Assembly: GCA_963693055.1 (NCBI GenBank)
Contig: OY843751.1
Coordinates: 224,001 to 288,000, forward strand
Direction of reading: 5' to 3'
DNA: 64,000 nt
Source: a bacterium
GTDB taxonomy: Bacteria > Zhuqueibacterota > Zhuqueibacteria > Residuimicrobiales > Krinioviventaceae
Shown in pieces: positions 1 to 64,000 of the stretch (position 1 is the first letter of the stretch; each line of letters starts with the position of its first letter). A program made the translations under genes and the position numbers. The notes under the pieces are model-generated. The model worked only from the letters and a program-made list of their open reading frames with translations, was not told the origin of the DNA and ran no database searches.

Positions 1-2
1 AT

Positions 3-680
3 TCCTATGCTTATACATATGCATATGCCTTGATGTCCAATTATACTGAAGATGCTGCTTTGACGGCTGGGTATGATTTTTCGCAAAATATGGATCTTGC
101 ATTACAATATTATGTTAAATCTGGTCTTGAAGATGGCGATTCATGCCTGCTTCAGGTTACCCGTGACGGTATAGAATGGCAAACTTTTAAATCTTATACT
201 GGCCAGGGTGGCGATGAATGGATCAAAGAGTCCTTTTCTATGACAGAATATACCGGTCCGGGAAATGATAATGTTCGTTTCCGGTTCAGGCTTGTACTGG
301 ATGATGATGATGTTTCGGATGATGGAATTTATATTGATTATATTGGTTTTAAAGTAAATTCAACGTCCGGGATAGATGATATTGATAAAGATCGCATTCC
401 AACAGTATTTCGCCTGGAACAAAATTATCCGAATCCCTTTAATCCGGAAACGGTTATATCTTTTGATTTACCCCAGCCAGAATATACGGAATTGACTGTA
501 TTTAATGTATTGGGTCATAAAGTAGCAACACTGTTAAAAACTCCCATGAATGCGGGCTCGCATCAAATTGTCTGGAATGGCAAAGATGCCAATGGAAACC
601 AGGCTGCATCCGGAGTGTATTTTTACCAATTAAAATCAGGAACCTTTAACAAAATAAAGAAAATGATATTATTAAGATAA
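3..680 (+). CDS. Secreted protein with C-terminal YPNPFN/FlgD-Ig (T9SS type A-like) sorting domain; 5'-truncated by window edge
   Basis: Frame is open back to base 3; C-terminus LEQNYPNPFNP...WNGKD..G...ASGVYFYQL...KMILLR. Confidence 0.85.
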   Translation, partial: SYAYTYAYALMSNYTEDAALTAGYDFSQNMDLALQYYVKSGLEDGDSCLLQVTRDGIEWQTFKSYTGQGGDEWIKESFSMTEYTGPGNDNVRFRFRLVLDDDDVSDDGIYIDYIGFKVNSTSGIDDIDKDRIPTVFRLEQNYPNPFNPETVISFDLPQPEYTELTVFNVLGHKVATLLKTPMNAGSHQIVWNGKDANGNQAASGVYFYQLKSGTFNKIKKMILLR

Positions 681-714
681 ACAACTAAACTCTAACCTAA
701 TACAGGGGAACTGT

Positions 715-3700
715 ATGATGAAAAAAACAAGACTATTATTAGTAGCTGTTCTTGCATTACTGGTAGTTGGTGTTTTGCCGCTGTCAGCCGCAAAGAATAT
801 GAAACTGAACAATCGTAATTACACACAACCAGTGTGGGAAGTGAATACGACACCCCAGGATGTTGAATACATGCCGGGTAAATTGATGATTAAATTCAAG
901 TCAGATGTGAGTTCTGCTTTGTATCGTCAGGGAGTTAGCGGTCCATCTGTGGGCATTCCAACAATTGATGCCAAAATGAATAAATGGAATGTCCAAAAAA
1001 TTGACAAGGCATTCCCCAATAAAACTGCTCCTGTTGATGCAAGTCATACAGACTTGTCTCGTATCTATGAAATTCAATTTTCTGCCGATCGCAATGTTGT
1101 TGACCTCGCTCAGGATTTTTCATCTGATCCTGCCGTTGAATACGCGGAACCGGTTTTCATTCGTTATACCCAGGTGGAACCGAATGATCCCAATTATTCT
1201 CAACAATTTCATTGGGATATTGTGAAAATGGAAGAAGCCTGGGACCTTAGCCAGGGTTCGAGTGATATTGTTATTGGCATTATTGATACCGGTGTTGACT
1301 GGAACCATGAAGACCTTGCTGATCACATCTGGGAAAATATGGGCGAAGATGCCAATGGTGATGGTATGATCACCGCTGCCGATATAAACAATGTTGATGA
1401 TGATAACAATGGTTATATTGATGATTTCCGCGGATGGGACTTTGTTGATGTACCCGCAAATTATGATGAAGATAATCAACCCGCAGATGGTGAAGATGGT
1501 ACCGTTCCAGATAATGATCCTACAGATTTTGATGGTCACGGCAGCCATGTTGCAGGTATCTCTTCTGCGGTTACCAATAATGAGATTGGTGTTGCAGGTG
1601 CCGGTTGGGGCTGCTCTATTATGGCCCTTAAAGCGGGTTACCAGAATCAGGGTGGTAACGGTTCAATCGGTTGGGGATACCCAGCTATAGTTTATGCTGT
1701 TGATAATGGCGCTAATATCTTGAACCTGAGCTGGGGTGGCGGCGGTTACAGCCAGTTTGAACAGGATGTAATGGATTACGCCTGGCAGCATGATGTACTT
1801 GTTATCACTTCGGCGGGTAATGATGATACAGATCAATTACCTTATCCCAGTGGTTATGACCATGTAGTAAATGTTGCTGCTACTATTCATGATATTGATA
1901 TTAAATCCAGTTTTTCCAATTATGGTGAATGGGTAGACATTTGTGCTCCCGGAACTACTATTTACAGTACTTTACCGGGCGACCGTTATGGTTACTTGTC
2001 TGGTACATCTCAGGCATGTCCTGTTGTTGTAGGTATTGCCGGTTTGGTTTGGGCAAATAATCCCGGGTGGAGCAGTGATCGCGTTGCTTTGCAGCTGTTA
2101 GAAACTGCTGATCCGGTAGATGACCGTAATCCTGATTTTCAGGGACTGTTGGGTTCGGGACGTGTTAATGCTTACCGTGCATTGACAGAATCTCCTTCTT
2201 CTGTACAGGTAGAGTCTTATTCTTTTACAGATCCTACTGGCAACAATGATGGTATACTTGACATTGGTGAGACTATCAATATTTTTGTTGAATTGAAAAG
2301 TTATCTTGACAACGTTTCAAATGTAAGCATAAGCATGAGTACCGAAAATGAATATGTGACGTTGAGTAATTCAACGGTTTCTTATGGTTCAATAATGAAA
2401 GATCAAATTGTTACCAATACTTCAAGTCCATTTGTAATGACTGCAAGTTCTGATGCTCCCATTGGTGAATATGTATCACTCAAACTGGATATTACCGGTA
2501 ATGATGGAGCATACAAAAAAACAAAGTTTATTAATGTGACAATTCAACCCTTGTATAATAATCATAATATAAATAATGTAGATTTTACAGTAACCAGTTT
2601 TGGTATTTTCGGTTATAACGATTATGCAGAGACCGGCCAGCAATTTGGGACTGGTTTTCAGTATCCCAAAGGCACTGAAAGTGCATTATATATGGGTGCA
2701 TTTTGTGTGGCTGCTGCACCTGATCAGGTATCGGACTGTGCATATGGTAACGCGACTTATGATCATTATGACTGGATAACCAGTGATGGGGGAAATCTAA
2801 GAATGGGCAGCGCCGATGTTTCTGATCAGGATGGTGTGGCCATGTTTAACGATTCCCGCGCTGAAAATCCCATTGGTCTGGATGTTGTCCAAAAAAGTTA
2901 TGCATGGAACAATCCTACTGATGAAGATTATGTTATTGTTGAATACACCTTGATGAACAATACCAGTGAGACCATGGAAGATCTGTACGCAGGTTTGTTT
3001 ATGGACTGGGACATTGATATTGCAGTGGATAATTTGAACACTGTAGGTTATGATGCTGAAACCAGCTTGGGATACATGACATCTTCTGGTGCAAATTATT
3101 ATGGCATAAGTGTATTATACCCCGAGATAGCAAGTTATAGAGCCATTGATCATAGTCAGTATTTATATGACAATGCTTTGACAGATGCATTAAAATATCA
3201 GTTTATGACCGAAGGCATGGTTGTTACTGCAAGTGATTATGCGTTTGACTGGTCAAACTTGATCTCTGCCGGGCCTTTTACTTTAGAACCGGGAGAACTG
3301 CAGGTTGTTTCTTTTGCGGTACTGGGTGGCGATGATCTTGCTGACATTAAAGCCAATGCGCAGGCAGCACATACAAAATACAATGTTTTGGCACCATCTT
3401 CTATTGTGATAAATCACTCTCCTTTAAAAGATACAGAAGATGTAGCTAATCCTTATGTTGTTACTGCAGATCTTACCAATAGCGAAGGTCAGGTTGTTTC
3501 TGCCGATCTGTATTGGAAGACTGAAGGCGATGAAGAATTTAGTGTTGTTAGCATGTCTGCTGCTATTGAAGATGCATGGACTGCCAATATCCCCGCACAA
3601 TCTGAAAAACAGGTTCAATACTATATTAAAGCAACGGATGAAGTGGGCCGTTCAAGCCTGTCTCCCAATACGGCTCCGGTTCAATCATACGGCTTTTATG

Positions 3701-4797
3701 CCGGTGCAGATGATGAAGCACCCGTTATTTCCGAGATGACTGAAATTCTGGATACGTTTAACGCAGAAGGCCCGTTTACTGTAACCGCAACCATTACAGA
3801 TAACCTGGGTGTTGATGATGCCACTGTTGTTGTTGATTACCAGCTGAATGAAGAAGAACCTCAGCAAGTTGCCATGACCGCTAATGGTGATGAAACCTAT
3901 ACAGCAGATATGTCTTTTAGCCGTGATTTAACCAGTGGTGATCAGATAAGTTATACTGTAACTGCCAAAGACCTTTCTGCATCTGCAAATAGTGTTACCA
4001 GTGAACCGGTAGCATTTTCTATTGTCAGTACTTTACTTGTTGATGATTTTGAATCAGAACTCACAAAATGGGACCTTGGTTCAGTTTGGGAAACCAATTT
4101 CTTTTCTCATCAGGGTAACAATTCACTAACTGACAGTCCTTTGGGATTTTATGAACCCAATAGCCAGTCTGTTTTGACACTGGCAGATGGTTATGATTTC
4201 TCTGCAAGAAGCGAAATTACGGTTTCTTTTTACATGATATACATCCTGAGTGATGGCGATGCTCTGTATTTTGAAGCGTCCCGTGACGGCACCAACTGGC
4301 AAACATTGAAAACCTACACAGGTGAATCTGGCTACTCTTGGATTGAAGAACAGGTTTCGTTGAATGATTATGTTGGTGCAGGAAATGAAAACGTACAGTT
4401 CCGTTTTAATCTGGTAGCGGATGGAGATAATAATGTTGGTGACGGTGTTTATCTTGACGACATTTATATTCTCGCTGATGGTGTAAACGCTATTGATTCT
4501 CAAGAAGAATCTGTTCCTACAGAATACAGTTTAATGCAAAACTATCCGAATCCTTTTAATCCTGTAACGACTGTTGCTTATGAACTTCCTAAAGCAGGTC
4601 AGGTAAGTATTGAAATTTACAGTATTTTGGGTGAACGCATTGCAACACTTGTTGATCGCGAACATCAGGCTGGACGATACAAAGTAGTCTGGAACGCGTT
4701 GAACGATAATGGCGTTAAAGTATCATCCGGTGTTTATTTTTACAAAATTAAAACCGAATCATTTGTAAATGTGAAAAAGATGATATTGATAAAGTGA
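715..4797 (+). CDS. S8 subtilisin-family serine peptidase with C-terminal YPNPFN sorting domain
   Basis: Signal peptide; triad motifs IIDTGVD, HGSHVAG, GTSQACP; C-terminal NYPNPFNP...SGVYFY. Confidence 0.92.
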   Translation: MMKKTRLLLVAVLALLVVGVLPLSAAKNMKLNNRNYTQPVWEVNTTPQDVEYMPGKLMIKFKSDVSSALYRQGVSGPSVGIPTIDAKMNKWNVQKIDKAFPNKTAPVDASHTDLSRIYEIQFSADRNVVDLAQDFSSDPAVEYAEPVFIRYTQVEPNDPNYSQQFHWDIVKMEEAWDLSQGSSDIVIGIIDTGVDWNHEDLADHIWENMGEDANGDGMITAADINNVDDDNNGYIDDFRGWDFVDVPANYDEDNQPADGEDGTVPDNDPTDFDGHGSHVAGISSAVTNNEIGVAGAGWGCSIMALKAGYQNQGGNGSIGWGYPAIVYAVDNGANILNLSWGGGGYSQFEQDVMDYAWQHDVLVITSAGNDDTDQLPYPSGYDHVVNVAATIHDIDIKSSFSNYGEWVDICAPGTTIYSTLPGDRYGYLSGTSQACPVVVGIAGLVWANNPGWSSDRVALQLLETADPVDDRNPDFQGLLGSGRVNAYRALTESPSSVQVESYSFTDPTGNNDGILDIGETINIFVELKSYLDNVSNVSISMSTENEYVTLSNSTVSYGSIMKDQIVTNTSSPFVMTASSDAPIGEYVSLKLDITGNDGAYKKTKFINVTIQPLYNNHNINNVDFTVTSFGIFGYNDYAETGQQFGTGFQYPKGTESALYMGAFCVAAAPDQVSDCAYGNATYDHYDWITSDGGNLRMGSADVSDQDGVAMFNDSRAENPIGLDVVQKSYAWNNPTDEDYVIVEYTLMNNTSETMEDLYAGLFMDWDIDIAVDNLNTVGYDAETSLGYMTSSGANYYGISVLYPEIASYRAIDHSQYLYDNALTDALKYQFMTEGMVVTASDYAFDWSNLISAGPFTLEPGELQVVSFAVLGGDDLADIKANAQAAHTKYNVLAPSSIVINHSPLKDTEDVANPYVVTADLTNSEGQVVSADLYWKTEGDEEFSVVSMSAAIEDAWTANIPAQSEKQVQYYIKATDEVGRSSLSPNTAPVQSYGFYAGADDEAPVISEMTEILDTFNAEGPFTVTATITDNLGVDDATVVVDYQLNEEEPQQVAMTANGDETYTADMSFSRDLTSGDQISYTVTAKDLSASANSVTSEPVAFSIVSTLLVDDFESELTKWDLGSVWETNFFSHQGNNSLTDSPLGFYEPNSQSVLTLADGYDFSARSEITVSFYMIYILSDGDALYFEASRDGTNWQTLKTYTGESGYSWIEEQVSLNDYVGAGNENVQFRFNLVADGDNNVGDGVYLDDIYILADGVNAIDSQEESVPTEYSLMQNYPNPFNPVTTVAYELPKAGQVSIEIYSILGERIATLVDREHQAGRYKVVWNALNDNGVKVSSGVYFYKIKTESFVNVKKMILIK

Positions 4798-7700
4798 GAA
4801 ACGTTTTATTCTACATATTTTTGCTAGTATTTATTGGAAAACCCGGCGATGTTTTTGCTCGCTGGGTTTCCCATTTAAAGACTGGTACAGAACAGACATC
4901 TTTTGATTTTCAGAAGAATGGTACTGTTTTTAATGCAAGTATGTCCGGCTTTGAAATAACGGACCAACGTGCTCAAGATGTAGACTGGTATAAAGTAGCG
5001 ATCCCTGGTACGGATTTGAGTAAACAGCCTGGATTTCCCCAGTTGCCAGTTATGTATCGTTTATTAGAGGTACCGTTTGACGGAGATGTGCATATTGAGA
5101 TACATCCCGGATCAATGGAGCTGGTGGATCTTGAAAAGAGCGGGTTTACTCGTCCCATCATTCCGGTTGCATCCTATAACACAACAGATGCGTCACAGCC
5201 CCCTGTTTTTGATAAAGGGGATGTGTACCAAAACAATGAATTCTTTCCTGCTGAACCGGTTGTTGTGGGTGGTTTTGCCCGAATCCGGGGCAAACGTTAT
5301 GTGAGGATTGATTATTATCCATTGCAGTACAATCCTTTTACCGGGCAGGTTCGCTATTATCAGGATTTATCATTCGAGGTGCAGCATGGTTCTGCTCCTG
5401 TAATCAATAAATACCCTGTTTCAGGTTTTGATTCCGTATTGGATGCTTTTGTTTCCAGTGCCGAATCAACATTTGAAAAGGTCCAAGCTCCACCTGTGTT
5501 GCTGATCATTACCCCCGAATCTTTTGTAAATGCAATAACTCCGTTGGTGACATGGAAGCGGCAAAAAGGGTTTGATGTTTCAATTGCTACACTTGCAGAA
5601 ACCGGCAGCGATACCACATCCATTCGTCAATATATTCAAAATGCTTATAATTTATGGGAGCATCCTCCACAGTATGTTTTGCTTGCAGGAGGGACCGAGG
5701 TGATACCTGCATTTGACGGTGGGCATACGCTGAACCCATATGTTACGCATACCACAGATCTGTATTATGGCGAGATGGATGGTGACGGAGATGTGTTTAC
5801 CGATCTGTTTGTTGGGCGTTTCCCCGCATCCTCAGCGTCCGAGTTGGCTATTATGGTCACCAAAAGCCTCTCGTATGAGCAGTTGAATGCCCCAGACCAG
5901 AGCTGGCTGGAGTATGCTACATTTATAGCAACACAAGATGAAAATTTTTATAATTTTGTTCAAGACGGGCATCGTAAAAGCATTTCAAGATATTTTAAGC
6001 CCAATAATGTATCAAGCGATTCTATCTGGACGTTTGATTCGCCCGACAAAGCCCCACTGAACCAGGCTTTTGAGCGCGGTACTGCCAATGTGGTATATTC
6101 CGGTCATGGTAATATTGGGAGCTGGAGTGACTTGGGCACTGCTGTTGAACCATTCAATTTGGTGGATGTTTATTATTTTAATAATATTGATCGGTATCCC
6201 CTGGTGTTCAGTTTTGGTTGTAATGCCGGTGATTATGCACAGGTTGAATGTTTGGGCGAAAGCTGGTTAAAATATGAAAATACAGGTGCTGCTCTGTTTT
6301 TGGGTTCTTCAGATCTTTCCATGTGGTATCAGGACTATTATTTGCAGGACCGTTTGTTCAATGCCATCGAAAATGGTGGGTTTTCGACTATATCCGAGAG
6401 TGTTATGGCTGCAAGGTTTGACCTGTTTGCACGCGGATATGCCTATTACGATATTTATCAGGAAATTTATAATATATTGGGTGATCCCACCCTTCCGGTT
6501 TGGATTGGCCAACCCGCAATGCTTACTGTATCCGCACCCGATACTTTACCGGCAAATATTGACAGGGTTACGGTATCTGTTTCATCGGGCTCCACCAGCA
6601 ACGCTTTGGCTGCTATCAGTGCGCAGGGAGAATTTCTGGGAAGCGCATATACCCAACAGGGTGTTGCAGAAATAGCCATTGATGGTGATTTGGCATTATA
6701 TGATAATGTGCTTTTGACTGTTAGCCAGCCCGGCAATGAAACTGTGATAAAATCCATATATATTGATCCCGATATAACCATTACTACAAATCCCCAATAC
6801 CTGACAGCAAATGCAAGTCAACAGATAGAATTTCATGTTGAACAGGCTGGCATAGGTCCCGTATCGGATCTTGAGCTCCATGTTTCTGGTGTTGGAGTAT
6901 CAGGTACTCTAAATTGTATTACCGACGAAAATGGTAACACAAGCCTGGGATTACTTTCATTGTACGGACAGGATCTGATAATAAACGGCAACAGAGTCGG
7001 AGATGATAATCTTTTGTATTCCGGTGTGCTCCCCGTACAATCCGGTTCAGCATTCACAGAATTTGCAGTAACCGCAGGCCCTGCTATTGCGCTTGACAAT
7101 ATTTCGTTTCTTCCCGGAGTGCTTACAAGCGTTGTAGTTACAGCAATTCCCGAGGCTGATTCGTTTTATGTATCGGGTTGTGGTTTAGATACGGTGTGCG
7201 CAAATGCTGATTTTTCTGTTATCCCCCAATCTGATGGCGAATTGACAATCATAGCCGCCAAGGCCGGTTATGAGATCCAGTCCCAATCCTTTGCCGTAGA
7301 CTCGGAATTTGCCGGGATTTCCGGCAAGGTTACACAGGGAGAGGGAGCTGTCCCGAATCCTCTTGTAGAACTGAATGCACTGTGGACAGAGTATGCACTG
7401 TCTGTTGCAGGCGATGAAAACGGATTGTTTGAAATTCTCGATCTACCCTTTGGAAAATATATTGTGCAGGTGAGCGCAAACGGATATGGCGTACAGATGG
7501 ATACTGTTACAATCAATGCAGAGGAGCTGGTATTCGACTATGATCTTGAACTTGTGGACCCCGTTTCTGTACAGGGCCATGTCTTTGATGATTCAGGCGC
7601 ACCTCTGCAGGATGCAGTAATTATTCTTGTAGATCAAAATCAAAAAACGTTTTCGGGGAATGATGGCGTTTTTCAGTCGAGTTCGGTTCTGCCGGGCAAA

Positions 7701-8651
7701 GTCAGGTTTTATGTGAATGCCCCGTCATTGAGTTTTCTGGATACCCTGGTTGCTATACCGAAAGCGGGCAATAGTGATTTGAATTTCACCTTAACATCCG
7801 GAACCGATGGTTTTTTTGCAGATTTTGAATCTTGCCCTGGCTTGCTGCAAACGGATGGTTTGTGGCAATGGGGCGAGCCCGGCCCCGGTTTACAGTTCAG
7901 AGGCCCTGAAACTGCATTTTCCGGTTTGAATTGCTGGGGAACCGTGCTGGACGGAGACTATACCGCAAATGCTGATAATTCAATAACAACTCTGCCTGTG
8001 GATCTTTATGGTATGGCTGAACCTTTTCTCGAGTTTCGGCAATATTATCAAATGGATTATCTCAATAGTGGCTTTGATGGCGGCAATATCAAGATCTCTA
8101 TTGATGATGGTGAAACCTGGACGGTATTACAGCCACAAGCGGGTTATGATAGTGAAAGCTTGACAGCATTGCCTAACGAGCCTGCATTTAGCGGGGCTGT
8201 TTCTACATGGCAGCTTGCGACTTTTGACCTGACAGATTATATCGACAAAACCGTACTCTTCCGTATCCATTTTGTCAGCACGACCCAAACAGAAGACGCG
8301 GGTTGGTATATTGATGATTTTAAATTGTACGATAAATCAACTTCTGATATTGAAAACAACGTCTCCACACCTCTTGACTGGAATTTAAGCAACAACTATC
8401 CCAATCCGTTTAATGCAGGTACATCACTGGAATATACTGTGCCGAATAGTGTCATTGTAAATATTGCCGTGTATAATGTACTGGGTCAAAAAATCAGAAC
8501 GCTTGCGCACGGGTTGGCTCAGCCCGGTGTGCATCGGGTCCACTGGGATGGACGCACAGACGCTCTTGATGAAGCAGGTTCCGGTATGTATTTGATCAAA
8601 ATACAATCAGATGATTTCTCACGGGTTACCAAAGTTTTACTGCTGCGGTGA
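4794..8651 (+). CDS. C25 (gingipain-like) cysteine peptidase with propeptide, carboxypeptidase-regulatory-like repeats and YPNPFN domain
   Basis: PG.PQLP propeptide, WKRQKGF, TDLYYG, VGRFP, catalytic-type YSGHG and FSFGC motifs; NYPNPFN C-terminus; GTGA overlap with upstream gene. Confidence 0.88.
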   Translation: MRNVLFYIFLLVFIGKPGDVFARWVSHLKTGTEQTSFDFQKNGTVFNASMSGFEITDQRAQDVDWYKVAIPGTDLSKQPGFPQLPVMYRLLEVPFDGDVHIEIHPGSMELVDLEKSGFTRPIIPVASYNTTDASQPPVFDKGDVYQNNEFFPAEPVVVGGFARIRGKRYVRIDYYPLQYNPFTGQVRYYQDLSFEVQHGSAPVINKYPVSGFDSVLDAFVSSAESTFEKVQAPPVLLIITPESFVNAITPLVTWKRQKGFDVSIATLAETGSDTTSIRQYIQNAYNLWEHPPQYVLLAGGTEVIPAFDGGHTLNPYVTHTTDLYYGEMDGDGDVFTDLFVGRFPASSASELAIMVTKSLSYEQLNAPDQSWLEYATFIATQDENFYNFVQDGHRKSISRYFKPNNVSSDSIWTFDSPDKAPLNQAFERGTANVVYSGHGNIGSWSDLGTAVEPFNLVDVYYFNNIDRYPLVFSFGCNAGDYAQVECLGESWLKYENTGAALFLGSSDLSMWYQDYYLQDRLFNAIENGGFSTISESVMAARFDLFARGYAYYDIYQEIYNILGDPTLPVWIGQPAMLTVSAPDTLPANIDRVTVSVSSGSTSNALAAISAQGEFLGSAYTQQGVAEIAIDGDLALYDNVLLTVSQPGNETVIKSIYIDPDITITTNPQYLTANASQQIEFHVEQAGIGPVSDLELHVSGVGVSGTLNCITDENGNTSLGLLSLYGQDLIINGNRVGDDNLLYSGVLPVQSGSAFTEFAVTAGPAIALDNISFLPGVLTSVVVTAIPEADSFYVSGCGLDTVCANADFSVIPQSDGELTIIAAKAGYEIQSQSFAVDSEFAGISGKVTQGEGAVPNPLVELNALWTEYALSVAGDENGLFEILDLPFGKYIVQVSANGYGVQMDTVTINAEELVFDYDLELVDPVSVQGHVFDDSGAPLQDAVIILVDQNQKTFSGNDGVFQSSSVLPGKVRFYVNAPSLSFLDTLVAIPKAGNSDLNFTLTSGTDGFFADFESCPGLLQTDGLWQWGEPGPGLQFRGPETAFSGLNCWGTVLDGDYTANADNSITTLPVDLYGMAEPFLEFRQYYQMDYLNSGFDGGNIKISIDDGETWTVLQPQAGYDSESLTALPNEPAFSGAVSTWQLATFDLTDYIDKTVLFRIHFVSTTQTEDAGWYIDDFKLYDKSTSDIENNVSTPLDWNLSNNYPNPFNAGTSLEYTVPNSVIVNIAVYNVLGQKIRTLAHGLAQPGVHRVHWDGRTDALDEAGSGMYLIKIQSDDFSRVTKVLLLR

Positions 8652-8721
8652 GATTTTACCTGCTTTTTATTTGAATTTATTCTATATTAATATAAACGAT
8701 GACATAATCCCGGAGTATTGA

Positions 8722-11700
8722 GTGGCACGCAACAAGAACAGACGCGAAAAAGAGTCGATTCAAACAGAAAAAAGAACACAACTGGTTCCCTTATTTTGGA
8801 ATTATAAAATACAAATCCTCGTACTTTTTCTATTTCTATTTTCAGGCATCAGCGGGCTGGTTTACCAGGTTGTATGGATGCGCATGCTTAAACTGATTTT
8901 TGGAGTTACCGCATTTGCGGCAAGTACAGTTGTTTCCGCGTACATGGCAGGATTGTCGGTTGGCAGTTGGTATTTTGGTAAAAGGGCAGACCATTCCAGC
9001 TCTCCCTTGCGTTTATATGGGTATCTGGAAGTGGGCGTAGGGCTATACGCGCTTGCTTCTCTGTTTATCTTCAAACTGCTCGATCAGCTATATACCCTTA
9101 TCTATGTGGCTTTTTCTCCCAACTTTGCCGTCTTTTCGATTATCAGGTTTGTGGTTGCGTTTATTATAATCTTGATACCTACCGTGTTAATGGGTGGAAC
9201 GCTGCCCATTTTGATCAAATTCTTTGTGAACAAAAAAGGACACGTGGGTAGACTTGCCGGTTATTTGTATTCTTTTAATACGTTAGGCGCGGTGATTGGT
9301 GCGTTTGTGACCGGTTTCTTTTTGATTAAATTGTTTGGTGTACAAAATACTATTTTTATTGCAGCTGCTATTAATATACTGGCTGGCGCGGGTGCTATTC
9401 TGATTGGTCAGTTTATGCTCAAAAGTGCCAAACCGGTTCCCGAGAGTGAAATTGTTGAAGAACAGAAAATTACAGACAAGAGTGAAAAGCGGGTTTTTCG
9501 TCTGCTGCTGTGGGGTTTTGGCTTTTCCGGATTGGCCTCACTTGCTTATGAAATTTTGTGGACGCGTTCACTGCTTTACTTTCTTGGGCTTACAACCTAT
9601 ACTTTTACCACAATTCTAACAACATTCCTGGTAGGTATTGCACTGGGTAGTTTTTTTACCTCACGGTTTGTGGACAAGGTCAAAGACCATTTAAAATTGT
9701 TTGCAGTTATAGAGGTTTTGATTGGTTTGTCTGCGCTGGCGGTGATTCCGTTGATTGGTAACATGTATGATATTAGCAACAACCTGCGAATGAGTCTGGG
9801 CTACAATGACTGGTGGTCTAATGTGGGTGTTAAATTTTTATTGTCTTTCCTGGTTATGCTTGTCCCTACATTGTTAATGGGTGCTACCTTTCCTATAGTT
9901 GTCAAGAGTTATAACAAAAGCATAAAGGGTATTGGTGAAAATGTAGGTAAAATTTATGCCGCTAATACAATCGGTTCTATTGCGGGATCGTTCGCTGCGG
10001 GATTTATATTGATACCTTTTGCCGGACTCCGGTTAAGTATTGCAATTGTGGTCATGATCAACCTGCTTGTGGGTTTGACCGTTTTTCTTAATCATCCGGA
10101 TATTAAACGTAACAGTCGTTATGTCTGGTCTGCTATTGCTATACTGGCTATGGTGCTGGTTGCTTTTAATGCCAAAAGAGATCCCATCGTTCTCTCTAGT
10201 GTAGAGTTTGAAGGTTCAATGAAGCGTTATGATCTTTTGCACTATAAAGAGGGTATTGATGCTTCAATAGCAGTACTTGAGGACCGTATAACCGGTGAAC
10301 GGGAATTGAATATCAATGGAGAATCTACTGCTTTTACTATATATCAGGATATGCAGGTTCACAAACTGCTGGGCCATTTGCCGCTGCTGATTCATCCCGA
10401 TCCTCAGGATGTTTTGGTTGTGGGTTTTGGGTTTGGAAGTACTTCATGGGCGTCTGTATTGTATCCTGATGTTCAGGTGGACTGTGTGGAACTGGTTAAA
10501 GATGAGATTGATACCGCACCCTTTTTTGAAAAGCAGAACCATAATGTTATTGATCATCCCAATTACAATCTGATTATTGCAGATGGGCGGGAATATATAA
10601 AGGGTACGAACAAAAAATATGATGTGATTTCTTTTAACGCTATTCATCCTAAAATCAGTCCCAATCTGTATACACTTGAATTTTATGAGATGTGTAAAGA
10701 AATTTTGACAGATGATGGCATTATTATCGCCTGGCTGCCACCCAATGCTATTACCGAACTGGAATACCAGTCTTTGATTAATACCTTTTGCCATGTATAT
10801 CCCCATAGCTCCCTGTGGTATGTAAACCCCTCTCACATGTTGTTAATGGCTACCATGCAGCCCTTTGAAATTGATTACGAAAGGTTGCTGGCGCGGTTAT
10901 CTATACCGGAAGTCAATAAAGATCTGCGTGAAGTCAATATGGAAGATCCGTACGAATTGTTGAGTTGTTTTTTAATTGCTGATGAAAACTTGTACGAGTA
11001 TGGTGAACCTGCGCCCATCAATTCAGATGATTTGCCGTTCATCGAGTTTTCACGGGAAATGAGTGTGTCTGTAAATACAGAAGTGATGACAAGTTTAGGA
11101 TACCTTAAAGGCTCCGCTTGGCCGTATTTATACAATGTGGCTAATCCGGATACCGTGCAGGAAAACCTGAAACGTATGGATGAAACCAAATCGCTGGTTT
11201 CAAAAGGACAGGTGATGGCCTGGATGGGTGAGTATGACAAAGCGCACGAGTTTTACAATCAGGCGCTTGAAAAAAGTCCCGGAAACCGGAACACCTTATA
11301 TCTGGATGGGCTGATTGATCGCCGCAAAAGCGAGCTGGAAAAAATGGTCCAGTTGAATCCGCGTAATGCACGAGCGCACCAGGCACTGGGTGAGATTTAT
11401 ATGGATGAGCGGAATGTACAAGCGGCATTTCAGATGTTTAACAAGGCAGTACAGCTTGATCCGCAATACGCTCAGCCGCACCATCATTTGGGTGTGATCT
11501 ATTATATGCAAAATCGCCCGGATATTGCCTTGCGGGAATTGGAACAGGCCCAGCAGCTTGACCCTGGTTATGGTGCTTCATATTTTTATGCCGGAATGTG
11601 TTACTGGAAAATGGGCAAACTTGATCCGGCATTTCGAAATTTCAAAAAAGCAACAGAAGTAGATTTTGACTTTGTACCCGCACATTTTTATCTGGCCCAG

Positions 11701-11817
11701 GCTTATGAAATGAAGGGGATGATTAAAGAAGCTGTTACTGAACTGGACCGTGCATTGTTACTGGATCCCGATTATGAACCTGCCAGGAAAAAACGAGACC
11801 AGTTGAGCGGTCGTTAA
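8722..11817 (+). CDS. Fused multi-TM / spermidine-synthase-like SAM-dependent domain protein with C-terminal TPRs
   Basis: Duplicated TM block (SG..GLVYQVVW.R / SGLASLAYEILWTR, PT.LMG.T.P), VLVVGFGFGSTS SAM motif, DGREY, TPR repeats. Confidence 0.85.
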   Translation: MARNKNRREKESIQTEKRTQLVPLFWNYKIQILVLFLFLFSGISGLVYQVVWMRMLKLIFGVTAFAASTVVSAYMAGLSVGSWYFGKRADHSSSPLRLYGYLEVGVGLYALASLFIFKLLDQLYTLIYVAFSPNFAVFSIIRFVVAFIIILIPTVLMGGTLPILIKFFVNKKGHVGRLAGYLYSFNTLGAVIGAFVTGFFLIKLFGVQNTIFIAAAINILAGAGAILIGQFMLKSAKPVPESEIVEEQKITDKSEKRVFRLLLWGFGFSGLASLAYEILWTRSLLYFLGLTTYTFTTILTTFLVGIALGSFFTSRFVDKVKDHLKLFAVIEVLIGLSALAVIPLIGNMYDISNNLRMSLGYNDWWSNVGVKFLLSFLVMLVPTLLMGATFPIVVKSYNKSIKGIGENVGKIYAANTIGSIAGSFAAGFILIPFAGLRLSIAIVVMINLLVGLTVFLNHPDIKRNSRYVWSAIAILAMVLVAFNAKRDPIVLSSVEFEGSMKRYDLLHYKEGIDASIAVLEDRITGERELNINGESTAFTIYQDMQVHKLLGHLPLLIHPDPQDVLVVGFGFGSTSWASVLYPDVQVDCVELVKDEIDTAPFFEKQNHNVIDHPNYNLIIADGREYIKGTNKKYDVISFNAIHPKISPNLYTLEFYEMCKEILTDDGIIIAWLPPNAITELEYQSLINTFCHVYPHSSLWYVNPSHMLLMATMQPFEIDYERLLARLSIPEVNKDLREVNMEDPYELLSCFLIADENLYEYGEPAPINSDDLPFIEFSREMSVSVNTEVMTSLGYLKGSAWPYLYNVANPDTVQENLKRMDETKSLVSKGQVMAWMGEYDKAHEFYNQALEKSPGNRNTLYLDGLIDRRKSELEKMVQLNPRNARAHQALGEIYMDERNVQAAFQMFNKAVQLDPQYAQPHHHLGVIYYMQNRPDIALRELEQAQQLDPGYGASYFYAGMCYWKMGKLDPAFRNFKKATEVDFDFVPAHFYLAQAYEMKGMIKEAVTELDRALLLDPDYEPARKKRDQLSGR

Positions 11818-11873
11818 TGGATGGAACCCTGATGGAATATTTGCGTATTTATTTATAAACATGCAGGTGTTAT

Positions 11874-14105
11874 TTGAAAAAATATATAATTCTAGTATTG
11901 ATATTATGTACCCAGTTATGGGCGGGAATTGAAAAACTTGGACCCCAATTGGGTTTACTGACACTTTATCCACAGCGGGCTGAAGGTTTGCAGGAGCAGG
12001 GTTTGAAAAAGACCGCGTCAGGCTGGCAGGTTGAAGCCATTGTAGCGTTTGATGGCAATGTTGCGGAACTGGCCAAACTGGGCCATGTTCGCTGTGTTCA
12101 TCAACAGTGGGCTATACTCGAACTATCTGTGGACCGGTTGAATGATCTGGCATCGCTGGACAATGTTCAGTATGTGCAAATGTCTGTTGCAGACAAGCCC
12201 TTGCTGGATAAAAGCACTGCATACATTGGTGCGGTAAACGCACGTGAGCAGTTGGGTTATACCGGTAAAGGTGTTTTGATTGGTATTATTGATTCCGGTA
12301 TTGACTGGACACATCAGGATTTTATTGACGCAGAGCAGAATACCCGTATCAAATATCTATTGGATTTCAGCAAAAATGGCCCTGTATATGGAGGTACATT
12401 CTATACCGAAGATGATATCAATAATGCGCTAAAAGGGGCGGGCACAGTTGCGCAGCGGGATTATTCAGGCCATGGAACGCATGTGGCGGGTATCGCTGCC
12501 GGTGATGGAAGCGATGGTGTGGGATTTGGTAAATATTGTGGTGTAGCGCCAGAGGCCGATCTGGTCATTGTTAAAGCTACCCGTGATCAATTGAGCAGCG
12601 AGTTTTTAACTGCCGATCAAATAGTGGCCCTGCATTTTATTGACAGTCTGGCAACCTATTTGGATATGCCTTATGTTGTGAATATGAGCTTGGGTGGTCA
12701 TTGGGGTGCTCATAATGGAACTTCCAGCGTTGAGCGTGTAATAGATGGTTTGGTTGGTCCGGGCAAGCCAGGCAAAGCGGTTGTAAATGTTGCCGGTAAT
12801 GATAGGGATATGAACATTCACGGACAAGCTGTATTTAGCGCTGGTACTACCAGTAAAGAAATTACATTTAATATCTCTCCATACTCGGCAAATCTGGGTA
12901 ATGCCAATGATTTTGTGGGTCTGGATATTTGGTATGATGGTGATCAGGATGTGTCAGTAACGGTTGTTACACCAGGGGGAAGAGCAATTGGTCCAATTCG
13001 TAAAGGCGATGTTATGGAAGACCAGACGGATGACGGCACTGTATATGTTTGGAATGGTTTCTATGAACAGCAAGGTGGTTATGTGATGGGTGCTTCGCCT
13101 ATTATTGGCAGTTACGAGATCTATGTAGAAGTAAGCGACGAGAACATGACCCAGCCTCCTGCCGAGGGTGAATGGAAACTCCGTTTCAGCGGAACAGAGG
13201 GCACATTAGATGCCTGGATTGCAAATGCAACCATGTCTGTCGAATTTTTAACAGGAGCGGTAGATGATGGCAAAATATCTGTACCCGGTACTTCTAAAAA
13301 TGCAATAACCGTTGGCGCCTATGTGAGTAAGAAAAACTGGACAGATCTGGATGGGAATTATTTAACATTTGATACCACTGGCCTGGTTAAGCTTGAGGAT
13401 ATTGCCTACTTTTCCAGTCCGGGGCCAACCCGCGATGGTCGTGTTAAACCCGATTTAACAGCTCCGGGGCACATTATTGAGAGCAGTTATTCAATAGATG
13501 CGCCGCCCACCAACTATTCCAGTATTTTTTATGGATCAGATGTTGAACTGCCTAATGCATTAGTGTCGGAATCGGGTGTACAGGCTCTTTCCAGTGGTAC
13601 CAGCATGGCTGCTCCGCATGTTACCGGTGCGGTTGCGCTAATTTTCGAGAAATATAAAGATTCTACCAATGTATCTGCAACAGCAACTGTAATTAGAGAT
13701 CTTTTAACCAATTCAGCAACCGGCAGTAATTTAACCGGTAGTCTGCCCAATGCTGACTGGGGTTTTGGCAAACTCAATATTTTTACAGCACTGCAAGGTT
13801 CGTTGGGAGAGGAAGAGGATTATGATTATGTTTTAGAAACGTATCCGAATCCTTTTAAAGAAAGCGTGAATATATTATTCGAGCTTCCTGTTAAAACCAA
13901 TACCCAGCACGTAGAAATGGCGATATATAATATTCTGGGTCAACGGGTGCGAAATATTCTAGAGGCACCCAGAACCGCTGGTCCGCACCAATATGTTTGG
14001 GATGGACGAGACGATCTGGGTTATCGGCTTGCTAGTGGTGTCTATTTTCTTAAATTTAAATCCGGTGATTTTGAGAAATATCATAAAATGTTATTATTAA
14101 ATTAA
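11874..14105 (+). CDS. S8 family serine peptidase with C-terminal FlgD-Ig-like sorting domain
   Basis: IIDSGID, HGTHVAG, GTSMAAPH; SSPGPTRDGRVKPD; TYPNPF...WDGRD...SGVYF. Confidence 0.9.
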   Translation: MKKYIILVLILCTQLWAGIEKLGPQLGLLTLYPQRAEGLQEQGLKKTASGWQVEAIVAFDGNVAELAKLGHVRCVHQQWAILELSVDRLNDLASLDNVQYVQMSVADKPLLDKSTAYIGAVNAREQLGYTGKGVLIGIIDSGIDWTHQDFIDAEQNTRIKYLLDFSKNGPVYGGTFYTEDDINNALKGAGTVAQRDYSGHGTHVAGIAAGDGSDGVGFGKYCGVAPEADLVIVKATRDQLSSEFLTADQIVALHFIDSLATYLDMPYVVNMSLGGHWGAHNGTSSVERVIDGLVGPGKPGKAVVNVAGNDRDMNIHGQAVFSAGTTSKEITFNISPYSANLGNANDFVGLDIWYDGDQDVSVTVVTPGGRAIGPIRKGDVMEDQTDDGTVYVWNGFYEQQGGYVMGASPIIGSYEIYVEVSDENMTQPPAEGEWKLRFSGTEGTLDAWIANATMSVEFLTGAVDDGKISVPGTSKNAITVGAYVSKKNWTDLDGNYLTFDTTGLVKLEDIAYFSSPGPTRDGRVKPDLTAPGHIIESSYSIDAPPTNYSSIFYGSDVELPNALVSESGVQALSSGTSMAAPHVTGAVALIFEKYKDSTNVSATATVIRDLLTNSATGSNLTGSLPNADWGFGKLNIFTALQGSLGEEEDYDYVLETYPNPFKESVNILFELPVKTNTQHVEMAIYNILGQRVRNILEAPRTAGPHQYVWDGRDDLGYRLASGVYFLKFKSGDFEKYHKMLLLN

Positions 14106-14137
14106 TATTTGGGGAAATCAATAAAAAGGAGAGCGTT

Positions 14138-14581
14138 ATGGGAACTTTGTTTGAAGATATTCGTGATGGTATTCGTGACGGTATTGAACTTGTTGTGGAC
14201 AAAACAGAAGAATATGGCAAGATTGGCAAACTGCAACTAGATATTCTAACAATTAAACGTAATATAGAAAAATTATTTTCAGAGCTTGGCGGTCATACTT
14301 ATGAATTGCTGAGCAGCGATGAGAATGCAAACCTGGCTGAAGATGCTGAAGAAAAACGGCTTGTTGCAGAATTAAAAGAGCTTGAACAAAAACTGGATGA
14401 TAAAAAGAATGAGATAAAAACGGTCAAAGAAGAAAAAGAAAAAGAGAGAAAAGACCGTGGAGAAAATCGTAAAAAAGATGCTGAAACGGAAAAAGTCTCT
14501 GTTGAAGATGATAATCTGAGTTCAGGAATCGGCAATGATGACATTGAAGACGCAAATATTGTAGAAGACGATAATAAATAA
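14138..14581 (+). CDS. Hypothetical coiled-coil protein
   Basis: Strong AAGGAG RBS; charged helical sequence; followed by terminator. Confidence 0.75.
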   Translation: MGTLFEDIRDGIRDGIELVVDKTEEYGKIGKLQLDILTIKRNIEKLFSELGGHTYELLSSDENANLAEDAEEKRLVAELKELEQKLDDKKNEIKTVKEEKEKERKDRGENRKKDAETEKVSVEDDNLSSGIGNDDIEDANIVEDDNK

Positions 14582-14591
14582 ACTAGAACCT

Positions 14592-14617
14592 GGCCGTAGC
14601 AATACGGCCTTTTTTTT
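14592..14617 (+). terminator. Rho-independent terminator
   Basis: GGCCGTA-gcaa-TACGGCC followed by T8. Confidence 0.85.
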
Positions 14618-14632
14618 CGTTTTGGGGGTTAC

Positions 14633-16045
14633 ATGAAAATTACCGAACCGGCAAGGGAAGCCTTTCTATATCGTATCTGGCAGAAGAAAGATATTGAATC
14701 ACAAACAATACATACAATTAACGGTCAGGAAATTATAATACGGGAAAAGGGTGTCCGTAATTTTGATTCCGGGCCTGATTTTTTAAATGCATTAATAGAA
14801 TATCAAGGTGAAATAAAGCGGGGAGATGTGGAAATTCATCCCATAGCGGGAGACTGGTATGCGCATGGACATCATCGGGATCCGCGTTATGATCAGGTTA
14901 TTTTACATATAGTTACCATGGATTGCCCTGCAGATTTTAGAACCAAAAGTTTAAATGGAACGCATATACCTACCATAAATCTGGACTCATTGCTGGAAAC
15001 AAAAGCAGAAGACCTTGAGAAACAGCACAATTTTGATCAGGATAGTATTTCAGGGGAATGTGCACTGTCTTTATGCAGCAGTTTGCAAATTCAAAGTGTT
15101 TTAGAAAAGGCAGGCATTGCCCGATTTTTAGTTCATGCTCAACAATTTTCAGAACAAAGCATGTCAAACAGTTGGGACCAGATTTGCTATCGGTCGTTAC
15201 TTGAAGCACTGGGGTATGCTAAAAATCAGGTGGCTTTCAGGAATCTTGCAGACCATTTGCATGTTGAAATACTGTGGAAACATATTTGGCAAGATGTTCC
15301 CTCATTGGCGGTTTTGAAATGTGAGGCGTATTTAATGGGAACCGCAGGTCTGTTGCCCTCGCAATCGGTAGTGCCGGTCAATATATTTGACGCGGAAATA
15401 TTGGAATATACCAGAAAGCTTGAAACAACTTGGCAGGAATTTCCGTATCGTAAAAAGCTGTTTGTTTTAAAAGCAGAGATGTGGAAGTTTTTTAGATTAC
15501 GACCACAGAATTTTCCTACAAGAAGAATTGGTGCCGCCGCCCGGCTTGTTGTCCGGTTTCTTGAGGATGGTTTTGTTGACTCTTTTTTCAAAGTGTTGCA
15601 AAGGAATGAAAATCAATTGAAAGCGGTATATAAAGAACTTGAAGAACTCTTTGATGTTAAAGAACAAGGATTCTGGGCTGAACATTATCTGTTTGAGCCA
15701 GTTAAAAAGTCAAATGCCCATGCATTGCTGGGTAAAGACAGAATCCGTGATATTTTGGTAAATGTCATTTTCCCTGTTATGTATGCATATGCTAAAGAAG
15801 TAGATGATCATAAATCTCAAAATTTAATTTTAGAATTGTATAAAAATTACCCATGTCTTGCTGAAAACCATTTAATTCGTAACGTTAAAAAGCGTGTGTT
15901 AAAAATGCAAACCCAGCACAAATTGGTCAACAATGCATGTGTTCAACAGGGAATTATTCATCTGGGAAAGATATTTTGTGAACCACAAGCGTGCAGACAA
16001 TGCCTGGATGGAGGCGTCTCTTACCAACAATCGGCTGGAAATTGA
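14633..16045 (+). CDS. DUF2851 family protein
   Basis: GPDF.NA, G.VEIH, W.AHGHH.D..Y..VILH, W.FFRLRP.NFPT.R, C-terminal C..C..C. Confidence 0.85.
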   Translation: MKITEPAREAFLYRIWQKKDIESQTIHTINGQEIIIREKGVRNFDSGPDFLNALIEYQGEIKRGDVEIHPIAGDWYAHGHHRDPRYDQVILHIVTMDCPADFRTKSLNGTHIPTINLDSLLETKAEDLEKQHNFDQDSISGECALSLCSSLQIQSVLEKAGIARFLVHAQQFSEQSMSNSWDQICYRSLLEALGYAKNQVAFRNLADHLHVEILWKHIWQDVPSLAVLKCEAYLMGTAGLLPSQSVVPVNIFDAEILEYTRKLETTWQEFPYRKKLFVLKAEMWKFFRLRPQNFPTRRIGAAARLVVRFLEDGFVDSFFKVLQRNENQLKAVYKELEELFDVKEQGFWAEHYLFEPVKKSNAHALLGKDRIRDILVNVIFPVMYAYAKEVDDHKSQNLILELYKNYPCLAENHLIRNVKKRVLKMQTQHKLVNNACVQQGIIHLGKIFCEPQACRQCLDGGVSYQQSAGN

Positions 16046-16059
16046 ATGTATGCTTTTTG

Positions 16060-16088
16060 TTGACTTTTTGAACATTTTTTTGTAAAAT
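16060..16088 (+). promoter_or_regulatory. Putative sigma70 promoter for rsmI operon
   Basis: TTGACT-17 nt-TAAAAT upstream of AGAGGAG RBS. Confidence 0.55.
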
Positions 16089-16136
16089 GATGGTTTGAAA
16101 ATACAAGAGTTATATGGTTTTTGTTAGAGGAGTAGA

Positions 16137-16883
16137 TTTACGGACAATTCGGAAGCGGGTATAAAACCCGGAACATTATATCTCGTCAGTACGCCCATTG
16201 GAAATTTGCGTGATATAACACTACGCGCACTTGATACTTTGAAATATGTGGATGTAATAGCTGCGGAAGATACCAGACAAAGTTCCGTTCTGTTAAACCA
16301 TTATAACATTCAAACTCCCCTGACACGTTACCATGATTTTAATAAAGAAAAAGTTACACCTGTTTTGATCGAAAGGTTAACAGCCGATGAAACAGTAGCT
16401 GTAATCAGCGATGCCGGAACACCAGGTATTTCCGATCCGGCTTTTTATCTGGTGAGAGAAGCAATAAAGCGGGATATACACATAGAGTCTGTTCCCGGAG
16501 CAACTGCTCTGATTTCGTCGTTGGTGATATCAGGATTACCAACAGACAGATTCGTTTTTGAAGGTTTTCTTCCTGTGAAAAAAGGCAGGCAAACGCGATT
16601 ATTGGAGCTTAGTACCGAACCCCGAACGATATGCATATACGAATCGCCAAATAGAATCCAGCGAACCATTGCCGACCTTTACGAAGCCTTGGGAGATCGT
16701 AAAGCCGTCTTAGCGAGGGAATTGACTAAAAAGTTTGAAGAATTGATTCGCGGCAGCTTGTCTGATCTTTTGCAGCAAATGGACCAGTTAACCCTGAAAG
16801 GAGAATTTGTGATTCTTGTGGAAGGGTTTACACGGGAACATCGGCGTAACGCAAAATATAAAGGGACAAAATATGAAGTTTGA
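16137..16883 (+). CDS. rsmI: 16S rRNA (cytidine1402-2'-O)-methyltransferase; true start lies upstream of the listed TTG at 16206 and is uncertain
   Basis: GTLYLVSTPIGNLRDIT (in frame from 16170), AEDTR, SDAGTPGISDP, FEGFLP, YESP.R, RELTK..EE, KGEFV. Confidence 0.92.
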   Translation, partial: FTDNSEAGIKPGTLYLVSTPIGNLRDITLRALDTLKYVDVIAAEDTRQSSVLLNHYNIQTPLTRYHDFNKEKVTPVLIERLTADETVAVISDAGTPGISDPAFYLVREAIKRDIHIESVPGATALISSLVISGLPTDRFVFEGFLPVKKGRQTRLLELSTEPRTICIYESPNRIQRTIADLYEALGDRKAVLARELTKKFEELIRGSLSDLLQQMDQLTLKGEFVILVEGFTREHRRNAKYKGTKYEV

Positions 16884-17535
16884 GGTGATCTCTGACAATG
16901 TAAAGGAAAGATCAAGAAGCATCTTGCAGCCATTGATCGACATGCTGGTTAAGTTTAATATCAGCCCTAATGTTTATACCACTCTTTCGTTGGTTTTTTG
17001 TGGTATTTCTGGTATTTACTTTAGCAAAGGATATTTTAAAACCGGTGCATTAATCATGTTGTTGGGTGGATTGTTTGATATTTTTGATGGACAAATTGCA
17101 CGTACCAGCAACCGCGTTACAAAATTTGGGGCATTATTTGATTCAACACTTGACCGTTATGCCGAGTTTTTAATTTTTCTGGGTATTGGTGTTTATTTTG
17201 TTCACAGCTTTGTGGATGGAAACCCAATGGGCTTGCTGGTTGCTTTGACTGTTTTTGTTGCTATATTTGGTTCTCTTATGGTCAGTTATGTACGGGCAAG
17301 GGCCGAAGGATTAGGATTTGATTGCAAAGTTGGATTGCTGCAACGTCCGGAGCGAATTATTCTTGTGGGCCTGGGTGGTCTGATTTCAGAAGTAACCCTG
17401 ATTCTTGCAATGATCATAATTGCTGTTTTTGCCAATATAACCGCCATTCAAAGAGTCTATCATATCTGGTATATTGAAAACTCTCCCAAATGGAAAACCC
17501 CGGCGGCAGATGTTGAACACGATGAATTTGCATAA
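16873..17535 (+). CDS. CDP-alcohol phosphatidyltransferase (phosphatidylinositol-phosphate synthase-like)
   Basis: D..DG.IAR.......GA.FDS.LDRY signature; SYVRARAE and RPER as in PIP synthases; ATG at 16873 preferred over 16816. Confidence 0.88.
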   Translation: MKFEVISDNVKERSRSILQPLIDMLVKFNISPNVYTTLSLVFCGISGIYFSKGYFKTGALIMLLGGLFDIFDGQIARTSNRVTKFGALFDSTLDRYAEFLIFLGIGVYFVHSFVDGNPMGLLVALTVFVAIFGSLMVSYVRARAEGLGFDCKVGLLQRPERIILVGLGGLISEVTLILAMIIIAVFANITAIQRVYHIWYIENSPKWKTPAADVEHDEFA

Positions 17536-17557
17536 TTAAGGTTCTGAAATTGGTGAT

Positions 17558-17923
17558 TTGATGCAGAGAATAATGTGCAAAGCGAAAATTCATCGGGCAA
17601 GGGTGACAGATGCCGATCTCAACTATGAAGGCAGTATTACAATTGATCCGGTTCTGCTGGAAGCAGCAGACATGTTGGAATACGAAAAGGTCCAGGTTTT
17701 AAATATAAATAATGGATCAAGAGCCGAGACGTATATTATTAAAGGCGTGCGTGGCAGTGGTGAAATATGTATAAACGGTGCATTGGCACGATGGACCCAT
17801 AAAGACGATCTGGTAATTATTATTACATACGCACAACTAGAAGACGCTGAACTGGAAAATTTCAGTCCAACAATTGTGCTTGTGGATGAAAATAATAGTA
17901 TAAAAAAAATCATTAACCACTAA
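17558..17923 (+). CDS. panD: Aspartate 1-decarboxylase
   Basis: [19 protein letters not shown] (G-S self-cleavage site), NG.R.ETY, ICINGA.AR. Confidence 0.95.
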
Positions 17924-17972
17924 GGTTAAATCACTAAAAGGTATACTGTAACACAGTAGAAAGGAGTTTACA

Positions 17973-19289
17973 GTGATTGAAAAGGGTGTAGATATTAAAG
18001 CTCCCCAAGGAAAATTAGGCATTCTGCTACCCGGTTTGGGCGCTGTTGGTACAACAGTGATCGCAGGTACGGAATTGGTCCGTAAAGGCCTGGCAAAACC
18101 TATTGGTTCTTTAACACAAATAGGAACCATTCGTATTGGTAAACGTACCGATGATAACACACCAATGATCAAAGATTTTGTACCTTTGACCGATCTGAAT
18201 GATATTGTATTTGGCGGATGGGATATTTTCCCAGATAATGCTTATGAATCTGCGGTAAATGCCAACGTTTTATCCAAAGAAGATTTGGAAAAGGTAAGAC
18301 CGGAACTGGAAGCGATCAAGCCCATGAAAGCTGTATTTGATCCCAAGTATGTAAAACGTCTTGATGGACCAAATAAAAAATCCGGTGCCAACAAAATGGA
18401 ACTGGCTGAACAATTGATGGATGATATGAAAAATTTCATCAAAGACAATAACCTTGACCGTTTGGTAATTGTTTGGACCGGAAGTACAGAAACATATTTG
18501 GAATATGATCCTATTTGGGAAACTATTGAAAGTTTTGAAAAAGGTCTTGTAGAAAACCACGATGCAATCTCTTCCAGCATGATTTATGCGTATGCAGCTA
18601 TTAAAATGGGAGTTCCTTATTTTAATGGTGCACCACACATGTCTCATGATATTCCTGCATTGGATGCATTGGCGAAACAGAACAAAGTGCCAATAGCTGG
18701 TAAAGATTTTAAAACTGGTCAAACTTTTATGAAAACCATTCTTGCCCCGGGAATCAAAGCCCGTATGTTGGGTGTTAAAGGCTGGTTCTCTACCAATATT
18801 TTGGGTAACCGTGATGGTGAAGTTTTGGATGAACCTCTTTCTTTCCGTTCAAAAGAAATCACCAAAAGCTCAGCGTTGGATTATATTTTTCAACCTGAAA
18901 AATACCCTGATCTGTATAAAGACCTGTATCACAAAGTCCGTATCAACTATTATCCACCAATTGGTGATAATAAAGAAGGTTGGGACAATGTTGATCTGGT
19001 TGGCTGGTTAGGTTACCCCATGCAGATTAAGATCAATTTCTTGTGCCGTGACAGTATTCTTGCTGCACCGGTTGTTCTTGATCTTGCACTGTTTATGGAC
19101 CTTGCAAGTCGGGCTGGTATGTACGGCATTCAGGAATGGTTATCATTCTATTGCAAGAGCCCCATGGTTGCAAAAGATCTCTATCCCGAACATGATACAT
19201 TCATTCAATTGATGAAATTAAAGAACACCCTTCGTCATATGAAAGGTGAAGATTTGATTACTCATTTGGGACTTGATTATTACGACTGA
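17973..19289 (+). CDS. ino1: Inositol-3-phosphate synthase (myo-inositol-1-phosphate synthase)
   Basis: GLGAVGTT, FGGWD, NGAP, GKDFKTGQT, STNILGNRDG, DNKEGWD, CRDSILAAP. Confidence 0.95.
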   Translation: MIEKGVDIKAPQGKLGILLPGLGAVGTTVIAGTELVRKGLAKPIGSLTQIGTIRIGKRTDDNTPMIKDFVPLTDLNDIVFGGWDIFPDNAYESAVNANVLSKEDLEKVRPELEAIKPMKAVFDPKYVKRLDGPNKKSGANKMELAEQLMDDMKNFIKDNNLDRLVIVWTGSTETYLEYDPIWETIESFEKGLVENHDAISSSMIYAYAAIKMGVPYFNGAPHMSHDIPALDALAKQNKVPIAGKDFKTGQTFMKTILAPGIKARMLGVKGWFSTNILGNRDGEVLDEPLSFRSKEITKSSALDYIFQPEKYPDLYKDLYHKVRINYYPPIGDNKEGWDNVDLVGWLGYPMQIKINFLCRDSILAAPVVLDLALFMDLASRAGMYGIQEWLSFYCKSPMVAKDLYPEHDTFIQLMKLKNTLRHMKGEDLITHLGLDYYD

Positions 19290-19341
19290 TAATTCTAAAA
19301 TTTGTTAATGTGCCGCTGAATAAAAAGTTGATAGGATACTC

Positions 19342-20679
19342 TTGAAAACTTCACCAATTAAAACCCTGTTAAAGACATCGTTGCCTGCTGTAATTGATCT
19401 TGCATCGCAAACCCTTATGTGGACCATTGAAGCTATCTTTATTGGTAAACTGAGTGCTGCAGCGCTTGCAGGACACAGTATGGCTATTCAGGTGATTTTG
19501 GTGTTTTTTGCGGTCATGTTAACCTTTGTTGTTGGCGCCAGTTTGATCATTAATCGTCATCTTGGCGCCAAAGATTATTATCAGGCAAACCATATTTTTG
19601 GCCAGGCCATGATGATGGGTGTCATCATGGCCTTTGCTTTTGCATTAATATGGTATTTTGGTGCTATACATATATTTAAATTTATTAAAGAGACAGGAAC
19701 GTTCTCAGCTCAAGAGGCGGGTATTACATATTTACGTACAGTATCTTATTTTGCCCCTCTTTTTGTAACTCAATTTGTAGCAATTGGAATTATTCGAGCT
19801 GTAGGAGATACCCACTATTCCATGATGGTCAATTTGAGTGTGAATGGTTTTAATCTTGTATTGTCTCCTATTCTTATCTTTGGATTGTTTGGTTTTCCGC
19901 GACTTGAAGTTCAGGGTGCTGCACTGGCTGTAGGAATTTCGCACAGTCTGGGCTTTATTGCCACTTTTATTTTATTACGAACGCGCAAGTGTCAACTGTT
20001 TTTATCATTTAGGGAAATGACAACGCCCAACTGGGAGAGTTTTAAACAGCTCTTCAAGGTGGGGTTGCCAACTACTATTGAACAAATGACCTGGGCATTG
20101 GGTCAACTTGTTGTTACCAGTTACGCCGGTAGTATTTATGTTACCGTTTTAACTACACACGCTATTTTTATGCGTATCCAATCTATTCTCTCTATGGTTT
20201 ATATGGGTTTTTCTCTTGCTGCCATGAGCATGATGGGTAAAAATTTAGGTGCATCTGATAATGCGCTTGCTGAAAAAATGGCAAAAACTGCACATTGGGT
20301 GATGGCAATTTTTGTTGTTTTTATCGGTTTGGTAATGGTCTCTTTCTCCAAGCATATGATTCTCATTTTTACAACTGATCCGGCTACTGTAGCTTTGGGA
20401 CAAAAAGCGATGATTGTTTTTGCGCTGGCCCAACTTCCCAAGGCAATGAATAATGTTTTGGCAGGAAATATGCGGGGTATTGGTGAATTGCAGTGGTTAA
20501 TGTGGACCACATTAATATTTGTAATCGTTTTTGAAATTGGTATCAATTACTGGGTAGCATTTGGTTTAGGTTGGAGTATTTATGGGCTTTGGGGTGTCCA
20601 ATTTACAGATGAAACTATTCGGTTTTGTATGAGTTATATACGTTTTCATCGGGGTAGCTGGAGGGTCAAGGCATCTTGA
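19342..20679 (+). CDS. MATE family efflux transporter
   Basis: About 12 TM segments; IGKLS..ALA, RAVGDT, NLVL.PILIFG.FGFP.L.V.GAA.A, G.NLGA. Confidence 0.88.
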   Translation: MKTSPIKTLLKTSLPAVIDLASQTLMWTIEAIFIGKLSAAALAGHSMAIQVILVFFAVMLTFVVGASLIINRHLGAKDYYQANHIFGQAMMMGVIMAFAFALIWYFGAIHIFKFIKETGTFSAQEAGITYLRTVSYFAPLFVTQFVAIGIIRAVGDTHYSMMVNLSVNGFNLVLSPILIFGLFGFPRLEVQGAALAVGISHSLGFIATFILLRTRKCQLFLSFREMTTPNWESFKQLFKVGLPTTIEQMTWALGQLVVTSYAGSIYVTVLTTHAIFMRIQSILSMVYMGFSLAAMSMMGKNLGASDNALAEKMAKTAHWVMAIFVVFIGLVMVSFSKHMILIFTTDPATVALGQKAMIVFALAQLPKAMNNVLAGNMRGIGELQWLMWTTLIFVIVFEIGINYWVAFGLGWSIYGLWGVQFTDETIRFCMSYIRFHRGSWRVKAS

Positions 20680-21311
20680 TGAAAGTTGATTATACAGGCA
20701 AGCTTATTACTTTTGAAGGTATCGATTATTCCGGTAAATCGGTACAGGCAAAGCAGCTATTTGAAAAATTGAAATTGCAGAATATTCCGTGTACGGCGTT
20801 TAGGGATCCTGGTGCAACCCGCATATCTGAAAAGATACGCGGCATACTTTTAGATAATGATCATGATGAAATGACAAAGTGGACGGAATTGTTATTATAT
20901 GAAGCAGCGCGTGCGCAAATGGTTGAAGAGTCTATAATACCTGCCCTAAAAAAAGGTGAAATTGTAGTATGTGACAGGTTTTATGATTCTACCAGTGCGT
21001 ATCAGGGCTTTGGCAGAGAGCTTGATTTGGAAATGGTTAACCGGGCCAATAGTATTGGTTCTGTTGGCTTGGTTCCTGATTTGACATTTTTGATTGATAT
21101 TGATGTAAAATCGGCTCTTGAGAGACGTTTACGAGTGAACGAAAAAGCGGACCGTTTGGAAGCGCAGGGAGATGCGTTTCAGGAGCGGGTACGTAAAGGC
21201 TATCTGGCAATTGCGGAACAGGAAGCTGATCGGTTCCGGGTTATTAACGGAAATGATACGATAGAAAATATTGCCAGGGATATTTTTAAAGAGTTTATGC
21301 GTATAATGTAA
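20676..21311 (+). CDS. tmk: Thymidylate kinase
   Basis: ITFEGID.SGKS, ELLL..AARAQ, CDRFYDST.AYQG, PDLTF. Confidence 0.95.
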   Translation: MMKVDYTGKLITFEGIDYSGKSVQAKQLFEKLKLQNIPCTAFRDPGATRISEKIRGILLDNDHDEMTKWTELLLYEAARAQMVEESIIPALKKGEIVVCDRFYDSTSAYQGFGRELDLEMVNRANSIGSVGLVPDLTFLIDIDVKSALERRLRVNEKADRLEAQGDAFQERVRKGYLAIAEQEADRFRVINGNDTIENIARDIFKEFMRIM

Positions 21312-21339
21312 TGTTGGTAACAATCTGAGGTATGTAAAT

Positions 21340-23058
21340 ATGGGAACAAGAAAAAGACTTTTAGTATTATCATTGATTACTGTTTTATTGCTGACAGTAG
21401 GTGTATTTACCCAGTTGTATAGTGACAGCAATAAAGACATGTACTACTCTGTGCTTCGCTCAACAGATATATTTGGTCAGATCTATAAAGAAGTATTAAA
21501 TAATTATGTACAGGAAGTGGATCCCGAAAAGTTTATTGAAGCGGGCATTCAGGGAATGCTGGACGAGTTGGATCCTTATACCGTTTATCTTGAAGATGAA
21601 GGAAAAGATGAACTGGAAATTATGACCCGCGGAAAATATTATGGTGTGGGTATGCGGATATCCAACCGGAATGGGTGGCCTACTGTTGCTGAGCAGCCTT
21701 TCCCCAATAGTCCTGCCGCACGTGCTGATATCCGCGAAGGTGACCAGGTCATTGAAATTGATGGTGTGGAGACCAAAGGTGACAACCTTTCCAAAACCGC
21801 AGCTCGTTTACGTGGTACGCAAAAGGGCAGTGAAGTTCGTATCAAGATCAGACGTGTTGGTGTTGAACAACCCATTGAACTGACATTGATACGTGACGAG
21901 ATTGTTGTTTCTGAAATTGAATTTGCCGGATTTGTAGAACCAGGTGTAGGTTTGATCCGTTTGACACGTTTTAATCGTGGTGCGGGCAAGCAGGTAAAAC
22001 AGGCAATTGAACAGCTGCGTGATCAGGGAATGGAGTCTTTGATTTTTGATTTACGCGGTAATCCTGGTGGTCTGCTAGATGTTGCCGTATCTGTGCTTGA
22101 AAGTTTTGTACCCAAGGGTGAATTGGTTGTTTATACACAAGGCCGTAACGAAGAACAACGTCAGGATTTTCGAACACGTCATGAACCGGTTTTGGGCGAC
22201 CTTCCTTTGGTGCTGTTGGTAGATGAATTCAGCGCTTCTGCTTCGGAAATTGTTGCCGGAGCCGTGCAAGATCTTGACCGCGGAGTAATAGTAGGTGCCG
22301 AGACTTTTGGCAAAGGGCTGGTGCAGACTGTAGTAAATCTGGATAACAAAGGTGAAGCAAAATTAAAAATCACAACGGCCCAATATTTTATGCCAAGCGG
22401 TCGTTTGATTCAACGTCCTAAGGTTTTTAATCGTAAACGTGGTTCCGTTTTGTTGGACACAGAAGACGAAGATGAATCTAAAGAAGTAAAAGAAGAAATA
22501 CCTGAACAGTTTTACACACGTAACGGACGTAGTGTGTATGGTGGCGGTGGAATTCGCCCCGAAATAGAGTTGGAAAATGACCATACTACAAAATATGTTG
22601 CAGAGTTGCGACGCAATTCCATGTTTTTTAACTATAGTTTAAATTACGCAATTGATCATCAGAATCTATCAGAAGACTTTGATGTGACAGATGATATGGT
22701 ATCCGATTTTTTCAAGTTTACTGAAGAGAAAGACTTTGATTATGAGCCTGATGGTTTGTCTGAGCTTGAAGGCCTGGAAGAAATTGCCCGCGAAGAAGGC
22801 TATTACGATCAAATGAAAGCCCATTTTGATGCAATGCGTAAAGAGTTTGAGCAGGTCAAAGTTGCAGAGCGGGAAAAATCTTTAGGTGATATCAAATTCT
22901 TGATAAAACGCGAACTTGCCGGAAAGAAATTTGGAAATGATGCTGCATATAAAGCAGGCTTTGAACGCGACAAGGTATTATTAAAGGCTGTTGAAATATT
23001 AAATGCACCTGAAGAATATAAAAAGATATTGGATGTGAATCTGGCCTCGAAAAATTGA
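21340..23058 (+). CDS. S41 family carboxyl-terminal processing protease (CtpA/Prc-like)
   Basis: LDPYT, PDZ domain, DLRGNPGG, SASASEIVAG, TFGKG. Confidence 0.92.
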   Translation: MGTRKRLLVLSLITVLLLTVGVFTQLYSDSNKDMYYSVLRSTDIFGQIYKEVLNNYVQEVDPEKFIEAGIQGMLDELDPYTVYLEDEGKDELEIMTRGKYYGVGMRISNRNGWPTVAEQPFPNSPAARADIREGDQVIEIDGVETKGDNLSKTAARLRGTQKGSEVRIKIRRVGVEQPIELTLIRDEIVVSEIEFAGFVEPGVGLIRLTRFNRGAGKQVKQAIEQLRDQGMESLIFDLRGNPGGLLDVAVSVLESFVPKGELVVYTQGRNEEQRQDFRTRHEPVLGDLPLVLLVDEFSASASEIVAGAVQDLDRGVIVGAETFGKGLVQTVVNLDNKGEAKLKITTAQYFMPSGRLIQRPKVFNRKRGSVLLDTEDEDESKEVKEEIPEQFYTRNGRSVYGGGGIRPEIELENDHTTKYVAELRRNSMFFNYSLNYAIDHQNLSEDFDVTDDMVSDFFKFTEEKDFDYEPDGLSELEGLEEIAREEGYYDQMKAHFDAMRKEFEQVKVAEREKSLGDIKFLIKRELAGKKFGNDAAYKAGFERDKVLLKAVEILNAPEEYKKILDVNLASKN

Positions 23059-23172
23059 TTGTTGTAATTATAAAATTAATTGTTTAAATTACTTACTGTT
23101 TAATTCATAACATTTACTGTTATAATATACTGATCGGAAGTATCGGTCAATTAAATAACCAAAGGAGATAGT

Positions 23173-25893
23173 ATGTCTGACAAGTATGTTTATCAATTCG
23201 GTGGCGGAAAAGCGGAAGGCCGCTCCGATATGAAAAACCTGTTGGGTGGTAAAGGAGCCAACCTGGCAGAAATGAACCTGATTGGTGTTCCTGTACCTGC
23301 AGGTTTTACCATTTCTACCGAAGCATGTATATTTTATAATCAAAAAGGTCGCGAAGCCAGTATTGAATTGTTGAAAAAAGAAGTTGAAGCAGGAATTGCT
23401 TCTATAGAAGAAATGATGGGTGCGAAATTTGGTGACAAAGAAAATCCATTACTGGTTTCAGTTCGTTCAGGTGCACGCGTTTCTATGCCTGGTATGATGG
23501 ATACTGTATTGAATCTGGGTATGAATGATGACGCTGTTGCAGGTTTGACTGAAAAATCTGGTAACGAACGTTTTGCATGGGACTCTTATCGTCGTTTTGT
23601 TCAGATGTATGGCGATGTTGTTATGGGAATGAAACCTGAAAGCAAAGAAGATATTGATCCTTTTGAAGAAATTATTGAAAAAGCTAAAGACGCTAAAGGT
23701 GTTGAAAACGATACCGATTTAGATACAGCAGATTTGAAAAAACTGGTAGGCGATTTTAAAGCTGCGGTTAAACGCGTTACCGGTAAAGATTTTCCGGCAG
23801 ATCCCTGGGAACAACTCTGGGGCGCGGTTATGGCTGTTTTTGACAGCTGGATGAATGAACGCGCTATTGTATACCGTCGTTTGAACAAGATTCCTGAAGA
23901 ATGGGGAACAGCTGTAAACGTTCAGGCTATGGTTTTTGGAAACATGGGTGAAAATTCAGCAACGGGTGTTGCTTTTACCCGTGATGCAGGTACTGGAGAA
24001 GATATTTTCAACGGTGAATACCTGATCAACGCACAGGGTGAAGATGTGGTTGCCGGTGTTCGTACACCACAGCAGATTACAGTAGAAGGTTCAAAACGCT
24101 GGGCTGAATTGGCAGGTGTTTCTGAGGAAGACCGTAAAGCAAAATTCCCATCTCTTGAAGAAGCTATGCCAGTAGTTTACAAAGAATTGGCTGAAACTGA
24201 AACCAAACTTGAAAATTATTTTAAAGATATGCAGGACCTCGAGTTCACCATTCAGGATGGTCGCTTGTGGCTGCTGCAAACCCGTAACGGTAAACGTACC
24301 GGTGCCGCAATGGTCCGTATTGCAATTGAAATGTTGCAACAGGGTATGATTGATGAAAAAACCGCAATCAATCGCGTTGAAGCAGAAAAACTGGACGAAC
24401 TGTTACACCCTGTATTTGATGGCGATGCTATCAAATCTGCCAAAGTACTTGCCAAAGGTTTGCCTGCATCTCCGGGTGCTGCAACCGGACGTATTGTATT
24501 TTTTGCTGATGAAGCAGTAGAATGGAGAGCCAGAAAAGAAGAAGTGATTCTTGTACGTATTGAAACTTCTCCTGAAGATTTGGCTGGTATGGATGCAGCA
24601 AATGGTATTCTCACCGCTCGCGGTGGTATGACCTCTCACGCAGCTGTTGTTGCCCGCGGTATGGGTAAATGCTGTGTTTCTGGTGCCGGTTCTTGTAAGA
24701 TTGATTATAAAAAACGTATTATGGTTATTGACGGTGTAGAACTCAAAGAAGGTGATTGGATCTCTTTGAATGGCTCTACCGGTGAAGTTTACAATGACAA
24801 AATCTCTACCAAAGATCCTGAATTGTCAGGTAACTTTGGAGAATTGATGGACCTTTGTGAAAAACACACCAAGGTATTGGTTCGTACCAATGCAGACACT
24901 CCACACGATGCTAAAGTTGCACGTGATTTCGGCGCACAGGGTATTGGCCTTTGCCGTACCGAGCACATGTTCTTTGAAGGCGAACGTATCAAAGCTGTTC
25001 GTGAAATGATTCTGAGCAAAGACGAAGCTGGCCGTCGTGCTGCTTTGGTTAAATTGTTGCCCATGCAACGTGGTGACTTTGAAGGTATCTTTGAAGCTAT
25101 GAACGGATTGCCAGTAACTATTCGTCTTTTGGATCCACCATTGCATGAATTTGTTCCACACGAAGAAGAAAACCAGAAGGAAATGGCCGATGAAATGGGA
25201 ATTACTGTAGAAGATGTTAAAGCTACAGTTGAAGACTTGGCTGAATTCAACCCAATGTTGGGTCACCGTGGTTGTCGTTTGGGTAATACCTATCCGGAAA
25301 TTACTGAAATGCAGGCACGCGCTATTATTGAAGCTGCTTTGAATTGTAAAGCCAAAGGTATTGATGCAAAACCAGAAATTATGGTTCCATTGATTGGTAC
25401 AATTGAAGAATTCAAACTGCAGGAAACCATCATCCGTGCAACTGCTGATAAAGTATTTGAAGAAAAAGGCGCAAAATGTGAATACATGGTAGGAACCATG
25501 ATTGAAATTCCACGCGCGGCTTTGACTGCAGATCAGGTTGCTGAAGCTGCTGAATTTTTCTCATTCGGTACTAATGACTTGACCCAGATGACTTTTGGTT
25601 ACTCTCGTGACGATGCTGGCAAATTCCTGCCTGTTTACCTTGAAAAAGGTATCCTCAAAGTAGATCCTTTCCAGGTTCTGGATCAGACTGGTGTTGGTCA
25701 ATTGGTTGAAATGGGTACTCAAAAAGGTCGCAGCGCTCGTCCAAACCTCAAAGTTGGTATCTGTGGTGAGCACGGTGGTGAACCCAGTTCTGTTAAATTC
25801 TGCTGTAAAGTTGGTATGAATTACGTATCCTGTTCTCCGTTCCGCGTACCTATCGCACGCGTAGCTGCAGCACAGGCTGCTATTGAAGGATAG
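23173..25893 (+). CDS. ppdK: Pyruvate, phosphate dikinase
   Basis: LGGKGANLAEM, SVRSGARVSMPGMMDT, GGMTSHAAVVARG, GLCRTEHMF, FSFGTNDLTQ, CGEHGG. Confidence 0.98.
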   Translation: MSDKYVYQFGGGKAEGRSDMKNLLGGKGANLAEMNLIGVPVPAGFTISTEACIFYNQKGREASIELLKKEVEAGIASIEEMMGAKFGDKENPLLVSVRSGARVSMPGMMDTVLNLGMNDDAVAGLTEKSGNERFAWDSYRRFVQMYGDVVMGMKPESKEDIDPFEEIIEKAKDAKGVENDTDLDTADLKKLVGDFKAAVKRVTGKDFPADPWEQLWGAVMAVFDSWMNERAIVYRRLNKIPEEWGTAVNVQAMVFGNMGENSATGVAFTRDAGTGEDIFNGEYLINAQGEDVVAGVRTPQQITVEGSKRWAELAGVSEEDRKAKFPSLEEAMPVVYKELAETETKLENYFKDMQDLEFTIQDGRLWLLQTRNGKRTGAAMVRIAIEMLQQGMIDEKTAINRVEAEKLDELLHPVFDGDAIKSAKVLAKGLPASPGAATGRIVFFADEAVEWRARKEEVILVRIETSPEDLAGMDAANGILTARGGMTSHAAVVARGMGKCCVSGAGSCKIDYKKRIMVIDGVELKEGDWISLNGSTGEVYNDKISTKDPELSGNFGELMDLCEKHTKVLVRTNADTPHDAKVARDFGAQGIGLCRTEHMFFEGERIKAVREMILSKDEAGRRAALVKLLPMQRGDFEGIFEAMNGLPVTIRLLDPPLHEFVPHEEENQKEMADEMGITVEDVKATVEDLAEFNPMLGHRGCRLGNTYPEITEMQARAIIEAALNCKAKGIDAKPEIMVPLIGTIEEFKLQETIIRATADKVFEEKGAKCEYMVGTMIEIPRAALTADQVAEAAEFFSFGTNDLTQMTFGYSRDDAGKFLPVYLEKGILKVDPFQVLDQTGVGQLVEMGTQKGRSARPNLKVGICGEHGGEPSSVKFCCKVGMNYVSCSPFRVPIARVAAAQAAIEG

Positions 25894-25919
25894 TTCCTGT
25901 ACCAAATACATACATACCT

Positions 25920-25954
25920 GGGCACCCGTTTACCCGACGGGTGCCCTTTTTTTT
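25920..25954 (+). terminator. Rho-independent terminator of ppdK
   Basis: GGGCACCCGT-7 nt-ACGGGTGCCC followed by T8. Confidence 0.88.
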
Positions 25955-25985
25955 AGTATCTGAAACGGTAAAGTAAAAAGGTGAT

Positions 25986-26633
25986 ATGAAAAAGCTGAGA
26001 ATATTTTGTGATTTTGATGGTACCATTGCTCAGAACGATGTGGGCAATGTTTTGATAACAACATTTGGCGACGCAGACCATTGGTGGGACTTGGTAGATA
26101 AATGGAAACGTGAGGAACTGGATGGCCGGGACCTTTGGCGGAAACAATTTGCTATTACCCCCATTACCCCAACTCAAATGGATGAATTTGCCGCTACTCA
26201 GAAAATTGACCCAAATTTTCCCGTTTTTGTACAATTTTGCCGTGATAATCACATCCCTGTCTATGTAGTGAGTGACGGCATGGATGCTTATATTAAAAGA
26301 ATATTAAAAAACAATGGGTTAGGTGATCTTGAGGTACGCGCCAATCACCTTGAAATGCACGATGATGGTACGCTTTTTGTAGAATATCCTTGGTATAAAG
26401 AGGGTTGCTGTAATTGCGGCAACTGCAAGGGTACCCATGTGCGTCAGGAAACAAAAGACGATGAATTGTCCGTTTATATTGGTGACGGTCATTCGGATGT
26501 TTGCGGTATGCGAGAAGCAGATATAACCTTTGCCAAAGATGCTCTGGCTGAACTATGTGAGCAAACTGGCAAACCATACCGGCCATTTAAAAATTTTGCT
26601 GATGTTTTAGAGGGTATCCGCGAGCTATTATAA
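25986..26633 (+). CDS. HAD-IB family phosphatase, MtnX-like
   Basis: FCDFDGT, VSDG, CGNCK, YIGDG.SD motifs. Confidence 0.85.
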   Translation: MKKLRIFCDFDGTIAQNDVGNVLITTFGDADHWWDLVDKWKREELDGRDLWRKQFAITPITPTQMDEFAATQKIDPNFPVFVQFCRDNHIPVYVVSDGMDAYIKRILKNNGLGDLEVRANHLEMHDDGTLFVEYPWYKEGCCNCGNCKGTHVRQETKDDELSVYIGDGHSDVCGMREADITFAKDALAELCEQTGKPYRPFKNFADVLEGIRELL

Positions 26634-26650
26634 AATATGTGAGCGGTGCT

Positions 26651-27343
26651 ATGAAACGGATTTACCCCATTTTATTAGTGTTTATGATGGTATGTGCAGT
26701 TTGGGAAACAGCGTATGCCCAGTCTTTACGGGACGTTTTTAAAAAATGGACCTATGAAACAACCTTGAACGATTTTAACAGCCTGCAATGTGATATTCAC
26801 TGTACTTATCTTTCTCCTGAATTATTACAAGCCTGGCAGCAGTCAGAAACAAACCAGGATGTTGTGAACCGTGTCAATACCCTGATAACCACCATACAAC
26901 AGCAAAATGTTGCAATTTATATTCTGGATGTGGACCCCGGGCAGTCGGGACTCTATTCACTCGATTTCAAGAAAATTCATAAAAAGTCAAAACTGTTTAT
27001 TACAGATAAAAAATCCAAGGGATATAAACCCAAACGTGTTACGTCGAACCTGAAACAGAAACTGGTTGCGCGCCAGCCCTATTTAGGTGCAATGGCTTTT
27101 CAGGTTGAATCTGCCAACCCCATGTTTCAGACCCTGAAAATGGAAACCAAATTCGAGTACTTTGAAAAGTTTGATATACCCGACGAGGAAGAAGAAAAGA
27201 AATTCGAGCTGCAATTCCATTTTCATGCAAGCGGGGCTCCGCAGAACGAGCAGTTACAATCTGTGCCCGGCACCCAGGAAATTTTGGGACGCTTAAAAGT
27301 GGCGTTCTCTCTGGTGAATTTGGTGACCAATCAGAATATTTAG
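26651..27343 (+). CDS. Hypothetical exported protein
   Basis: Signal peptide MKRIYPILLVF...AYA-Q; ATG 26651 preferred over 26639. Confidence 0.65.
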   Translation: MKRIYPILLVFMMVCAVWETAYAQSLRDVFKKWTYETTLNDFNSLQCDIHCTYLSPELLQAWQQSETNQDVVNRVNTLITTIQQQNVAIYILDVDPGQSGLYSLDFKKIHKKSKLFITDKKSKGYKPKRVTSNLKQKLVARQPYLGAMAFQVESANPMFQTLKMETKFEYFEKFDIPDEEEEKKFELQFHFHASGAPQNEQLQSVPGTQEILGRLKVAFSLVNLVTNQNI

Positions 27344-27345
27344 CC

Positions 27346-28053
27346 ATGAAGGTTAGAATTGTAATTTTAGTATTGTTTCTCTGTGCTGGCGTATTCGCGG
27401 CAGAAGAGGTCATTACCGGACGGTATTGCTACCAGTATGGCGATAACGAAACCCTGTTGGAAGCACGGCAACTCACGCGTACGCTTGCTTTGCGTAATGC
27501 AATTGAATCTTATCATGTTTTTGTTGAAGCTGCGGCAATTGTAGATAACTTTCAGATTACCAATGATATTGTACAAAGCCTGACCGGTACCTATATCAAG
27601 AATATACAAATTGCTGAACAAACCGAAACCGATCACAAGGTGTGCATGACGGTCATTGGCAGCATTGATCCTGCGGTGTTTGATACCATATTAAAGAACC
27701 AGGTTCGCAGGCGGATTCAACTGGTCCAGCAAATGGGCATCGATAACAATGGCGCGCTCAAGGTGCTGAGTGTATCACCCATCAAATTCAATGACAAGGG
27801 GCAAAAGGTTATTGAAACGGTGGTCAAGGTGCTGGAGCATACGGGGCGCCTAGATAGTGTGCAGTTTCGCAACAGCAAACCCGAGTTCAAAGTATGTATT
27901 ACCTATTTTGATCGTTCCGGTACCGAGATGAGTGGGGACTCGCAGTTTATCCATACTCAGGCAGACGGACTGGCATCTGGCGAGATCCGAACAGTTGCGT
28001 TCAAAGATCCGCCTATTGGTGCGGTGACCTGGCGGGTGTGGCTGATAAAGTGA
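27346..28053 (+). CDS. Hypothetical exported protein
   Basis: Signal peptide ...GVFA-AE; 2-nt gap after upstream gene suggests operon. Confidence 0.65.
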   Translation: MKVRIVILVLFLCAGVFAAEEVITGRYCYQYGDNETLLEARQLTRTLALRNAIESYHVFVEAAAIVDNFQITNDIVQSLTGTYIKNIQIAEQTETDHKVCMTVIGSIDPAVFDTILKNQVRRRIQLVQQMGIDNNGALKVLSVSPIKFNDKGQKVIETVVKVLEHTGRLDSVQFRNSKPEFKVCITYFDRSGTEMSGDSQFIHTQADGLASGEIRTVAFKDPPIGAVTWRVWLIK

Positions 28054-28194
28054 GTATTTTTTAGTATTCATTATTTCTCTTTCCTATTGTGCAATTTTTA
28101 GCATTTTAAAAATGTTTTAATTATATTCTAATTCAATTATACGTGCCGGGGTGTTTACCGTCTACTATTTTTCATGTTTTTAATAGGGGTTGAA

Positions 28195-29484
28195 ATGAGA
28201 AAAACACTGGTAGTTTTTGCAGTAGCAGTTTTGTTGGTTTTCAACTTGATGCGGTGTGAAACAGACAAATCCATTTTGTCACCAGCGGGAGAGCTTGAAT
28301 TCAACAGCAGTGCAACACCAAACAGTATTGCATCTTTTGATGCTTACAGCAACGAGTCTGTGGTTAAACTGTATTGGACCGCGGGAGCGTCTATCCTCGA
28401 TCCGGGGCCAATGCCCCCCAAAGTTGGAATCGTGAGGCTGTATGTCTCGGATGATGGTCCGGAAGACGGATTTGTACAGATTTTTGAAACACATAATGTG
28501 GGTGTGGATTCCACAACAATTGGTTCTCTGGCTTCCAATACCAACTATTATTTCCGTCTTGGAGTATTTACACCGGGAGATACGCTGATAGGTGTATCTG
28601 CTCCTTTAATGATTTCGCTAGGCAAGAATAAAGTAGAGCATTATTCCATTCCTGTACCGGACAATGACAGTCCCGGTGATTTTTCAAAAATGTCATGGTC
28701 ACCGGATGGTGATAAACTGGCAATAGTAATGGTGAATGGAGCATTGGTACAGAATATTTATCTGTTGGATGTACATTCACAGACGCAACAACCGTTGACC
28801 TCTTTTAATGACAGTGAGGGCAGAATGGGGAGTTTGGCTTTTTCTCCCAATGGTAATCAGATCGCTTTTACCTATTCACCCTCCAGAACGATATATAAAA
28901 TTAATTACCAAATCTGGACGATGGCGGTGGATGCTACGGATCCTGCACCCGCATCCTCAGGAAGAGTAGACGACAACCCTGGATGGTTTTCTGAGGAGAA
29001 AGTGGTTTTCTGCAAAGGAACTTTTGATCCCCCAAACATTCCTGAACTTTATAGCCTGGATTTAAATACCGGGATAGAAACTGCTCTCACACAAGATCAG
29101 ACCATTTACAAATATACGCCATCTGTTTCTTTAGAGAATAGTCAGATTGTATATTCAGGCAGAATGTCTAATAAAAAAGAATTGCTTTACCTCATATCCC
29201 TGACCGGAGAAAACAATACACCGCTGACAACCGGTAAATACTGGAGGGATATTCAACCGGCATGGTCAGGTGACGGGCAATGGATCTATTTTTCATCTGA
29301 CCGGAGCGGGCATTATGAAATTTGGGCAATTGATGCAGGCTCTGGTGCATGTCGTCAAATTACATTCGGGCTTGAACGAGGAGTAGATCGTTTGGAACCC
29401 AAACCCAACCCGGTGAACGGATTGGTTGCAATAAAGGAACAATTGCCACCTGATCCCCCACGGTTGATTATGCTGCCCATGTAA
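28195..29484 (+). CDS. TolB-like/PD40 beta-propeller lipoprotein with N-terminal FN3-like domain
   Basis: WSPDG, FSPNG, PAWSGDG..IYFSSDRSG..EIW repeats; L..NTNYYFRL FN3-like; ATG 28195 preferred. Confidence 0.8.
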   Translation: MRKTLVVFAVAVLLVFNLMRCETDKSILSPAGELEFNSSATPNSIASFDAYSNESVVKLYWTAGASILDPGPMPPKVGIVRLYVSDDGPEDGFVQIFETHNVGVDSTTIGSLASNTNYYFRLGVFTPGDTLIGVSAPLMISLGKNKVEHYSIPVPDNDSPGDFSKMSWSPDGDKLAIVMVNGALVQNIYLLDVHSQTQQPLTSFNDSEGRMGSLAFSPNGNQIAFTYSPSRTIYKINYQIWTMAVDATDPAPASSGRVDDNPGWFSEEKVVFCKGTFDPPNIPELYSLDLNTGIETALTQDQTIYKYTPSVSLENSQIVYSGRMSNKKELLYLISLTGENNTPLTTGKYWRDIQPAWSGDGQWIYFSSDRSGHYEIWAIDAGSGACRQITFGLERGVDRLEPKPNPVNGLVAIKEQLPPDPPRLIMLPM

Positions 29485-29885
29485 TTGATTCTGTTCATCA
29501 TTTTGGCCTCAAAATAGGAATAAAAGAGGCAATATTGAGCAGGCAACCACGGATATAGGCATGTGCTGTTATAGCGTTTGATTGTAAGGATTGAACACTG
29601 CGGTCTCTTTTATGGGGGCCGCTAATTAAAGAATTGAAAAGCCGTCCGTTTGGATTTTTATTTAACCATGTTCCATGGTTCCAGCTTTAATTTTTGTACA
29701 ATTTTTTTATTCTTGCAATAGTCCCTAATTATACATTTATTAATAAATACATATAATTTTAGGGGAATTAAGGGAAGCTAATTAAAAGCCTGATAATTTT
29801 TGCAATTCTCAAATACTGTTAATTTGTTCAAATTTTACAAGAATTCTAATTTGGTAGGGAATTTAGTGTTTTGAGGGAGATTCTC

Positions 29886-31463
29886 ATGTTATCAAAGAAA
29901 AAGAAAAGTTTAAAAGAACTTGAAAGCCAATGGGGCAAACCTGTTTCAAGAACCCGGAATATGGATTTTATCTCTATTTATTATGATAATATGAGACCCC
30001 AAAATGAAAACGATTTTGTAGATGATAAAACCTGGTCCGATTTAGAGTTTGATGCTGTTTTTACAAAAATGGACAGGTGTGTGTCTGGTCCTGGTCAACA
30101 ATATTTATATTATCTGCTGCACAAGTATGAAAGCAAAGAGGCAGTCTTAAAAGACAGGTTTGGTTTAATTCACTATTTCATCAAAAATAAAACTTTTCGA
30201 TTCTCGACCCAAGTATTGTTGAAAAAATTATCAACTTTTAAGGCGTATTTTATACCCAGCTTGATAGTACACAACATTCCACCTCGCTCCAATTTGTATT
30301 ATTTGTTGATTTTTTTATCAGTGTTATCAATGGTCTCAGTCTCACTGATTTATTTTTATCCCATTTGTTTATATAGTACAGTGGGGTTGTTGCTATTGAA
30401 TATTTTTATAAATAAGAAATTAAGCGCTAAAGTGTACGCGTATTTTGCAGGATTCTCGAGTTTAAATACATTATTGATAATTGCAGGTCAAATGTGCAAA
30501 CTTGAAACTGACTATAATATCCCACAATTAGATAATCTAAGAAAACAAAAAGATGAAATTAAAAAGCTGAAAAAGAAAATTGGCAGATTTGTGATGGAAA
30601 AAGAAGGCTTGAATGATTTGCTCTTGTACCTCATAGAATACTTTAATCTTTTTTTCCTGTTTGACCTGATAGCATATTATGGATCTGTAAATGAATTAAA
30701 CAAGTATCAGGCCAGAGTTTGTGACATTTTTGAAAACGTTGCCAGTCTTGATGCGCATATCTCTGTTGCTTCTTATCTAGCTGATACGGAGAGGTATTCG
30801 AGTCCGACATTTAATGATGAAAAGAAAATCAGTTTTACGAATCTCTATCATCCCCTGTTGGAAAAACCTGTTGCCAACAGTCTTGAGCCGATAAATAAAT
30901 CCATGCTGATCACGGGTTCCAATATGTCGGGCAAGACAACATTTATTAAAAGTGTAGGTATAAATGCAATATTGGCCCAAACCTTTTATTTTTGTCATGC
31001 AGAAAATTTTGCATTGCCAAAATACCAGGTTAAAACCGCGATTAATAGAGAAGAAGATTTGGAACATTCCAAAAGCTATTTTTTTGTAGAGGTTGAGGGG
31101 TTGAAAAAATTTATTCAAATTGCAAACGAGCAAGAAAATACTATATTCCTGATTGATGAGATCTTTCGGGGGACCAATACGGTTGAGCGATTGGCAATTT
31201 CAACTTCGGTTTTGGAGCATTTGGGACAAAACGGACAGGTCTTTGTTACAACGCATGATATTGAATTGCAAAGTCTGTTAAAAGATAGCTATGAAATGTA
31301 TCACTTTGGGGATAATATAAAAAATAATGAGTTTTACTTTAGCTATAAAATTCAAAAAGGTCCCTGTTTTACTGGCAACGCAATAAAATTGCTTGAAATT
31401 CAAGGGTATCCTGAAGCTATTATCACAAAAGCACAAAAAATAAAGGACCAGGAATCCTTCTAG
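29886..31463 (+). CDS. MutS-related protein (MutS domain V ATPase) with TM segments
   Basis: YHPLL, ITGSNMSGKTT, LIDEIFRGTN, TTHD; GAGGGAG RBS before ATG 29886. Confidence 0.88.
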   Translation: MLSKKKKSLKELESQWGKPVSRTRNMDFISIYYDNMRPQNENDFVDDKTWSDLEFDAVFTKMDRCVSGPGQQYLYYLLHKYESKEAVLKDRFGLIHYFIKNKTFRFSTQVLLKKLSTFKAYFIPSLIVHNIPPRSNLYYLLIFLSVLSMVSVSLIYFYPICLYSTVGLLLLNIFINKKLSAKVYAYFAGFSSLNTLLIIAGQMCKLETDYNIPQLDNLRKQKDEIKKLKKKIGRFVMEKEGLNDLLLYLIEYFNLFFLFDLIAYYGSVNELNKYQARVCDIFENVASLDAHISVASYLADTERYSSPTFNDEKKISFTNLYHPLLEKPVANSLEPINKSMLITGSNMSGKTTFIKSVGINAILAQTFYFCHAENFALPKYQVKTAINREEDLEHSKSYFFVEVEGLKKFIQIANEQENTIFLIDEIFRGTNTVERLAISTSVLEHLGQNGQVFVTTHDIELQSLLKDSYEMYHFGDNIKNNEFYFSYKIQKGPCFTGNAIKLLEIQGYPEAIITKAQKIKDQESF

Positions 31464-31708
31464 TCGTTTGATTTATGCAGGTCTTGTTCTTCTTGGGGCG
31501 CAAATGTTCAGGCTTTTGGGCTATCTTTACACACGTTTACAATCTGGAAGAAGAAAATGTCTCGTTTGGTGAGAAAACTCGCTTGGTTAAAGGATTGATT
31601 GTATTGTTGATTTTTATTAAGTTCAAGTTAGCTTTACAAAAGTAATTTACCATCCGTTTATTTCCTTGAAAAATGTTTAGTACATTTATAACACCGGAGA
31701 AATTGGAT

Positions 31709-33193
31709 ATGAAAAAATTTAAAAATATACTCCTTTTAGCTTTAATCTGGCAAATTTTTACCGTGAATTTGAAAGCACAGGTTCCTCAGCAAATTATAAA
31801 TGTGTCATCAGATAAACAGCTTTTCATTGATGACAAGTGTATAGAAACGAGCAGCGGAATAACTCGAACAATGAACACGCCTCATCAATATAACGAGATA
31901 TTGTTGACCAATGACCAGCCCTGGGAAAAGAGTGCGACAAAATATATACCCGTTTATTGTAGTGTGTTAAAAGATGAGGGGAAAATTAAGCTGTGGTATG
32001 ATTTATATGACAGCGAAAATGGAAACAGGTATGTCGCTTTTGCTGAATCTGACGATGGCATTCATTTTGAAAAACGGATTTTAAATAAAGTTGAGGTTGA
32101 GGGTTCAATGCAAAATAATTGCGTTTTGCCTGCAACAATTGGAGGCTGTGCTGTTTGGATTGATCCCAAAGCACCTGCAAATGAGCGGTACAAGACACAG
32201 GCAAAAGCGTATCCCAGCGGTGAGCTCTATATGCACAGCTCACCGGATGGCATTGACTGGAAGCTGTTTGCCAAGCCAGAAATTGGCGACAAGGACACTC
32301 AGAATATAATATTTTGGGATACAACCATATCTCGCTATGTTATGTATACACGGGAATGGTTTCGGTTTGAGGATAAAAACGAGAATTATAGAACTGTACG
32401 TAGACTTGAATCCGACGATTTGATAAACTGGGACAATGAGCTAATCGTTTTTGAACCCGATTCTATTGACAGGGCATTATATGATACACCTACCAAGCAG
32501 CCTCCAGTGGATTATTATGGCGCTACGGTTTTCAAATATCCTGATGAAAATGGAATGTATATCATGCTTGCGCAGGCATTTTGGCATTGGTTTGCTCGTG
32601 ACAAAAGTGAAAAGCTGGGGCCGAATTCATTTGATGTGAGATTTGCTTCCAGTCGGGATGGAAAGACGTTTACCCGGCATGAGCGTAAACCGTTCCTTCA
32701 TCTGGGTCCTGAAAACAGTTTTTATTCAAGTATGATTTGGGCACTGCCAAACCCAATCCGGATGGGAGATGAATTGTGGTTTTATTTTGCTGGTTCAAAT
32801 CAGGACCATTCGGGTCAATTGGCATATGGAGCTGAAAAGCTAAAGTCTGGAATTGGTCGGGCGGTAATGCGTTTGGATGGATTTGTTTCTCTGGATACAG
32901 ATTATAAAGGGGGTGAAATTGTCACGCCGCTGATAAAATTTAAAGGGAAATCTCTCGAATTAAATTTACAGACCAGCGGCGGGGGTTCTGCTTATGTGGA
33001 AATTCTTGACCAAAACAACCAGCCATTAAAGGATTATACCCAAGCCGATGCCTTGCCACTCAACGGCAATTCAGTCAGGATGCCGGTCAAATGGAAAAAT
33101 ACCAGCGATGTAAGTGAGCTGTCAGGAGAAGCTGTAAAACTACGGATTGTCATGCAAGACTGTAAATTGTTTGCATTTCAGTTTGTAGAATAG
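31709..33193 (+). CDS. Putative secreted beta-propeller glycoside hydrolase (GH32/43/130-like fold)
   Basis: Signal peptide; QLFIDD, S.DGI.W/F Asp-box repeats, MRLDGFVSL, C-terminal GNS....V.W...L.AFQF. Confidence 0.7.
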   Translation: MKKFKNILLLALIWQIFTVNLKAQVPQQIINVSSDKQLFIDDKCIETSSGITRTMNTPHQYNEILLTNDQPWEKSATKYIPVYCSVLKDEGKIKLWYDLYDSENGNRYVAFAESDDGIHFEKRILNKVEVEGSMQNNCVLPATIGGCAVWIDPKAPANERYKTQAKAYPSGELYMHSSPDGIDWKLFAKPEIGDKDTQNIIFWDTTISRYVMYTREWFRFEDKNENYRTVRRLESDDLINWDNELIVFEPDSIDRALYDTPTKQPPVDYYGATVFKYPDENGMYIMLAQAFWHWFARDKSEKLGPNSFDVRFASSRDGKTFTRHERKPFLHLGPENSFYSSMIWALPNPIRMGDELWFYFAGSNQDHSGQLAYGAEKLKSGIGRAVMRLDGFVSLDTDYKGGEIVTPLIKFKGKSLELNLQTSGGGSAYVEILDQNNQPLKDYTQADALPLNGNSVRMPVKWKNTSDVSELSGEAVKLRIVMQDCKLFAFQFVE

Positions 33194-33352
33194 GTTTTGA
33201 TATGTGATGTGTTTTCTCCCTGCTACAACGATCAGAAGTGGTGGCAGCTTGGGAGAGGGGTTGGCTTGCTGAATATATAATTGATATAAATCTGCAAGTT
33301 TACTCCGTCCTAAATTATCTATGGGACAAAAATTAGATTTTAATTTAAAACA

Positions 33353-35125
33353 TCATTCTTTTCTCCAACGCTTAATCACGTCTTCAAATGTTACATCAAG
33401 CCATTTTTTATTCCATTCAGTTAGTACTTTGACACTTTGACTTTTTGGTTCAGGATTTGGTAATTCCATTTTTACTATAGAAGGGATAGTTATACAATCT
33501 CCAACAACAATACATTCACCTTGGGCAAGATTAGGCAAAATATCAGTTATAGTATTTGAATTATCTGGTAATAAGTTTTTAATATAATTTTGGTCGTTAT
33601 AATTAGTAAGACGAAGTGATATAAAATTATTACATTGAGCAAAAATTGTTTCTGATACTTCAGAAGGTCTTTGGCTTACTACCATTAAATTTAATCCATA
33701 TTTTCTTCCTTCTTTTGCAATCCTTTCGATTGATTTTCTAGATGCTTTATAAATTGCACTTTCATCACGGGGAACATAGTTGTGTGCTTCTTCACATACA
33801 ATCATAACTGGTATATCATTTATTTTATTTTCATCATGCTTAATTTTTGAATAATGGAAGCAAAAATCAAATATCAATCTTGAAATTAAACTAACTGTTA
33901 TACTTAAAACTTCGAAGGGAACACCACTTAGATCTACAATAGTAATGTTTGATTGGTTTAAATAGCCAAGAAATTGTTTCATAATTTCTTCAAAATCAGA
34001 AGTTTTATATGGAGTCCCATCTTTTTTCTTTGGATCTAATAGAAATTTTAATCTTTTATCTGATAATTTATTTTCCAATCTTGAAACAAATCTATTGAAT
34101 TCGCCATAGAATGGACCATTTGTTGCTTTTTCGGCTTTAGCTGTTGAATTTTGTACAAAAGTGAATTTTTGATTAAAATAGTCATTACGATTTTTTATTA
34201 ATGTCCCGTCAGCTTTTTTGGGCAAGTTTTCCCCTTCAAGCCTACCAATAACTTCATTGTTCATGTTATCAATATATTTAAATACTTCATCAATCGAAAA
34301 ATAAACAGGATTATCATATGTCATTTCAGAAATGTTAGAATTGTGTTTTTCCTTGTTAAGAATAACAGCTTGTTTAAATTGTGAAACTTGATTATGGGAA
34401 TTTTGTTCACGACTTTCAATAAACAAGTCTTCTAATTCTTCAGAATTCATTAACCAATAAGGAAGTTTTAATTCATCTACATTTAATGTGTTAAGAGTAA
34501 AGTGCTCGTGGTTCTCTAAATCAAAAGCATTTTTATATTCGGAATGAATGTCGAATATCACAATATGTGAATTGTTTTGATGGCTTTTATTAGTATTTTT
34601 TGCATCCATAATACCAACAACTTCTTGAATGATTTTTGCAACAGTACATGATTTCCCGGAGCCTGAAGAACCAACGATTGCAATATGTTGACCAAAAAAT
34701 TTATCCCCATGAAGTTTTATTTTTATATCTTTATTTAGAACCAAGCTTCCTAGTTGGAAATTATAATTGTGATCAGCTAAAAATATTTTGTCTAACTCAT
34801 TTTCCAGTGTAATGTAAACTGGTTCAGTTGGAACTGGTAGATATGTGCTTGATTTTTCGAATGTTTTATCGTCAATTAGGCTACCAATTGCTTGACACTC
34901 AATGAGAAATGACCATTCAATCTCCTTGACTTCATTATAAGTATTATTACTTTTAATGTTTTTAATAACTGCAATGACATAATCATTGTTTCCCTGTGCA
35001 ATCTTTAAAAAGCGACCAATTTGTAATGCGTTTTTATTATTTTCAAATGTTTCTAAATCTAGTATATCAACAAGAATTGATGAAGGTGAGCTTGATATAA
35101 CTTTCCCAATTTTATTCATAGACAT
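33353..35125 (-). CDS. HerA/FtsK-family ATPase (DUF87), anti-phage HerA type
   Basis: HIAIVGSSGSGKS, IFDIHSEY, LPYW, CEEAHNY, IAKEGRKYG, VSQRPSE; AT-rich. Confidence 0.9.
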   Translation of the reverse strand: MSMNKIGKVISSSPSSILVDILDLETFENNKNALQIGRFLKIAQGNNDYVIAVIKNIKSNNTYNEVKEIEWSFLIECQAIGSLIDDKTFEKSSTYLPVPTEPVYITLENELDKIFLADHNYNFQLGSLVLNKDIKIKLHGDKFFGQHIAIVGSSGSGKSCTVAKIIQEVVGIMDAKNTNKSHQNNSHIVIFDIHSEYKNAFDLENHEHFTLNTLNVDELKLPYWLMNSEELEDLFIESREQNSHNQVSQFKQAVILNKEKHNSNISEMTYDNPVYFSIDEVFKYIDNMNNEVIGRLEGENLPKKADGTLIKNRNDYFNQKFTFVQNSTAKAEKATNGPFYGEFNRFVSRLENKLSDKRLKFLLDPKKKDGTPYKTSDFEEIMKQFLGYLNQSNITIVDLSGVPFEVLSITVSLISRLIFDFCFHYSKIKHDENKINDIPVMIVCEEAHNYVPRDESAIYKASRKSIERIAKEGRKYGLNLMVVSQRPSEVSETIFAQCNNFISLRLTNYNDQNYIKNLLPDNSNTITDILPNLAQGECIVVGDCITIPSIVKMELPNPEPKSQSVKVLTEWNKKWLDVTFEDVIKRWRKE

Positions 35126-36326
35126 TTGATAACCCCATTATAAATTTTAATTCTAGCAGCTTGTTTACTGCAATTTGTTCTATTGAAATATCTTTTGTAT
35201 CCAATTCTGGGAAATTTTTAGACGAGATTATGAATAAATCATCACAATGTATATTATTTAAAATATTTTTTTGGGAGTTGTATAACATTAGACGAATAGA
35301 AAATTCACGTTGTATATTATTTTTTGCAATATCTTTTATTATTGGTTTTGCAAAGAAATGTTTTTCATCAAAATATTTAGAAGTAATAAAACCATCTCTA
35401 AAGATTATACCTTTTTTAAATAAACGGACTTTGATATCATCGAATTTGGTTTTGTCACAGTCTAATGCAAATAAAGGTGTGTGAATGTGTGCAGGCTTTG
35501 AGTGAAATTTATCTAAATATTCTGAGATAAATGTTACTATGTGTTCATCAAAATCGTTTTCATCCAAAGAATTATCTGAAATTATAAAATACCGTAATCT
35601 TGAATTTTTGTCGAGATTTGGTTTTAATTGTTTTTTTCGAGCAGATAAAATATTTTTTTTATCATTAAGCGCTAATGTCCATTTTGTGATTGCAGTTTTT
35701 TTGATATCTTTCAGTAGTTTTATGAACGCTTTTTTTGTTATCATTCTGTCTTTAGCTTCATGTTTTATACTAAAATTTGCAATTTCATTTATTGCATTGG
35801 GATAGATTAAAATGTCAAAATCATTTTCATCTTCCATGTTTTCAAGTAATTGTCTTTTTGATTGTTCAACAATATTTTCAAACGATTCACCTACTTCAAT
35901 TTTAAAGTATTTAAGGAAGCTATTAAAATCAAATGTCTTTCTATCTATTGATTTGATGTATTTATTAAGTTTTTTATCTTTTGATGAAAGAATTTCTTCA
36001 AGATTTTCTTTTGATAATTGATTGATTTCTGTTGGTTGATTTATGTATATATATATAATATAATTTATGTTGCAAGGTCCATTTTTATTGAAATGATTCA
36101 TCATTTGTAGAATTGGTTTATATATAGTGCTCAGTGTGAATTGATCCACCATCTCATGATATTTACATTGAACTGCTTCTATTTTCCCATTATCAACAAT
36201 ATCAATGTCTTCGATGATACCTTCAATAGTTATCTCAGCATCATCACCAGATTTTAATATCTTTAATAAAGTTAAATTAAATTGATATAGAAAACCTTTA
36301 ATTGTATAATTTGCTGCTCTTGACAT
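35112..36326 (-). CDS. DUF4297-like PD-(D/E)xK nuclease, partner of HerA
   Basis: N-terminal R.A..TIKGF.YQF, EG..EDID...VQCKY motif; 14-bp overlap with herA-like gene. Confidence 0.75.
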   Translation of the reverse strand: MSRAANYTIKGFLYQFNLTLLKILKSGDDAEITIEGIIEDIDIVDNGKIEAVQCKYHEMVDQFTLSTIYKPILQMMNHFNKNGPCNINYIIYIYINQPTEINQLSKENLEEILSSKDKKLNKYIKSIDRKTFDFNSFLKYFKIEVGESFENIVEQSKRQLLENMEDENDFDILIYPNAINEIANFSIKHEAKDRMITKKAFIKLLKDIKKTAITKWTLALNDKKNILSARKKQLKPNLDKNSRLRYFIISDNSLDENDFDEHIVTFISEYLDKFHSKPAHIHTPLFALDCDKTKFDDIKVRLFKKGIIFRDGFITSKYFDEKHFFAKPIIKDIAKNNIQREFSIRLMLYNSQKNILNNIHCDDLFIISSKNFPELDTKDISIEQIAVNKLLELKFIMGLSNVYE

Positions 36327-36695
36327 AAAAATTGAGTCTTATTTTTATACCGAAATTTTATTTAATACTTTTTTACCCCTTTTTACCATTAATTAATTAA
36401 ATAGTGATTTTCAATATCTTATGCAAGAAAAAAATATGATTATAGTCAATTGATGAGTAATTAAAAAATTTTCTAAAAAGCAGAAATAGCTTGCCTTGTG
36501 CTTCTATTGAAGATACAAATTATCCTCCATTTCCAATTTTGGGGAAGTGATAAGATGAGAAATAAGGATAATTTACTGTCATTTTAATGGAGGCTTTGGA
36601 AAAAATTTTTAAGACTAATTATTTTCCTCTTTACCCTCCACCATGATTTTAGTATATTCCAATAAATCCTTATAATCAAAAGCAGGGCAATGATT

Positions 36696-39557
36696 ATGAA
36701 ATCCATCCGTTTTCTTTTCTGTTTTTTCTTTATTCTCTCTATCATTATCCTTTCCAGTTGTGGTAATAATAATAATACAATGAATCTGGCCGGCGAGTGG
36801 CAGTTCAAGCTCGATCCCGATGGCAAGGGTGTGGACGAGCAATGGTACACCACAGAGCTTGAGGGTACGATCCATTTGCCCGGCTCTTTGCAGGAGCAGG
36901 GATACGGCGAGGTGCCGAATCCTGATACGAAATGGATTGGGCGCATTCGTACGCCGGATTGGTTAGAGCAGGAGCCCTGGAAGCATATTGTGGATGTGGA
37001 ATCGGATTATAAAGTACCGTTCTGGCTCACTCCGGACAGGTATTACCGGGGCAAAGCCTGGTATCAGCGAAAAATACAAATCCCGGCAGGTTGGCAGGGA
37101 AAGTCCCTGGAACTGGTGTTTGAACGGGCGCACTGGCAGACAACGGTGTGGATGGATTCTGAACGCATTGGCTCGTGTAACAGTCTGGCTGCACCGCACC
37201 GTTATGCGATTAAGGATTTGGCACCCGGTGAGCATACGATTTCGGTATGTGTGGACAATGAGTATTTGCTCAATGTGGGTATCGATGCGCACAGTGTCAG
37301 CGATCATACCCAATCCAATTGGAACGGACTGGTAGGAGCACTGTCTCTGCGCGCCTTGCCGGATGTGAGAATTGCGGATGTGCAGGTGTATCCCGATTAT
37401 CAGAAAAAGCAGGCGCGGGTCAAGATCATGGTGGAAAATACCACCAACGCCACAATCAACGCTCAGCTTGAACTGAATGCGGCTACAACGGCAAATAGTC
37501 CGGATCAGCACATGGCTGACCTAAAATCAAGTGAAATCGAGTTGTTACCCGGTGAATCCATTCACGGGCTCACATTGCATTTGGGAGAGGACGCGGTAAT
37601 GTGGAACGAGTTCAAGCCCAATCTCTACAATTTGGCAATTGATTTGAAATCCGGATCTGAAAAGGATCATAAAGAAACTGTATTCGGGCTGCGCAATATT
37701 GCAACCCAGGGAACGCAAATTACAATAAACGGCCAAAAGACCTTTTTACGGGGCACTTTAGAGTGCTGTATCTTTCCGCTTACGGGGTATCCCGATACAT
37801 CGGTTGAGGGCTGGCGTAAAATCTTTCGTCAGATCAAGGCGTATGGACTCAACCATATGCGGTTTCATTCGTACACACCGCCGGAAGCTGCCTTTAGCGC
37901 GGCGGACATGGAGGGCGTGTATCTGCAAACCGAGATTCCGGTATGGACGAATCCCGTAGGCGATACAATAATCAGCGCTTTTATGACTGATGAAGCCAAA
38001 CGTATTTTACGCGAGTATGGCAATCATCCCTCGTTTACTATGCTGTGCGCGGGAAATGAGCTGGGTCCGAACCGGGATGAGCCAAAGCGCGACGCGTATT
38101 TGAGCAGCCTGATCGAATCCTGGCGGTCTGCTGATGATCGGCATTTGTATGCCAGCGGATCGGGATGGCCGTCTATTGCCGCAGCGGATTACCAGATTCG
38201 CAGTGAGCCGCGCGTGTTCAATTGGCTGAACCGTTATACCAGTCGCATTGACGCGGCCCCGCTGGAGATGACCGTGGATTATACGGAACAGGATGCCATG
38301 TTTAAAGGTCCGGTTGTGAGTCACGAGATTGGGCAATGGTGCGTTTATCCCAATCTGGATGAAACTAAAAAATATACCGGTGTGTTGAAAGCAAAGAATT
38401 TTGACCTGGCAAGGACCTTGCTGGAAGAAAAGGGGATGGGAAGCCAGGCGCAGGAATTTCTCATGGCGTCCGGCAAGTTTCAAACCATTCTGTACAAAGA
38501 AGAGGTAGAAGCGGCCCTGCGCACACCCAACCATGCGGGATTCCAACTGCTGGATCTGCACGACTTTCCCGGACAGGGATCGGCAATTGTAGGCGTGCTT
38601 GATGCGTTCTGGGAAGAAAAAGGCTATGTGAGTGCCGCGGAATTCAGCCGCTTTTGTAACGCAACCGTGCCTCTGGCACGGATAAAAAAACTGACCTGGA
38701 CAACTAATGAGCAGTTTGCCGCAGATATTGAGGTGTCGCATTTTGGCGCAGAGATTTTGCGGGATGTAGAACCGGTATGGGAGATCCGGGATTTGTATGG
38801 TCGTACCCTTGCACAGGGCTCGTTGGAGAAAACGAATATTCAAATTGGCAATGCGCAAATGCTGGGAAAGGTTACCTTTGATCTAAACGCCATTGATGCA
38901 GCTATGGAATTGAAACTGGTTGTGAAACTGGGTGAAACCGGATTTGAGAACGACTGGTTGTTCTGGGTATATCCTGTAAAAGTTGAAATGAATGCCGGTG
39001 ATGTGCGGATTGTCAATCAACTGGATGACAAAATAATAGATTTTCTGGAGAATGGGGGGGATGTGCTGCTGACCCGAGCTCCGGACGATATCCCTCAGGA
39101 CAAGGCATTTGGCTTTGCAAGCATATTCTGGAACAAGCTCTGGTTCCCCGGGCAGCCTGCATACGCGCTGGGATTGGTGAACCGGGTCGAACATCCGGCG
39201 TTAGAAGCGTTTCCTACAGAATTTCACAGCAACTGGCAATGGTGGGATTTGACCCTGCACAGCCGGGATCTGGTGCTTGACGATTTGCCAGACGATTTGC
39301 GTCCTATTGTGCAGGTCATTGACGACTGGAACACTGCCCGGAAACTGGGACTGCTGTTCGAAGCCGATTATGGCAAAGGCCGGATAATGGTCTGCGGTTC
39401 TGACATTGTCAGTAACCTAAATGAACGTCCCGTTGCCAGACAGTTCCGCAAAAGTATATTGGATTATATGAACTCAAGCATGTTCAAACCACCGGTGGAA
39501 TTGAGCAATCCGGATCTTGAGGTTATTGCCGGGCAGTTTGGGGAGATGGCGTTCTAA
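36696..39557 (+). CDS. Glycoside hydrolase family 2 lipoprotein
   Basis: Lipobox ILSSC; LAGEWQF, G.AWY.R, FGLR, FLRGT.EC, GLNHMRFHS, NHPS....CAGNE, HEIGQW. Confidence 0.85.
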   Translation: MKSIRFLFCFFFILSIIILSSCGNNNNTMNLAGEWQFKLDPDGKGVDEQWYTTELEGTIHLPGSLQEQGYGEVPNPDTKWIGRIRTPDWLEQEPWKHIVDVESDYKVPFWLTPDRYYRGKAWYQRKIQIPAGWQGKSLELVFERAHWQTTVWMDSERIGSCNSLAAPHRYAIKDLAPGEHTISVCVDNEYLLNVGIDAHSVSDHTQSNWNGLVGALSLRALPDVRIADVQVYPDYQKKQARVKIMVENTTNATINAQLELNAATTANSPDQHMADLKSSEIELLPGESIHGLTLHLGEDAVMWNEFKPNLYNLAIDLKSGSEKDHKETVFGLRNIATQGTQITINGQKTFLRGTLECCIFPLTGYPDTSVEGWRKIFRQIKAYGLNHMRFHSYTPPEAAFSAADMEGVYLQTEIPVWTNPVGDTIISAFMTDEAKRILREYGNHPSFTMLCAGNELGPNRDEPKRDAYLSSLIESWRSADDRHLYASGSGWPSIAAADYQIRSEPRVFNWLNRYTSRIDAAPLEMTVDYTEQDAMFKGPVVSHEIGQWCVYPNLDETKKYTGVLKAKNFDLARTLLEEKGMGSQAQEFLMASGKFQTILYKEEVEAALRTPNHAGFQLLDLHDFPGQGSAIVGVLDAFWEEKGYVSAAEFSRFCNATVPLARIKKLTWTTNEQFAADIEVSHFGAEILRDVEPVWEIRDLYGRTLAQGSLEKTNIQIGNAQMLGKVTFDLNAIDAAMELKLVVKLGETGFENDWLFWVYPVKVEMNAGDVRIVNQLDDKIIDFLENGGDVLLTRAPDDIPQDKAFGFASIFWNKLWFPGQPAYALGLVNRVEHPALEAFPTEFHSNWQWWDLTLHSRDLVLDDLPDDLRPIVQVIDDWNTARKLGLLFEADYGKGRIMVCGSDIVSNLNERPVARQFRKSILDYMNSSMFKPPVELSNPDLEVIAGQFGEMAF

Positions 39558-39656
39558 AACAGTTGCATTTATTTAATGAAATAGTTATTGTTCTATGGGG
39601 AGTGAAAGGCGGATTCACTCCCTCAGATATTTCTTGTTTACATATGAGGTGGGGAT

Positions 39657-40952
39657 ATGCGAAAAATTTTCTATTTTATACTATTACCTTGTTTACTATT
39701 AGCTGGAGAGTGGGAGCCTGTTGGTATGCAGGGGACAATGGTCAGTTTTATCAAAACTGATCCTGCAGATAGTAGTATACTTTTGGCCGGATGTGTTACT
39801 GATGAAAATTATGGAGGACTTTACAAGAGCTCAGATGGGGGGAACACATGGGATTCCATACTTGAAAATTATGCTGTAGTTGATATGGTTTTTCATCCAA
39901 CGAATCCGGATACACTGTATGTAGCCTGTTACAACCATTTATACAAATCAACTGACCACGGAAAATCCTGGGTAGCATCTGATTCGGGAATCGTATTAAA
40001 TAGCTGGAATAATGATCTTGAGCTAGTCCGCATCGATCCGCTTCATCCACAGGTATTATTAGCTGCCAAGTATTATGACTGGCTTCTTCCCAAGTCGGCT
40101 CTGTACAAAAGTTTTGATGGTGGATTATCATGGACCAAGCTGGATTCCACAATGAGGATACGAGTACTTGAAACCGGACCTGACCAAAGGGCTTTATATG
40201 CTGCGGACTCGAGGTCGGATATGATCTACAAAAGTCTGGATTTTGGTGAAACCTGGGAACCCTGGCAGCAACCGTTAGCCAATACGATACGAGATCTGAA
40301 ATTTATTAAAACAGATTCATCTTTTACTTGTATTATTTGTTTTCAACTGGAAGGATTCTTAATCTCCCGAGATGGGGGGATAACCTGGGAACAGGAAAAC
40401 ACAGGTTTGCCTGAAAAAGCTTCTGTTTCCAGCGTCTTTACAACAGATTCTTTGTTGTATATAAGTAAGCACATGTTCCCTGCTACAGAGATTAATGTAT
40501 ACAAGAGGCAAATGAATAAAGTTGGCTGGAATCAAGTTGGTGGAAATAATGACGCTTTTGAAGGTGGTTTTAGAAATTTGCCCCTATTGTATTCAAAATA
40601 TTATCAAAAACTCTTTTTAGGCACGGGTAATGGATTGTTTTGTTATAATCCTGTAACAGAAATAACGGAACCAGATATCAAACAACCAGAAATTTTCAAG
40701 TTAAAACAAAACTATCCCAATCCTTTTAACAGCAGTACGGTTATTGAATACGCGCTACAAGGGCAGGCACATGTAAAATTGAGTGTATATGATGTGAATG
40801 GCAAGCTGGTTAAGCAGTTGGTCAATGAGAAAAAAACCCCCGGTAATTATCAAATAACTTTATCATCAGACCAACTTGCTTCCGGAGTTTATTTTTACCG
40901 GTTGAGGGCTGGAGGATTTAACGAAACCCGAAAATTGGTGTTGATGCGGTAG
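39657..40952 (+). CDS. BNR/Asp-box repeat secreted protein with YPNPFN sorting domain
   Basis: Repeated YKS.DGG.TW; NYPNPFN...LASGVYFYRL. Confidence 0.85.
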   Translation: MRKIFYFILLPCLLLAGEWEPVGMQGTMVSFIKTDPADSSILLAGCVTDENYGGLYKSSDGGNTWDSILENYAVVDMVFHPTNPDTLYVACYNHLYKSTDHGKSWVASDSGIVLNSWNNDLELVRIDPLHPQVLLAAKYYDWLLPKSALYKSFDGGLSWTKLDSTMRIRVLETGPDQRALYAADSRSDMIYKSLDFGETWEPWQQPLANTIRDLKFIKTDSSFTCIICFQLEGFLISRDGGITWEQENTGLPEKASVSSVFTTDSLLYISKHMFPATEINVYKRQMNKVGWNQVGGNNDAFEGGFRNLPLLYSKYYQKLFLGTGNGLFCYNPVTEITEPDIKQPEIFKLKQNYPNPFNSSTVIEYALQGQAHVKLSVYDVNGKLVKQLVNEKKTPGNYQITLSSDQLASGVYFYRLRAGGFNETRKLVLMR

Positions 40953-41214
40953 ATTGAGCATGTTATATTATAACTGATTTTCGTTGTGGTTAAATGCCAA
41001 CTTTTTGAAATGGAAAAAAGGTTTTAAAAATGAAGCAATATATGTATTGAATAAAAACTGATTTTATTTAATGTTTTGATATTACAATATGTTTTTACAA
41101 AAACATAAATTTGGGGGTACTTGGTGTTATTGTATTCTCTTGAATTTCTTTTGACGTTTATAAATTGGTGGCAATTATTAATTTATGTTCAATTATATTA
41201 TTAAAGGAGATGAA

Positions 41215-42006
41215 TTGAAAGTTAAAAATTTAACAATTGTTTTTTTAATTATAATTTCTTGTTCTGGGTCGAGACAGCTTGCCCATTACTCTCGGGACAA
41301 TGTGGAACAAGGCGCTATCAGTAGTTTGTATGAAAATATCCCTGTTATGTCAGAGCCAGAAGATATTAAACGTTTTATTGTAAAGATGGATCTATCTCAA
41401 GAAATGAATGTTGAAATTCCGTATGTAGATAAATGTTTTTATCAGCCATTAATTGATATGGAAGGGAAAATAGAAGCTGTATTTATCAGCGGGTCTGTGA
41501 ATACTCTGGTTGATAGCATCATGATCGAAAATATTAAAAATTCAACATTCAAAACATACAAATCAGTTATGAATGAGGATAGTAAGTATTCCTTATTACT
41601 GCCTTTTCAAATATTTCAAGGAAAAGCGGTACCTTTGTTTGATGATGAAATTGGATCATTGTCTATACCTGATGATCGTAAGCCACCTGCCCCGATAGGT
41701 GGTTTTGAAGCAGTTCAGCGTAATATAAAATATCCAAAAGCAGCAAGAGTATCTTCTACCGAAGGCAAAGTTGTTGTCAATATTAAAATTGATATAAATG
41801 GTAATGTCGCTGAAACCGTTATTCTTAAAAGTGCTGGCATTGCCTTAGATCAGGCGGCAATTGATGCTGTGAAATCTGTAAAGTGGAGTCCGGCGGTTAA
41901 GGATAATCTATATATCGAGTCATGGATAGGTGTCCCTATTTTATTTAGATTGAACGGTTCAAAAGTGTTGATAAAAGATTATCCAATAAATGACAATAAA
42001 CATTAA
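41215..42006 (+). CDS. TonB C-terminal domain protein (probable lipoprotein)
   Basis: P.P.GG..A....IKYP..A.....EGKV.V...ID..G, LD.AAIDAV....W.PA; AAGGAG RBS before TTG 41215. Confidence 0.75.
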   Translation: MKVKNLTIVFLIIISCSGSRQLAHYSRDNVEQGAISSLYENIPVMSEPEDIKRFIVKMDLSQEMNVEIPYVDKCFYQPLIDMEGKIEAVFISGSVNTLVDSIMIENIKNSTFKTYKSVMNEDSKYSLLLPFQIFQGKAVPLFDDEIGSLSIPDDRKPPAPIGGFEAVQRNIKYPKAARVSSTEGKVVVNIKIDINGNVAETVILKSAGIALDQAAIDAVKSVKWSPAVKDNLYIESWIGVPILFRLNGSKVLIKDYPINDNKH

Positions 42007-42219
42007 ATTTTAATATAGCAATTCAGTTGACAGCCCAATTTCCTTTGCTTGCATATAGTTCACCTGAAGAGAGAGTTTTAGCTTTAAGCATGCTCCCCAA
42101 TTACTAAAGGATAAATAAATGCAAAAAGAAATGTCATATATTATTTTAGTTCGTTTTTTAAGTAGATATTATTTCAAAACAATTCCAGAAATTCTATCAT
42201 GAATCCAGAGAGCGCACTT

Positions 42220-44499
42220 ATGAAAATCCATTTTCTTTTTCCAATACTGTTATCTCTATTGATTTTTTTCTGTTCATCTACCGATTCTACCGTCAACAAG
42301 GCCGGGCAGTCTGTGTACCAGGATGTACCTTATTTGCAGGATTATGCGGTGAAATATCCTGCGGAACTTGAGGGCCTTCACAAAGTGGGTGCTGACCGCA
42401 ATGGCGTGATCCAGGTGCTGGCCGCGGACGGCCTCTATAATCCCTACAACGGGCATCTTCAAATCCCCGGTTCGCTTGAGCAGGACCGGCGTTATCGTCC
42501 CATGAAAGACAAGAATGTAAAGGACATGATTGTATATGAAAACCAGTTTGTCTATCTGGATGACGAGGCCATTTTCAGCAATGCCTGGGCGGGCAAGCTG
42601 TTCTCACGACATCAAATGCCAACCGCAAAATTGTTTTGCGGTGGTCCAGATTTTACATTCATGATCTCGGATGGACAATCTCTTGCGCTGATCCATGATT
42701 CCATGAAACTCTGGTTCGACACCGTACGGGACGATCATATACAGGATTTGAAATATGATGCCTTGAACCAAAAATACTGGGTGTTAACGCAAAAGACCCT
42801 GTTTGTATATTCCAGCCAGGAAAAGAAACTAAAATCCGTTTTTCAGGACAGCAAGGGTTCATTAACGAGTTTTGATGTTTCTCAAACCAGCAGCAAGGTG
42901 TATTTGGGAACGGATGCCGGGTATTACGTGCTGGATACGTCCGGAACGCTTTTAGAAGACCTGAACGAAAAACTGCCATGGACAGAGCTGACTGCAATCC
43001 GGGAAGTTAATGGGCAGATATGGTTTGGATCCACAAAAGGCGCGTTTATGCTGCGAAATGACGGCAAGTTCAATTATTATTATGGTCGTCGCTGGCTCCC
43101 CGGAGATGTGGTTACCCATATTGCCCCGGAACCGGAAGGATCTGTGCTTATTTTAACAGATATGGGATTGGGACAGATCTGTTTTAAAGAGATGACCCTG
43201 GAAGACAAGGCCATGGTTTATGAAAAACAGGTACGTCAGCGTCACATCCGGTTTGGTGTGAATGTAAATGTATCCAGATTGCAGGACCATAATTTATCCA
43301 CTGCCGAGAACTGGGTGGCAGACAGCGACAACCTGTGGACCAGCATGTACCTGGGCAGTCAGATCTTTCGTTACCTGTCAACGGGCTCTGAAGAAGCAAA
43401 GCAGAATGCCTATGAAGCCTTTGAAGCGCTTGAGCGCTTTCACACCATCAATAACATCAAGGGATTGTTTGGCCGATCCTTTGAGCGCCGGGGCTATCAG
43501 GATTTCCATAAAGAATATCGTGATTATGTGAACCATTACTGGTATGACGAATATCAGGGCACCATTAGCTGGCGCCATGCTGACGATCCCGAGTGGGACT
43601 GGCGCGCTTCCGCAAGCAGCGATCAGACCATTGGGCAGATATTTGCCATGACCCTTATTGCAGAGTATATTGAGGATGCAGAATGGCGGGACCGCGCTGT
43701 AAAAATTCTGGATGATCTGATGGGCTATATTGTTGCCAATGATATGTGTTTGATCGATTACAACGGTCTGCCTTCCCTGTGGGGACGTTGGAACCCGGAA
43801 TATGTCAACCGGTTTGATACCATGATTGGCGACCGCAAGATCTGTTCGTCTAATATTGTTGCGTTTTTGCAAACCGCTTATCACTTTACCGGTAAAGTGA
43901 TTTATAAAGACAAGGCATTCGAGTTGATGAATGAATACGGATATCTGGAAAACCTAAAACGTCCGTTCTCAGAGATTGGTCCGGCACCGGAAGACGCGGA
44001 TGGCTGGAGCAAGCTCTTGTCGGAAGAATGGAACCACTCGGATGATGAAATGTATTTTTTGGGGTATTGGGGACTGTATCCCTATGCGTTTAACGATACA
44101 TTAAAAGCTCAATATTTTGACGCTATTAAAGACCATTGGCAGATGGAACGCCCTGAGAAAAACCCGTTGTGGAATTTCTGTTACGCCATAACCGGAGCAA
44201 AGGAATTTGATCTGGATGAATCTGTATGGACTTTGAAAGAATTCCCCCTGGATTTGATCCAGTTTGCCAATATCAACAGTCACCGCAAAGACATTGAATT
44301 TGTTGAAAAGAATTTCTGGGGACAAACAACCACCGAGGTGCTGCCCCCGGATGAGCGTCCCTCACTCAAGCACAACCGCAGTTGGTTTACGCTGGATGCC
44401 GGTGATCGGCATCACGAGCTTTCTGCCGGCGATACCTTTTTATTGCCCTATTGGATGGGGCGCTATTTAGGTGTAATCAGCGCCCCGGTAAGTGACTGA
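42220..44499 (+). CDS. Hypothetical lipoprotein: N-terminal beta-propeller plus probable alpha/alpha-barrel domain
   Basis: Lipobox-like LIFFC; IWFGST.GA propeller repeats; DSDNLWTS, SSDQ, NHSDDEM, LLPYWMGRY. Confidence 0.65.
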   Translation: MKIHFLFPILLSLLIFFCSSTDSTVNKAGQSVYQDVPYLQDYAVKYPAELEGLHKVGADRNGVIQVLAADGLYNPYNGHLQIPGSLEQDRRYRPMKDKNVKDMIVYENQFVYLDDEAIFSNAWAGKLFSRHQMPTAKLFCGGPDFTFMISDGQSLALIHDSMKLWFDTVRDDHIQDLKYDALNQKYWVLTQKTLFVYSSQEKKLKSVFQDSKGSLTSFDVSQTSSKVYLGTDAGYYVLDTSGTLLEDLNEKLPWTELTAIREVNGQIWFGSTKGAFMLRNDGKFNYYYGRRWLPGDVVTHIAPEPEGSVLILTDMGLGQICFKEMTLEDKAMVYEKQVRQRHIRFGVNVNVSRLQDHNLSTAENWVADSDNLWTSMYLGSQIFRYLSTGSEEAKQNAYEAFEALERFHTINNIKGLFGRSFERRGYQDFHKEYRDYVNHYWYDEYQGTISWRHADDPEWDWRASASSDQTIGQIFAMTLIAEYIEDAEWRDRAVKILDDLMGYIVANDMCLIDYNGLPSLWGRWNPEYVNRFDTMIGDRKICSSNIVAFLQTAYHFTGKVIYKDKAFELMNEYGYLENLKRPFSEIGPAPEDADGWSKLLSEEWNHSDDEMYFLGYWGLYPYAFNDTLKAQYFDAIKDHWQMERPEKNPLWNFCYAITGAKEFDLDESVWTLKEFPLDLIQFANINSHRKDIEFVEKNFWGQTTTEVLPPDERPSLKHNRSWFTLDAGDRHHELSAGDTFLLPYWMGRYLGVISAPVSD

Positions 44500-44501
44500 G
44501 C

Positions 44502-46832
44502 TTAGCGTTTGATTACCCACACATCCGAGATGTGAGAATATTTACGCCAGTTTAAATGAGATTCTTCGGGACGGTCGAATGTGACACGCATTTTACCGTC
44601 CCGTGTAATATGTTTGGGGACCACAAATTCTTTAAATCCTTCAAGTTCTTTATCATACATAACCGGTTCCAGACGTTCACCATCCACACGGATGAGCGCG
44701 TCTCCCTGGCCTGCAACACGGATGATGTATCTTCCGTTAAAATCCAGATTTTCATATTCCAGCACCGGATCGGTTTGGAAGAGTTGGGATGACAGCCGCT
44801 TGCGGCTGAACCCATTGTCCCACCAGGCCACATCACAGGCATCAAAAGAGGTGGTGAGCACACGAGGTCCGGTTTCAATGTTGGATATATTGTCATAATA
44901 GCTTTCTGGACCCGGATCTTCCCAGGTACGGATGATCTCCAGCCGTGCGAGTTTTTCTGCTTCGGAATCCATTTCACGGATTTTGTCAAACTGGTCCTGC
45001 AGCCACCATCTGTTATTGAGGGGATGGTTTACAAAGTCGAGAATACTGCCGCGCTGTGCCCCGGATGCCTGGTATTTTTCCACACTGGTTTGCAATCCGA
45101 TCGAGTGAAACAAATCATCGCAATATTGTACAATCTTTACATACAGGTCCTGCGCTACCGGTTCGGTATCGGCCTTGTTGACGATCTCTAACGCTTTGTC
45201 CATTGCCTTGTCTGCTCCCAGGGTTTTGGCTTGTGCTAGGACTGCGTTGGCCTCGGTTTCCAGACCCTGTTCATAGATCTTGCGGCGACGCTGATAGGTA
45301 TCGTAATAAGAACGAAGTACCAATAGCTGCCATCTCCAATTGTCTGCCAATTGTGTATTGTCATGCTCCAGATTTTGCCAGAACGCAAAGGTAGTCTCTA
45401 TACCACCATTCTCAACGATAGGTCCTTTCCAATTCTGCTCAAGAGCAAATATGCCGTCTGCTGCTTTTTCTGTGAGTTGCGGGCCGAAAAAGAAGCGGCT
45501 GTAATCCTGAATAATTTCTCGCACCGGGGTATTGATGTTCCAGCCGCGCATACTCCAAACCACCTTGTTGACGTCATCGTGACAACCGTCGGAATAGGTC
45601 ACGAATCCATCTGTAAACGGTGCATAGGTAGCATGTATTTTGGCGTAATAATTGGGCAGGGGGTTTGTGCCTTCACGCCCAATGGTAAGCGCAAACGCCT
45701 GGTCCCAGTTGAGTGTGGGAAACTCGCAGCGCACATTGTGGGTAATATCGGGATACTGCCGGTGCTTGTATTTCGGATCAAGGCGGTGGCGGGTATCTGC
45801 AATGGGGGGGCTGCTGGGGCCCGAAACCACACCGCGGAGCCAGGTCGGTTTGTTTTCTTCAAGATAAGTGTAAAAGTAATCCACCTGCTCGGCACTGAAT
45901 CCCTGTAACGAGATCCAGATACCTGCCTGGGGATGATATTTGATCAAGCGTTCGTGCAGGTCTTTTAAAAAGGGCAATACCAGACTGGGGTGATTGTGGC
46001 CCGGATCGCCGCCGGGAAAGAAAATCTGATCCAGTCGGGGTGTTTCTTTGTAAAATTGTTCATGCGTTTCCAGCATAGCCGCGCGTTTTTCAAGATCGTT
46101 CAGATCAAATTCAGCGGGAGTCCACACCCAATAGTCCATGTCGTAAGCATCGCAAAGCTTGCTCATCTCAATGTTCATCTGCTCACGCGAGATGGGCATG
46201 TGCGGACTGTCATTGTCTTTACCGAAAGGAATGTTTTCAATGGCATTGGTGCCGAATATTGCCAGATCGCGGATATACTGTTCGAATTGCTGTACATTCC
46301 AGGCGTCCCACGAGTTGGCTGTGTTGCGGTAACCGAGTTGATGTCCTCGAATGGGCTGCATGGGCGCGGTAGCAACATCAAGGGGATCAAGGATGAATTG
46401 TCCATCCATCATGATAGCGGTACGCAAAAGCTTGCCAACACCAAATAAAGCGCCGCCTGCATCCGCACCAATAATCCACACAAGAGGTGCGCCCTCAAAG
46501 TCCGTTGTAAAAATGCGATAGCCTTCAGGCTTGTTCTCTGCCTGCGATGGATCTCTTTGGGGCACGGTAATTTCACCCAGTTTTTTATCGCTAGTCAGTG
46601 CAATGGCAATCACGGATCCTGTTGCGTCTTTGATCTTGTCCGTTTGTTGGAGCTCGAGATCGGTGCGTTTGCCCACTTCTTCTTTCAGCATCCGAACCAG
46701 TGTCTTGTTCACTGGCTTTCTGATGTTTTTCGATACCAGAATGGACGCATGAGACAGATCAATTTGCTGTGAAAAGACCCGTCCGCTGAACGCCAGACAG
46801 AGTATAATGAAAAGGAGTATTATTTTCTTCAT
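44502..46832 (-). CDS. Hypothetical secreted glycoside-hydrolase-like protein (GH20/GH67-type N-terminal domain)
   Basis: Signal peptide from M at 46832; PEGY.I, GAD..GALFGVGKLLR, IRGHQLGYR. Confidence 0.65.
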   Translation of the reverse strand: MKKIILLFIILCLAFSGRVFSQQIDLSHASILVSKNIRKPVNKTLVRMLKEEVGKRTDLELQQTDKIKDATGSVIAIALTSDKKLGEITVPQRDPSQAENKPEGYRIFTTDFEGAPLVWIIGADAGGALFGVGKLLRTAIMMDGQFILDPLDVATAPMQPIRGHQLGYRNTANSWDAWNVQQFEQYIRDLAIFGTNAIENIPFGKDNDSPHMPISREQMNIEMSKLCDAYDMDYWVWTPAEFDLNDLEKRAAMLETHEQFYKETPRLDQIFFPGGDPGHNHPSLVLPFLKDLHERLIKYHPQAGIWISLQGFSAEQVDYFYTYLEENKPTWLRGVVSGPSSPPIADTRHRLDPKYKHRQYPDITHNVRCEFPTLNWDQAFALTIGREGTNPLPNYYAKIHATYAPFTDGFVTYSDGCHDDVNKVVWSMRGWNINTPVREIIQDYSRFFFGPQLTEKAADGIFALEQNWKGPIVENGGIETTFAFWQNLEHDNTQLADNWRWQLLVLRSYYDTYQRRRKIYEQGLETEANAVLAQAKTLGADKAMDKALEIVNKADTEPVAQDLYVKIVQYCDDLFHSIGLQTSVEKYQASGAQRGSILDFVNHPLNNRWWLQDQFDKIREMDSEAEKLARLEIIRTWEDPGPESYYDNISNIETGPRVLTTSFDACDVAWWDNGFSRKRLSSQLFQTDPVLEYENLDFNGRYIIRVAGQGDALIRVDGERLEPVMYDKELEGFKEFVVPKHITRDGKMRVTFDRPEESHLNWRKYSHISDVWVIKR

Positions 46833-46840
46833 GTCTATTC

Positions 46841-49444
46841 CTATTTTTTGATTAACCAGACTTCGGAAGCAATGGTGCCCCAGCCACCTGAATTGCGCCA
46901 CTGTTCTACGGTCACCCGGTCGCCGCGGGCAATGTTGGGTGCGCGTTCCAGACGGATGGTCAGTTCACCATCCTGTATAACGGATTGCGGTATATTGTAA
47001 GTGAAAAAATCGCTCATTTGTAAAGGGATTTCTATATTCTCTGCAAGGAGTTGATCATCCGCGTAAATGCTCTGGCTTTTTTGCACCATACGAAAGGCAT
47101 AGCGCTCCTGGTACCAGGGACGCACAAAGGTAAAGCGGATCTTGTACGATGCCTTGGGATCAAGATCGCGGTATTGCAGGGTTACGCCCTGGTCCTCGTC
47201 CTGAGTAAAATGCATGGAGCGCTGAGAGGGACGGTTGCCCTCGGACAGCATTTGCGGGACGTAGGGTTGTCCATGATCGTACGGATACCCGAATATAACA
47301 TTGGGTGCGGGATTCGCAGTACCGAGATTGTCGTATTGACCGCCTTTGCCCGGATTTTCATAATCTGTGATCATGCTAAGCAGTTCGGATTTCTCTACAC
47401 CTTTGGCAGTTTTTGCGCGCTCAAGCTGACGTTTGTACCATCCCAGCCCGATAAAATCGTGTTCAAGATTAAAATATCCGTCATTGCGCACACCAAACAG
47501 GGCATTGCTCTCTTCACCCAGACGGCCCGCTTCTGTCCGTAGCGCTGCCATTTCAGCTGTCTCTGGCATATCACCAAACCAGGTCAGCATTTTTTCGATT
47601 TCCGTGTTGCTTTGTATGTTGTTGAGTGCGGATTGGGTATGTTGTTCGATTTTTGCCTGTAAATCTATTTGCTGTTGTACCGCCAGCTTGACGTATTTGT
47701 CCAGAGCCGCTTTTTGCATGAATTGGCGCCACAACCAGTTGTTTTGCATCAATGCGTCAGGCATGAGCTCTCCGGCCTGTTTTGTCCATGCATAGCAGGA
47801 ATCGATACCCGTTTTTTCCGTTATGGGCATACCCGGAATTTTTTCCAGATTCTGTTCAAGCTGCAAGATAGCCTTTGCCATGAGCGGTGCCGCCTCGTGA
47901 CCGAACCAGGTGGTGCAGTATTCGTTAACTACCTCCCCAACGGTCATGCGGGGATTCCACAGCAGTCGCTGCCACATCCATTGATTGTAATGGTCATGGT
48001 GACCACTGGAGTGGGTGATATCGCCAACGCCATAGGGCATCAGATCGTTAAAGACACGGTGATAAAAGCGCGGCCAGGCGTAAAAGGTGAGGCGGTTATA
48101 GACCATGGTGAGAAACGGATCGGGCTGGCGCTCGTAAATCTCGTGGCTCCAGTGCGGCGGCAGATCACCGTTCTTGTCCGCCCGCGGATACATCTGGATG
48201 TAGGCATGTTGTGCGTACTTCCAGTGTGTGATTTCGTTGTAGTACATCAGCACATGACGTTTGGGGAGCTGGTGTAAAATCTCTTTGGGGTACAGTCCGT
48301 ACGGCCCAAAACCGGGATAGCGAAACAGGTCCATACGGTGCGTTTGCCGGTGGCCCGGCTGCCAGCTTGTGGCGTCTGATCCGGGACCGTAACCCCAGGC
48401 CCAGAGCCATTCGCGCGGCTCTTCCTGCAGGTAGGCGAATATGGCATTATCATCGGCATTGTCGAATTTCTGGTTGGTGAAATAGACGAGGGTCGTGGGA
48501 TGATATTTGTGAATGATGGCCGCCATCTCTTCCACGGTTTTGATAAAGACACGGCCGTAGGGATCGCATTTGTCGCATTCACAACCACCGCCGTCTCCAC
48601 CGTGGAATTTAATCAGGTCAAAAGTGGGACTGGTTTTAAAATAGTCCTCACATTTTTTCAGCATAAACTCGCGCGCTTCCGGCACCGAGAGACAGACATA
48701 GCCGAGGCGTCCAATGGACTCGGAAGCGTTCCACTCGGGGGGTATATCCCGTCCCGAAGTATTTGCGCCAAAACCACCCTGCGTCATGAGCCCGTAGGAT
48801 TTGATAAAGTCGAACATGGGTCCGGGACCCGTACTGAAAATATTGGCGCCGGCCAGGGCGTAATCGAGAATGATGCGTTGGGTCTCGGCATCGGTCCAGT
48901 CCCGTACATGCGCCAGGCGTTTGGCTACACCGCTCTGGCCATACTGGGTACCGCGGATCTCGAATGCCGGGGCTGTGCGGATATGCAGGTTTTCCGGCAA
49001 AGCCATTGATCCATTACGGATGGTGATCTGGCGAAGGATTTCGCCCACGGCGTACAAACATCCGCGCTCGTCCACGCCCGCGGCAATCAGGGCAGCATGT
49101 TTCGATATATATTGTAATAGAAATCCTTCGGATCCGGGTGCCAAATCGGACAGGGGCCGGATACGCAGATCGTCCATGTATTTACGTATCGCTACATGAC
49201 GCTGCGGCGTACCCAACAGGATGACCAACTCACCGGATTGCGGTGCGGTCTGCTCCGGGGTGATGTTAACGTCCGCAATGCCGGCCTCGGTCAGACGGTC
49301 CTTTAGCAGACGGGTTATGTTTTTCTCGATTTCGCTTGCGGAACTGCCCGATTGGATAGTTATGCGGGTATAGGTTTCTGAATAGAGCAATGTGATTGAT
49401 GTAAAGAGAAAAAGAATGATACTGTTTAAAATACCGGAACGCAT
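46841..49444 (-). CDS. Hypothetical secreted glycoside-hydrolase-like protein, paralogue of downstream gene
   Basis: Signal peptide; EGF.L, G.DERG.LYAVG.ILR, IRGTQ, GDGGGCECDKC. Confidence 0.65.
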   Translation of the reverse strand: MRSGILNSIILFLFTSITLLYSETYTRITIQSGSSASEIEKNITRLLKDRLTEAGIADVNITPEQTAPQSGELVILLGTPQRHVAIRKYMDDLRIRPLSDLAPGSEGFLLQYISKHAALIAAGVDERGCLYAVGEILRQITIRNGSMALPENLHIRTAPAFEIRGTQYGQSGVAKRLAHVRDWTDAETQRIILDYALAGANIFSTGPGPMFDFIKSYGLMTQGGFGANTSGRDIPPEWNASESIGRLGYVCLSVPEAREFMLKKCEDYFKTSPTFDLIKFHGGDGGGCECDKCDPYGRVFIKTVEEMAAIIHKYHPTTLVYFTNQKFDNADDNAIFAYLQEEPREWLWAWGYGPGSDATSWQPGHRQTHRMDLFRYPGFGPYGLYPKEILHQLPKRHVLMYYNEITHWKYAQHAYIQMYPRADKNGDLPPHWSHEIYERQPDPFLTMVYNRLTFYAWPRFYHRVFNDLMPYGVGDITHSSGHHDHYNQWMWQRLLWNPRMTVGEVVNEYCTTWFGHEAAPLMAKAILQLEQNLEKIPGMPITEKTGIDSCYAWTKQAGELMPDALMQNNWLWRQFMQKAALDKYVKLAVQQQIDLQAKIEQHTQSALNNIQSNTEIEKMLTWFGDMPETAEMAALRTEAGRLGEESNALFGVRNDGYFNLEHDFIGLGWYKRQLERAKTAKGVEKSELLSMITDYENPGKGGQYDNLGTANPAPNVIFGYPYDHGQPYVPQMLSEGNRPSQRSMHFTQDEDQGVTLQYRDLDPKASYKIRFTFVRPWYQERYAFRMVQKSQSIYADDQLLAENIEIPLQMSDFFTYNIPQSVIQDGELTIRLERAPNIARGDRVTVEQWRNSGGWGTIASEVWLIKK

Positions 49445-49552
49445 GCCTTGCCCTCAAATTCATGCAGATTTTTTAGTACATAACGTAATCAATTGCCGTG
49501 TGATTGTCAAGTAATCTAGGTACAGAGTTCGCGGCAATGCATTAAATAGTTT

Positions 49553-50230
49553 GTAGGATGCGGCTTGCCGCATCATTTTAAATAAAACAATGTATGATAA
49601 AGATGCGCCGAGGCGCATCCTACTATCTGCTATCCGGAGCCACAAAATTAACCACAGATGAAGGCGGATAAACGCAGATTAAATCCATACACCACTGGTC
49701 GTGTCGGAGAAAAGCGAAGCGGTCTCCGTCATGGGCAATATACCACGGAAAACGCGGAATGACACGGAAATAAGAACGAAACTCATTCCATTTCTGGTTC
49801 CAGTGGCTCTGCCCTGGAACCCAAAAATTAACCACAGATACACACAGATGAACACAGATAAAATCCATACCCTCTGATCGTGAGGAAGAAAAAGGTCGGT
49901 TCCTGCCCTTCGATAAACTCAGGACAAGCTCAGGAACCGTGTGATCCGTCGTTTTGTGACGGATCGTATCGAAGGGCAAAGCCAGGAAGCATTAAACCAC
50001 AAAGACACGGAGAACACAAAGAAAAGCAGCCCACGAAGCACACTAAATGACACGAAAAGGTGAACGTAATTCATTCTATTTCTGGTTCCAGTGGCTCTGC
50101 CCTGGAACTCAAAAAAATTTGACCAGACACGCGCCTATGAACACAGATAAATCCTATACCCCCTGATCGTGACGGAGATAAGCGAAGCGGTCTCCGTCAC
50201 GGGAAGTTTGATTTAATGACCACCACGAAG
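49553..50230. repeat. Composite REP/REPIN-like repeat cluster 1
   Basis: GTAG-type REP pair (49553-49574, 49602-49623); GTTCCAG..CTGGAAC hairpins (49792, 50080); GTGACGGAGA..TCTCCGTCAC hairpins (49698, 50165); triple CCAC/ACAC motifs. Confidence 0.8.
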
Positions 50231-50470
50231 AAAAACAAAATTCAAAAAAGGTATTTTGTTCTTGCATGTTGTAAAATTATTTTGGTTATTATAATATTCA
50301 TGAGGTAAAATTTTGGTGACTAGTAGTGGGTGTTAAGGATATTATATTTTTAGTATTTCTGATTTGATTTAAATATTTGTTATAAGTAATTTTTTGTTGT
50401 ACGAGTTGATACAAGTATATGTACTATATCTTGATTTTTAAATAAAGATTGAATTTGAGTGAATTGTAAA

Positions 50471-51613
50471 ATGGCAGAAAAAATAATTGTAAATTTTGAT
50501 ATACTAAAATGGGCAAGATTAAATTGTGGAAAAACAATTGAGGAAGTAGCTCGCCAAATGGGGAAATCAACTGAAATTATAGAAAATTGGGAAAATGGAA
50601 CAGAAAAGTTAACTTATGCTCAATTAGAAAAATTGGCTTACCAAGTCTATAAGCGCCCATCAGCAATATTTTTCTTCCCAAGCCCACCTGAAGAAGTTGA
50701 TCTTATTAAAGAATTTAGAACTTTACCTGAATATGAACAAAATAATTTACAATTTGATACTAGATTTGCTATTCGAAAAGCAAAAGTTTTACAAATTTCA
50801 TTGTCAGAGTTGAATGATGGAAAGAATCCTTTCAGTAAATGTATTTTTAAAGAATTTGATTTTTCAAATAATTATTATGAATTAGCAAAAAATATTCGTC
50901 ATTATTTAGAAATCGATATTAATGAGCAAAAGTCATTAATTAATCCTGAAGCTGCATTTAAGTATTGGCGTAACGCTATTGAAAATGTAGGCATATATAT
51001 TTTTAAACGTGCTTTTAAACAAAGGGATATATGTGGTTTCTCGTTGATTGATGAGGAATTCCCAATAATTTATGTAAATAACAAAAATACATTTACTAGA
51101 CAAATATTTACTTTGTTCCATGAATTAGCACACATTTTATATAAAGTACCTGGAGTTACTAAATCTAGTAATAAATATATAAAAAATTTAGACTCTGTTC
51201 ATAAAGATATTGAAAGTTGCTGTAATAGTTTTGCTGCTGAATTTCTTGTGCCTGACGAGGATTTTAATAAAATTTTTGATGGTAATATTGCAGATGATTC
51301 AATATCAAATTTATCAGACATATATAAAGTAAGTAGAGAAGTTATTTTAAGAAAAATTTTGGATATTGGTCTTATCAGTTATCAGTATTATGAAATGAAA
51401 GCTGAGGAGTGGTCAAGTCAAAAAAGAAAAGTAACAGGTAAAGGGGGTAATTATTATTTAACACAAATTGCTTACTTGGGTGAGAACTATTTAAATTTAG
51501 CATTTAGTAATTATTATAAAGGGAAATGTTCATTAGACCAATTAGCTGAATATTTTAGTATGAAGGTTACTAGCATAACAAAACTTGAAGATTATTTGAG
51601 TTATTGTCAATAG
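50471..51613 (+). CDS. XRE-HTH / ImmA-IrrE (DUF955) zinc metallopeptidase; extreme C-terminus altered by IS256
   Basis: LKWAR...WENG HTH; RQIFTLFHELAH (HExxH); E..CN.FAAEFL.P; VSREVILR. Confidence 0.88.
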   Translation: MAEKIIVNFDILKWARLNCGKTIEEVARQMGKSTEIIENWENGTEKLTYAQLEKLAYQVYKRPSAIFFFPSPPEEVDLIKEFRTLPEYEQNNLQFDTRFAIRKAKVLQISLSELNDGKNPFSKCIFKEFDFSNNYYELAKNIRHYLEIDINEQKSLINPEAAFKYWRNAIENVGIYIFKRAFKQRDICGFSLIDEEFPIIYVNNKNTFTRQIFTLFHELAHILYKVPGVTKSSNKYIKNLDSVHKDIESCCNSFAAEFLVPDEDFNKIFDGNIADDSISNLSDIYKVSREVILRKILDIGLISYQYYEMKAEEWSSQKRKVTGKGGNYYLTQIAYLGENYLNLAFSNYYKGKCSLDQLAEYFSMKVTSITKLEDYLSYCQ

Positions 51614-53037
51614 TTGTGGATCAAAAAGCGTATCCATTTCATAAAAGTTAAGCTGCCAACTTAAACAATTCCTGATTTTCCGGTTCACCATTCACAAATT
51701 TTTCTCCTTTAATCACAAATGGTATCCACTTGTACCCTCTCAAACGCCGCCACCGTTTTTCCGCTTCTTTAGCCAGTTTAAAAACCATAGTCAAAGTCGC
51801 CTGACTTGAACCGCAGCCCTTTGTTCTCCGCGTCCTGAGTCTCACTGTAGCAAAGGTAGATTCAATGGGATTCGTGGTCCGGATATGCTGCCAATGTGAA
51901 TCCGGGAAATCATAAAAAGTAAAAAGTTGATCATAATCTTTTACCAGACAATTAACAACTTTGGGATACTTGTCTTCATAAATTTTGATAAATCTATGAT
52001 AAGCGATTAACGCATTTTCTTTGGTCTCAGCCATATACATTTCATGAATAAGCGATTTGGCATTTGTCTGCGCACTTTTCGGTAGCTTATCCAATATGTT
52101 GGCTGTCTTGTGGACCCAGCAGCGCTGTTCACGAGACTCGGGATAAACTTGTGGCAAAGCTTTCCAAAAACCGAGGGCACCGTCTGCGATTGCCAGTTTC
52201 GGTCCCATCTCAAGTCCCTGGTCCTTTAACTCCAACAGCAGTTCTTTCCAGCTCAATTCGCTTTCTCGAAAGCCTTCTTTGACCGCCAAAAGCTCTTTTC
52301 GCCCATATTCGTCCGCTCCAATAATCACTAAAATACAAGGATTTACGCCTTTCAATCGAACATTGAAATAGACACCATCGGCCCAGATGTATACATAGTG
52401 TTTGCCGGACAGATCACGCCTGGCCCATTGCTTGTACTCTGACTCCCATTCTTCTTTCAAGCGCACAACCGTGTTGGCTGAAAGTCCTTTGACTTTATCT
52501 CCAAGTATAGCCGACAATGCAGCCGGGAAGTCCTGTGTCGAAATGCCCTTCAAATAAAGGGCAGGTATCAGGTTATTCAGGCTGGGTGTCCGTCTCAGGT
52601 ATTTGGGTAGTATCTCACTTGTAAAGCCTTCTACGCCATGTTCCTGCCGTAATTTCCTGTCATCCACTCGCGGCTGCCGGATCGTTATTGGACCTGAACT
52701 GGACAATATTGTGCGCTCCGGCATGGAACCATTGCGTACGGCCAGGCGGTGACCTTGTTCATCTCTGTGATTTTTATAGCGATCAAGGTATTCCTGAACT
52801 TCGTTTTCTATGGCTGCTGCCAATATTTGTTGCGCTCCATTTCGAATAATTTCATCCAAACTTTTATTGAATGTTGTGGTTTCTGCTTGCAGTTCTGACT
52901 TTGTTGTATTACCTTTTTTCATAGCGTGTCCTTTTTGGTTTTATCTTTTTTCTTGGTCGAAAAAAAATACTTAAAAACTATAGGATACGCTTTTTTATTT
53001 ATTTTTTCAAGTCATCCACAACATTAGAATATAACTC
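51598..53037 (-). mobile_element. IS256-family insertion sequence, 1440 bp, 9-bp target duplication AGATTATTT
   Basis: Imperfect TIRs GAGTTATTGTCAATAGTTGTGGAT and (reverse complement) GAGTTATATTCTAATGTTGTGGAT; AGATTATTT at 51589-51597 and 53038-53046. Confidence 0.93.
51648..52922 (-). CDS. IS256 family transposase
   Basis: VRNG, LY.KGIST, YIWADG, IADGALGF, QRCWVHK, IRTTNPIES.F. Confidence 0.95.
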   Translation of the reverse strand: MKKGNTTKSELQAETTTFNKSLDEIIRNGAQQILAAAIENEVQEYLDRYKNHRDEQGHRLAVRNGSMPERTILSSSGPITIRQPRVDDRKLRQEHGVEGFTSEILPKYLRRTPSLNNLIPALYLKGISTQDFPAALSAILGDKVKGLSANTVVRLKEEWESEYKQWARRDLSGKHYVYIWADGVYFNVRLKGVNPCILVIIGADEYGRKELLAVKEGFRESELSWKELLLELKDQGLEMGPKLAIADGALGFWKALPQVYPESREQRCWVHKTANILDKLPKSAQTNAKSLIHEMYMAETKENALIAYHRFIKIYEDKYPKVVNCLVKDYDQLFTFYDFPDSHWQHIRTTNPIESTFATVRLRTRRTKGCGSSQATLTMVFKLAKEAEKRWRRLRGYKWIPFVIKGEKFVNGEPENQELFKLAA

Positions 53038-53068
53038 AGATTATTTCTATTTAGGGGATAAAAGATAG

Positions 53069-53539
53069 ATGATATATTTGTTTGATACTGTTGTATTTAG
53101 AATGTTTGGAAATTATTTTCCAGATAGATTTCCCTCATTTTGGGATAATTTGGAAAAATCAGTTAATAATATGGAAATTATTTCTGTAAAGGAAGTAATG
53201 AATGAAATTGATATTCAAGCAACGAAGCAATTTGTAAAGAGATGGGTTAGTGAACATAAAAAAATATTTTTTTCACCCACCAATGAGGAAATAAGTTTTA
53301 TAAGGGAACTTTTTAATATTAGTCATTTTCGGCAAATAGTTGGTATAAAACAACGATTGCAAGGTTTCCCTGTAGCTGATCCATATTTGATAGCAAGCGC
53401 AAAAATTAAAGGTGGGTGTATTGTTACTGAAGAAAAAGAAAAAAAGAATGCCGCTAAAATACCAAATCTTTGTAAACATTATTCAGTTGATTGTATAGAT
53501 TTGGAAGAATTTATGAAAAGAAATAACTGGAAATTCTAG
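53069..53539 (+). CDS. DUF4411 family PIN-domain protein
   Basis: YLFDT, F.SFW..L, EV..EI, ADPYLIA.A, IVTEE, KIP..C. Confidence 0.85.
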   Translation: MIYLFDTVVFRMFGNYFPDRFPSFWDNLEKSVNNMEIISVKEVMNEIDIQATKQFVKRWVSEHKKIFFSPTNEEISFIRELFNISHFRQIVGIKQRLQGFPVADPYLIASAKIKGGCIVTEEKEKKNAAKIPNLCKHYSVDCIDLEEFMKRNNWKF

Positions 53540-53614
53540 ATATTACGTCTTTAATTAAATTAGTTTTTTAAAATATTTACTTGAATTTTATGTACGGAAG
53601 AACTTGACAATAAT

Positions 53615-54424
53615 ATGATATGTCAAACTGAATCTCATAAAAGGATAAAAAAAGAACAACAAGAAATATGGGATTTTGCCATATTAATATGTCAATCAGT
53701 TCCAACATTAAAAAAAACTATAAAAGGTTTTGAAGAATCTATACCAAATTATAGTATTCCTAAACCTGATTATTTTATTGAATCAATAGATAAAGATAGA
53801 CTGAAAAGTATTTCTAATAATTACAAGAGCAATCTAGGGAAATATATTATTCTTAGTTTGTTTAGTTTTTTTGAATCATATTTTAAATCCGTAATGATTG
53901 AATTGATTGACTTTCATGGTGGGAAAGATAAGCTAATTGAAAATTTAAAAAAGAAAAATAGTAATTATCTTAATCAAGATGAGTGCAAAATTAAATTTAA
54001 AAGGAAATTACAAGAACCTATTAAAGATCAAAAATTTGAAAAATACAAAAAATATTCAAATTTGTTAATCAAAGAACCATATTTCCGCTTTCCAAGTGAA
54101 CTCTTTGCATTTTATGGATTGCAACGATTTATAGATGATATAATGAGTGATAACTATAGAAGTCAAATGATTCCACATATATTACAAAATGTTTTTTTAA
54201 TGAATTTGAGTCCCCGAATAAATGATTTTAAGGAAATTGAATCTATGGATTTAGCACAAACCTTCGATAGTGTTAGAAAAATACGAAATAAAATTGCACA
54301 TGGTGACAAAATTAATATTTCAATTAAAAAAGTATCAGCTTATTCAGATTTTTTACGAGAGTTTGCAATTCGAATAGATAACCATTTATTAGAGCATTTT
54401 TTTATTATAGAAAAATATATGTAG
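53615..54424 (+). CDS. HEPN-domain protein (putative RNase)
   Basis: SLFSFFESY helix and C-terminal R-x4-H motif RNKIAHG; AT-rich. Confidence 0.75.
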   Translation: MICQTESHKRIKKEQQEIWDFAILICQSVPTLKKTIKGFEESIPNYSIPKPDYFIESIDKDRLKSISNNYKSNLGKYIILSLFSFFESYFKSVMIELIDFHGGKDKLIENLKKKNSNYLNQDECKIKFKRKLQEPIKDQKFEKYKKYSNLLIKEPYFRFPSELFAFYGLQRFIDDIMSDNYRSQMIPHILQNVFLMNLSPRINDFKEIESMDLAQTFDSVRKIRNKIAHGDKINISIKKVSAYSDFLREFAIRIDNHLLEHFFIIEKYM

Positions 54425-54528
54425 TCCATTTGGTCTAACGGTTAAGACGCCCGTTACCCTAAAAATATTAATAATTGTATTTTTGGGAAAACGGGAGATG
54501 GGGTTCGAATCCTCAATGGACTACATAT
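54417..54528 (+). ncRNA. tRNA-like structured element lacking an anticodon loop and CCA
   Basis: 14-bp closing stem ATATGTAGTCCATT/AATGGACTACATAT; D-arm GTCT-AACGGTTA-AGAC; stem CCCGT/ACGGG enclosing a 36-nt hairpin; T-arm GGGG-TTCGAAT-CCTC. Confidence 0.75.
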
Positions 54529-54559
54529 CGTTATAAATTTTTAATTTGGGCAATAGTTC

Positions 54560-55592
54560 GTAGGATACAGCTTGCCGCATCAAAAATAATTAAAAGATGC
54601 GCCGAGGCGCATCCTACTAACTGCTATCTGGAGCCACAAAATTAACCACAGATAAATCCAACAGTGGGCGAATACGCACTGATGAACACAAAGCCCACAC
54701 TCCCAGATCGTGACGGTGAAAGTGTCGGTCCCTGAGTGTTCGCCGAAGGCGAACGTATCGAAGGGCCGACTGAGAGAGATATGTACAAAAAGTACAACAA
54801 AAATCTTTTCGCTTCTGGTTCCAGTGGCTCTGCCCTGGAACCCAAAATTAACCAGACATGCGCAGATAAACGCAGATAAAAAACAAAAGATCGTGACGGA
54901 GATAAGCGAAGCGGTCTCCGTAACGGGAGGAATGAATTGTCCTGTCAGGGACAAGATATTTTTAGCACAAACAAAAAAACAGATTACCATCCCGTAGGGA
55001 TGGGATAGAATAATAGAACTATGATATCGCATCCCTACGGGATGCAGATTGTTGTTTGGGTGTTAACTACAAATATTTCATCCCTAGCGGGATGAATTCT
55101 CGTTATTTTAAACATTCCTGGATTATAATCTTACTTCGTGCCCTTCTTTTCTTCGTGGTTCATTTTTTTAATCTTGTCAGCGACTTATCCCTATAATACC
55201 AAAGCAAAGCTTTTTACCAAATTCCCCACCCAAATGAAATTTGGGCGGGAGTGGATTCATGATCTTATAATCATATCTGCAAAATAGATATCTGCGTTCA
55301 TTTGTGGTTAATTTATCGCTCGACCCTTCGATACGTTCGCCTTCGGCGAACACTCAGGGACCGACTTTTTCTCCGTCACGGTCAGGGGGTATGGATTTGA
55401 TCTGCGTTAATCTGCGCTTATCTGTGGTTCATTATACCTTTGTGAGCTTTGTGGCTTTGTGGTAAATCTTTCATACTACCTTGCTTTCAACGTGACGGAG
55501 ACCGCTTCGCTTAATTCCGTCACGATCAGGTGCTATGGATTTAATCTGCATTCATCTGTGCGTGTTCGCCCACTGGTGAATGTATCTGTGGT
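54560..55592. repeat. Composite REP/REPIN-like repeat cluster 2 (direct copy of cluster 1 modules plus an inverted half)
   Basis: Same GTAG REP pair at 54560-54616; GTTCCAG hairpin 54813; GTGACGGAG hairpins 54889 and 55491 (inverted); perfect 42-bp inverted repeat 54724-54765/55324-55365; CATCCC..GGGATG palindromes 54988, 55030, 55079. Confidence 0.8.
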
Positions 55593-55683
55593 AAATAATT
55601 CTAACCAACATTTTCTGCTTGCATCTCAACCGTGAAATCAGGTTATTATAACCAGAAATTTATCCAACCCAACGGGAGCAAGC

Positions 55684-57384
55684 ATGTTTAAGCAAAAAGA
55701 GATTTTCTTCATCCTGATCACAGTATTGATTTACGGCATCGCCCACAGCCAGACCAGCACCATCTATCATCTGGACCGGACCATCGGATTTGAATCCGAG
55801 TTTCCGCAATCCGAATGGGACGTTAAACGCCAATCCGGCAGGATCATTGGCGCTGAACCGGCCCTGTTTCTGGATGATACCTTTATCATGGGCAGCCGAA
55901 ATGTGAAACGCACATTGCATGCAGTGAACAAATACTCTGAACCGATGATTTTACCCGTTTCCGAAAAGCTGATGAAATCCCCTACAATCTTTTCCATTGT
56001 TCCCGATGCGGATGACAAGGGCTATATTGCCTATTGTGGGGGCGCATTTGAAAAGAAAACCTTGTACTCGGTTTTTCATACCACAGACGGCAAGTCATTT
56101 ACGCCCATCATAACCGACCAGCTCCCGTCCGAAGAGATTTGGGATGGACTCGATAAAGGGGACATTCCTGAGCATAATAATATTTTAAATTTAAACAAAT
56201 TCAACGGCGAGGCATTTACTTCGTATTACTCGGCGTTTTTCAAAGTACAGGAAGAAACCAGGTATCCCTATCGGGCCATCATCATTCGTTCCAAACCGCG
56301 TCCCCGGCAGGTTATGATCATCCAGTCCCAAGATGGATTAAACTGGCAGGCCATGCCCAACCAGACACAGCGGGATATACTGGGTGAAGCCAATCAACCC
56401 GCGTACGATCCCTTTCACGACCGCTATCTCTGCTACCTGCGCCTGTGGGATCCGCCCTCCAAGATCGTTTCGAGTTGGCGAAAGGTGCTGTTTAGTGAAG
56501 CTTCCTTTGGTCCGGACGGAGCGACATGGTCTGATGATGAGCTGGTACTGGAAGCTGGCCCCCAGGACGGTCCGTCAACGGACATTTATTTCATGCAGGT
56601 GACCGGTTACGCGGGCGGATATATTGGGATCCCGGTCATGTATCATCGTCCTTCTTCACTGGACCCTGAAATGGCGGGAAAGTTTCATTGCGAACTCGCT
56701 TTTAGCCATGACGGCCGCAATTGGGACCGGGTTTGTCAGGGTGAACCGTTCCTGTCAACCGGCCCCAAAAACAGTTGGGATGCGGGACTGGTCTGGATGA
56801 ATTGTCCGCCAATCGTCAAAAACGACAGTCTCTATTTTTACTACACCGGTAGAAAATACGATCATGATGAGATCAAACCGCGGGACCACAAAGTACAAGC
56901 CGGGTTGGCAACCCTTCGAGCGGACGGATTTGTCTCTATGGACGCGGGAGAGGAAACCGGAACCCTGCTGACGACCCTGTTCTGGCCGGAGGGTAAACAT
57001 TTGTATATTAACGCGGATGCCAGCGGAGGAGAAATCCGCGTAGAGGTATTGCAGGACTATCATTATGTGGAATTGAAAAAAGTGGAAAAGTATTCTGAGG
57101 ATATTCAAGGACTGTTTCGTGCGGAGAATTGTATTCCTTTTACCAGTAATGCTATTAATCACAAGGTAGCCTGGAAACATGATGAGAATTTTGTGGAAAA
57201 TTTCCCTCAAAACTGGTTGGATTTGGAGGATTCTGATAAATACAGTAAAAAGAAAAAGCCCTTTGAAAAAAGGGCCATTGCATTAAAGTTTTATCTGAAA
57301 AATGCAAAACTGTACAGTTTCTGGTTTGCTGATGATGATACCGAACCGCTGGAAAACGGACGGTTGGTACCGGTATCGAAATGA
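55684..57384 (+). CDS. Putative secreted beta-propeller glycoside hydrolase (GH32/43/130-like fold)
   Basis: Signal peptide; LFLDD, SQDGLNW, SHDGRNW, WDAG, LRADGFVS, LYSFWF. Confidence 0.7.
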   Translation: MFKQKEIFFILITVLIYGIAHSQTSTIYHLDRTIGFESEFPQSEWDVKRQSGRIIGAEPALFLDDTFIMGSRNVKRTLHAVNKYSEPMILPVSEKLMKSPTIFSIVPDADDKGYIAYCGGAFEKKTLYSVFHTTDGKSFTPIITDQLPSEEIWDGLDKGDIPEHNNILNLNKFNGEAFTSYYSAFFKVQEETRYPYRAIIIRSKPRPRQVMIIQSQDGLNWQAMPNQTQRDILGEANQPAYDPFHDRYLCYLRLWDPPSKIVSSWRKVLFSEASFGPDGATWSDDELVLEAGPQDGPSTDIYFMQVTGYAGGYIGIPVMYHRPSSLDPEMAGKFHCELAFSHDGRNWDRVCQGEPFLSTGPKNSWDAGLVWMNCPPIVKNDSLYFYYTGRKYDHDEIKPRDHKVQAGLATLRADGFVSMDAGEETGTLLTTLFWPEGKHLYINADASGGEIRVEVLQDYHYVELKKVEKYSEDIQGLFRAENCIPFTSNAINHKVAWKHDENFVENFPQNWLDLEDSDKYSKKKKPFEKRAIALKFYLKNAKLYSFWFADDDTEPLENGRLVPVSK

Positions 57385-57445
57385 GAGTAGCTTTTAATCC
57401 AAGTATATTAAACATAATATTTTACTTTATTTTACGCATTTTTTC

Positions 57446-57474
57446 TTGATTTCTGATCTCTGAGCAGTTATATT
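57446..57474 (+). promoter_or_regulatory. Putative sigma70 promoter
   Basis: TTGATT-17 nt-TATATT upstream of the symporter gene. Confidence 0.4.
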
Positions 57475-57563
57475 CAAGAGTTCGGAAAAAGAAAAATATT
57501 TGCCCATCAATATCCGGCAATATCAAGGATTGTAACCTCTTCATTATTCTACAGGAGTCACTC

Positions 57564-59045
57564 ATGCCTCAATTTGGTTTTGTAGACATTGCTGTACTTG
57601 TCGTTTATTTTCTTGGCACAATAGGATTGGGATTCTATTTTCACAAACGAAGCACCTCCACCGAGGGTTTTACCGCGGGTGACCGTTCATTACCCGGTAT
57701 TCTTTGTGGATTGTCCATGTTTGCCACATACTTGAGCAGTCTCAGTTTTATTGGTATTCCTGCCATGTCCTTTTCAGACAAGAATTGGGGTTTTTTCACA
57801 TTCAGCCTGTCACTACCCATCACTACTATTATAGCAATTAAATATTTTATGCCCTATTACCGTGCCAGTCAATCCATTTCTGCTTATGCAAATCTTGAAG
57901 ACCGGTTTGGTACCTGGGCGCGTGTGTATGCAAGCGTTTGTTATCTGCTGACCCAGATTGCGCGTATGGGTGCGGTTATGTACTTGACCGCGTTACCGTT
58001 ATCTCTGCTGTTGGGATGGAACATTGAACTTATTATTATTGTAGTGGGTATTTCTGTTACATTGTACACCTTTGTGGGTGGTATTGTTGCAGTGATTTGG
58101 ACCGATGCAATTCAAAGTGTGGTACTCATAGGTGGTGCTTTGATTTGTACCGTTGCCATGTTGTTTGGCCTGCCTGATGGCCCAGGACAAGTGTTCAGTT
58201 ATGGAATGGCCCATGGTAAATTTAGTCTGGGTGATTTTGGGCCCTCGTTAACCAGCGAAACATTCTGGATTGTTCTGTTTTTTGGTATTGTAATGAATTT
58301 GCAGAATTTTGGGATTGATCAGAATTTTATTCAGCGTTACAAATCCGCAAAATCTGATAAAGAAGCCTTCAAGAGTTTGATTGTTGGTGGATTGCTGTAC
58401 ATTCCGGTTTCAGCCCTGTTCTTTTTCATTGGTACTACCTTGTATGTATATTACCAGACCGGCGGCGGATCACTTCCCCCAGAATACGCAGCCAAACCCG
58501 ACTATGTATTTCCGTTTTACATTATTCAAAATCTTCCGGTAGGATTAAAAGGGCTCTTGATTGCTGCAATTTTTGCCGCTGCCATGAGTACTGTTTCTAC
58601 CAGTTTAAACTCTTCTGCTACTTTGCTGATGAACGATTATTATAAACGTTTTTTTAATAAAGATGCATCTGAAAAACAATTGATGAAAGCATTATACACC
58701 GCAACCATAGTCTGGGGTATATTGGGTACAATTATTGGATTATTAATGATTGCAGCCAGCAATGCGTTTCAGGTATGGCAGGTGCTGGCGGGTATTTTAA
58801 GCGGTGGTATGCTGGGTATTCTGTTGTTGGGTATGATCTCTAAAAAAGCTTCCAACTCTGCAGCAATTCCGGGAGCGATTTTAGGCGTACTGATTATTTT
58901 ATGGATGACCATTTCCAACCAATCACCCGGTTTCTTTGGGGCAATGACCAGTCCTTTCCACAATTACCTGATCCCCATATTCGGTACATTGACCATTTTG
59001 GTTGTGGGATTACTGATCAGCAATTTAAAGAAAAAAGTTAGTTAA
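57564..59045 (+). CDS. Sodium:solute symporter (SSS family)
   Basis: S.FAT.LS, LE.RFG, GGI.AVIWTDAIQ, DQ..IQRY, AAIFAAAMSTVS..LNS; AGGAG RBS. Confidence 0.92.
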   Translation: MPQFGFVDIAVLVVYFLGTIGLGFYFHKRSTSTEGFTAGDRSLPGILCGLSMFATYLSSLSFIGIPAMSFSDKNWGFFTFSLSLPITTIIAIKYFMPYYRASQSISAYANLEDRFGTWARVYASVCYLLTQIARMGAVMYLTALPLSLLLGWNIELIIIVVGISVTLYTFVGGIVAVIWTDAIQSVVLIGGALICTVAMLFGLPDGPGQVFSYGMAHGKFSLGDFGPSLTSETFWIVLFFGIVMNLQNFGIDQNFIQRYKSAKSDKEAFKSLIVGGLLYIPVSALFFFIGTTLYVYYQTGGGSLPPEYAAKPDYVFPFYIIQNLPVGLKGLLIAAIFAAAMSTVSTSLNSSATLLMNDYYKRFFNKDASEKQLMKALYTATIVWGILGTIIGLLMIAASNAFQVWQVLAGILSGGMLGILLLGMISKKASNSAAIPGAILGVLIILWMTISNQSPGFFGAMTSPFHNYLIPIFGTLTILVVGLLISNLKKKVS

Positions 59046-59083
59046 GATTTGTGATAGAAAATTATTTTATTGGGATTGAATTC

Positions 59084-59123
59084 AACGCTCCCACTCGTTT
59101 CATTCGGGTGGGAGTGTTTTTTA
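59084..59123. terminator. Terminator between convergent genes
   Basis: AACGCTCCCACTCG / CGGGTGGGAGTGTT stem followed by a T-run. Confidence 0.75.
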
Positions 59124-59129
59124 TTTCAA

Positions 59130-59597
59130 TTATTCTTTATCTGCCCAGTTGCGTAGTTCGCGTTTGATCTTTTCCTCAACTTTTTTACCAATCTCTTCCC
59201 ATTCGGATTTTTCTTCATCATTTTCGTCTACCCATTTTTTGATGCCGGAACGGACTTTTTCTTCCACTTTGACGCTAATTTCTTCCCATTCTTTTACCTT
59301 GTTGCTTTTGGGCTTCTTTTTACAGCACATTTTCCCTTGTCCGCCTAGGGCGATCATTGCACCCAGTACAAACCCGAAATTGTACCAGTTGCCTGTATTA
59401 TTCAGTTCGTAAACGGTAACACTGTCCGTGAACAGACTGATGATAAAAGAGATAACTATGATAAATCCGTGCCACAAGCCTGCCCAAAATCCTGCAGGTT
59501 TTTCCAGATACATGGTGTTGTTTGCCGCACAACCCGACAGGAACGCAATGGCAATAAAAAGCGCGCCAATCATTATCATTTTATGTCTTGATTTCAT
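59130..59597 (-). CDS. Hypothetical membrane lipoprotein
   Basis: Lipobox LSGC; PAGFW.GLWHG, YE.NN.G.WY.FGF; AGGAG RBS before ATG 59597. Confidence 0.75.
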   Translation of the reverse strand: MKSRHKMIMIGALFIAIAFLSGCAANNTMYLEKPAGFWAGLWHGFIIVISFIISLFTDSVTVYELNNTGNWYNFGFVLGAMIALGGQGKMCCKKKPKSNKVKEWEEISVKVEEKVRSGIKKWVDENDEEKSEWEEIGKKVEEKIKRELRNWADKE

Positions 59598-59884
59598 ATA
59601 AATTCTCCTGGGTTTATCATTAAAACACAATATTGCATGTTTAATTCATCCTAATAGACGTAATGGGGCCGTTCTTGTTTCATCTGAATGCTATATGATA
59701 ATTGTTTACTTGCATATTACGGGTGGTATTGTTATTCTATCATGTTTATGAAAACATATATAAAAGCTAGATCTTGGTGTTTTTATATAAATCACAAAGG
59801 ATCTCAAATGGGGCAGTGATTTTCTTTGCTGCTTTACGATTAAACAGTTATTAAATACACGAATTTAAAAATAGGGATGGAAAA

Positions 59885-61735
59885 TTGAAAAAAACAGTAT
59901 TGGTAGTATTTATTCTTTTGGTATTCGGTTTTAACGCAATGGCGCAGGTTGACATGCCGCTGCTTGAAAATCCCATGTCGGTCAAGTACCTGAAAAAGCA
60001 TTTAGAGAAAAACCGTCCTCGCCTGGTCTTGAATCCAAAAAATGAAAAGATTCTAAAAAAGAAATTAAAATCTGATCCGGTTGTGCAGAATGTATACAAG
60101 GGCATAAAGTATAGCGCTGATAATATTTATGATCAGCCTTTGCTCGAACGGGTCATGACGGGTAAGCGACTCTTGTCAGTGTCGCGGCGATTTTTAAATC
60201 GTATGAACATGCTGGGTATGGTGTATTATGTTGAAAAAGATAAAAAGGCACTAGATCGCATTGATCAGGAATTGCAGGCGGTTTGCAGTTTTACGGATTG
60301 GAATCCTTCTCACTTTTTGGATGTCTCCGAGATGGCTTTGGGTGTTGCTCTTGCACTGGACTGGACGGATGGAGACCTGCCGCAGGCAACTATTGATTCA
60401 GCGCATGTGGCGCTCATTAAAAAGGGATTAATGCCCAGTTTTGAACCCGGAGTAACCTGGATCTATGGTATCAACAACTGGAACCAGGTTTGCCATTGCG
60501 GAATGGTGGCTGCTGCTATTGAAATTGCCGAGATTGATCCCGAGCTGGCTTCTAACACCATCTCCCGCGCGCTCGACAACATGCCGCATGCATTAAAAGA
60601 ATACGGTGCCGATGGTGTTTATCCCGAAGGTGCAACCTATTGGGGATACGGTACCGGATTTACAGTTATGACTGCTGCTATGCTGCAAAGCGCGTTGGGT
60701 ACAGATTTTGGCCTTGCCGACTATCGAGGACTAAAAGAAAGCGCCATGTTCAAAGTGGTTATGGAAGCGCCATCCGGTCAGTATTTCAACTATGGTGATT
60801 GTGGCGATTATAGCAGCAAAAACGGAGATATTTTTTTGGCCTGGTTTGCTGTACAAACGGGTAATGGTGCGTTTTATCAAAGAGACCGGTTTTTGCGTCC
60901 CGCAAAAGAGATGGGTGGAATTTCCCGGTTAGGCGGTGCAGGTCTGGTTTGGTTATCTCAATTTAATGAAAAAAGCGAAACTCAGATCCCCAATGTATTT
61001 GCAGATTCGGGAAGGACCCCGGTTGTGGTTTTTCAGGGAGGAAAAGAAGATCCGCGTCAATTCTATCTGGCCACCAAAGGGGGCCGTGCCGGAGATAACC
61101 ATGGCAATATGGATATCGGTTCTTTTGTCTTTGAACTGGATGGTGAACGCTGGGTGGTTGATCCCGGCAACCAGGATTACTATGATCTGGAAAAAACAGG
61201 ATTTGATTTGTGGAGTCACAAACAAGGATCACAACGATGGACGCTACTGACCAAAGGCAACCACGGCCACAGTACCATAACAGTGAACGATCTTCCGCAC
61301 CAGGTAGACGGACGCTGTAACCTGCTCGACTTAAAAACCGGTGATACTCCCGCAGCAACCCTGGATATGCAGCCCACATTGGGAGCCTATGTGAAAAGTG
61401 CAGAGCGTACGTTTATTCAAGATACTCCTGCGTCTTTGACCATTAAAGACCAGATTGCACTGACAGACTCGACCGAGAGCATTGTATGGCAGCTCATCAC
61501 CAAAGCCGATGTAGAGATTGTTGATGGGGGTGCAGTATTGACGCAGAACGGAAAATCATTGAAACTGGAGACCTTGTCGCATCCTGAATTAATGGTATCC
61601 GTGATCTCACTGTATCCAGCTCCCATGGAGCTTGATAAGCAAATTGAGGGACTGAAACGGATCGAGATCCGTATACCCGCGTATACAGTAAAAGATGATA
61701 ATCTTGAACTGGTAACCCGGTTGAGTGGAATATAA
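59885..61735 (+). CDS. Heparinase II/III-family (polysaccharide lyase-like) protein
   Basis: Signal peptide; RPRL, DWNPSHFLD, NNWNQVC, YPEG..YW.YG, H..MD.GSF, D.G...Y. Confidence 0.82.
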   Translation: MKKTVLVVFILLVFGFNAMAQVDMPLLENPMSVKYLKKHLEKNRPRLVLNPKNEKILKKKLKSDPVVQNVYKGIKYSADNIYDQPLLERVMTGKRLLSVSRRFLNRMNMLGMVYYVEKDKKALDRIDQELQAVCSFTDWNPSHFLDVSEMALGVALALDWTDGDLPQATIDSAHVALIKKGLMPSFEPGVTWIYGINNWNQVCHCGMVAAAIEIAEIDPELASNTISRALDNMPHALKEYGADGVYPEGATYWGYGTGFTVMTAAMLQSALGTDFGLADYRGLKESAMFKVVMEAPSGQYFNYGDCGDYSSKNGDIFLAWFAVQTGNGAFYQRDRFLRPAKEMGGISRLGGAGLVWLSQFNEKSETQIPNVFADSGRTPVVVFQGGKEDPRQFYLATKGGRAGDNHGNMDIGSFVFELDGERWVVDPGNQDYYDLEKTGFDLWSHKQGSQRWTLLTKGNHGHSTITVNDLPHQVDGRCNLLDLKTGDTPAATLDMQPTLGAYVKSAERTFIQDTPASLTIKDQIALTDSTESIVWQLITKADVEIVDGGAVLTQNGKSLKLETLSHPELMVSVISLYPAPMELDKQIEGLKRIEIRIPAYTVKDDNLELVTRLSGI

Positions 61736-61778
61736 TAAACGTAAATTTTATCCCTGGATTTCTAGAGTCAGATAAATT

Positions 61779-61816
61779 ATTGCCTGTTGTGTAGTGTATT
61801 AAACACAACAGGCAAT
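61779..61816. terminator. Perfect 14-bp hairpin, possible terminator
   Basis: ATTGCCTGTTGTGT-10 nt-ACACAACAGGCAAT; no clear U-tract. Confidence 0.45.
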
Positions 61817-61886
61817 GAAAATGGAACAATCATACAGTCAACTCATTAAAGGTTTTATCTTGTAAAACTAAATTAGGGAGGCTGCT

Positions 61887-62336
61887 ATGATTAAAGATTC
61901 TTTAACTATCTTTGCATGTGTACTGTTATTTTCTGCAACGGCTATGCCCAGTATTAGTTCAATTTATTCTCCATACGATTATGGGAATGATCATTTTTCT
62001 GAAAATGTGATTGTTAGTGTGCAAATTACTGATAAAGGTTTGTATAATCTTGTCGTATCGATTCAAACATTAGAAAAACCGTCTTCATATAAATATTCTA
62101 ATACATATAGAGAAATGATGCGTCGGTTTATGGTTGACGCGCGAGGAATTACTACCCAAAAGATATTGAATCGTAATGAACTGTCTGTAAGTGATTTTGC
62201 TGCCTTACGGGAAGAGATTGATGCGGAACTGTCCAAGCTTGCGGATGTTTTAGTATATAAATATTTTCCAAACAGGCATATGAATCTGGTATATTCTATA
62301 TCTGATTTTTTTCTTCTCAAACCAGGGGATTATTAG
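61887..62336 (+). CDS. Hypothetical exported protein
   Basis: GGGAGG RBS; signal peptide. Confidence 0.65.
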   Translation: MIKDSLTIFACVLLFSATAMPSISSIYSPYDYGNDHFSENVIVSVQITDKGLYNLVVSIQTLEKPSSYKYSNTYREMMRRFMVDARGITTQKILNRNELSVSDFAALREEIDAELSKLADVLVYKYFPNRHMNLVYSISDFFLLKPGDY

Positions 62337-62413
62337 TCTTTTGTAGTATCTGGTGGGTATAACAAGGGAATTTCCAAGTAGTGAATGTTTAATTAATTAA
62401 AAAAAGGGGAAGT

Positions 62414-63112
62414 ATGATGAGAAAAATCATAAAAAACTTTTATTGCAATAGAAAAAATATAAGCAGATTGTTCTCACATAAAGTTGTAATTGTTATCCTG
62501 ATTTGTTCTTTATCATGGATTGGATGTTTTTCCGGTAAAGGTGTAAGAATTGATTCTTCAGACGTCTGTGTGGAAATGGAGAATTATACTCTTGATTTAA
62601 CTAAAGCCGATGCAAGTGGGTTTCTTGAAGGCTGGTTTTTGAATGTGATTGGAGGAGATTATCAGGTTGTAAGTATTAATAAAGAACATATCAATAATAC
62701 ATTTGAAATGTCATTTCAAATCCAGCCCCTGGAAGTATCATTGGTTAAAGATATACCCATCGGTCAGCTTGCCCGGGAATATGCACAGCATGAAATCGAT
62801 GGGATGATTGAATATGGTGTTAATACCGGAATGTATAGCTTGTCAAAAGAAATGTCATTTGATTCTTTAAATGTTGAGGGAAAGGATTTTTATCGGTTAA
62901 GCTATATTACAATGGGTGCCGGTAGAAATAATTATGCGTATTTGTATTTACATTTTCCGGGAAATAGAAAAGATTATATTTTTATTTCACTCTATGCTGA
63001 AGTAAAAGACTCTGTTGGTTATAATAAAAGCTCAAAAATACTATATAAAGAAGAATTTGAAAAAATACTACCCAAAATAATATTTCATCATTCAAACACG
63101 AATACCATTTAA
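62414..63112 (+). CDS. Hypothetical protein (possible lipoprotein)
   Basis: GGGGA RBS; hydrophobic stretch ending WIGC. Confidence 0.55.
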   Translation: MMRKIIKNFYCNRKNISRLFSHKVVIVILICSLSWIGCFSGKGVRIDSSDVCVEMENYTLDLTKADASGFLEGWFLNVIGGDYQVVSINKEHINNTFEMSFQIQPLEVSLVKDIPIGQLAREYAQHEIDGMIEYGVNTGMYSLSKEMSFDSLNVEGKDFYRLSYITMGAGRNNYAYLYLHFPGNRKDYIFISLYAEVKDSVGYNKSSKILYKEEFEKILPKIIFHHSNTNTI

Positions 63113-63361
63113 TTTCATTAAGCAAAATAAATTCTATTATTTGCCAATTGTGTCTAAAATGAAGAGTTAAAAAGGCACAATTGGTAATTATTATGGGAAC
63201 CCGTTAAATTTATTTATGTTTAAAATTAAACAACACTCGAGTATTAATGATTAAAGAATTTGAATGCTGGTTAAAAGTAATTTTCCTGTGTTTGTTTGAT
63301 TCAGGTAAATCACCTTGTTGCTTTTAAAAGACAATTTTTACAATGTTTGCGGGAGGTCCAT

Positions 63362-64000
63362 TTGAAAAAAGTTGTGCTTAATTTAGCCTTGTTGGTTTTG
63401 ATTCTTTCTCAATTGGCTTTGTCGAGATCTTTTGATACAGAGACTTTATTTTCTATAAATAAATCTCAATATCTGCCAATGGAACCGGTTATTTTTAATT
63501 ACAGGTTATATAATTATAGCAAATATGGACCACGTCTGAATGATTTAATGGTTACTCAATTTCTTGTTTTGGACAATGTTACATTAAATAAAGATTACAG
63601 TTCGAATTTACGTATTTCTGCTGATTGGAGCAAAGTTGAGCCCATGAGAAAAGGGGACAGCCTGGCTGTTATTGATTTGAATCTGCTTAAAGACTTTGGA
63701 GAAGATGATTGGTTTAAAGATTTTTACATGTTGTATTTACCTCCCGGAACATATAAAGTAAACATTAAGGGGCCGATTCAAAAGTTTGAAAAGGACAATC
63801 TTTCATTTACAGTTGTTGAGCCCGAAGGTGATGACAAAGAAGCCTTTGAATTGTTGAAAATGGGTTACACTGCTAAAAAGAATAACAATTATCAAAAATA
63901 TATAGACTGTCTGGATAGTTTGACTAATACGTTTCCTAATAGTGTCTACTCGGAGATCGCTTCTTACAGCAAGGTATTTACGTTGCTGCTGGATAAAACC
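63362..64000 (+). CDS. Hypothetical exported protein, 3'-truncated by window edge (not in ORF track)
   Basis: GGGAGG RBS, TTG start, MKKVVLNLALLVLILSQLALS signal peptide; frame open to 64000. Confidence 0.7.
   Translation, partial: MKKVVLNLALLVLILSQLALSRSFDTETLFSINKSQYLPMEPVIFNYRLYNYSKYGPRLNDLMVTQFLVLDNVTLNKDYSSNLRISADWSKVEPMRKGDSLAVIDLNLLKDFGEDDWFKDFYMLYLPPGTYKVNIKGPIQKFEKDNLSFTVVEPEGDDKEAFELLKMGYTAKKNNNYQKYIDCLDSLTNTFPNSVYSEIASYSKVFTLLLDKT

Follow-up and report, generated by a model that had tools for sequence, protein, structure and literature searches.

A tRNA-shaped RNA with a sealed anticodon arm is co-inherited with a HEPN ribonuclease gene across bacterial phyla

The window analysed here, a 64,000-nucleotide stretch of bacterial DNA, contains an AT-rich islet holding two modules: an Xre-type peptidase gene paired with a PIN gene, and a HEPN RNase gene followed by a tRNA-shaped RNA (Table 1). 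Pfam and Rfam searches confirmed all five elements named in the initial annotation, an insertion sequence (IS) included. The G+C content of the region (24-30%, against 45-55% in the flanks) agrees with its earlier description as AT-rich. When the DNA was compared with the syntenic site of a same-genus genome (G085), the flanks were 86-97% identical, while G085 had no counterpart of the islet, just the flanking repeat array, and the DUF4411 and HEPN genes were not found in that genome. The islet with its HEPN gene is horizontally acquired; no integrase was found within it, by ORFs or Pfam.

Table 1. Features of the islet, in window coordinates.
Feature	Position	Strand	Basis
AT-rich islet holding both modules	50317..54639	.	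Composition and G085 DNA comparison
Xre-type HTH + ImmA/IrrE (Peptidase_M78) gene	50459..51613	+	Pfam HTH_3 + Peptidase_M78, 66.9 bits
IS256-family IS	51598..53037 (1440 bp)	-	Ends from 5 genomic copies
Mutator/IS256 transposase	51648..52922	-	Pfam 218.9 bits; NCBIfam IS256 309 bits
DUF4411 (VapC-like PIN) gene, full length	53069..53539	+	Pfam 114.4 bits, 5.9e-33, profile 1-159/159
HEPN RNase gene, RiboL-PSP type, 269 aa	53615..54424	+	Pfam HEPN_RiboL-PSP
tRNA-shaped RNA: acceptor, D and T arms, 4-nt variable loop	~54423..54522	+	Rfam, model R1
Extended 'anticodon' arm of the RNA	54450..54495	+	Folds; z = -6.8 vs shuffles

The peptidase gene encodes an HExxH motif, and its final four codons and stop are now supplied by the inserted IS256-family element, whose five genomic copies are 99.7-100% identical. 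A target duplication of 9 bp (51589-51597 and 53038-53046) and terminal inverted repeats, the latter imperfect, can be read from the sequence. The element sits between the peptidase and PIN genes and splits the pair; with it and one duplicate excised, the peptidase frame ends at a TAG (53066-53068) that abuts the DUF4411 ATG at 53069, just as the initial annotation had proposed, and the 75 nt it had given between DUF4411 and the HEPN gene was also borne out. In other genomes an M78 gene lies directly upstream of DUF4411 at all 16 loci. Among PADLOC models the peptidase gene matches RmrA best (8.1e-20) and also capP (1e-19), and it matches PHROG 2439, 'transcriptional regulator', at 2.5e-52. 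DUF4411 matches no PADLOC family, toxin models included. Identity with RosmerTA was rejected: the peptidase matches RmrA, but neither DUF4411 nor the HEPN protein matches an RmrT model in PADLOC.

In Matelska et al. (2017; PMC5499597), DUF4411 genes downstream of HTH-DUF955 fusions are given as predicted toxin-antitoxin systems. With the IS discounted, the peptidase/PIN half of the islet has exactly the HTH-DUF955 (ImmA)/DUF4411.1 arrangement described there; the window copy differs in that an IS256-family element splits the pair and replaces the last codons of the peptidase. The RosmerTA antitoxin RmrA and CapP are relatives of the HTH-DUF955 half. The DUF4411 PIN protein is predicted to be the toxin that goes with the peptidase, and the pair is the previously predicted HTH-DUF955/DUF4411 toxin-antitoxin, not a new one.

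The HEPN protein matches HEPN_RiboL-PSP (PF18735) over residues 61-259 with 50 bits, against a cut-off of 28.4, and the relatives examined match the same family; an Abi_2 match in Pfam is sub-threshold (21.6 bits, cut-off 25.6). Its R-N-x3-H motif (R224, N225, H229) is unchanged in all 24 aligned relatives and suggests nuclease activity. Foldseek gave no match at E <= 0.001 with the AF2 model (pLDDT 89). With VIA-align, ten of the 11 top structural matches were HEPN domains or HEPN toxins (Z 8.7-9.9, to be read against a background Z that is high for helical bundles), and the title of the eleventh, 1jog, says just that it is the substrate-binding domain of a nucleotidyltransferase. As modelled, the protein has a HEPN fold.

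Among the genomes of the window's phylum, one in 167 carries the HEPN gene. The family is nearly absent from the phage and plasmid collections searched, and PADLOC returned two weak, unrelated domain matches for the gene and nothing else; a defence role for the HEPN-RNA pair is for these reasons only presumed. Restriction, other defence or mobile-element genes neighbour about half of 16 RNA-bearing loci. No MNT or other conserved protein partner was found beside the family, at RNA-bearing or RNA-less loci.

The TAG stop codon of the HEPN gene (54422-54424) contains the 5' end of the tRNA-shaped RNA. The element matches the Rfam tRNA family (RF00005) at 54424-54522 with 44.3 bits (gathering score 29), and where the tRNA model has six anticodon-loop positions, the Rfam alignment and folds place a 35-36 nt hairpin, with no 7-nt anticodon loop. 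The extended arm comprises a 5-6 bp stem, a small internal loop, about 11 further pairs and an 8-nt apical loop. The minimum free energy of the RNA is -42.4 kcal/mol, compared with -24.3 +/- 3.1 kcal/mol for shuffles (z = -5.8; none of 200 as stable), and with its flanks (54418-54528) it scores 80.2 bits with covariance model R1. No CCA is encoded, and the window RNA is one base shorter where the T and acceptor stems meet. Default ARAGORN calls no tRNA in the whole window; with the intron option it reports a 'tRNA-Pro(ggg) with a 27-nt intron' at the element. A cmscan of 49400-55700 at E <= 10 matched the element to tRNA alone, and not to RF02924, RF02926, RF03030 or RF03085; at 13 related loci tRNA was the sole family at the Rfam gathering threshold. 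We found no Rfam family and no published description for this long-armed RNA. The cloverleaf is single, and no tandem repeat array was found around the HEPN gene.

Comparison of 26 sequences showed that this structure is conserved. Covariation was seen in all four cloverleaf helices: paired cells make up 87.5%, against 62.5% in shuffles and 43-60% in slid controls, and 151 cells have changed on both sides, against 52.6 in shuffles (none of 500 reaching the observed value). U8, A14, G18, G19, G53, T54, T55, C56, A58 and C61 are retained in 22-26 of the sequences. The insert in the anticodon loop varies from 24 to 55 nt among relatives and forms a helix, with the replaced arm scoring as a hairpin at z < -2 in 25 of the 26 (median -5.9). 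The RNA keeps the tRNA cloverleaf and elbow nucleotides, with a long sealed helix in place of the anticodon loop.

Searches with model R1 placed the RNA beside a HEPN relative at 29 of 88 loci. It is present in 25 of the 60 full-length HEPN rows with enough flank, and in ten of ten in the window's clade. At an independent locus found after R1 had been built and not used in building it (L121), the RNA ends 9 nt before the HEPN start. Named hosts belong to Bacteroidota, Spirochaetota, Pseudomonadota and Cyanobacteriota. Three placements occur: right against the stop codon, a short way upstream in the same orientation (L018, L030 and L121 among others), and divergently upstream on the opposite strand (six loci: L007, L009, L041, L049, L051 and L053). 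Where the RNA follows the gene on the same strand (19 cases), its acceptor stem begins between -1 and +6 nt relative to the final base of the stop codon in 15. Throughout six whole genomes (the window's and those of L001, L002, L004, L007 and L009), every R1 match longer than 100 nt adjoins a HEPN gene. Each of the six has one strong match, and the L001 genome has an additional weak one; the remaining matches are 73-95 nt long and score at most 49.8 bits. The sole long match among 151 genomes of the window's phylum lies in the HEPN-bearing genome. The HEPN gene is co-inherited with the RNA across several phyla.

Nevertheless, 35 of the 60 evaluable full-length relatives are without the RNA, so the RNase is able to exist in its absence, which weakens a strict toxin/antitoxin dependence. 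Eight RNA-less loci searched without filters gave no tRNA-like match, and no conserved small ORF was found to replace the RNA at such loci. Intact RNAs also stand beside degraded HEPN genes, a fragment at L018 and a gene with an internal stop at L030; at L045 the HEPN gene has an internal stop and the RNA match is cut by the contig end.

The closest parallels to this arrangement are RNases paired with structured RNAs. According to the report on AbiF (10.1101/2025.04.15.648962), this HEPN toxin is neutralised through direct binding by an adjacent ncRNA, in a type III-like manner. Our locus shares with AbiF/ncRNA (RCd22, abiF motif RF03085) and ToxIN an RNase gene, HEPN in the former, that adjoins a conserved, structured and probably co-transcribed ncRNA. 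In those systems short hairpin motifs are repeated to make up an RNA that precedes the toxin, a terminator separating the two, whereas the window RNA is one entire cloverleaf of the tRNA type bearing a long arm, in single copy and in its relatives usually downstream, touching the stop codon. The HEPN families differ too (PF18735 here, Abi_2 in AbiF), and toxicity and binding are predicted for the window pair. Measured against type III toxin-antitoxins in general, the locus has a predicted endoribonuclease gene with an adjacent, co-inherited ncRNA, and lacks a tandem-repeat RNA that precedes the toxin with a terminator.

Set beside canonical tRNA (RF00005), the RNA has the acceptor, D and T arms, 4-nt variable loop and elbow nucleotides in common, and differs in its helix-forming insert, with no usable anticodon and no encoded CCA. 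The bacterial tRNA mimics tLRNA-1 to -3 (skipping-rope RF02924, DUF2693-FD RF02926 and salivarius-1 RF03030) have a connectivity that departs from the cloverleaf, whereas the window RNA is a plain one; the words 'HEPN', 'toxin' and 'antitoxin' do not occur in the tLRNA preprint. Among HEPN proteins, the best structural matches include SO_3166 (5yep), an AMPylated HEPN toxin (8xdj), HEPN-MNT (7ae2) and HepS (9oik), at Z 7.4-9.9. PrrC, RloC and HepS are tRNA-cutting HEPN nucleases. In HepT-MntA the HEPN toxin is restrained by a protein, whereas the partner of the window HEPN is an RNA; the logic likened to that of HepT-MntA, PrrC, RloC and HepS, predicted for the window, is of a latent RNase restrained until infection.

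We infer that the HEPN protein is toxic, that tRNA is its target, that RNA and protein bind each other and that RNase P processes the RNA. Together these suggest a type III-like pair, the tRNA mimic holding in check an RNase that is probably directed at tRNA. The most plausible mechanism, in which the RNA serves such a nuclease as a tRNA-like decoy or regulator, would apply to the HEPN gene only and not to the PIN gene. Where the RNA lies downstream it would be co-transcribed with the HEPN mRNA and excised, as a tRNA is, by RNase P and 3'-end processing enzymes; in the window, the RNase P cut would fall within the stop codon and the HEPN mRNA would be left with no 3' untranslated region. The RNA would then build up as a stable L-shaped molecule and fill the site at which the HEPN dimer binds tRNA, as an uncleavable substrate mimic; the proposal is that it would plug this site uncut because its anticodon loop is sealed into a helix. 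A halt in transcription or destruction of the RNA, for example upon phage infection, would free the RNase to cleave cellular RNA, probably at tRNA anticodon loops, and growth would be arrested. That the mimic plugs the substrate site while the same fold attracts RNase P, which would cut the toxin mRNA at the toxin's own stop codon, is a tentative model, to which we give somewhat less than an even chance.

It is unlikely, though worth weighing, that the RNA is instead a required cofactor or sensor, with the HEPN-RNA particle as the active form. The L-shaped RNA might dock the HEPN protein to tRNA-handling machinery, or be a lure for phage enzymes of tRNA modification, cleavage or repair. Bacterial Y RNA, which works with Rsr, is a tRNA mimic acting through a protein partner. 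Co-inheritance and genomic exclusivity fit a cofactor as well as they fit an antidote, and the RNA-less clades keep an intact catalytic motif, a situation less puzzling if the unbound protein does no harm. However, the retention of the RNA beside the degraded HEPN genes of L018, L030 and L045 fits an antidote outliving its toxin at least as well, and the RNA, its arm being sealed, conserves no target-like variable single-stranded segment.

Rather improbable is a reading in which the tRNA shape serves solely as a cis-acting processing signal, its RNase P site determining where the HEPN mRNA ends, how stable it is or how it is translated, and the released RNA having no further role. The tRNA-like mascRNA at MALAT1 is a known 3' processing signal of this kind, and the tight spacing between stop codon and acceptor stem, which in the window lies inside the stop, would suit it. 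At the six divergent loci and at L018, L030 and L121, however, the RNA cannot define the mRNA 3' end, because it lies upstream of the HEPN gene. Moreover, such a signal needs the acceptor and T arms alone, yet conservation extends to the D arm, elbow nucleotides and long stable arm.

An ordinary tRNA with a short intron, a decaying pseudogene or a tRNA-derived island end, unrelated to the HEPN gene, is highly improbable: the element passes the Rfam tRNA threshold, ARAGORN calls a tRNA when introns are allowed and the right end of the islet is only ~110 nt away, but the ARAGORN 'anticodons' differ between loci (Met, Phe, Gly, Glu, Arg, Ser, Ile and others) and so share no decoding identity, the arm is closed into a helix, selection on the fold is evident from compensatory changes, the RNA tracks the HEPN gene through several phyla in three arrangements, and the islet is without an integrase.

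The initial annotation had joined peptidase, PIN, HEPN and RNA into a single four-part, tRNA-targeting abortive-infection system. All four are co-oriented within one AT-rich islet of ~2.9 kb once the IS is removed, and at one locus, L028, a distant HEPN relative likewise comes after an Xre-M78 gene with a partner; we nonetheless give this reading very little credence, since that partner is unrelated to DUF4411, neither ImmA/M78 nor DUF4411 was found within ~2.8 kb of the 16 RNA-bearing HEPN loci, the 22 RNA-less loci yielded M78 once and DUF4411 never (1/38 and 0/38 in all), the HEPN gene and the RNA are each absent from all 16 DUF4411 loci, and either pair is complete alone in many genomes. 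Of the co-occurrence expected of HEPN homologues, that with the RNA held at the 29 loci and at L121, and that with the peptidase/PIN pair failed. The fallback offered at the time, that HEPN and RNA form an independent cassette, is strongly supported by co-occurrence and whole-genome exclusivity. The peptidase-PIN pair is merely co-acquired with HEPN-RNA in one AT-rich islet. We put at about even the chance that the region comprises two separate modules and that the RNA beside the HEPN gene is the RNase's own RNA antitoxin or regulator.

Should the proposed mechanism be true, the family would represent an RNA antitoxin of a new kind, a tRNA mimic dedicated to this task, whose single fold would serve both to mature the antidote and to limit the toxin. 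It would also make the host tRNA-processing machinery part of a toxin-antitoxin or abortive-infection switch in at least five phyla.

The elements listed in the initial annotation were confirmed by ORF listing, Pfam and Rfam searches, folding and composition (see the table), and the region that holds them has a G+C content of 24-30% against 45-55% around it. G085, a genome from the same genus, aligns collinearly with the window on both sides of this islet (86-97% DNA identity), has no counterpart of the islet itself, and holds at this position just the repeat array that also borders it; neither DUF4411 nor the HEPN gene is present in that genome. Of 167 genomes from the window's phylum, 21 have DUF4411 and a single one, the window's own, has the HEPN family. 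On sequence grounds, the islet is foreign DNA.

Features of the islet and its borders, in window coordinates
Feature	Position	Strand	Evidence or remark
Short palindromic repeat array	49540-50316		
Islet segment	50317-54639		No counterpart in G085
Xre-type HTH fused to ImmA/IrrE Peptidase_M78	50459-51613	+	ORF listing and Pfam
Target duplication, 9 bp	51589-51597 and 53038-53046		Read from the sequence
IS256-family element, 1440 bp	51598-53037		
Mutator/IS256 transposase	51648-52922	-	Pfam; NCBIfam IS256 equivalog, 309 bits
DUF4411 PIN-like protein, full length	53069-53539	+	Pfam
HEPN protein, RiboL-PSP type, 269 aa	53615-54424	+	Pfam, 50 bits (cut-off 28.4)
tRNA-shaped RNA	54424-54522		Directly after HEPN gene; Rfam tRNA, 44.3 bits (gathering score 29)
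Short palindromic repeat array	54556-55640		

The arrays flanking the islet include one unit whose GC-rich hairpin surrounds 'gatgcgccgaggcgcatc' and a second built around 'gtgacggag...ctccgtcac'. Since these units match scores of sites in G085, they belong to a genome-wide REP-like repeat family, and the islet lies within one such array. The IS256-family element, which contains the transposase gene and has imperfect terminal inverted repeats, is present in five copies at 99.7-100% identity in the 6.5-Mb genome and was therefore recently active. Its insertion point lies near the end of the peptidase reading frame, and it supplies the final four codons and the stop of the present ORF. If the element and one copy of the duplication are left out, the peptidase frame gains six codons and ends at a TAG (53066-53068) that touches the DUF4411 ATG, so that the initial description of the peptidase and PIN genes as abutting is exact, as is the 75-nt gap it gave before the HEPN gene. 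The insertion uncouples a predicted antitoxin or regulator gene from a predicted toxin gene.

When introns are allowed, ARAGORN places 'intron-bearing tRNAs' of inconsistent anticodon beside many HEPN relatives, and 19 of these sequences were used to build a covariance model, R1. Applied to 88 fetched loci (18 from species genomes and 70 from metagenomes), R1 found the RNA adjoining the HEPN relative in 29. It lies downstream on the same strand in 21 loci, upstream on the opposite strand and 42-302 nt from the HEPN start in six (L007, L009, L041, L049, L051 and L053), upstream on the same strand in L018, and on each side of the gene in L030; ordinary tRNAs elsewhere in the 88 loci score lower, at no more than 42.4 bits. 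The alignment of RNA-bearing loci has 19 rows with the RNA downstream on the same strand; in 15 of them the distance from the final base of the stop codon to the start of the acceptor stem is -1 to +6 nt, which leaves no room for a separate promoter. A search made after R1 was built, covering 401 genomes of the family of L002, yielded one new strong HEPN match (L121), and here too the RNA is present, ending 9 nt before the HEPN start. The co-occurrence of HEPN homologues with the RNA, which had been proposed for scoring, is seen in 29 of the 88 loci and in L121. According to record titles, the RNA-bearing loci come from Bacteroidota, Spirochaetota, Pseudomonadota and Cyanobacteriota, to which the window's phylum adds a fifth. 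Across the whole genomes of L001, L002, L004, L007, L009 and the window, every R1 hit longer than 100 nt adjoins a HEPN gene, while the remaining hits span 73-95 nt and reach at most 49.8 bits, the range expected of ordinary tRNAs. When 151 genomes of the phylum were searched at E ≤ 1e-12, the window's own RNA was the sole long hit. These results show that the HEPN RNase gene and the non-decoding tRNA mimic are a conserved, co-inherited pair.

Several individual loci depart from the simple arrangement. L001 and its duplicate L020, both counted among the 21, carry an additional, weaker and larger RNA variant 17 nt upstream of the HEPN start (L001:5833-5985, identical in L020), with acceptor, D and T arms, an insert of ∼85 nt and an R1 score of 26 bits; the HEPN gene of L001 thus lies between two tRNA mimics. 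At L030:2280-3322, a HEPN relative with an in-frame stop lies between two different tRNA-like elements, and the long hairpin of the upstream copy no longer folds; this may be a decaying cassette. In the cyanobacterial locus L009, the HEPN gene is immediately followed by one for an endoribonuclease L-PSP (RidA-type; 6927-7319), an adjacency that is the source of the Pfam family name and was seen in this one of 16 RNA-bearing loci.

The window RNA carries 35 nt in place of the six anticodon-loop positions of the Rfam tRNA model and folds far better than its shuffles (z = -5.8). ARAGORN reports no tRNA across the whole window at default settings, and calls the element a 'tRNA-Pro(ggg) with a 27-nt intron' when introns are allowed. 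An alignment of 26 sequences to the model has 87.5% of its cells paired against 62.5% in shuffles, none of 500 of which attains the observed value, and two-sided changes number 151 cells against 52.6; sliding the partners as a control gave 43-60% pairing, and fitting the alignment to the model somewhat favours structure in these figures. The weakest helix is the acceptor stem (78.6%), owing to a one-base difference between two subgroups at its junction with the T stem. The tRNA elbow nucleotides U8, A14, G18, G19, G53, T54, T55, C56, A58 and C61 are kept in 22-26 of the 26 sequences and the discriminator base is A in 20; CCA is not encoded. The insert between the five anticodon-stem pairs measures 24-55 nt and forms a single long irregular hairpin, here called the arm, with a tip of 3-8 nt in 23 of the sequences. 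Nine arms did not align, and their MAFFT/RNAalifold alignment consequently gave no consensus; the arm was assessed by single-sequence folds and shuffles, with z below -2 in 25 of 26 sequences (median -5.9). Taken together, covariation and folding argue that the RNA is under selection.

The catalytic-type motif RNx3H of the HEPN protein (R224, N225, H229) is invariant in an alignment of 24 relatives. An AF2 model (pLDDT 89) was compared using an exhaustive structural aligner, and ten of the top 11 matches were HEPN domains or HEPN toxins (Z 8.7-9.9), including 4nqf, SO_3166, an AMPylated HEPN toxin, HEPN-MNT and the AbiA HEPN domain. The remaining match, 1jog, has a title that names just a substrate-binding domain of a nucleotidyltransferase, and HepS comes lower in the ranking (Z 7.4). 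Z values of this size are common for helical bundles, and the predicted structure supports a HEPN fold only. Foldseek against the PDB returned no match for the model, a sequence search against PDB chains nothing meaningful, and PADLOC has no model for the family. The family is small, with 33 clusters at near-query length among 5.8 billion, and a search of 1.84 billion gave 284 representatives at E ≤ 0.001. A relative with no RNA adjoining is present on one viral contig, and plasmid and phage collections held no match.

We infer that the RNA would be co-transcribed with the HEPN gene and excised by RNase P and 3′-end enzymes, which in the window would leave a HEPN mRNA ending in its own stop codon. 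The released RNA would be stable and bind the RNase as an uncleavable substrate mimic, and this hold would be lost upon infection or stress. [quoted passage not shown] An antisense role of the arm at the HEPN translation start was rejected, as cognate duplexes average -11.79 kcal/mol against -11.81 kcal/mol for non-cognate ones across 25 loci. The promoter and terminator scan, with 21 promoter-like sites against 20.0 expected, was uninformative owing to the AT-rich DNA.

Relatives that lack the RNA limit the reading of the pair as a toxin-antitoxin. In a maximum-likelihood tree quickly built from 68 near-full-length HEPN rows, all ten members of the window's clade have the RNA. It also occurs in four or more further clades, between which lie clades without it; among the 60 rows with enough flank it is present in 25 and absent in 35. 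An unfiltered search of eight RNA-less loci gave no tRNA-like hit near the gene, and no conserved small ORF replaces the RNA in such loci. As to a replacement protein partner, the sole similarity lay between overlapping-frame ORFs of two near-identical loci, and the idea was dropped. A distant, RNA-less relative of 714 aa (L016:2780-4924) has a CHASE2 sensor domain fused at its N-terminus, which suggests that other branches are controlled by a signal-sensing domain instead of the RNA. Given the RNA-less relatives, the missing substitute ORF and the CHASE2 fusion, the RNase can exist without the RNA.

That the RNA acts as a cofactor or sensor for the HEPN protein is unlikely, if the best placed of the alternatives; in its favour, the two are inherited together and the RNase also exists alone. 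More doubtful still is that the tRNA shape is purely a cis-acting processing signal; the close spacing of most acceptor stems to the stop codon speaks for it, the six loci with the RNA upstream on the opposite strand against it. That the element is a real or decayed tRNA, as software calls it, is very hard to credit beside its inconsistent anticodons and folded arm. Other intron-allowed ARAGORN calls in the window's own genome, C1, include a 'tRNA-Phe with an 89-nt intron' (6491086-6491269), discarded as its fold is not tRNA-like, and tRNA-His, tRNA-Ser and tRNA-Val with inserts of 1.4-2.4 kb (2874675-2877197, 4089839-4091378 and 4428414-4429890), which may be spurious or mark tRNA genes interrupted by mobile elements.

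The initial annotation had joined peptidase, PIN, HEPN and RNA in one four-part system, while allowing that the HEPN gene and RNA might be an independent cassette. In the window the four share one islet; in the other loci examined, the HEPN gene and RNA were not found with the peptidase/PIN pair. The 16 RNA-bearing loci that have flanks were scanned within ∼2.8 kb, and of their 93 ORFs of at least 90 aa none was M78 or DUF4411. The neighbours are mixed, comprising OLD-type ATPase, ResIII-Mrr, DNA methylases, type I restriction subunits, TIR, Nmad2/3, DEAD-MZB helicase, RhuM, telomere resolvase and ordinary housekeeping genes. The 53 nearest of 122 ORFs in 22 RNA-less HEPN loci (five duplicates removed) included no DUF4411, and M78 in one locus only, so the proposed co-occurrence of HEPN homologues with the peptidase/PIN pair did not hold in the loci scanned. 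At that locus (L028:4110-6735), an Xre-M78 gene precedes an overlapping 224-aa gene without a known family, after which comes an RNA-less RiboL-PSP HEPN relative, a layout superficially like that of the window, but with a different middle gene unrelated to DUF4411. Conversely, at the 16 DUF4411 loci of other phylum genomes, neither a HEPN_RiboL-PSP neighbour nor, with filters off, a tRNA-like match was found. By this distribution the two modules are independent, the four-part system is scarcely tenable, and the cassette alternative prevails, with the RNA tracking the HEPN gene in loci without M78 or DUF4411.

The peptidase-PIN pair itself recurs: an M78 gene lies directly upstream of DUF4411 in all 16 other phylum genomes with a full-length DUF4411 match, counting one DUF4411 with an internal stop, one apparently split peptidase and two peptidases cut by contig ends. 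Four of these pairs (L089, L091, L092 and L093) lie inside type I restriction operons, between restriction-modification subunit genes and beside HsdS or HsdR. PADLOC models for RmrA and CapP match the window's peptidase, and none matches its DUF4411. DUF4411.1 downstream of fused HTH-DUF955 genes is described as a predicted toxin-antitoxin by Matelska et al. (2017, PMC5499597). The pair stands alone and is already known in this predicted role.

For the RNA, Rfam 15 holds no family except tRNA itself, judged on the window region and 13 loci, and its default filters flag just two of the 13 copies, both as tRNA; annotation pipelines mostly miss it. No description of a HEPN/tRNA-like RNA pairing was found in the freely readable literature. 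We place the HEPN-RNA pair within a known kind of system, the RNA-partnered HEPN nuclease, as a new form of it. At ∼0.9 kb and self-contained, it makes the hypothesis easy to test.

HEPN RNases serve as effectors in Cas13, Csm6 and numerous Abi systems and toxin-antitoxin pairs, and how each is silenced is a central question of the field. To our knowledge, RNA restraint has been shown only recently and for one HEPN family, AbiF. If the substrate-mimic reading is true, a protein-partnered, full-cloverleaf member would join the short list of bacterial tRNA mimics, and the tRNA mimic partner would point directly to tRNA as the HEPN substrate. A second, unrelated HEPN family with a conserved tRNA-mimic partner would then mean that restraint by RNA evolved at least twice among HEPN nucleases.
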